Shown: positions 1 through 64,000 of the stretch, in pieces
Layout of the letters: each line of letters opens with the position of its first letter
Position numbering within the stretch: the first letter of the stretch is position 1
Assembly: GCA_951406725.2 (NCBI GenBank)
Contig: OX597829.1
Coordinates: forward strand, 47,244,001 to 47,308,000
Length of the DNA: 64,000 nucleotides
Direction of reading: 5' to 3'
DNA from: Octopus vulgaris
Taxonomy: Eukaryota
Notes under the pieces: model-generated
What the model saw: only the letters and a program-made list of their open reading frames with translations
The model's database searches: none
Told to the model about the DNA's origin: nothing
Translations under genes and position numbers: made by a program

Positions 1-252
1 GTGCTAAGACTCTACACTCTGTGATTAGGTGGTCTATAGTTTCAATCTCATCGTTACAGAATCGGCATTTTGGGTCAGCTCCATTTTTTATCGCATTGGC
101 TTGGTAGTTCTGGGTTAATAAGCTTTGGTCTTGAGCAGCTAATATGAAACCTTCACTCTCTGCTTTTAGCCCTGAGCTTCGTAACCATTGGTGCGTGTGT
201 TTCTGGTCGACATCAGCTTGTTTGCTACGGGCCACATACTTGCCATGCAGAG

Positions 253-253
<1 letters not shown>
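1..253 (-). mobile_element. R4/Dong-like (RLE) non-LTR retrotransposon fragment, 5'-truncated at a (TAA)n tract
   Basis: Minus strand reads PLHGKY...WLRSSGLKAESEGFILAAQDQSL...CRFCNDEIETIDHLITEC (CCHC knuckle preceding the RLE). Abuts (TTA)n at 254. Confidence 0.85.
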
Positions 254-329
<76 letters not shown>

Positions 330-336
330 ATTATTG

Positions 337-406
<70 letters not shown>

Positions 407-452
407 CATCATCATCATCATCGTCGTCGTCGTCATCGTTGTTGTCGTTGTT
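254..452. repeat. (TTA)n grading to (TCA)n/(TCG)n microsatellite
   Basis: Direct reading. Confidence 0.95.
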
Positions 453-679
453 TAAATCAGTTTGATTCGGTTCCCTGAGACGTATAGTTTCGCAGGCTTC
501 TAACAGAAAACAGGTTCGTTCAGGCTTAGATTATCGAATGAAGAAACACAGAAATCCAAGATGGCTACTGGAAATCCAAGACACACGCACACATGCGCGT
601 GTACACACACATATATTCACACACACATATATATACATATATATATATATACACATACATGTGCATGTGCACGCTCGCA

Positions 680-900
680 CATGTGTGTGTGTGTGTGTGT
701 GTTTATCTTTGTTTTGAGTTTGTTCTCCTCACCGCTTGACAGCCGATGATAGTTTGCTTATGTCCCCGTCACTTAGCAGTTCGGCATAAAAAAAACACCG
801 ATAGAATAAGTACCAGGCTTTAAAAAGTATAAGTACTAGACGAGGTCGATTCTTTCGACTAAAATTCTTCAAGGCTGTTCCCCATCATGGCCGCAGTCTA
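680..900 (+). mobile_element. SINE family A, diverged 3' half
   Basis: gcttgacagccgatg...ccgatagaataagtaccaggct...catggccgcagtc matches other family A copies. Confidence 0.7.
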
Positions 901-1451
901 TCATGGCTGCGACTATCCTCACTCCTTTGATATATTCTCCCCTTGAGAATATAAATTATCCAGTAATTAATATACTGGAAATTCATTTGTGTAGGACAAC
1001 AGTAAATGACAAAGGATTATGAAGTCATAGTTTGTTCGATGGTTCGTTGGTTCGCTCGTGGTGGTGGTGGTGGTGGTGGTGGTGGCGGCGGCGGCGGCGG
1101 TGGCGGTGGCGGCGGTGGCGGCGGCGGCGTTGGTGGCGGCGTTTGTAGTGGTGCCGTTCAACTCAAGGTCAATCCTAATTCATCAGACTTAGGAAAACAA
1201 TTACGCTCTTTGACAATTACGTTTATCTATTTATTTATCTATTTATTTATTTTTATTTTGTTTCCTAGAAGTATCCAGAATTTCATTATAAATCATTGGT
1301 TTCATACTTGGTATTAGTAACTATTTTTTCCAGTATCTATAATGTTATTTCATTTTTTCACGACCTGTTTTCTGATTATAACTTGAACGAAATTGACGAC
1401 ACAATGCGATAATCATATGATGTTACAATAATATATTATAAAGCATGTCTA

Positions 1452-1683
1452 TTTTTTTACTACATACAAGGGTCTAAAAACAGAGAGGATAAACAAGGAC
1501 AGAGAAACTGATTAAGTCGATTATATCGACCCCCAGTGCGTAACTGGTCCTTATTTAATCGACCCCGAAAAGATTAAAGGCAAACTTGACCTCGACGGAA
1601 TTTGAACTCAGAACGTAGCGGCAGACGAAATACCTCTAAGCATTTCGCCCGGCGTGCTAACGATTCTGCCAAGCTCGCCGCCC
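1452..1683 (-). mobile_element. SINE family B (tRNA head plus a core resembling the Meta domain)
   Basis: Reverse complement of ggcggcgagctggcagaatcgttagcacgccgggcg...gttcaaattcc...tttcggggtcgat. Confidence 0.85.
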
Positions 1684-1904
1684 TATTATATAGTATATCT
1701 GTAGATTTCAAAGTCAATACTGCGCAATACGATGAATGTAAATAGTTCACCTTAACAGGATGCTCGTAGATAGGAAAACGAAGGAACAGCTTGTGCACAT
1801 TTTCATTATTGTTGCAATCGTCATCAGAATCCCCTAATATTGGTGTGTTTCTAAGCAGAATCTTTGTTGATACTTAAGGAGAGAACACAGTTGCTGATGA
1901 TGAT

Positions 1905-2294
1905 GTTTGTTTGTTTGTTTGTTGAGCGAAGCGGTTTTCGTCCCAGAGTGGGAGAAGTCCGATACGTGGTCCTTTGCTATTCGTAAGACTCGCAGAAGAG
2001 AAAGCAGGTCAACCCCCACGACACCGAGAGCATCGACGGATGGATGAATGCGCATCCAGGCTCGGCGGTTGCGTAGAAAGTCGAGGACAAGGAACAGGAA
2101 GAAAGAGTGAGAGAGAAAGTTGGAGCGAAAGAGTACAACAGGGACCGCCACCTCCACCCCCCCCCCCTGTCGGAGCCTAGTGGAGCTTTAGATGTTTTCG
2201 CTCAATAAACACACCAAACACCCGGTCTGGGAATCGAAACCGCGATATTCCGACCACGAGTCCGCTGCCCTAACCACTGGGCCATTGCGCCTCC
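1905..2294 (-). mobile_element. SINE family C (tRNA head), tail variant 1 ending in (CAAA)n
   Basis: Head ggaggcgcaatggcccagtggttagggcagcggactc...gtttcgattccc with A/B-box-like motifs, shared with 45380 and 50330. Confidence 0.85.
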
Positions 2295-2631
2295 TGCTGA
2301 TGCTGATTCCAGCAAGAATCGAAATATACATATAGCTGCCCCTTCTTTTTCTATCCATGAGCGTACGCATTTGTCATAGGGGTGGCTTTGTGGTAAGACG
2401 TTTGCTACCCAACCACATGGTTCCGGGTTCAGTACATTGGATGGCGCCTCTTGTACTGTAGATGCAAATTTATACCGTTAGTTATCAAATCTACAGACAT
2501 ATCCAATATCACTTTATCGCAACGAAAGGCACCAGTAATTAAATGCTCGATCACGCCGCCACATGTGCTGAATATGCAAATTAGTCTATCCATTTAAATT
2601 TAGAGTGTAATATTAGTAGATTTATAAGCAA

Positions 2632-3023
2632 CTAGCAGTATCCCCCGGCGTTGCTCGGGTTTGTAAGGGAAATAACTATAAAGCATTTTTAGAGAGTTAT
2701 AGCCAAAAAATAGCAAAAAATGCATTAAAAATGGAAAAAAATTATGGTAATTTTTTTTTTAAATCGTTGACTTATCGTAGACATTTTTAGTGAGTTACTT
2801 CCCTTATATTAAAAAAATATACATTAAAATGGAAAAAAATGATGGTAAATTATTTTTTAAATCGTAGACTCATCGTAGACGCGCGCTAATACCCAGAAGG
2901 ACTCGATATGAATCACGACTATAAGATACCCGGTTTTGATTAAACTGCACCGCAAAATGTGGGAGTAGTTAGGAATCTAAATCGAAGGGGACAGACACAC
3001 AACCTTTCTTTTATATATAAAGA
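2632..3023 (-). mobile_element. Non-autonomous Helitron
   Basis: On minus: A|TC 5' end, 3' hairpin cccgagcaacgccggg, CTAG|T end, no TSD. Second copy at about 49420-49921. Confidence 0.85.
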
Positions 3024-3429
3024 TGTGTTATGGATATTTACAGGTGATATACAGCTTCTGACGAAAACTCCGAAAAAGAGTCGGAATGTACATGCATTGG
3101 TCTCCCATTTCTATGCCTCCACAATATTGTACGTACAAATTGTTTTCAAGTGTCATCACAGGCGATAGTTGGCTAAAAAAGAACCCGTGGATATGTTTTA
3201 CAGTACATTAATTACAACGATGAAGCAAACGCCGTTAATAGACCGGAAAATATAACGATGTGAAAATCTGAAGATTTATGTATCAAAAATAGTAATAAAA
3301 AGGTATTAAACGTGCAATTCTCATTAGCGTTTGTTTTGTCTTTTATTTTTCAGAACCGTTTCGCGAATATGGTGTTTCTTGCTTACTTAGTCGGTTTCCT
3401 CTAAATGTATTAAGAACATCGACTAAAAA

Positions 3430-3755
3430 CAGTGGTTCTCAAAGCGCGGGTGGTACCGCCCCCTGGGGTGGGGTGGGGGTGGGGGGCGATTGAAAGATCC
3501 AGTGGGGGTGCTGAAGAAAAATGGAGTGATAATGAGGTGACCAAAACGGGGCAATGGACGTAAAAGAAAGAAAGAAACAAACAAACAAAATAACAGGTTG
3601 ATTAGGTTAAGTTTTATTTGTGAAATATTGTTGCTTTGAATTTTCTGCAGAAAATGGTCTATGTCTGAGATGGTAAGTGTATGGGGGCGGGGGGTACTAG
3701 GAATGTGGTCATAGAACCAAGGGGGTGGCAGCCTGAAAAAGTTTGGGAACCGCTG
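3430..3755. mobile_element. hAT (Charlie-like) MITE
   Basis: TIRs cagtggttctcaaa ... tttgggaaccgctg. TSD is degenerate. Confidence 0.75.
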
Positions 3756-4689
3756 AACCTAAATTTAGTTTATTTATTCATATATCGAATTTAGTGTAGA
3801 AAGATGTTGCTACTGTCTGTCTGTTTGTTGTTTAACTTCATATCAGATGAAACAGAACCATGGTGAAACGCATTCCATCTGTTACCATACTACCATTCTC
3901 GTACTACCATTCTCGCAGGTAAATTGCACGCAGGACTACACTGTCCAACGGATCCTTGTTTTCCAAGACGGTTTAGTACAATTGAAGATTTCACTGCTAT
4001 TTCTAGCTTTTGAGAAACCTGATAAAGGCTCTTTGCTTCAGTTGGTTCGAGTGGAATAGTTGTAATAATTCCTGCCGTGTCTCTTGCTGCTGTAATTTTC
4101 CTTGCTTGAATTTCTAACTCGAGAGTGTTATTGTTCTTGTTACATGAAATCGCTCTTATCATTTACTAAGTTGTTATTTTTGTAACGAATAAAATTCTAT
4201 CCTCATTCTTTTATAATTAAATTTCAGATCTTGCAGAGTGTATTTGTGTGTCGGGTTAAGTACATTTTTATTGCTACCTGTGTATCTGTGTTTATTGCTT
4301 TCACCTCAGAACAAATCGTTAAGTTTGACGTTTTATTTTCATAAACTTTTTTTTTTAATCTCTAAAGCTCTAGAAATTTGTTGAATAGTTTGACTTCGAC
4401 CTCCTTTCAGTTTGGTCATATATTATATTTCTCAGATTGGTAGAAATTAGTACAAAAGTTGAGAAGTATAATTAAATTTAGACAAATTCAAAATAATAAG
4501 TGTCTGGCTTAGTTAACCCTTTGCCTGTCTAAAGCATTTTAATAACATTCTTCTAAACTTCCATGCTTGTTTCGAGACTTTTAGTTCGCCCTTGTTTCAT
4601 ATATTCTGAGTAATATATAAAGCTTTCTGTTCATAAATCATAAGTTACTCTGGTGGGTGGAAAAACTAAGTGGGAATGTATAACATATA

Positions 4690-5586
4690 TAAGGTCTGAT
4701 GAATAAGTATCTGGACGGTTGCAATAGTAACGAAGCTAAAGTACGCAGAGTGAAGCCGCTTGGCAAAGATTGACCTTGAACTTTGCTATGCATGCGCACT
4801 AAGTTTTAACGTCCTACCTCACTTCCGCTGTTTACAGCCGTGCTTGGAAGGAAGGTGTGTAGTGTGTGGTCGTCGCATTGACCATGACAGAGAAAGTTGT
4901 CATGGCGATACCTGCTCAGAGGCCTATGCAAAGTTGCACAAAGTCTATGGAGAGCAGTGTATGAGTCACATACATGTGTGCTAGTGGTTCAGACACTTCC
5001 AAGATGGCCGAAAAAATGTCGATATTGATGAACGTTCAGGGAGACCCACAACCAGTAGAACTAAGAAAAACATCACAGATGTGCGTGCAGCAGTGAGAGG
5101 AAATCATCAAATCACAATCCGTGAGTAATCAGAGGATGTGCAGATTAGTTACGGTTCTGTTCAGTCCATTATCACTGAAGAATTGGGTATGAGATGCGTG
5201 TCTACCAAGTTTGTGCCAAAACTGCTTTCAGCTGACCAAAAGGACACTCGGGTTTCAGTTGCACAACGTCTCCTTGACTGTGTTGAGAACGATGTAAACT
5301 TTTTGAAAACTTTATGTCGGCCTCTGAGCAGGTAGCACTAAGCTTTTAGCAAAATTTGATGCAGATTCTCTGCTCAACTTTCTCTGTCATGTTCAATGCG
5401 ACAGTCACACACTACACACCTTCAAAATACTGCCGTAAAACAGGCAGAGGTTAGCTAGCTAGACCATTAAAACTTAGTGCTCATATACAGCAGAGTTCAA
5501 GGTCAATCTGTGCCAAGCGGCTTTACTCTGCGTGCTTTAACTTCGTTAGTATGTCAACAGTTCGGATACTTATTGATCAGACCGCG
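4690..5586 (+). mobile_element. Internally deleted mariner element with decayed N-terminal transposase
   Basis: About 100-bp TIRs (ggtctgat(g/c)aataagtatc...ttgaccttgaact), TA TSD. Protein remnant VYGEQCMS...W..F..GR..V.D.ERSGRP...IITEELGMRCVSTKFVPKLL has stops and lacks the DDD domain. Confidence 0.9.
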
Positions 5587-6054
5587 TATGTCATATGACC
5601 ATCAGGGAAACAGGTAACAAGTATCACATGTGACAACACAGAACAGGCAAACAGACGACGACCCAACAAAAATTAAGATTTAAAAAATAAAAGTAGAGAT
5701 AAGTTAACGGGTTTCTTTAAGTTTCCGTCTACCAAATCCATTAGCAAGGCTTTGGTCAACCCCGAGCTATATTTGAGGATACTTGCCCAAGGTATTGTGC
5801 AGTGAGATGGAAACCAATACCAAATGAGTGCACATACAAAAAAAAAGTATATATTATTAGATAGCAATAAACGACAAAATATACAGCTAGTGAATGTTAT
5901 GGGGTAACGTAATGCCATTTATAAGGAAGCAGCGGAAGATCTACTTCGAAAGCAATGTTTCTTCCATTGAATTCAGGTTGTGAGAATTAAATGTGGTTGT
6001 GGACACACTGACAGTTGTATTTAATAAAAAGAAGTGATTTTAAGCTTTTATATA

Positions 6055-6468
6055 CTCTTACTCTCTTTTACTCTTTTACTTGTTTCAGTCATTTGACAGT
6101 GGCCATGCTGGAGCACCGCCTATAGTCAAGCAAATCGACCCCAGGACTTATTCTTTGTAAGCCTAGTACTTATTTTATCGGTCTCTTTTGCCGAACTGCT
6201 AAGTTACGGGGACGTAAACACACCAGCATCGGTTGTCAATCGATGTTGGGGGGACAAACACGCACAACGTATACATACACACACACATATATATATACAT
6301 ATATACGACGGGCTTCTTTCAGTTTCCGTCTACCAAATCCACTAACAAGGCTTTGGTCGACCCGAGGCCATAGTAGAAGACACTTGCCAAAGGTGCCACG
6401 CAGTGGGACTGAACCCAGAACCATGTGGTTCGTAAGCAAGCTACTTACCACACAGCCACTCCTACGCC
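6055..6468 (-). mobile_element. SINE family A, full length, with internal microsatellite
   Basis: aggagtggctgtgtggtaagtagcttgc...ggttcagtcccactgcgtggcacc head and (aaaagagt)n tail. Confidence 0.9.
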
Positions 6469-7221
6469 AATATATATATATTTCAGCTCAATGCCAAAGA
6501 TAGAAGGGATGTATGGAAGCAAACTGTATTTTCCCTTCTCTTTCCATTATATATACATATATATATATTTTAGAGTGGTATGATTGTCAGTCTGACAATT
6601 ACATTTTATTCTTTTAATTAATGTTTTAATGGTTTCAATCATAGGACTGCGGCCATGCTGGAACACCTCCTTAATTTTTTTTCTGTTTTTTTTTTTCAGT
6701 TTTGTTGTCACTTTATTGCTGGAAGTTGGTCTATGATGATTGAATTTGCAGCTGCTGGTTTTCCCCTCAACGTATCCTTAAATGGTTGGCTGGCCCCCGT
6801 ATTGTCGTTAGGAGTTTATCCAATGTTTCAGTAGATATTTATTTTCGAGCCCGTAGTATGTTCCACTAGCGGACGGTGTGGTTTATCTTGACAAAAGATA
6901 CGCGAGTCGCACATCTAATCGCGTTCAGCCGACTACAAACGTGTCATGAATCTACTCGAGCAGCACTCATCTAGGCGCTATAAGAACAATGGCAATGTCG
7001 CATATAAAATTTTTCCCGATCTACATACATTGTGAGGTCTAAAATACGTTTACTAAACACACTAACTCGTGAATTTACCATACATCTCTATTAATCCTGT
7101 CTGTTTATCGTATTCATCTCTTTTTTCATTCATTCCTTCTTTCTTTCTTTCTCACTTTCTTTTCTTTTCTTTCTTTTTTATTTCTTATCGTTTTTTCTTT
7201 TCTTTCTTTCTTTCTTTCTTT

Positions 7222-7252
<31 letters not shown>

Positions 7253-7391
7253 CTCTCTATATATATATGTATGTGTGTGTTTGTGTTTGTGTGGGTATGT
7301 GCATACACACATACATATATGTATATATACAAAAATATATAAATACAAAGTGATGCACATATATGTACATACATTCATACACACATATACA

Positions 7392-7457
<66 letters not shown>

Positions 7458-8198
7458 ATGCATACTTACACACACTCACAAATACACACACATAGACACA
7501 TATTTATGTACATATAAAAACACAAACACACACACATATTTATACATGCATGTGTGTATAGGTATGTGCAGGTGTTGTATGTATGTGCGTGTGTGTGTGT
7601 CTGTGTGTGTGTATTTGCAGTTGATAACCGACTGGTTCAGATTTAACCTTATTAATTCAGTTTACACTATCTTCAACCATGTTTCTTTCGATTTATCTCA
7701 AAATTAGCTGACACTTATTTCACTTTACAGTCTCACCTGTAGCTATTTAAATCTAAGTATACTTTCTCCAGGAATTCATATCTAATTATCTTAGCACCCT
7801 AATCCTTCCTTCCAATCCTTGCTAGTATGAAAAACAGAAACAGATGTAAAAAAAAACAAAAGTTTAAAAAATGATAAAAAATATATGAAAATATTCATTA
7901 TTGTCTCAGATTTTTAGAAATATCTTTAGAAAAATTCAGATCTTTTGTTGTTAGAAAGTTGTTGGTTGAGTTAAATGTCCCTGCATATGTCTAGCTATTT
8001 TCCTAATCTGGTTTGTACTTGACCCATTTCATAGAATGATCGCCTGTTTAAATAAACAAAAAAATGGTTCAAATGTTATCAGTTATGCTACCTTCATACT
8101 TTTTTATAGTAAAGAAATGTTCTCCTCTACGGCTTAATGAATGTATCTAACTTGAAGTAGTTACCAAAATAGGTATATGTTATAGTGGTATATGTTAT

Positions 8199-8430
8199 AA
8201 GGTGGCGAGCTGGCAGAATCGTTAGCACGCCAGGCGAAATGCTTAGCAGTATTTCATCTGCCGTTACGTTGTGAGTTCAAATTCCGCCGAGGTCGACTTT
8301 GCCTTTCTTCCTTTCGGGGTCGATAAATTAAGTACCAGTTACGCACTGGGGTCGATGTAATCGACTTAATACCTATGTCTGTCCTTGTTTGTCCCCTCTG
8401 TGTTTAGCCCCTTGTGGGTAATAAAGAAAT
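8199..8430 (+). mobile_element. SINE family B with TSD
   Basis: Full copy. aaataggtatatgttatag is duplicated at about 8168 and about 8427. Confidence 0.9.
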
Positions 8431-8694
8431 AGGTATATGTTATAGTTCTCCGTACACCATATAGGTATCATAAAACTTATTTTTGGGGGGTAAAGAGCAA
8501 CAGTACGAAGTTTATCTAGAAGGAAAAAAGGCATGTGTTCCCAATTCTTGGACCCGAGAGTATTATTAATGCAAGCCTTTTTAAATTTAATCGTTATTGC
8601 AACAAAATTAAAAATAGACATCTTTGATGAAGTCAGCCTTGGTAGAATTCGAGGAGTGAATCGTGGGAACATCTACATAGAAGTGGGTTCTACG

Positions 8695-11600
8695 TGACTA
8701 TTATTCGGTAGCCATGATAAAACTCCGAGTTTCGGATGTCGGGGTGGAAATCCACGCCACCATCTCTTCAGTTATCCGGCCATTTATCTGTAAATGTAAT
8801 ATGCGACAATGATTCGGTAGCCATGGTAAAACTCCGAGTTTCGGATGTCGGGGTGGAAATCCACGCCGCCATCTCTTCAGTTATCCGGCCTTTTATCTGT
8901 AAATGTAATATGCGACAATTATTCGGTAGCCATGATAAAACTCCAAATTTAGGATGTCGGGGTGGAAATCCACGCCACCATCTCTTCAGTTATCCGGCCT
9001 TTTATCTGTAAATGTAATATGCGACAATTGTTCCGTAGCCATGATAAAACTCCGAGTTTCGGATGTCGGGGTGGAAATCCACGCTACCATCTCTTCAGTT
9101 ATCCGGCCTTTTATCTGTAAATGTAATATGCGACAATTGTTCCGTAGCCATGATAAAACTCCGAGTTTCGGATGTCGGGGTGGAAATCCACGCTACCATC
9201 TCTTCAGTTATCCGGCCTTTTATCTGTAAATGTAATATGCGACAATTATTCGGTAGCCATGATAAAACTCCAAATTTAGGATGTCGGGGTGGAAATCCAC
9301 GCTACCATCTCTTCAGTTATCCGGCCTTTTATCTGTAAATGTAATATGCGACAATTATTCGGTAGCCATGATAAAACTCCGAGTTTCGGATGTCGGGGTG
9401 GAAATCCACGCTACCATCTCTTCAGTTATCCGGCCTTTTATCTGTAAATGTAACATGCGACAAAGGTTCCGTAGCCATGATAAAACTCCGGGTTTCGGAT
9501 GTCGGGGTGGAAATCCACGCCGCCATCTCTTCAGTTATCCGGCCTTTTATCTGTAAATGTAATATGCGACAATTATTCGGTAGCCATGGTAAAACTCCGA
9601 GTTTCGGATGTCGGGGTGGAAATCCACGCCACCATCGCTTCAGTTATCCGGCCTTTTATCTGTAAATGTAATATGCGACAATTATTCGGTAGCCATGATA
9701 AAACTCCGAGTTTCGGATGTCGGGGTGGAAATCCACGCTACCATCTCTTCAGTTATCCGGCCTTTTATCTGCAAATGTAATATGCGACAATTATTCGGTA
9801 GCCATGAAAAAACTCCGAGTTTCGGATGTCGGGGTGGAAATCCACGCTACCATCTCTTCAGTTATCCGGCCTTTTATCTGTAAATGTAATATGCGACAAT
9901 TATTCGGTAGCCATGATAAAACTCCGAGTTTCGGATGTCGGGGTGGAAATCCACGCCACCATCTCTTCAGTTATCCGGCCATTTATCTGCAAATGTAATA
10001 TGCGACAATTGTTCGGTAGCCATGATAAAACTCCGAGTTTCGGATGTCGGGGTGGAAATCCACGCCACCATCGCTTCAGTTATCCGGCCATTTATCTGTA
10101 AATGTAATATGCGACAATTATTCGGTAGCCATGATAAAACTCCGAGTTTCGGATGTCGGGGTGGAAATCCATGCCGCCATCTCTTCAGTTATCCGGCCAT
10201 TTATCTGTAAATGTAATATGCGACAATTATTCGGTAGCCATGATAAAACTCCGAGTTTCGGATGTCGGGGGTGGAAATCCACGCTACCATCGCTTCAGTT
10301 ATCCGGCCTTTTATCTGTAAATGTAATATGTGACAATTATTCGGTAGCCATGATAAAACTCCGAGTTTCGGATGTCGGGGTGGAAATCCACGCTACCATC
10401 TCTTCAGTTATCCGGCCATTTATCTGTAAATGTAATATGCGACAATTATTCGGTAGCCATGATAAAACTCCGGGTTTCGGATGTCGGGGTGGAAATCCAC
10501 GCTACCATCTCTTCAGTTATCCGGCCTTTTATCTGTAAATGTAATATGCGACAATTGTTCCGTAGCCATGATAAAACTCCGGGTTTCGGATGTCGGGGTG
10601 GAAATCCACGCTACCATCTCTTTAGTTATCCGGCCTTTTATCTGTAAATGTAATATGCGACAATTATTCGGTAGCCATGATAAAACTCCGAGTTTCGGAT
10701 GTCGGGGTGGAAATCCACGCTACCATCTCTTCAGTTATCCGGCCTTTTATCTGTAAATGTAATATGCGACAATTATTCGGTAGCCATGATAAAACTCCGA
10801 GTTTCGGATGTCGGGGTGGAAATCCACGCTACCATCTCTTCAGTTATCCGGCCTTTTATCTGTAAATGTAATATGCGACAATTATTCGGTAGCCATGATA
10901 AAACTCCGGGTTTCGGATGTCGGGGTGGAAATCCACGCTACTATCTCTTCAGTTATCCGGCCTTTTATCTGTAAATGTAATATGCGACAATTATTCGGTA
11001 GCCATGATAAAACTCCGGGTTTCGGATGTCGGGGTGGAAATCCACGCTACCATCTCTTCAGTTATCCGGCCTTTTATCTGTAAATGTAATATGCGACAAT
11101 TGTTCCGTAGCCATGATAAAACTCCGAGTTTCGGATGTCGGGGTGGAAATCCACGCTACCATCTCTTCAGTTATCCGGCCTTTTATCTGTAAATGTAATA
11201 TGCGACAATTATTCGGTAGCCATGATAAAACTCCGAGTTTCGGATATCGGGGTGGAAATCCACGTTACCATCTCTTCAGTTATCCGGCCTTTTATCTGTA
11301 AATGTAATATGCGACAATTATTCGGTAGCCATGATAAAACTCCGAGTTTCGGATGTCGGGGTGGAAATCCACGCCACCATCGCTTCAGTTATCCGGCCTT
11401 TTATCTGTAAATGTAATATGCGACAATTATTCGGTAGCCATGATAAAACTCCGAGTTTCGGATGTCGGGATGGAAATCCACGCCACCATCGCTTCAGTTA
11501 TCCGGCCTTTTATCTGTAAATGTAATATGCGACAATTGTTCCGTAGCCATGATAAAACTCCGAGTTTCGGATGTCGGGGTGGAAATCCACGCTACCATCT

Positions 11601-13227
11601 CTTCAGTTATCCGGCCTTTTATCTGTAAATGTAATATGCGACAATTATTCGGTAGCCATGATAAAACTCCGAGTTTCGGATGTCGGGGTGGAAATCCACG
11701 CTACCATCTCTTCAGTTATCCGGCCTTTTATCTGTAAATGTAATATGCGACAATTATTCGGTAGCCATGATAAAACTCCGAGTTTCGGATGTCGGGGTGG
11801 AAATCCACGCTACCATCTCTTCAGTTATCCGGCCTTTTATCTGTAAATGTAATATGCGACAATTATTCGGTAGCCATGATAAAACTCCGAGTTTCGGATG
11901 TCGGGGTGGAAATCCACGCTACCATCTCTTCAGTTATCCGGCCTTTTATCTGTAAATGTAATATGCGACAATTGTTCCGTAGCCATGATAAAACTCCGAG
12001 TTTCGGATGTCGGGGTGGAAATCCACGCCACCATCGCTTCAGTTATCCGGCCTTTTATCTGTAAATGTAATATGCGACAATTATTCGGTAGCCATGATAA
12101 AACTCCGGGTTTCGGATGTCGGGGTGGAAATCCACGCCACCATCGCTTCAGTTATCCGGCCTTTTATCTGTAAATGTAATATGCGACAATTGTTCCGTAG
12201 CCATGATAAAACTCCGAGTTTCGGATGTCGGGATGGAAATCCACGCCACCATCGCTTCAGTTATCCGGCCTTTTATCTGTAAATGTAATATGCGACAATT
12301 ATTCGGTAGCCATGATAAAACTCCGGGTTTCGGATGTCGGGGTGGAAATCTACGCTACAATCTCTTCAGTTATCCGGCCTTTTATCTGTAAATGTAATAT
12401 GCGACAATTGTTCCGTAGCCATGATAAAACTCCGAGTTTCGGATGTCGGTGTGGAAATCCACGCTACCATCTCTTCAGTTATCCGGCCTTTTATCTGTAA
12501 ATGTAATATGCGACAATTATTCGGTAGCCATGATAAAACTCCGAGTTTCGGATGTCGGGGTGGAAATCCACGCCACCATCGCTTCAGTTATCCGGCCTTT
12601 TATCTGTAAATGTAATATGCGACAATTATTCGGTAGCCATGATAAAACTCCGAGTTTCGGATGTCGGGGTGGAAATCCACGCTACCATCTCTTCAGTTAT
12701 CCGGCCTTTTATCTGTAAATGTAATATGCGACAATTATTCGGTAGCCATGATAAAACTCCGAGTTTCGGATGTCGGGGTGGAAATCCACGCTACCATCTC
12801 TTCAGTTATCCGACCTTTTATCTGTAAATGTAATATGCGACAATTATTCGGTAGCCATGATAAAACTCCGAGTTTCGGATGTCGGGGTGGAAATCCACGC
12901 TACCATCTCTTCAGTTATCCGGCCTTTTATCTGTAAATGTAATATACGACAATTGTTCCGTAGCCATGATAAAACTCCGAGTTTCGGATGTCGGGGTGGA
13001 AATCCACGCCACCATCGCTTCAGTTATCCGGCCTTTTATCTGTAAATGTAATATGCGACAATTATTTGGTAGCCATGATAAAACTCCGAGTTTCGGATGT
13101 CGGGGTGAAATCCATGCCGCCATCTCTTCAGTTATCCGGCCTTTTATCTGTAAATGTAATATGCGACAATTATTCGGTAGCCATGATAAAACTCCAAGTT
13201 TCGGATGTCGGGGTGGAAATCCACGCT
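8695..13227 (-). repeat. 109-bp tandem satellite, about 41.5 units
   Basis: Unit atgtcggggtggaaatccacgctaccatctcttcagttatccggccttttatctgtaaatgtaatatgcgacaattattcggtagccatgataaaactccgagtttcgg. ORF starts recur every 109 bp. Confidence 0.98.
8710..8781 (-). ncRNA. Type I hammerhead ribozyme motif (representative unit, repeated about 41 times through 13140)
   Basis: Minus strand: ggccg-gataa CUGAAGA gatg[...gtgg attt ccac...]catc c GAAA cuc g gag UU uuauc-au-ggcu. Stems I, II and III and the core are all present. Predicted cleavage after GUU lies between + coordinates 8720 and 8721. Confidence 0.8.
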
Positions 13228-13240
13228 GCGGGTTAAGGTT

Positions 13241-13427
13241 AGCGTGGATTTCCACCTCGACATCCGAAACTCGGAGTTTATCATGGCTACCGAATAATTG
13301 TCGCATATTACATTTACAGATAAAAGGCCGGATAACTGAAGAGATGGCGGCATGGATTTCCATCCCGACATCCGAAACTCGGAGTTTATCATGGCTACGG
13401 AACAATTGTCGCATATTACATTTACAG
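13241..13427 (+). repeat. Inverted copies (about 1.7 units) of the satellite, including one hammerhead motif at 13326-13397
   Basis: Reverse complement of the unit after the 13-bp spacer gcgggttaaggtt. Units are 1 nt shorter (ggagtttatc). Confidence 0.95.
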
Positions 13428-13559
13428 GTAAATTCCTCTACTTATAGAAGTGTGTTTTACGATAGCTGATTAATGTAGAGAAGGAAAAGTAGGAGATAAT
13501 ATAATGCTTGTAGTAGAGTTTAGTGAGCATGCGACCTATCTCTGGAGCAAAGCCTTTGA

Positions 13560-13882
13560 AGACAGAAATTATAAGATAAGAATTCATCACCTTCTTGGGT
13601 TTCAACGAGAGATTACAAATAATGGCCACACTGAACGATTAGGGAAGGAGAGCTGATGAGAAGTTTTTTCTGAGTTCATCAAAAATGAAGTAGAGGCATT
13701 TTAGAAAATGCTGACAGATTTATGGTGGTTGGAAAATGGACATAGAAGGATTGAAACAGTTTGTAGAAATGCTCTTGGCAAAGAACTCAAATAGTGAGCT
13801 GAATTTGGTACACGGAGAGCCTTGCGATTGTGATGCTCCATTGATGTTATTGGTTACAGGACGTCTTTAAAAACAGAGTCAT

Positions 13883-13961
<79 letters not shown>

Positions 13962-13998
13962 GGTGGTGGTGGTGGTGGTGGTGGTGGTGGTGGTGGTG

Positions 13999-14089
<91 letters not shown>

Positions 14090-14912
14090 GTTTGTATCAC
14101 CAAACACTGGTTCTTTCAAAGCATTTAGTAATTGTAGTCTTGCAAGCATTGAGGTGGTTAGTAAAAGCTCCGCAGTTGGTAGAAATAGATAATGTCAAGC
14201 ATGAATTATGAGCAATTTCCTTTTTGTCTCCACAGTTGCGGGTTATCTACTAGTTCGTTTTGTGTTAAAACGACCTTAGTAAGATAGCTTCAGTCATTTT
14301 GCATAGCTGCCATAGAAGAGATGAAGCAAAGCCTATTTGAAGTCAGGATTAATGAGCATAAGCTGGTGGAGAAACAACCAAGTAAACTGAATTGAAATAT
14401 CAAACGTTTGAGTGTTGGAGAGGAGCTGTAGACATGTGAGATTCGTCGCTTTGATTAGACAGTGATCAAATGATTCAAAGGGAACAGAGATGATGGTGCC
14501 TGTGAAAAGGTTGAACGTGAAGATGTAAAGAGATAAAGGATGAGAGAAGTAAAAGGAAGACAGAGAGGACCAGATACATGGTGAAAGAGAGAGATCACTA
14601 GCTAAAAAAGAAAGGATCAAATAATTCAATGGGAGCAGAGGTTGTGGTGTCTGTGAAAAGGTTGGACATGAAGATGAAAAGAGATAAAGGATGAGAGAAG
14701 TAAAAGGAAGATAGAGAGGACCAGATACATGGTGAAAGAGAAAGATCACTAGCTAAAAAGAGAGGATCAAATGATTCAATGGGAACAGAGGTTGTGGTGT
14801 CTGTGAAAAGGTTGGACATGAAGATGAAAAGAGATAAAGGGTAAGTGAAGTAAAAAGAAAGACAGACAGAACTAGATACATGGTGAATGAGAGAGATCAC
14901 TAGCTAGAAAGA
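13560..14912 (-). mobile_element. Highly decayed APE-type LINE remnant, interrupted by (TAG)n/(TGG)n at 13883-14088
   Basis: Minus strand has an SFDHCLI motif (APE C-terminal SDH-like) and a HY.SSF...FPTTINL 3'-end-like motif, both very degenerate. Confidence 0.4.
14464..14912. repeat. About 150-bp unit x3 tandem
   Basis: gatcaaat.attcaa.ggga.cagag...gatcactagcta starts at 14464, 14615 and 14765. Confidence 0.9.
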
Positions 14913-16109
14913 GATATAAAGACAAATACTTAGATCAAGACGTGTGTATGTATGTGTGTATGTGTGTATGTGTGTATGTTTGTGTGTGTTTGTATGTGTG
15001 TATATTTGTGTATGCGCGCGTACACATATATATATAACCACATATATAACCTAAAGTAATGGCGCATTGTGTCATTTTATTATAAATTTCACGCGCTATA
15101 CGCATAGGTTCAATAAAGTTCCGTTTAACCTCGCTCTGCAAGCGAAGTTCAGAGCATTAGAGGAATGCATGTCTTTTAAACGAGTGACATCATAACGACA
15201 TACGATATTTTGATATCAAATGCTTTCGTTCATGATGGAACAAGAGATTAAGACAACTGAAATAAGTTTCAAATCTATTCTGGTTATTTTGGAGAAATGA
15301 ACTCGAAAAGATAAATTCAATAACCAACTGTTACAGGAACGATTGTATACTTGTAAATCAAGACGGGAAAGGTCATACCTCTTCCGTCACGATTTGTAAA
15401 GGGACTAAAATACTGAGAATTGGCTTTTTATCGAACTTTTAATCCATTTGCGAATAAACTAAGCGGAGAATTTTAACAAAATTCCACAGTATAAAAGCAA
15501 GCTTATTCCCTGATTGAAAAAATTTATCTTTGTCAATATCATCATCATCATGAGGATAAATATTTTGTTCCACTTTTGATCGAGATAGGGAAGGTATAAC
15601 TTTTCTTATCGCGCTAGCCATCGTCAGATGAATATAAATTATTCTTCAGCTATACTTGTTCGCTTTCAAAACCGATAGAAATTACTTCAAACACTATTCC
15701 GACTTTATGTTTATGAATAAGAGAATTTTCTGTCTCATCATGAATGAGAACTTTGTGCTTGAAATAATGTAAAATTAGATTGATGATAATCTGTTGTTTT
15801 ATTTTATCTTATTTCATTTCATTATTCTTTTTTTTTCCACATTTACTGATGTTTCTTTCATTCAAATTTGAAGTTGAAATATTTTCTCCAAACAAAAACA
15901 AACAAACGAACAACAACAGCATCAACAACAACGATAACAACAACAACAACAACAACAATATTAATGATATAAGCACATCATATCGGAATGCTTGAAAAAA
16001 TATTTGGATTTCACTGGTTTACTCCAAAAATCTCGAAGAAGATGAAATAATTCTAAAAACAGGAAGAATGTCAGATATTTTCTCTTTTTCACACCCGGAC
16101 TACTGCTGC

Positions 16110-16160
<51 letters not shown>

Positions 16161-16306
16161 TGCTGCTGTATAATTCTAAAGTGATAGAATATGACAAGGA
16201 AGTGTTTCTCATCAAAATTCTAAAAACAACTTTGTCACCTCCAAATAGGTTTATAGTGAATCTCAGTCGACGAGTATAAATAATCTTTCAACTCCTTTAC
16301 TGCAAC

Positions 16307-16365
<59 letters not shown>

Positions 16366-16367
<2 letters not shown>

Positions 16368-17087
16368 GCCTCCCCACCAGAAATTACCAAAAACATGTAA
16401 TGAAAAGAAATATTACAAGTAACTGCAGAATATGTGGAGATGGACAAGAAACAATAAATCATATTATCTCTAGCTGCCCAGTCCTGGCTAAGAAGGAATA
16501 TATTCACAGACATGACAGAGTTGGAACCTACATACATTGGAAGCTATGCCAACAATATGGAATAACAACAGAAAAAAGATGGTATAGGCACACACCAGAA
16601 AAGGTCACAGAAAACGAGAAAGCAACCATACTCTGAGATATGCCGATACACACAGATAGAGAAATTAAGGCCAACAGACCAGATATAGTTGTCAGAGATC
16701 ATGAAGAAAAAAAATGCTTTCTAATTGATGTATCAATACCGGCTGATGACAACGTGTCTCTAAAAGAAATGGAGAAACTCTCAAAATACAAAGACCTGGA
16801 AATAGAGGTAACTAGAATGTGGAATCTGAAAACAGAAACAATTCCTATCATAGTAGGTGCATTAGGCATGATAAAAAAATATTCAGACAAATACATAACA
16901 AAAACACCAGGACTTACAAACACATATAACATACAGAAAATTGCACTACTAGGCACTGCACACATCCTACGCAGAACACTTTCCATACAATAACCATCAG
17001 AGCATCACAACAAATCACGGCACATACCCAATGCACACAGAGCTGTGCTCGGTAGTGAAGTGAAAGCACGCTATAAAAATAAAACTA

Positions 17088-17090
<3 letters not shown>
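16366..17090 (+). mobile_element. R4/Dong-like LINE 3' end (CCHC + RLE + 3'UTR) in (TAA)n
   Basis: CRICGDGQETINHIISSC, RHDRV, RPDIVV...IDVSIP...K..KY, PIIVGALG. One in-frame stop. (TAA)n on both sides. Confidence 0.92.
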
Positions 17091-17146
<56 letters not shown>

Positions 17147-17148
<2 letters not shown>

Positions 17149-17703
17149 TGCCCTGATGCAGTACCAGGCAGTGGCTCTCATGGCTTCTGATCTTAACTGA
17201 TTGGAAGTGTTATCATGTACATTGTTTTGTCTTGGTGTAAAAGATGGGCTACAGCAAATATTCTGCTCAATACCACAGATTTGCTTCTCAGTTGTTTGAC
17301 CTTAACCAGTTGAGCATGTCCCTTAGTGGCTGACGATATGTGCATCTCTGATCACGAGCAGAAGTAGTGGGGGAGCATCATAGCCATGTGTTGAGAGGGA
17401 TTCTTTGGGGTTTGAATAATTCACCTCTGGAAACATGGGTGGTTCTTTCAACATCCTTAAACAACCCTTATTCAGGGACCTTTTGAGCGGGATGGGCTAC
17501 TCAACCTGAAGAAAATTCTAACTGGGCCCCACCTGCAAGGTCATGTGCTGTTTATCTTGATATGAGATCACCATGTCGCACACATATGGTTGTGATGCAT
17601 GTGCCTGGTGTACCTTTATCAGACGGGTAGTCATGATGGGTATATTGGGCTTCGTATATTTTACCCCAGTGTCACTTTGATGGCATGCACTGCTCTCTCA
17701 CTC
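17147..17703. mobile_element. About 556-bp non-coding interspersed element in (TAA)n, copy 1
   Basis: About 98% identical to 20832-21388 with the same ends. Partial diverged copy at about 24697-24845. Confidence 0.85.
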
Positions 17704-17803
17704 AATAATAATAATAATAATAGTAATAATAATAGTAATAATAATAATAATAATAATAATAGTAATAATAATAATAATAACAACAACAACAACAACAACA
17801 ACA

Positions 17804-17868
<65 letters not shown>

Positions 17869-17892
17869 AATAATAATAATAATAATAATAAT

Positions 17893-18057
17893 GGTCGATG
17901 AAAAAGACGGCAGTAGTACCAATAATCGTCGGAGCCCTGGGATCAGTGAGTAAAAATCTTGAGAAGAACATGGAACAAATAGGAGATGCAAATAGGGTGG
18001 AGCACTTGCAGAAAACAGCGCTGCTTGGAACCGTTCGAATACTCCGGGAGGTGTATT
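17893..18057 (+). mobile_element. RLE LINE C-terminal fragment (another subfamily)
   Basis: MKKTAVVPIIVGALGSVSKNLEK...LQKTALLGTVRILREV. Homologous to 51001-51200. Confidence 0.8.
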
Positions 18058-20215
18058 CGACCCACAAAACTACAGACCAATAACCTGTCTCTCTACAATG
18101 TACAAAGCCTTTACTGCAATAATATCGCATAGATTGAACCAAGCATCTGGAAGAAAACAACCTGTTTCCAGAAGAGCAGAAGGGATGCTGCAAGGGCTCA
18201 TACGGCTGTAAAGATCAATTAATGATCAATAAAGTCATAACTGAAGACAGCCGCAGAAAGAAGAATGGCCTCAGTATGGCCTGGATAGACTACCGAAAGG
18301 CTTTTGATAGTATTCCCCACACGTGGATCCTTGAAATACTAGCCATGAACAAGGCAGCACCAATCATTATAAAATACCAAAGACAATCTATGAATATGTA
18401 GCAGACAGTGCTACAATTCCAAACAAAAGAGGAACTCGTGAAAACCAAAGCTATCCCCATTAGAAGAGGAATATTCTAGGGAGACACGCTCTCTCCACTC
18501 CTTTTCTGCTTGGCCCTTACACCTTTATCTGACATGCTAAATAGAATTGGATGCGGATACAAATGTTACGGCAAAACAATCAGCCACCTTTTATATATGG
18601 ATAACCTAAAACTATACGCTACAAATGACAAACAGCTGGAAACACTACTACAGACAGCACAAGGATTCACCAAAGAAATAAATATGACATTTGGATTAGA
18701 AAAATGTGCCAAAGCAACCCTGAAAAGAGGAGCATCACACTAGATAAAGCCAATGAAGTAAGAGAATTAGATCAAAGCCAGACATGCAAATATTTAGGAA
18801 TCAATGAACTAGATACGATACAGCACACACAAATGAAAGAGAAAATAAAGAAAGAATACTATAAACGAGTTATATCAATACTGAAAACAGAGCTCAATGC
18901 TAAAAACACGATAATAGGTATTAACACTATAGCCGTCCCAATTATAAGTTACAACTACAATATCCTTAACTGGATGCTAAATGATCTAACCAAAATAGAC
19001 AAGAAAACAAGAAAAATAATGACAGGATCTAGGATGCACCACCTAAAATCTGACATAGAAAGGCTATATATACAACGTATAGAAGGTGATAGAGGCCTTA
19101 TACAGCTGGAAAACTATTATAAAATAACCACCATAGGACTGCAACAGTACCTACTTCAGAAGCAAGGAAAACTAATACAAATAGCCACAAAACACGAGCA
19201 AAACATAAAACTGTTTCCAGTATTTAAGGAAGCTGACAAATACAAACAAGAAGTCATACTACCTAACAAAGATGAAGAAGAAGAAACGACAAAAGCTATA
19301 AAACAAATGAAATCCAAACTAAAACTAGAACAGCAACAGATCATGACGATGGCAAGAAAAGCCCCTTGACGGCAAATACTGGGCTAAATTGGACGCAAAA
19401 GAAATAGACAAAGCAAAATCCCAGCAATGGTTGAGAAGCTCAGGACTCAAAGCAGAGACAGAGGGATTTTTAATTGCTGCACAAGACCAAAGCCTCCCCA
19501 CCAGAAATTACAAAAAAACATATAATGAAAAGAAACATAACAAATAACTACAAAATATGTGGAGATGGACAGGAAACAATATATCATATTTTCTCTGGCT
19601 GCCCAGTCCTGGCTAAGAAGGAATATATTCATAGACACGACAGAGTTGGAACCTACATACTCTGGGAGCTATGCCAACACTATGGAATATCAGCAGAAAA
19701 AAGACGGTATAAGCACACGCCAGAAAATGTCACAGAAAACGAGAAAGCAATCATACTCTGGGATATGCCAATACACACAGATAGAGAAATTAAGGCCAGT
19801 AGGCCAGATATAGTTGTCAGAGATCATGAAAGACAAAAATACTTTCTAATTGATGTATCAATACCAGCAGCTGACAACGTGCCTCTCAAGGAAATGGAGA
19901 AACTTTTAAAATACAAAGACCTGGAAATAGAGGTAACTCGAATGTGGAATCTAAAAACAGAAATAATTCCTATCATAGTGGGCGCATTAGGTATGATCAA
20001 AAAATATTCAGACAAATACATAACAAAATCACCAGGACATACAACAAATATACAGCATACAGAAAATTGCACTACTAGGCACTGCACACATCCTACGCAG
20101 AACACTTTCCATACAATAACCATCAGAGCATCACAACAAATCACAGCACATACCCAAGGCACACAGAGCTGCGCTCGGTAGTGAATTAAAACACGCTATA
20201 AAAATAAAACTACTG
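18058..20215 (+). mobile_element. R4/Dong-like LINE, 5'-truncated and decayed (RT + CCHC + RLE + 3'UTR)
   Basis: NYRPITCL, AWIDYRKAFDS, GIF*GDTLSPLLF, LLYMDNLKLY, KYLGI, RPDIVV. Contains frameshifts and stops. Confidence 0.93.
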
Positions 20216-20216
20216 A

Positions 20217-20260
<44 letters not shown>

Positions 20261-20289
20261 AATGATGATGATGATGATAATGATGATGA

Positions 20290-20323
<34 letters not shown>

Positions 20324-20346
20324 GGTGGTGATGGTGGTGGTGGTGG

Positions 20347-20380
<34 letters not shown>

Positions 20381-20397
20381 GGTGGTTTTGGTGATGA

Positions 20398-20431
<34 letters not shown>

Positions 20432-20448
20432 GGTTTTGGTGATGATGA

Positions 20449-20482
<34 letters not shown>

Positions 20483-20670
20483 GGTGGTGGTGGTTTTGGT
20501 GGTGGTTTTGGTGATGATGATGATGATGATGATAATGATGATGATGATGGTGGTGGTGGTGGTGGTGGTGGTGGTGGTGGTGGTGGTGGTGATGATGATG
20601 ATGAAGATGATGATGGTGGTGGTGGTGGTGGTGGTGGTGGTGGTGGTGGTGGTGGTGGTGGTGGTGGTGA

Positions 20671-20704
<34 letters not shown>

Positions 20705-20738
20705 GGTGGTGGTGGTGGTTTTGGTGATGATGATGATG

Positions 20739-20811
<73 letters not shown>

Positions 20812-20831
20812 TGATAATAATAATAATAATA
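20216..20831. repeat. Compound (TGA)n/(TGG)n/(TAA)n microsatellite
   Basis: Direct reading. Confidence 0.95.
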
Positions 20832-21388
20832 AATGCCCTGATGCAGTACCAGGCAGTGGCTCTCATGGCTTCTGATCTTAACTGATTGAAAGTGTTATCA
20901 TGTACATTGTTTTGTCTTGGTATAAAAGATGGGCTACAGCAAATATTCTGCTCAATACCACAGATTTGCTTCTCAGTTGTTTGACCTTAACCAGTTGAGC
21001 ATGTCCCTTAGTGGCTGACGATATGTGCATCTCTGATCACGAGCAGAAGTAGTGGGGGAGCATCATAGCCATGTGTTGAGAGGGATTCTTTGGGGTTTGA
21101 ATAATTCACCTCTGGAAACATGGGTAGTTTTTTCAACATCCTTAAACAACCCTTATTCAGGGACCGTTTGAGCGGGATGGGCTACTCAACCTGAAGAAAA
21201 TTCTAACTGGGCCCCACCTGCAAGGTCATGTGCTGTTTATCTTGATATGAGATCCCCATGTCGTGCACATATGGTTGTGATGCATGTGCCTGGTGTACCT
21301 TTATCAGACGGGTAGTCATGATGGGTATATTGGGCTTCATATATTTTACCCCACTGTCACTTTGATGGCATGAACTGCTCTCTCACTC
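20832..21388. mobile_element. About 556-bp non-coding interspersed element in (TAA)n, copy 2
   Basis: See 17147-17703. Confidence 0.85.
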
Positions 21389-21413
21389 AATAATAATAAT
21401 AATAATAATAATA

Positions 21414-22370
<957 letters not shown>

Positions 22371-23815
22371 GCCTAAAATATGCCGAATAGTCAGATTTAA
22401 AGGATCTTATTAATTAAGTGATGTGACAACATAAAACAATGACAAGATTTCATCTCCATACAGCAATGTATGAAATGCTTGTCAATTAGACATATTATAC
22501 ACCTTTTTGCCTTCAGATATCAACTACATATCTCAGCATGGGTCGCTCACATTTGTAGAGGGATGGATGTGCCTCTGCTTTACATATCACAGTATCACAG
22601 TATCGACAGCCTATCAGATGTTATTATACATCGCCTGCCGCAATGCGCTTTGCATTGTTTTAGCTCTCGAATGACGCCAACAATTCCCCTGATCGGAAGG
22701 CTATTCCGTCAGAGGGTTATCCATTTAATGCTGAGTGGACTGGATCTTAGTGTAATGAAACATCTTGCTCAAGAACACAATACACCACTCATTCCGTGGA
22801 TCTAGTGATTGTGAGTGTATTATCATAACCAAGACAAGCGCCTTCACGATTTACATATAGTTGCTCAAAACACAGAGTAACTATGCCGTTGATAGAACAC
22901 GAAACTTCGATCTTTATTGTTAACCTTTTTTGTGAAACTTTATTTTTTTTATTGACTTATTTAATTATTAAGTCAGCTGCATCTATCATATTATTAAAAA
23001 AAAAAAAGTCTCCGAAGTTAATAAAAACAAAAACAAAAAAGGGCTAAAGGAAAGAAAATAAGGATTCCATTTCTGGAAATAAAATAAAATAAAATAAAAT
23101 AAAATAAGAATTTTGAAATTGGTTGTAATTTGATACTTTTGTAAACCATAAATGCCAAGCAGTCTGACCTTGTGTTGAAGAAAGATTCACAGCTATGGAC
23201 CGCTGTTTACCATCTTGATATGTGATCTTAGCTATAACACATCGAAGAACAACATTTAGATAATATCAAACGTCATGTCTGTCACATATGACCTATGTAG
23301 GTCTTTAGTTCTCTTTATAAACTCAGTGTTTAATTTAAAACCTCTGAAATGTCGCATTTGATATTTATTTAGTGTGTTTTCTTGAACAAATCGTTTTCTA
23401 AGAGATTTTTGCGTTTATTGCCCCTTGATTATTTAAACTTGTACATAACTCACATTCAGATTGATAGGCAAAGTAAATAAACAATAATTGTTTCTAATTT
23501 AGGCACAAGACGAGCACTTTTCTAAGAGGGATAGCTCGATATCTTCTACTTCAATACTTGGCTGGTATTTATTTTATTTAATCAAACCCCCAGAGGGGGT
23601 GAAACCAAAGTTTTCTCCACAGAGATTTGAACTAAAAGCGTAAATAATAAGAAATAAATATATATATATATATATATATAAAAAGACGGAAGAAATTATG
23701 TATGGCATTTTGTTCGGCGCTCTAACGATTATGCCAGATCGCTGGCTTGAAATAAGTTTGATATTTCATCTGTCCAGATCGATTTTATCATTAGAATCAA
23801 ACAAACTGGTGAAGT

Positions 23816-24163
23816 AAATAAATAATAATCCTTCCTACAAGGATAGGTACAAGGCCTGAAATTTGAGGGAGAAGTATAGTCGCTTATCCACTTGAGTATC
23901 CTAGCTGAGTACCCCAGTACTCAACTAGTACTTAATTTATCAACCCCGAAAGGATGAAAGGCAAAGTTGACTTCGGTGGAAAGGAAATAAATAATAATCC
24001 TTCCTACGATAGGTACATGGCCTGAAATTTGAGGGAGGAGTATAATCGCTTATCCAATTGAGTACCCTAGCTGAGTACCCCGGTACTCAACCGGTACTTA
24101 ATTTATCAACCCCGAAAGGATGAAAGGCAAAGTTGACTTCGGTGGAAAGGAAATAAATAATAA
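23816..24163 (-). repeat. Tandem duplication (about 167 bp x2) of a family B-like SINE 3' fragment
   Basis: aaataaataataatccttcctac...ccccgaaaggatgaaaggcaaagttgacttcggtggaaagg occurs twice. Confidence 0.85.
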
Positions 24164-25289
24164 TGAAATTGATATTAGTTCTCAATGTGTCGAACGACGC
24201 CGTAGATTAAGAAATTAAATGCTCTTAGTGAAGCTGAAACAGCGACCTGTCTGCTTCCGCTTTTGGCATTCTTATGCAGTAACTTTTTGTTCTTTCTTGC
24301 TGGCTTCACCAATGATCTTGATAAAATTATGAACTGTCATGCAATATCTTCCTATTTGGTCTGTGTATTCTTATGGCGTTTCACTCAGTTAAAGAAAATT
24401 ATATCCTTTTCTTTTTTCTGTGAATGAAGCGAGTTCTTGGTGTTGTTTAACTCCAGGCCAGCATTGACGTATATATTACTTTTATATAAACATACATACA
24501 CACACACAAACACACACACACATACACATATACACACACTTATATAATGTAGGTTGTGGTTTTTGTCTTGAGAGATGCCATACATATATACATACATGCA
24601 TGCATGCATACATATATATATTTTGAAACTGACCTATTTTCCATTACATTTCACACAAATTCAGCGCTGAGTTGCTGAAGCAGAAATATCGTTATAGTAA
24701 ATATTCTGCTCAATACCATAGATTTGTCCTTAACCAGTTGAGCATGACTCTTAGTGGCTGACAATATGTGCATCTCTGATCATGAGCAGGAGTAGTGGAG
24801 AAGCATCATAGCCATCCGTTGACAGAGATTCTTCGGGGTTTGAGTAAATATCGTAACAAAAGCAAAAATTGAAGGAAATATTAGCTATTTTAAATACTTT
24901 CTAGTGGTAAGCAAATAGGAAATAACAGTTGCTACACAATGACAAAAATCGTGTTACACAGAATAATTCATAGTTCAATAACCATTCTGTGTGCATAGCT
25001 TCTCTTTGTGACTTCTACAGATTACCTTACTGAAACAGACAAGCGCACGTACACTCGTTACATGTTAGATTGGGCCGTGCACCAGAATACTAAGGCGAAT
25101 TCGCAACAATACTATTTCGAATATCTCTCTTGAGCTGGTCGTGCTAGTTGCAGTTTTGTTCAGATTACCCCCTCCAAGCATTCACTGCTTTTCTTCATGA
25201 TGAACATTCATGCAGGAATACATACGTGCATGCATAATCCGTACATGATGATTGCCACTTCTTTACATAAGAAGGCTATCTCTTCAATT

Positions 25290-25480
25290 AGTAAATGCTG
25301 TCAAGGGATCTCATATGACAATCAAGTTCAGCTTTTGACAAACTGCAGAAGTTACAAACATTTTCAAGCAGAAAAGTGTCTAGGGTTGAGTTAAGCCCCT
25401 TTTATGGAGTGCTCCTTTCAAGATGGAGTGTTCGATTTTTTGTATTTCAAATACTTTACAACCATTGTAGATCTCGTCTT
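25290..25480 (-). mobile_element. RTE-like LINE C-terminal remnant
   Basis: Minus strand reads GCKVFE...IEHSILK...CNFC...SKAEL..HMRS (degenerate zinc-finger tail). Confidence 0.4.
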
Positions 25481-25729
25481 TCCAAACCTGTCGAGCATTA
25501 TTGCCTTGTGGGTCTGAGACATTTCCAACAGACTCGCTTTAAACCAAGCAGAACATCAATGATGTGCCAGCCGAATAGATGAATTGCGGCAACATGAAAT
25601 GTGGAGTCTTGTTCAAAGGCACAGTGCGCCGCCTAGCGCAGTATCAAACTCGTGACTATGAAAGTGAACCGAACGCCTTGTTGTACCATGTATGACGGAT
25701 CTACATATCAGCCGTGTCCATCATGGTGA

Positions 25730-27290
25730 AAACCCGACAGACTTCTTCTTTTGGCTAATAGTGACAGCACTTTACGACTCTATTCTCCACTCATGGCTAC
25801 TGAAGTAATCTCCTTTTGGCAAAAGTTCCTGCTACCTTAATTGTTGCCATTGAGAGACTCACAAAGACCCAAGAAACAATTCTTACACTTAGAACTGACG
25901 AAGGAACGATCGTCTCCAATGTTGTAAATATTTAAAAGGGAATATTCCAAGGAGATAGTCTTTCTGTAATTCTCTTCATTTTGGCAATTAAATCCATTGT
26001 CACTCCAGCTACAAAAATCAAATGGCTACATGCAGGGATCTGCAACTACAAGAGATATTATCATAAACCATAATTTCTTTGTGGATGACTAATAATTTAG
26101 GCTAATAATGTTAACAATACCAAAAATAAAAAAATAAAAAAACAGAAACAGCTGGAATTACAGTAATCCCTCGCATTATCGCGGTTCACTTATCGCGGTT
26201 TATTATTTAAGCTGCTGTTGTTTTGTATTTAAAATAAAGTAAGTGGCTGTGTGGTAAGTAGCTTCCTTACCAACCATATAGTTCCGGGTTCAGTCTTACT
26301 GCGTGGCACCTTGGAAAAGTGTCTACTATAGCCTCGGGCTGACCAAAGCCTTGTGAGTGGATTTGGTAGACGGAAACTTAAAGAAGCCCGTCGTATATAT
26401 GTAAATATATATATGGATGTGTATGTGTATATTGCATATGTTTGTGTGTCTGTGTTTGTCTCCCCCTCCCAACATCGCTTGACAACCGATGCTGGTGTGT
26501 ACGTCCCCGTAACTTAGCGGTTCGGCAAAAGAGACCGATAGAATGAGTACTAGGCTTACAAAGAATAAGTCCTGGGGGTCAATTTGCTCGACTAAAGGCG
26601 GTGCTGCAGCATGGCCAGTGTCAAATGACTGAAACAAGTAAAAGAGTAAAAGAGTAAATCATAGAAGTAATAAAATATAATATGCAGTACAGTACGGTTT
26701 CAACTTCGTAGATTTCCACCTATCGCGGGGCGGTTGGGATGGAACGTAGCAACCGCGATAGTCGATGTATTACTGTAATAACATTTTCAGCTGACGTAGG
26801 AATGGAATTTGGCCAAAAGAAATGTTCGTATATAGTTGTTGAACGAAGAAAATCAATCCCCCGGACCCAAAACCTGTGCCTCAATGATCTCAATATCTCT
26901 CCTGTCCCACACAAAGAATGGTATATGAAGACATACATGAAGGTTCTATGAATAAAGATAGAGTGACCCGAGAATAATATGCCAGACTAAAAAAAATATG
27001 GAATTTGGAACTCTCCTCTTACTACAAGACAATATCCCACAATGCATTTGCAGTATCTGTACTGATTCCGACATTTTGAGATACTTGACTGGTTTGTAGT
27101 GGAAATTCACTCCATAGTCGTTAAAACCAGGAAGATACTGACATCACCAGGAAATTTCCATGAAAATAGTGATATCGATATGCTTTACCTAAGGAGAGAT
27201 AAAGGAAAAATAGGCTTGAGATCAGAGCAGACAGTCTTCGAATGTCGCATCGTCTCTCTCAGACAGCACATGCTAAACAAAATAATCCAC
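25730..27290 (+). mobile_element. Decayed RLE-type LINE RT region interrupted by a MITE and a SINE
   Basis: GIFQGDSLSVILF, FSADVGMEFGQKKC, KTRKILT...FHENSDIDMLYLRR. Confidence 0.8.
26161..26775. mobile_element. Tigger/pogo-like MITE containing a family A SINE (26241-26658)
   Basis: TA|cagtaatccctcgcattatcgcggtt ... aaccgcgatagtcgatgtattactg|TA. Confidence 0.8.
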
Positions 27291-27545
27291 AAAATTATCC
27301 AGTGTCTTTCCAAGAACAATTTTGACCACCCTTTTGAATTCAGTACCTTTATCACTTGTGGACATGCTTACAAAAAAATCAAAAATACAGTGCAGAAATC
27401 ATGACTTTCAGAAACATTATTTTGTTGTTCACAATTGTTGAAGCATGGAATAAACTATGAATGTCAATTGTTAACTGTCAAGACATAGCATCCTTTAAAA
27501 AATTCCATGTTTCTCAAAATTCACGAACACTACTGAACCTACCAC

Positions 27546-27898
27546 AGGTGTAGGAGTGGCTGTGTGGTAAGTAGCTTGCTTACATATGGCGGCGAACTGG
27601 AAGAAACGTTAGCACGCCGGGCGAAATGCTTAGCGGTATTTCGTCTGCGTTACGTTGTGAGTTCAAATTCCGCCGAGGTCGACTTTGCCTTTCATCCTTT
27701 CGGGGTCGATAAATTAAGTACCAGTTACGCACTGGGGTCGATGTAATCGACTTAATACCTATGTCTGTCCTTGTTTGTCCCCTCTGTATTTAGCCCCTTG
27801 TGGGTAATAAAGAAATAGGTAAGTAGCTTGCTTACGAACCTCATGGTTCCGGGTTCAGTCCCACTGCATGGCACCTTGGGCAAGTGTCTTCTACTATA
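27546..27898 (+). mobile_element. SINE A head with nested SINE B (27587-27817)
   Basis: 18-bp TSD ggtaagtagcttgcttac at 27566-27583 and 27818-27835. Confidence 0.9.
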
Positions 27899-28195
27899 GG
27901 CTTCACTGAAAATGTCTAATCTCATTGCTATTGTGTAGTGTTTTAATAAAGTATATGATTCGGTATTATCTGATAGTTGATGATTGATTTAGATATATTT
28001 CTCCATTTTCTCATTTTGTATTATTAATTTACGGTAAAAATAATTTTACCTTTGCCCACCTAATACAGTAAATGAATTAATTGCATCGCAATTCTTAAAG
28101 TTTATGTATTAGCTTTGTTGGGTACTTCTCTAGCAGTATATTGGATATATGTTATCCCATGGAGGGTTGAATTTACAACCCCCATCTCATTTTAT

Positions 28196-28249
<54 letters not shown>

Positions 28250-28272
<23 letters not shown>

Positions 28273-28588
28273 ATAAGTTTGTGTGTCTGTGTTTGCGCCC
28301 CTCCCAACATCTCTTGACAACCGATGCTGGTGTATATACGTCCCCGTAACTTAGCGGTTCGGCAAAAAAGACCGATAGAATAAGTACTAGGCTTACAAAG
28401 AATAAGTCCTTGGGTCGATTTGCTCGACTAAAGGATGTGCTCCAGCGTGGGCGGTGGGGTGGAACGTAACAACCGCGATAGTCGAGGTATTACTGTAATT
28501 AACATTTTCAGCTGACATAGGAATGGAATTTGGCCTCAGTCAAATGACTGAAACAAGAAAAAGAGAGTAAAAGAGTAAAGAGAGAGTA
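28250..28588 (+). mobile_element. SINE A 3' half carrying an approximately 86-bp insertion
   Basis: Family A tail interrupted at 28449-28535. Confidence 0.85.
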
Positions 28589-28609
28589 CTGGAATAGATA
28601 TAGAGATTT

Positions 28610-29070
28610 CCCATATTACTGAATACGTACGCAAATATCAGCACAAGGTATATTGGTGAAACATTGCCATCAAAACGTCTGTCAAGTGTAAGCATTACAG
28701 GCGATATTACTGTTTGGGACGGACAAGAAAAAGTATGTACTGTCACAGAGATCAGCGGTTCTGTTGATGCGAATATCTCCGAAAATCAAATTTATACCAA
28801 TAAATCACATTTATACCATTAATTATTGATGCGTTTGGTTTCAGGTGCAAATGCGCGACAATCTGGATAAGCTAAGGTTTTCAGAGAAAAAGTAACAACC
28901 GATTACATCGAACGTTACGAATACAGTCTGTGAGTGGAACAGTAAAAATATGCAAGACTTTTCCAAAGTCTCAAATGTGATATTGTTTTCGATATCAACA
29001 TTCCAAAGGATGGAGCTTTGTAATCTTTGTTAGAAACTAACTCCTGACCCCGAAGAAGAATTTAAATAAC
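28610..29070 (+). mobile_element. Decayed RLE LINE 3' end (lineage related to 59920-60790)
   Basis: DITVWD..EKVCTVTEIS, QSVSGTVKICKTF. 3'UTR similar to 59935-60030. Confidence 0.7.
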
Positions 29071-29077
29071 TAAAAAC

Positions 29078-29503
29078 AGGAGTGGCTGTGTGGTAAGTAG
29101 CTTGCTAACCAACCACATGGTTCCGGGTTCAGTCCCACTGCATGGCACCTTGGGCAAGTGTCTTCTGCTATAGCCCCGGGCCGACCAATGCCTTGTGAGT
29201 GGATTTGGTAGACGGAAACTGAAAGAAGCCTGTCGTATATATGTATATATATATATATGTGTATGTGTGTGTATGTGTTTGTGTATCTGTGTTTGTCCCC
29301 CTAGCATTGCTTGACAACCGATGCTGGTGTGTTTACGACCCCGTAACTTAGCGGTTCGGCAAAAGAGACCGATAGAATAAGCACTGGGCTTACAAAAGAA
29401 TAAGTCCCGGGGTCGATTTGCTCGACTAAAGGCGGTGCTCCAGCATGGCCGCAGTCAAAATGACTGAAACAAGTAAAAGAGTAAAAAAAAAGAGTAAAAG
29501 AGT
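29078..29503 (+). mobile_element. SINE family A, full length
   Basis: Matches the family consensus end to end. Confidence 0.9.
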
Positions 29504-29509
29504 ATACAT

Positions 29510-29560
<51 letters not shown>

Positions 29561-30077
29561 TGCATGTATAAATAGACACATGTATATATATATATCTGTG
29601 TGTGCATGTGTGTGTGTCTGTGTGTGTGTGTACGTATTTATGTGTATGTGCGTATATCTGTATGCGTGCTTGTTTCTGTCTGTCGGTCCCTGCGTCGTCT
29701 CGTTTGGTAAGAAGCATGATGACGAATGAGTACCGAGGCCGGTCTAAAGATAGGTAATGTCAACAAACCGCTTTTCTTCTGCTTCTGCTTTCTCGAATTT
29801 CACTCTTGTCACAAAACCTTTCCATCATATCCGCTACATGATCTTCACCAGTAAGAATACATTATTTCTTCTTCCTCCCCCGGTTTTCATTTCTTCTTCT
29901 TTTCTTCAAAAGGTTAATTACATACAACAGTATGGACTTACTATTCATGTGCAATCTTCATAAACCTCTAACTGGGGGTTTCTCTGTCCCCCGTTTTTTA
30001 TTTATTTTCTGCTCTGTTTTTGTTTTCCATTCCTTCCTCTCAATCATTTTTCTTGGATCTCACTCTTTCTCTTCAAT

Positions 30078-30098
30078 TCCTCCTCCTCCTCCTCCTCT

Positions 30099-30130
<32 letters not shown>

Positions 30131-30510
30131 TTCTTCTTCTTCTTCTTCTTCTTCTTCTTCTTCTTCTTCTTCTTTTTCTTCTTCTTCTTCTTCTTCTTCA
30201 TCCTACTTTTCTTCTTATTCCTCTTCTTATTCTTCTCCCTCCTCTTCTTATTCCGCTTCTACTTCCTCCTCTACCTCGTCTTCTTCTTCCACCCCACTTC
30301 TTATTCTTCCTCCTCCTCCTCTTTTTCTTCTTCTTCTTCTTCTTCTTCTTCTTCTTCTTCTTCTTCTTCTTTCTTATTCTTCCTCATCTTCTTCTTCTTC
30401 TTATCCTCCTTCTTCTTTCTCCTCCTCCTCCTCCTCCTCCTTTTCATCTTCTTCTTCTTCCACCTGCTCTTCTTCCGCCTCTTCTTCTTCTTCCACCTCC
30501 ACTTCTTCTT
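30078..30510. repeat. (CTT)n/(CCT)n microsatellite
   Basis: Direct reading. Confidence 0.95.
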
Positions 30511-30616
30511 CCTGCACATACATACTCTATAATATAAAATAATATATAATGTAACATAATATATATGTGTGCGTGTGTGTTATATCATATATTTATATCA
30601 AATATTATTTTATATC

Positions 30617-30704
<88 letters not shown>

Positions 30705-31362
30705 GTGAAAAGGATATAAACAAACCACAAACGTTTACTGAATGTAAAAACAAACGTGAGACAAACAGAATGTCCATAATCCGTCATCAGTTATCGACCA
30801 ATGGTACTTTTCAGTTTGTCGCCTTTAACGATAAGACTGAATGCTTCCCAATTGGCAGTGCTCATAAAAACAATTTTTCTTGCGTAGAATTATGGACAAG
30901 AGCAAACAAAATGAAACAAAAGAAGCAAAACGATACAGTGTAATTTAGGACGGTGGACGAAGACAAACAGTTGAACAAAATATGGTCTTGGGGCCAAGAA
31001 GACGAAAATAGTGAGTAACGCTTAGAAAAATGTTTTGAACGATGGAGAACGGAGAGAGAATTTGTGACTGCTCAGCTAAGGGACTAGTCTAAGAAAAAAG
31101 AAAAAAAAGAAGCTGGCCGCTGGTCACGTGACAGCAGCAGGCAGAAGAAAAGAACAACAGGGAGGGGGAGCGACAGAGAAAAGAAAGGGGGAGTGGATGA
31201 GGGGAAAAGAGAAGGACTAGGAATACGAGAGTGAGAAAGGCTAGGAATAGAAGAGTGAGAGAGGGAAAGAGAGTAAGTAGAAAGAATGAAAGCAAGAGAA
31301 AAAGAGAGAGTGTGTCATATGGGTACGTCATATATATATATGTATATATATGTATATATATG

Positions 31363-31412
<50 letters not shown>

Positions 31413-31550
31413 ATTTTTAGAAACAGAACTACCCTCAACTCAATCAACATAGGAAGATATTATACCCGACCGAGCCATCAAATATTAAATATTATACTTA
31501 CTATATCTATTCAGAATCCCATATTTTCCATTTTAAAGACAACACGTGCT

Positions 31551-31731
31551 TCATGACAGTATGTCCGTATTTTTTTTAGATATAAGGTCTCTAGTTTCAA
31601 TACTCAATTAGATCGAAGCATTCCCAATCTTCAGGTCTGGATTCTGGTGTAGAAGATTGGGAGTACGTCTATCTAATTGAGTATTGAAACTAGAGACCTT
31701 ATATCGCAAAAATACCGACATACTGTCATGA
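31551..31731. repeat. About 80-bp inverted repeat with about 19-bp spacer
   Basis: tcatgacagtatgtc...cccaatcttc / gaagattggga...gacatactgtcatga. Confidence 0.9.
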
Positions 31732-31813
31732 AAAAATATTGAGAGATGTTCATTTTAGTATCTTTAATTCGAACGTCTCATTCCTGTGGATTCGGAATTA
31801 ATCTTCCCTTATA

Positions 31814-31886
<73 letters not shown>

Positions 31887-32484
31887 AATGTTAGTGCTGG
31901 TTAAAATTTATAATGAAAAAGATATATTACTGAGAAACATCACGTGTTTCTGCAAACCTGTTAATACGGTGGATGATTATTTGTATATTTCTCTAGGCAG
32001 GAAATTGATAACGAGTGGATTTATCCAAATTATTAGTAATATGAAAGGGTCAGTGATTGTGATGTTTTAATTACCCACTTACAGCCGACGTCATCTTGCT
32101 CTGATTGGACAGAACGATGTCCACAAAGGGTCAAAACGTTCTCAAAGTCGTCTCTTTTGTTTGCATGTCCGGAGCAAGCTACATTGCCCAGTGAATGATA
32201 GAATTTGTCTCTTACTTATAGCAAAACGAGTAAAAATTGCCTATAGAGTAAGTATTGAAAACTCCTCCAGTTTCTCTCTCTCTTTCACAAACTCCCTTTC
32301 TCTTTAATTGTGTGTGTATGTGTGTGGGTAATATGTGGCATAATTTTTATATATTAATCACTTTTGCCTTGGTGCCAATCCAGTGGTCACGATTTCAATT
32401 TGTCCTTGGCACTAAAATATCCCCACCGTAAGGCTGAAGCACTCACGTTACTGTTGTTAGCTGCTATTCTTGTCGTTGATCATT

Positions 32485-33105
32485 CTGGTGGTGGTGGTGG
32501 TGACAGCGGTGCTGGTGATGGTGGTGGTGGTGGTGGTGATTGTGGTGGTTGTGGTGATTGTGGTGGTCGTGGTGGTGGTGGTGGTGGTGGCGGCGGCGGG
32601 GGTGCTTTTGGTGATTGTGGTGGTCGTGGTGGTGGCAGTGGTAGTTGTGGTGGTCGTGGTTGTGGTGGTGGCGGTGGTGGTTGTGGTGGTGGCAGTGGTA
32701 GTTGTGGTGGTGGTGGTGGTGGTGGTGGTGGTGGTAGTGGTGGTGGTGCTGTTGGTGATTGTGGTGGTTGTGGTGATGGTGGTGGTGGCGGCGTCGGGGG
32801 TGCTTTTGGCGATTGTGGTGGTTGTGGTGGTGGCAGTGGTAGTGGTGGTGGTGGTGGTGGTGGTGGCGGCGGCGTCGGGGGTGCTTTTGGCGATTGTGGT
32901 GGTTGTGGTGGTGGCAGTGGTAGTGGTGGTGGTGCTGTTGGTGATTGTAGTAGTCGTGGTGGTGGCAGTGGTGATGACGGTGGTGATGGTGACGGCGGTG
33001 ATCGTGGTGGTGGCAGAGGTGGTGAGGGCGATGGTGGTGCTGGTTGTAGTGGTAGTGGTCGTCGTCGTGGCAGTGGCAGTGGCAGTGGTGCTGGTGGTGG
33101 TGGTT
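32485..33105. repeat. (GGT)n-derived compound repeat with higher-order units
   Basis: Recurrent ggtgcttttggcgattgtggtggttgtggtggtggcagtggtagt. Confidence 0.85.
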
Positions 33106-34158
33106 ACGGATGCTGGTTTCAATTACTTACAAACCATTTTTAGCATTCAGGTGTGGATCCAGGTGTAACTATCATGGAAAATACGAAATCTAATAATGTA
33201 AAATGTCACACCACGACACACACTGAGCAATTTATTTTAGCTTCTAAGCTGTTCAACCTTTGTTCGCTTGAGATAATTGACAATCCTCAAAACGGCTATG
33301 GCCCTGGTCCTTGAGTGCGTATGTGTGTGTATGCGTGTATGTGTGTGTACTTATGTGTGTACTTATGTGTGTACCCGTGTGTGTGTGTGTGTGTGATTAT
33401 GTTTGGTTTTGTTATAATTTTAATATTTTAAATATGATTTTGTGAACAATAGCGTTGATGGAGTAGAAGGTCACATGATTGTTTTTCAAACGGGCCAAGC
33501 ATTGGATCGCTGAATCTATCCGCGACTCACACTCCATGTCATCTCGCTCTGATTGATGCAGTTCAACGTTCACCAAAAGAGAGAGATGGGGAGGAGTGCA
33601 AGAGGGGGAAGATAACATGGGGGGGGAAGCAGGGAGAGAAGAGCGGGAGAAAGGCGAGCTGGAGGGAGGAGAGCCGAAGGAAGGAGAGCCATGGGAGGGA
33701 GAGCCGAGGGGGAGGAGAGTGGGAAGAAGGTGAGCATGGGAAGCGAGCGGGAGGGGGGCCTGCGGGAGGGCAAGCAAGAGGGAGAAGAGCGAGGGGGAGG
33801 AGAGAGAGGAAAGGGGAGATAAGGAAGAAGGAGAGAGAGGGAGAAGAGAGGGAGGGAGGAGATAGGGAAGAAGGAGAGAGAGGGAGGGGAGCGGAAATGA
33901 TGAGAGGGGGAGAGAGGGAAGTGTGCGGAAGGAAAGAAGGAAGGTTTCTCAGGTCCTACTCTATAAGTACTTCGACTCAAGAATGACAAGGGGTAGGAAA
34001 ATTATTTCAAAGGAATCTGAAAGCATTTCATTATTGGTTTTCTCAGTTATGTTTATATTTTCACCGAAATAAATCACCAAATAATATACACAAAACATAC
34101 ATACATGCATACATAAAAATGAACATACGTATACAGATATACGTACGACCATACATGC

Positions 34159-34218
<60 letters not shown>

Positions 34219-34539
34219 ATACATACATGCAAGCATGCATGCTTCCACATACACACGCATGCATACACATACATGCTCACATAGATACGCATCGATACAC
34301 AATCATAAATATATACACCTATATACAGACAGACAGTCATATATAATGATGATGGCAGAATTTTGTGTACAAAGATAATGAGGAGGATCGTTAAAAACGA
34401 TCATACTTGAACAACGATGATCCATCGTCGCGATATATATATATATATATACACTCACATATATACATATATATGTACACATATACATATACATATATTT
34501 ATGTATATATGCATATAAAAACATATATATGTATAGATA

Positions 34540-34875
34540 CAAAAAAGTCTATTTGCCAACACAATGTGGCAGTCCCACGCAGGTCGATGTTATTACGTTT
34601 TAGCCCCAAGAAGACATCTTTTCCAGCTACCGACACATGCCATCTCTAAACGGCGATTGTCCTGTACCGAGGAAGGAAAATAACCAAAAAAGATATTGGT
34701 CTATAGGTATCGTTAAGGTTACAAAGGAAGCGGTAGACTCCCTTGGTTACATTATACGGGTACAAATCATGTGTCGGTAGCCAAGTGGAAAAGATGTTTT
34801 TTTTTCTGGGGCTAATATGAAGTAACTTCGATCTGTATAGGACTGTCACACTGTGTTGGCAAATAGACTTTATTG
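34540..34875. mobile_element. MITE with about 100-bp TIRs and TA TSD (Tc1/mariner-type)
   Basis: TA|caaaaaagtctatttgccaacacaatgtggcagtcc...gctaccgacacatg versus catgtgtcggtagc...ggactgtcacactgtgttggcaaatagactttattg|TA. Confidence 0.85.
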
Positions 34876-35139
34876 TATGGTACTGTTACTACATATTCCT
34901 TGCTCAGAGATTTAAAACTAGTTGCTTCCCTCTTATATATACAAATATATGTATACATACAAACATACATACATACATACATACATACATACATACTTAC
35001 ATACATACATGCATACATACATACATACATACATACATACATACATACATACATACATACATACATACATACATACATACATACATACATACATACATAC
35101 ATACATACATACATACATACATACATACATACATACATA

Positions 35140-35413
35140 CAGATTATCCAGATTACAATTTCAGGCTTATACCTGTAATTATTGGAACCCTGTGATATGT
35201 AAAACACTGCCTAAATACCAATCTTGAGAAATTAGACTTTTCAAAACCAGAAAGGAGAAAGCTAATTCGAAGACCACAGATCCAATCCATCACTGGAACT
35301 GTAAAAATCTGTAAAACCTTCCAGAAGTTTATCATTTAAATATATATGAGCATGTCTAGATATGTAACTATATACATAAGAATACATACATAAAACATAC
35401 AAATCTGCACATA

Positions 35414-35447
<34 letters not shown>

Positions 35448-35935
35448 CATACATACATACATATATACATACACACATACATACATACATACATACATAC
35501 ATACATACACATACATACATACATACATACATACATACATACATACGTACGTACGTACGTACACACATACATACATAATACATGCATACATACGTACGTA
35601 CGTACATACATACATACATACATACATACATACATACATACATACATACATACATACATACATACATACATACATACATACATACATACATACAAAAATG
35701 CCCTGCTGTTGATGTTGAAATTCCAGTGAAGGAAACTGGGTCTCTCTCTATTGCCAAATCTTGAAATAAACTGAATAACAATATACATACATGAATACAT
35801 ACATACATACATACATACATACATACATACATACATACATACATACATACATACATACCCTGCTGTTGATGTTAAAATTCCAATGAAGGTGCTTTGAATC
35901 TAAGTTGGAAACCGGCTCTTTCTTGAAAGAAAAGA
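35140..35935 (+). mobile_element. RLE LINE extreme 3' end and 3'UTR pieces embedded in (TACA)n
   Basis: YPDYNFRLIPVIIGTL*YVKHCLNTNLEKL...QSITGTVKICKTFQKF. ccctgctgttgatgtt.aaattcca.tgaagg occurs twice between TACA tracts. Confidence 0.75.
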
Positions 35936-36179
35936 TACATACATATATACATACATACATACATACATACATACATACATACATACATACATACATACAT
36001 ACATACATACATACATACATACATACAGACAGACATAAGCCATAATGATGACACGACTTCACTATTTTGCTAATTAAATTAGGTTACACTGGTCGAACAG
36101 AAATAAATGTAATTTATAGTTGTTTAACTTTTCCAGTGAAAAGGCTTACATTATAAATTACCGTTTCAATATAATTATA

Positions 36180-36765
36180 GTATGTATGTATGTTTGTATG
36201 TATGTATGTATGTATGTATGTATGTATGTATGTATGTATGTATGTATGTATGTATGTATGTATGTATGTATGTATGTATGTATGTATGTATGTATGTATG
36301 TTTGTATGTATGTATGTATGTATGTATGTATGTATGTATGTATGTATGTATGTATGTATGTATGTGTGTATGTATGTATGTATGTATGTATGTATGTATG
36401 TATGTATGTATGTATGTATGTATGTATGTATGTATGTATGTATGTTTGTATGTATGTATGTATGTATGTATGTATGTATGTATGTTTGTATGTATGTATG
36501 TATGTATGTATGTATGTATGTATGTATGTATGTATGTATGTATGTATGCATGTATGTATGTATGTATGTATGTATGTATGTATGTATGTATGTATGTATG
36601 TATGTATGTATGTATGTATGTATGTATGTATGTATGTATGTATGTATGTATGTATGTATGTATGTATGTATGTATGTATGTATGTATGAAGGTAGGTAGG
36701 TAGGACGGTATGTAGGTAGGTAGGTAGGTAGGTAGGTAGGTAGGTTGGTAGGAAGGTAGGTAGGT
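36180..36765. repeat. (TATG)n then (TAGG)n microsatellite
   Basis: Direct reading. Confidence 0.95.
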
Positions 36766-36922
36766 GTATGTGTGTGCGTGTGTGTGTGTGTGGGTATCAA
36801 AAAGATAATTTTTAAATCCAACTTAACGTGGACGCCTTTTTAGAACTCCGACTACTGCGATATTTACCTCGAAAGGTCCTCTCATATAGGCGCAAGGGTT
36901 ATAAAAGCACAGACATATATCG

Positions 36923-37150
36923 TGAAGGCGCGTGGTAAAGTTGTTAGGGTATTCAGCTTACGATCGTAAGGTCATGAGTTCGATTTTTGGCGATGCGTTG
37001 TCTCCTTGAGCTAAGACACTTTATTTCACGTTGCTCCAGTCCACACTGCTAGAAAAAAATGCGCTGTGTCTGGGGCAACCTTTTCACACTCTGTTTCACG
37101 TTGAATCTCCTTGGGAACTATATTGAGGTAAAACTATTCCGTTGATCGAA
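36923..37150 (+). mobile_element. Diverged tRNA-derived SINE (CORE-like)
   Basis: ggcgcgtggt...gagttcgatt...ccttgagctaagacactttatttcacgttgctccagtccac. Confidence 0.6.
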
Positions 37151-37230
37151 TAATGTTTTTTTAACCTTCAGTAAATCATTATACATATCCATCATTTTCT
37201 GTTAAAATGTCTTATTGACGAGTTTCATTT

Positions 37231-37327
37231 CTTTGCTTCCCTGAAGAGAAGATTACATTGTTTCACACCATTTATTCCTTTGGAATAATATCAGTGATAT
37301 CTTCGAAACATGTGTCGGAAGTAAAAG
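37231..37327 (+). ncRNA. Type I hammerhead ribozyme
   Basis: uuugcuucc CUGAAGA gaagau[...]aucuuc GAAA c augu g UC ggaaguaaa: 9-bp stem I, stem II of at least 6 bp, minimal stem III, GUC cleavage triplet. Confidence 0.85.
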
Positions 37328-37769
37328 TATTTGAATTATACCTGCGTTAAACTCCATTTTATTTGCTAAAATAATTCGAAATCTGGGTATAACCGTAAAA
37401 AAATAACAAGGTAAAAGTTTTTATTTTTCATTCCCTTTGAAAACTGCTCTTAAATGTGGTTTTGGTCATTTTGGGTACTTCCTCATGCGTGTAAAATTAC
37501 CTGTTATAGGTAGTTTCTCTTGTGCTTATATGTACACTAATTTATATAATATTGTATGTATGCACGCATGCAAGCATGTATGTATGTATGTATGTATGTA
37601 TGTATGTATGTATGTATGTATGTATGTAGGTATGTATGTAGGTATGTATGTAGGTATGTATGTATGTATGTATGTATGTATGTATGTATGTATGTATATA
37701 CATTGATAGGTTTTGGCCAGTATTGGCCCAGGTCATGTCTAACTTAATAGCATCACCTATACACATACA

Positions 37770-37804
<35 letters not shown>

Positions 37805-37921
37805 GTATATATATATATTTTTTATTTTTATTTTATTTTATCTAGTTTCAGCTCACGAGCTGTGGCCATGCTGGGGCACCGCCGTTTGGTGTGTATGTGT
37901 GTGCTTATATATATGTATATA

Positions 37922-38051
<130 letters not shown>

Positions 38052-38149
38052 GTGTGTGTGTGTGCTTATATATATAAGCACACACATACACACCACAGTA
38101 ACCTCGGACAATATATCCTGGAAAAACATATTACAGCGAGTGACTCTTT

Positions 38150-38809
38150 TTTTTCCTCGTTCAAAGGATTATGCTCACGTGCCATCCTTGCTACATTCAC
38201 CCATCTTTTATTGAAACATTCATTAGACAAAATTCCCATCTCTACTCTCACCTTCCTTTTCAAGTGATACTTGACAAGTTTATGAGAGGTTGACCAGAGA
38301 GGAAAGTGTTTGTCTATAGGCCTTTCAGACGCGCCCACCATACACATTCTTTCGCTATAGCCACAAGTACGATAAAAATGGAAGGAGTCGCGACAATATT
38401 GAGGATAGTCTCGGCTGATAAGCCAACTCGTCCCACACGCGATTGCAGTCGTTCGACATAGGACCACAGGCTGGAAATGGTTGGACACTGCATCTCGGGC
38501 AGGTCGGCCCCGTGTTTCTCGGGCCATGCCTGAACGAGTAGCGCTTCTCGATAGCCTGGCAGACCAGGGATCTCTAGAAGTTGTCTCGGTCCGAAAGTCG
38601 TCTTGAACAGGCGGGTCAGGTATTCCTAGTCGACGCCCAGGTTCGCCCCGAGATCGTCGTCGTACCTCCACTCCACTAATCCCCTATAAAATGCTTTCGT
38701 GGTGATGCAGTCGCTCAAGGTCGACCCAGGACGGCATAGTTGCTTGAGAGCAACGCGACACTTGCGGTGCCATTCGCCCTTCCTCGTCCTCTTATTGATC
38801 CACGACTGC

Positions 38810-38810
<1 letters not shown>
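38150..38810 (-). mobile_element. Tx1/L1-like ORF2 3' remnant
   Basis: TKAFYRGLVE...DNF*RSL...PTCPRC/QCPTISSLWSYVE (zf-RVT-like) and [11 protein letters not shown]...FNKRW. Confidence 0.65.
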
Positions 38811-38876
<66 letters not shown>

Positions 38877-38945
38877 CAAGAGGTATATTGAAGGAAAATT
38901 AAACATTAAATCATTTTCTATCCTTTTATGATATTTTATTTCATG

Positions 38946-39028
<83 letters not shown>

Positions 39029-39039
39029 TTTGTATATAT

Positions 39040-39292
39040 GGAGGCGCAATGGCCCAGTGTCTACAGCGGACTCGAGGTGTTTCGAGTGGTTTCGAGTGGT
39101 TTCGAGTGGTTTCGAGGGGAGTGGTGGCGACCCCTGTTGTACTCTTTCGCCACAACTTTCTCTCACTCTCCCTTCCTGTTTCTTGAGTAACGCTGCAATG
39201 GACTGGCGTCCCGTCCAGCTGGGAGTGGGGAACACATACACCACAAAAACCGGGAAACCGGGCCCATGAGCCTGGTTAGGCTTGAAAAGGGC
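39040..39292 (+). mobile_element. SINE family C, tail variant 2, with internal (gtttcgagtg)x4
   Basis: Shared head and body, then gatggactggcgtcccgtccag...gaaaccggg tail. Confidence 0.8.
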
Positions 39293-39525
39293 GTCGTTTA
39301 TCGTTATATATATATATATATATACACATTTTTTTTTTCAGTTGAGAAAATTTAATATCTGCTTGTGATTGCTTTTGCATCACAGAAGTAGCTAAACAAG
39401 ATAGTTTAGTGAGTTGTAATTTTTTTCTTTCTTTTTTTTTTTTTGTATTTTTACTTATTTTTTCTTATTACTTTTTTTCCATGCGTATGTGACTGAAGGT
39501 TTGTGCTATGTTAGATGAATCAGTA

Positions 39526-39560
<35 letters not shown>

Positions 39561-39571
39561 CATCATCATCA

Positions 39572-39619
<48 letters not shown>

Positions 39620-39628
39620 TTATTATTC

Positions 39629-39659
<31 letters not shown>

Positions 39660-39664
39660 TATTC

Positions 39665-39695
<31 letters not shown>

Positions 39696-39718
39696 TATTC
39701 TTCTTATTATTATTATTC

Positions 39719-39797
<79 letters not shown>

Positions 39798-39831
39798 CAT
39801 TACTATTATTATTATTATTATTATTATTATT

Positions 39832-58619: not shown

Positions 58620-58694
58620 ATATTTTACTATAAAATTGGATTCAATCCTAAATTTGATTTTTCCCTGTAAGTTTGGATTTATTCCCTAATATTT

Positions 58695-58740
<46 letters not shown>

Positions 58741-58742
<2 letters not shown>

Positions 58743-58955
58743 TTACTACCCAGAAGGGGCGAAACGCAAATGGGGCAAACAAGGACAGGCAAAGGGATTT
58801 AAGTCGATTACATCGACCCCAGTGCATAGCTGGTACTTAATTTATCGACCCCGAAAGGATGAAAGGCAAAGTCGACCTCGGCGGGATTTGAACTCAGAAC
58901 GTAGCGGCAGACGAAATACCGCTAATCATTTCGCCCGGCTTGCTAACGTTTCTGC
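58741..58955 (-). mobile_element. SINE family B
   Basis: Matches the core. Confidence 0.85.
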
Positions 58956-59284
58956 TCTCTTAATACGTATAACTGCAGAAGTGTTAGATTCTCTTCGGTG
59001 TCTTCCTTCAGTATATTTATCAAATGTTCTGTGGTTTCTCAGTTACGAATTACCATTTGTAAGGTTTTATTTTATCATATGCTTCTTTATCTCTCCTTTG
59101 CTTCATAATCTTACTAGTGTTATTTGTAGAAACAGTACTTTACAGTATATTTTTTTAGTCATTTTAATAATTTGTATATATTTATTTTATTATAAATGCC
59201 AGACAACACCATACAGGAAGTGACGTAAGCTTAAATAATAAACCGCAACAGGTGAACTGCGATATGGCGAGAGATTACTGTATT

Positions 59285-59626
59285 TGCATGTATGTATGTA
59301 TGTATGCATGTATGTATGTATGTATGTATGTATGCATGAATGTATGTATGTGTGTATGTATGTATATATGCATGTATGTATGTATTTATGTATGTATGTA
59401 TGTATGTATGTATGTATGTATGTATGTATGTATGTATGTATGTATGTATGTATGCATGTATATATGCATGTATGTATGTATTTATGTATGTATGTATGTA
59501 TGTATTTATGTGTGTATGTATGTGTGTATGTATGTATGTATGTGCGTGTGTATGTATGTATGTGTGTATGTATGTATGTATGTATGTATGTGGGTATGTA
59601 TGTGTGTATGTATGTATGTATGTATG

Positions 59627-59657
<31 letters not shown>

Positions 59658-59915
59658 GTATGTATGTGTGTATGTATGTATTTATGTATGTATGTATGTA
59701 TGTATGTATGTGTGTATGTATGCATGCATGTGTGTATGTATGTATGTATGTATGTGTATGTATGTATGTATGTATGTATGTATGTATGTATGTATGTATG
59801 TATGTATGTATGTATGCATGTATGTATGTATGTACGTATGAATGTATGTATGTATGCATGTATGTATGTATGTTTGTATGTATGTATGTATGTTTGTATG
59901 TATGTATGTATGTAC
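59285..59915. repeat. (TATG)n microsatellite
   Basis: Direct reading. Confidence 0.95.
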
Positions 59916-59919
59916 GTCG

Positions 59920-60790
59920 CTTCTATTTTTTAATTATTATAATTCTTCCACTGAGGAGGAAACCGGTTTCCAACAAAGATACAAGTCTCCATCTTTGGGA
60001 TGTAGTTAACACAGACAAATTCACATTTGGAACTTGAGTAAAGTCTTGCATATTTTTACTGTTCCACTCGCTGATTGCACTTGTAATGTAAGAATTAGCC
60101 AGTCGATTTCTCTTTCTGAAGATCCCAGTTTTATCCAGATTCTCCTTTAAGCATTTACTAACAAAACCTAATGCTCCAATTATTATTGGCATAAATATAA
60201 ATTCATAGTCTGGATATAGAAGCTGTAAGGTTTCGATGCAGTTGTCCATAGATATCCTCTCTTTCTTTGATTTTGAAAGAGATATTTATATCTGCAGGGC
60301 AGCTAACCTCTATGATGGTACATACTTTTGCCCCTCTGTCCCAAACAACAATATCTGGCCTGTTAATGTTTACATTTGACAAAAGTTTTGATGGGAATAT
60401 TCCACCAGTATTCCTTGAGTTGGTGTTTATGAATCTATTCCAAAACAGATGTATTTTCTAAGTTTATTTCAGGACAGTTCTTTTTTCTTTTTTCTTTGCG
60501 GATGGTTTTGTAAATAGTTTTATCAACAACATCGTGCCGCATAGGGAGGCAGTACCGTGGTGATAACTTAGGACAGCTGTTAATGTTTTCCACAGAAACA
60601 TGACAAAATGTGATGTGATGTAGAGGTCTTGTGTCCAAGAGAGGCTGTGCTTCGCGTTTATTCTACTGTCTACTTCAAGCTTCCGGGCAACATGCCCATG
60701 CATGATCTCTTTTTTTTTCTTTGTATGCTGAGTGCTTTCCATTCAGGGGGCTTGGAAAAATACTGCAATGAGATCCCGGAGAGAACAGAA
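59920..60790 (-). mobile_element. RLE LINE 3' portion flanked by (CATA)n on its sense strand
   Basis: MHGHVARKL...RPDIVVWDRGAKVCTIIEVSCPADINI...LQLLYPDYEFIFMPIIIGALG. Confidence 0.85.
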
Positions 60791-60876
60791 AAATATTTCA
60801 TTATCGCGGAGCTTTAGATATATGTATGTATAATTCTGTGTTTATCTGTCTGTTTGTATGTATGTATGTATATATG

Positions 60877-61109
60877 TATTTCTTTATTGCCCACAAGGGG
60901 CTAAACATAGAGGGGACAAACAAGGACAGAGGAACGGATTAAGTCGATTACATCGACCCCAGTGCGTAACTGGTACTTAATTTATCTACCCCGAAAGGAT
61001 GAAAGGCAAAGTCGACCTCGGCGGAATTTGAACTCACAACGTAACAGCAGACGAAATACGGCTACGCATTTCGCCCGGCGTGCTAACGTTTCTGCCAGCT
61101 CGCCGCCTT
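60877..61109 (-). mobile_element. SINE family B
   Basis: Full copy. Confidence 0.88.
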
Positions 61110-61262
61110 ACATTGTATGTATGTATGTATGTATGTATGTATGTATGTATGTATGTGTGTATGTATGTATGTATGTACGTACTTACGTATGTATGTATGT
61201 ATGTATGTATGTATGTATGTATGTATGTATGTATGTATGTATGTATGTATGTATGTATATAT

Positions 61263-61316
<54 letters not shown>

Positions 61317-61439
61317 GTTTATCTATCTATCTACCGGTATATTCATTCATATCATATCTGAAGGTGAACGACCTTTATACTGTGCCCTCCTACGTTCTCA
61401 ACAGAATATATCATTTGTGAACCGATGCGAAACGAACCT

Positions 61440-61645
61440 CCACCAACTATTCTGCCTTTATGTCTGTGCACACCTTTCAATTCAATGTGTGTCAGAAGGT
61501 TTGCAAATCTAATTGAGGCCTCAAAAGACATTTTAAGATCCACAAAGATCAGAACTTGGTGATCCCAAATCGCATATGCAATATATGTGGGTGTCTTTTC
61601 AGAATATCGTCTAGTTTAAAACGCGACATCAGATACTATGATGGT
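61440..61645 (+). pseudogene. Decayed C2H2-like zinc-finger remnant (probably an RTE LINE tail)
   Basis: VCQKVCKSN*GLKRHFKIH...CNICGCLFRISSSLKRDIR. Confidence 0.4.
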
Positions 61646-61717
61646 AAGAAGGTGTAAGTATAGGAGGTGGTCAAACTCTTCATAAGGAGTAGACAACCAT
61701 CGTACATATATATATAT

Positions 61718-62866
61718 ATCCGCCTTGCCAACGACACACCGGTCTCACGCCATTTCCGCTCCACCGGTCACTCCTTGCAACACCTGTCTGTGTTCGGTTT
61801 GTCCTTGCACAGAGGCCATCCGGATTCCCGTTTGCGCCGTGAACAGGAATTAATCTTCTCTCTTCGCTCTTTCACGCCATTTGGTCTCAACTCTCCCCCT
61901 CCTCATCTAACACCCCTCTCCTCCTCCTCATCTACTTCTCTTCAGTCCTTCATCCTTTCACCCCTACTCCCTTTCCCTCCTCTTCCCTTCTTCCCTCTTT
62001 CTTCTTCTCTCTTCCCCTTCCCTCTTTCTCTCTGCTCCCTCACTCCCCTTCTCTCTCCCTCTCCCCCTCTCCCTCTATCCTCCCTCCTCCTCTCCCTCTT
62101 CTTCTTCTCTCCTTCTCTTCTCCTCTCCTTCCTTCTCCCCCTCCTCCTCCCTTCTCCTCCCTCCTCTTCTCCTCTTTCCTTCTCCCCACTCCCCTCCCCC
62201 TCATCTTATCTCCCCCTCATCTCATCTCACCCTCACCACCCCTCCTTCTTTCCTTCTCCCCCTCTCCCCCTCCTCACTCTCACCTTTCCCCTTCTCCCTC
62301 CTCTTCTCCTCTTTCCTTTTCCCCTCCTCTTTCCTTTCCTCCCCTCTTCCTTTCTCCCACTCTCCCACTCCCCTCTCTCCTCTCCTTTCTCTCCCCCTTA
62401 CCTCCCTCTCCTCCCCCTTATCTCCACCCTCCTCCTCCTCCCCTCTCTCCCTCATCTCCTGTCTCTACATCACACCATACAACTTTACACATCACATCAT
62501 ATATACATACACACGTCCAGACCTCTCATACGCACTACATACTCTCTCATACACACACACACTCTTATGTTGGGGCGAGGTCACTTGACCCTGTTATCTC
62601 CCCTAATTTCGCTCTTGCGTCTCACGTTTGATCTTTGACTTCTGGCCGAAATCAGATCACCATGTTGATTCGCTAGACTCTGCACGCATTTTTTCTCTCT
62701 CCTTGTTTCTTTCCGTGTTTCTTTTCTGTGTATCTTTCTGTTGAAGATCGTAGGCTCGAAACGTAAAAGACTTGTTTTATTTATATTCCTGAGCGCCATA
62801 CTAATACAATTGTTTGTTTGTATTCCACCTGCCTTCGTCTTTTGTTTATTTTCATAAAGCTTCCCG

Positions 62867-62867
<1 letters not shown>
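61718..62867 (+). mobile_element. Penelope-like element pseudo-LTR (GIY-YIG C-terminus, CT-rich tract, variant hammerhead)
   Basis: PVSRHFRSTGHS...RLRREQELIFSLRSFTPFGLN. Hammerhead-like motif at 62733-62770. (TA)n on both sides. Confidence 0.8.
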
Positions 62868-62934
<67 letters not shown>

Positions 62935-63749
62935 AATACCGGAGTAAACACAAATGTGAAACAAGGTGGAAAAAATACTCAAATACCAGGTGTATATAAT
63001 ATATATTTATTTAAATAAAGTATATATATATATACACCAATTAAGGACTGCACGCGAAAAGTGGACAGTCAACATGCTAGATATAGACGTCAAATCGCCA
63101 TTCTCCACAAAAAGTTTATGTTCTCAGATCAAACTCAACAAAACCAAAGCAATAAACAAGTGAAAAATATACGAAATAAATATTTACCCATGTACTAAAT
63201 TTAGTTTCAGCCATTATTTTCCGCAAGGAAAAGTGCAGCATCATCAGCATGGTCCCATATAAAATATAATTTGCTGGACTAAATGCCAACACGACACCAA
63301 AATATCGCGTGCATGGAGTCCGGCCTATTACATTTGAAATATATATTTCAAATGCTTTTACTTTTGGCGCGATGAGACCCGAGAAAACTAACATATATAT
63401 ATATATATATATAGTTGATGAGTATTCCGTTAAGAACCTATTAGAGTACAAAATAAAGCTCGTTCACCATTAGAATTACCAGATACCCGGCAGTATAATG
63501 GTATAGTGCCTCTTATATATATATATATATTACATACATACATACATACATATATACATACATACAACCAGGTGTATCAGTTTGATACCCGATACCGGGC
63601 AGTATAATGTCATATTGCCTCTGATATATATATATATATATTACATACATACATACGTACATACATAAATACATGCATACATACATATATACATACATAC
63701 ATACATACATACATACATACATACATACATACATACATACATACATACA

Positions 63750-63890
63750 AACATACAACCAGGTGTATCTGTTTGATTCTCGAGAAGGAAGGGAAAAGTC
63801 TTCGAGGTTTCGGGGCATACGCTCTTCGACGGAAAGGGATGAAAGGTAAAGAAGTGGAAGGAGAAAGAAAAAGCGGAGAGCGAAAAAATT
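63750..63890 (-). mobile_element. Second Penelope-like pLTR fragment
   Basis: Minus strand ctttccgtcgaagagcgtatgccccgaaacctcgaagactt is homologous to 62733-62773. Confidence 0.6.
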
Positions 63891-63896
63891 TGTATC

Positions 63897-64000
63897 AGGA
63901 GTGGCTGTGTGGTAAGTAGCTTGCTTACCAGCCACATGGTTCCGGGTTCAGTCCCACAGCGTGGCACCTTGGGCAAGTGTCTTCTACTATAGCCTCGGGC
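63897..64000 (+). mobile_element. SINE family A head (runs off the window)
   Basis: aggagtggctgtgtggtaagtagcttgcttacc... Confidence 0.9.

What the first reader, a model, noticed from the sequence alone, without database searches (positions are those of the whole stretch)
8695..13227. A 4.5-kb satellite made of about 41 tandem hammerhead ribozymes (109-nt retrozyme-like unit)
Seen: the minus strand of each 109-bp unit reads ggccg-gataa CUGAAGA gatggtagcgtggatttccaccccgacatcc GAAA cucggag UU uuauc-au-ggcu. This gives stem I (gataa/ttatc, extended by ggcc/ggct across an internal loop), the conserved core, a hairpin stem II with one extra C, a quasi-palindromic stem III and a GUU (NUH) site. About 72 of the 109 nt are ribozyme. 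Known: hammerhead-bearing tandem repeats exist (newt satellite 2, Schistosoma Sm-alpha, cricket pDo500, metazoan non-LTR retrozymes), usually with longer monomers, and short palindromic stem III favours dimeric cleavage between neighbouring units. Inference: a minus-strand transcript would self-process into 109-nt monomers, possibly circular, which would be an unusually small ribozyme replicon or satellite for this lineage.
Basis: partly seen in the sequence, partly recalled or inferred. Interest (0 to 1): 0.92.

Follow-up and report, generated by a model that had tools for sequence, protein, structure and literature searches.

The report
Ribozyme satellite born from Penelope retrotransposon
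A one-off run of about 41 copies of a hammerhead-ribozyme-shaped fragment from the tail end of a Penelope-like jumping gene: a known kind of repeat whose origin here can be traced unusually fully, with no sign that it spreads as an independent RNA.

Summary
The array is real: 41.6 x 109 bp, with 41 type I hammerhead-like motifs on the minus strand. It is not a free-standing replicon. The unit is a piece of the 3' pseudo-LTR of a Hydra-clade Penelope-like element (PLE), traced from dispersed copies (1,540 exact core matches) to RT and GIY-YIG remnants and to a sister subfamily with a 717-codon ORF. This is standard PLE architecture. The head-to-tail junction occurs only here (42 of 42 genome-wide matches). 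The array decays neutrally: 13 of 41 cores are mutated and only 20 units are fully intact. GUU and the palindromic stem III are normal for Hydra-clade hammerheads; the extra C is old in this family but absent from 26 published rows. Best reading: a short tandem made during insertion, then expanded and shuffled as DNA, the ribozyme being a passenger. Cleavage and 109-nt circles are untested. It is a new member of the non-LTR retrozyme-like kind with an unusually complete record of its origin.

The parts
8677..8694 (+). Left copy of the 18-bp target-site duplication
   Evidence: 16 of 18 identical to 13444-13461; best of 500 shuffles 13 of 18. A contig from run X15 has T at 8686, making it 17 of 18.
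8695..13229 (-). Tandem array, about 41.6 x 109 bp; each unit is the 72-nt hammerhead motif plus 37 nt of PLE 3' sequence; this is the tail-less arm of the insertion
   Evidence: homology to dispersed PLE ends.
8710..8781 (-). Last hammerhead motif of the array; predicted cut between + 8720 and 8721, then about every 109 bp
   Evidence: prediction from the GUU site; not assayed.
10745..10853 (-). Example fully intact unit (majority sequence)
13230..13241 (+). 12-nt filler at the head-to-head junction; 11 of 12 match (GGGTTA)2
   Evidence: the only telomere-like filler among 28 head-to-head junctions examined.
13242..13325 (+). Inverted arm, 5'-truncated unit, ending in the same head-to-tail junction as the array
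13326..13433 (+). Inverted arm, complete unit with a 1-nt deletion in the T run at the cleavage site / stem I
13434..13443 (+). First 10 nt of the family's ~65-nt 3' tail, which is not part of the 109-bp unit
   Evidence: Comparison with dispersed copies.
13444..13461 (+). Right copy of the target-site duplication

Best explanation
One retrotransposition event of a Hydra-clade Penelope-like element (subfamily B, core CUGAAGA) left two head-to-head, 5'-truncated arms between an 18-bp duplication. During cDNA synthesis the RT jumped from just upstream of the hammerhead back to the family's tail-less end site, on a 2-nt microhomology, creating a 109-bp head-to-tail repeat. The short tandem then grew and was shuffled as DNA (unequal exchange and conversion, including with the inverted arm) to about 41 units. 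The hammerhead is inherited from the parent's pseudo-LTR and now decays neutrally; intact neighbours could still cleave weakly as dimers if the minus strand is transcribed. SHOWN: parentage, insertion anatomy, single-locus junction, shared variants, no core protection. INFERRED: the template jump, DNA-level growth, weak dimer cleavage.
For: Dispersed copies run upstream through a ~0.9-kb 3' UTR into GIY-YIG and RT remnants. That remnant is 80% identical over 215 aa to a 717-codon ORF with all Hydra-clade motifs. The junction is found 42 of 42 times at this locus. Head-to-head arms are routine in the family: 27 junctions in 102 other element-bearing loci. Of 12 other same-strand pairs 50-300 nt apart, 4 are true short tandems with their own junctions, and L161 repeats a ~110-nt junction twice before a tail. 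14 changes are shared by several units, including a triple change in units 36 and 39, and derived variants are shared with the inverted arm. 3 of 32 distinct changes fall in 11 core positions against 3.2 expected (my count). The arm carries tail sequence that a 109-nt circle would lack.
Against: Neighbouring units are no more alike than shuffled order (lag 1: 19% of shuffles as close), which simple slippage would not predict, although conversion-driven minisatellites behave so (recalled). Both arms carry the same junction and no source locus was found, so a fold-back or an RNA template holding the junction is needed. The young sister subfamily makes exact full-length concatemers in both arms, which favours a rolling template in this family.
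Confidence: 0.62

Rival explanations
1. Rolling-circle birth: a dimeric precursor was cut twice by its hammerheads, the 109-nt piece was circularised, and PLE RT rolled round it (or round a pool of variant circles) many times in one insertion. Most of the array length would then be made at birth and only later touched by conversion.
For: The same architecture occurs at full length: at C1:57.2 Mb four copies face 1.35 copies, with an identical tail-to-start junction 6 times at 3 loci. Both arms here share the junction. Variants are not locally clustered. The model is proposed in PMC4209133 and PMC7229834.
Against: No source dimer with this junction in the assembly at <=1 mismatch. The arm begins in tail sequence absent from a 109-nt circle. 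One circle would give identical units with private changes, whereas 14 changes are multi-copy.
Confidence: 0.22
2. Live retrozyme: the array is transcribed on the minus strand, self-processes to 109-nt monomers and circles, and is kept or spread through them.
For: 20 of 41 units are intact, with 7 adjacent intact pairs. The dimer fold is favoured over monomers. Similar arrays in coral, mussel and axolotl give circles (PMC7229834).
Against: No daughter insertions. A9C has spread to 10 units and the majority variant (25 of 41) weakens stem II. The dimer fold is still 7.5-14.3 kcal/mol above the ensemble, against 4.7 for a canonical-looking control motif. PLE hammerheads cleave poorly (PMC4209133), and 1 of 9 tested frog retrozyme dimers cleaved.
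Confidence: 0.12
3. Assembly artefact: a collapsed or over-expanded repeat with a fold-back read.
For: Palindromes and tandems are hard to assemble; both arm copies share a homopolymer deletion that no array unit has.
Against: 30 distinct units; a target-site duplication; tail sequence in the arm. A contig from run X15, differing at 6 flank positions, bridges flank and first unit, and a contig from run X16 (another organism label) bridges the junction.
Confidence: 0.03

Closest known systems
Non-LTR retrozymes of animals (Cervera and de la Pena 2020, PMC7229834; Li, Clavereau and Pollet, bioRxiv 10.64898/2026.07.22.740005)
   Same: Non-coding tandem repeat with a type I hammerhead per unit and a palindromic short stem III. 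41 units and 109 bp lie within the reported ranges (up to 62-mers in coral, up to 300 units; consensus 51-972 bp). Li et al. propose the same origin: a PLE terminal sequence amplified locally.
   Different: Single locus with no mobile daughters; circles not shown; shorter than the 170-400 nt circles that were characterised. The insertion anatomy and parent are recoverable directly rather than by phylogeny. No cephalopod was among the 35 genomes of Li et al. by their stated classes.
Hydra-clade Penelope-like elements, e.g. Hydra-1_Obim (Craig et al. 2021, PMC8557442)
   Same: The parent has RWK, DKT, CxCX5C, no CCHH, CxxC and CxH motifs, C-terminal EN, (TA)n targets, optional tail, inverted 5'-truncated arm and a 3' hammerhead. 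Stem III ACUC-N-GAGU is in 5 of 26 and GUU in 10 of 26 tabulated hammerheads.
   Different: A different family from Hydra-1_Obim (different stems, by eye comparison only). It has a long imperfect stem II and an extra C beside C11.1, seen in none of the 26 rows. This insertion is in unique sequence with an 18-bp duplication, not in (TA)n.
Minimal PLE hammerheads (Cervera and de la Pena 2014, PMC4209133)
   Same: Long helix II, G10.1-C11.1, palindromic helix III, predicted dimer action, bulged helix II in D. virilis.
   Different: The unpaired base is on the 3' side of helix II rather than after A9.
Newt satellite 2, Schistosoma Sm-alpha / W elements, cricket pDo500 (partly recalled; newt satellite seen passages)
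   Same: Hammerhead-bearing satellites, dimer-dependent in newts.
   Different: Those are abundant, transcribed families; this is one 4.5-kb locus.

Membership tests
Type I hammerhead ribozyme | Core C3 U4 G5 A6 N7 G8 A9 / G12 A13 A14 A15 U16 H17 | tested here: met
   Met in 28 of 41 units; core definition from PMC3088659.
Type I hammerhead ribozyme | Three helices closing the core, open at stem I | tested here: met
   Constrained folds are possible, with one bulged or extra C at the base of stem II. 89.5% of cells pair in 51 family copies against 30-61% for slid controls.
Type I hammerhead ribozyme | Covariation in the helices | tested here: inconclusive
   Two subfamily-level compensatory changes (stem I A-U/G-C; stem II C-G/U-A); N7 and the stem III loop base vary freely. 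Few independent events; the sequences are related and were selected by core patterns.
Type I hammerhead ribozyme | Match to an Rfam hammerhead model | tested here: not met
   0 hits at gathering score and at E<=10 on 8600-9300.
Type I hammerhead ribozyme | Site-specific self-cleavage | not testable with these tools
   Needs an in vitro assay.
Non-LTR retrozyme | At least two consecutive tandem units with a complete hammerhead (operational definition of Li et al.) | tested here: met
   7 adjacent fully intact pairs; definition.
Non-LTR retrozyme | Non-coding and related to a PLE pseudo-LTR | tested here: met
   the frames over the array are repeat translations.
Non-LTR retrozyme | Expressed as unit-length linear and circular RNA | tested here: inconclusive
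   No run on record as RNA holds the stretch; contigs cannot settle it.
Non-LTR retrozyme | Unit mobilised to new loci | tested here: not met
   The junction occurs only at this locus, 42 of 42 matches at <=1 mismatch; older diverged copies could be missed.
Hydra-clade PLE (parent) | RWK and DKT motifs; C-terminal GIY-YIG EN with CxCX5C linker, no CCHH, CxxC and CxH | tested here: met
   Positions 46, 123, 566, 585, 669 and 700 of the L133 ORF; definition. Pfam gave no significant hit. No tree was built.
Hydra-clade PLE (parent) | 3' hammerhead, optional tail, inverted 5'-truncated copy, (TA)n targets | tested here: met
   16 copies run into the tail and 18 stop at (TA)n before it.

The most novel reading that the evidence does not exclude
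The locus is a fossil of rolling-circle retrotransposition in miniature: a PLE reverse transcriptase went tens of times round a 109-nt hammerhead-cut RNA circle in one insertion, the two arms being joined by telomere-type repeats. With the exact full-length concatemers of the young subfamily, this genome would give direct evidence for the long-proposed circular PLE intermediate, and intact neighbours might still release 109-nt circles.
Probability: 0.2. Interest if true: 0.68.

Novelty: new member of a known kind. Interest (0 to 1): 0.4.

Why it matters
That hammerhead satellites come from Penelope-like pseudo-LTRs has been argued from co-occurrence and trees. Here the whole chain is visible at one locus: parent ORF, tail, inverted arm, target duplication and a unique junction. 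It also shows that an array passing the usual 'active retrozyme' screen can be a neutrally decaying single-locus satellite. The side findings may matter more. Three successive subfamilies show stepwise erosion of the hammerhead, and the youngest and most numerous (3,451 exact matches, U4C) still makes exact concatemers. That makes it directly testable whether PLEs need ribozyme cleavage at all. I found no report of this array or family in four literature searches.

Tried and rejected
Rfam: no hits. Unconstrained folds do not give the hammerhead and are no more stable than shuffles (z -0.1 to -1.0), so folding energy is no evidence for it. Expression: no RNA holder listed. In two runs only guessed to be RNA (X1, X2), 735 and 246 family contigs were laid and none covered the junction base 8782; contigs, size selection and possible DNA content make this no evidence either way. 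Depths are not copy numbers. A pair of copies 9.6 kb apart on C20, taken at first for flanking pLTRs, is a segmental duplication. The GIY-YIG fragment beside the copy in L023 is another insertion. Homologue search of longer proteins: none. The profile-free search gave 6,068 unnamed relatives and no label. Pfam: only GIY-YIG at E 0.13 in 1 of 6 proteins scanned. No paralogous empty site: both flanks are single-copy. Back-splicing as origin of the junction was rejected because the junction lies 6 nt past the AG and lacks a GT in the array. A mirror-haplotype argument at positions 23-24 was dropped after one search showed that the arm's TA may be filler. No higher-order period: lags 4, 10 and 13 reach p 0.03-0.05 among 20 tested. 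A loop II / stem I-flank pseudoknot (GGUAGC with GCUACC) was rejected as functional: it needs the derived TA state, absent from the parent majority, and it appears as a misfold. Earlier scan notes: nothing on this genome or sequence. A planned Pfam scan of the flanks did not run, so their identity stays unchecked.

Full report
Observation. The array is as described: 8696-13227, period 109, 41.6 copies, 41 minus-strand motifs, mean pairwise difference 3.5%. Each unit reads stem I GAUAA/UUAUC, CUGAAGA, a long stem II, one extra C, GAAA, the 9-nt palindrome ACUC-G-GAGU and GUU; the predicted cut is 8720/8721. Rfam finds nothing. The genome is 2.80 Gb in 227 contigs. That it is an octopus is my inference from its size, its repeats and the likeness to Hydra-1_Obim.

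The array is one arm of a larger insertion. After 13229 come a 12-nt filler (11 of 12 matching two telomeric hexamers), an inverted arm of 1.8 units (13242-13433) with the same head-to-tail junction, 10 nt of the family's tail, and an 18-bp duplication of the left target (16 of 18; best of 500 shuffles 13). A contig from run X15 bridges the left flank and first unit, differs at 6 flank positions and one gap, and carries the base that makes the duplication 17 of 18. A contig from run X16, under another organism label, bridges the junction. The locus is therefore real and not private to this assembly.

Parent. The core pattern has 1,540 exact matches genome-wide (control 0). Dispersed copies sit in (TA)n, often as head-to-head pairs, with a ~65-nt tail on one arm only: 16 copies ran into the tail and 18 stopped before it. 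27 head-to-head junctions were found in 102 other element-bearing loci. Walking upstream led through a ~0.9-kb UTR to decayed GIY-YIG and RT frames. The EN remnant is 80% identical over 215 aa to a 717-codon open frame of a sister subfamily, which has every motif that Craig et al. list for the Hydra clade. In their File S2, 10 of 26 Hydra-clade hammerhead rows have GUU and 5 of 26 have ACUC-N-GAGU. The extra C is in none of the 26 rows but is kept in all three subfamilies here (the search patterns required it, so this is not an unbiased count).

Is it a ribozyme? By homology yes; by assay unknown. On 51 family copies 89.5% of cells pair, against 30-61% for slid controls, with two subfamily-level compensatory changes; these are few events among relatives. 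The monomer fold is rare in ViennaRNA (about 1e-6 to 1e-8). The dimer is about 10 kcal/mol better than two monomers but 7.5 (extra-C register) to 14.3 (bulge register) above the ensemble; a canonical-looking motif from another family is 4.7 above. Published PLE hammerheads cleave weakly and as dimers, and 1 of 9 frog dimers cleaved.

Is it a replicon? The junction, allowing one mismatch in 23, occurs 42 times, all here. Same-strand pairs 50-300 nt apart give 41 matches: 29 here and 12 elsewhere, each a single row. Four of the 12 are true short tandems with their own junctions (83, 110, 118, 150 nt), and L161 is an independent mini-array with a twice-repeated junction, a tail and an inverted arm. 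Short tandems thus arise repeatedly in this family, and only this one is long. Within the array 13 of 41 cores are mutated (A9C in 10), 20 of 41 are fully intact with 7 adjacent intact pairs, and 3 of 32 distinct changes hit 11 core positions against 3.2 expected (my count, after dropping 4 arm-only rows of 36). No compensatory change occurs in the array. 14 changes are multi-copy and 13 are single in the first 87 positions, and derived states are shared with the inverted arm. This requires copying after mutation.

Mechanism. I favour (0.62) a template jump during insertion, from just upstream of stem I back to the tail-less end site, followed by DNA-level growth and conversion. The near-symmetric truncation of the two arms (positions 22 and 25; only 2 of 27 other junctions are within 3 nt) would fit a fold-back that copied the junction into both arms, and self-priming is proposed for PLEs in PMC3846280. 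Against this reading: neighbours are not more alike than chance, and the young subfamily forms exact concatemers in both arms (four copies facing 1.35 at C1:57.2 Mb; the same junction 6 times at 3 loci), which is what a circular or multimeric template predicts. Rolling-circle birth gets 0.22, a live retrozyme 0.12, an artefact 0.03.

Side result. Subfamily A (core CUGAUGA, 141 exact matches, 11.8% from its majority, 7-bp stem II), B (CUGAAGA, 5.6%, internal mismatch) and C (CCGAAGA with G-U at 10.1-11.1, 3,451 matches, 3.4%) suggest stepwise erosion of the motif in successively younger, still successful lineages (n = 25, 35 and 15 indel-free copies; the search patterns bias these percentages). 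U4C is a known natural variant with reduced activity (PMC3088659).

Literature seen. PMC8557442: passages, section 11, supplement passages and part 2 of 59. bioRxiv 2026.07.22.740005: parts 1-3 of 5; its supplements, which list families, were not seen. PMC7229834: passages and Discussion. PMC4209133: parts 1-2 of 4. PMC3088659 and PMC3846280: passages. PMC2246262 (telomerase at breaks): search listing only. Minisatellite turnover, the TTAGGG telomere of molluscs and the cricket satellite are recalled. Searches found no report of this array.

Verdict. This is a new member of a known kind, a PLE-derived hammerhead satellite, notable for its complete record of origin rather than for its size. Interest 0.40.

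Noticed in passing
G000 genome-wide; L133:1889-4039, L134-L138: A young Hydra-clade subfamily with open 717-codon frames and 3,451 exact motif matches carries a U4C core and G-U at 10.1-11.1. With older subfamilies A and B it suggests stepwise erosion of the hammerhead in active lineages.
   Followed up: partly
L165+L166 (C1:57.208-57.223 Mb), L167, L168: Full-length concatemers joined exactly tail-end to 5' start, in head-to-head arms; arms end at one of two fixed sites ~65 nt apart. Fits a circular or multimeric RNA template.
   Followed up: partly
window 13230-13241: Telomere-like 12-nt filler at the inversion point, unique among 28 junctions; possibly telomerase-type addition at a break.
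   Followed up: partly
L161 (C18:33.98 Mb): Independent 2.5-unit mini-array of the same family, ~110-nt unit, different junction, with tail and inverted arm.
   Followed up: yes
L038:6091 (+) and 2558 (-); L116; L119:730: At least two other canonical-looking type I hammerhead families in this genome.
   Followed up: no
window 8440-8694 and 13444-13860: One decayed reading frame appears to continue across the insertion site; it may be an old retroelement remnant. Not identified.
   Followed up: no
window 16637-16993, 18629-19369, 19474-20181, 21711-22313: Fragments that look like non-LTR retrotransposon RT and restriction-like endonuclease coding (label recalled, not scanned).
   Followed up: no
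window 14464-14914 and 23812-24164: 151-bp x 3 and 166-bp x 2 tandem repeats, apparently from LINE and SINE ends.
   Followed up: no
window 13030-13433: The array end and the inverted arm form a ~190-bp near-perfect palindrome; any read-through transcript would make long double-stranded RNA.
   Followed up: no
L035-L037 (C20:18.14-18.16 Mb): 9.6-kb tandem duplication at 99.5% identity; real or an assembly duplicate.
   Followed up: no
run X2, record 25 (laid on 8694-8783): One family variant contig has depth 389, well above the other X2 pieces listed; possibly one highly expressed dispersed copy, but the run is only guessed to be RNA.
   Followed up: no
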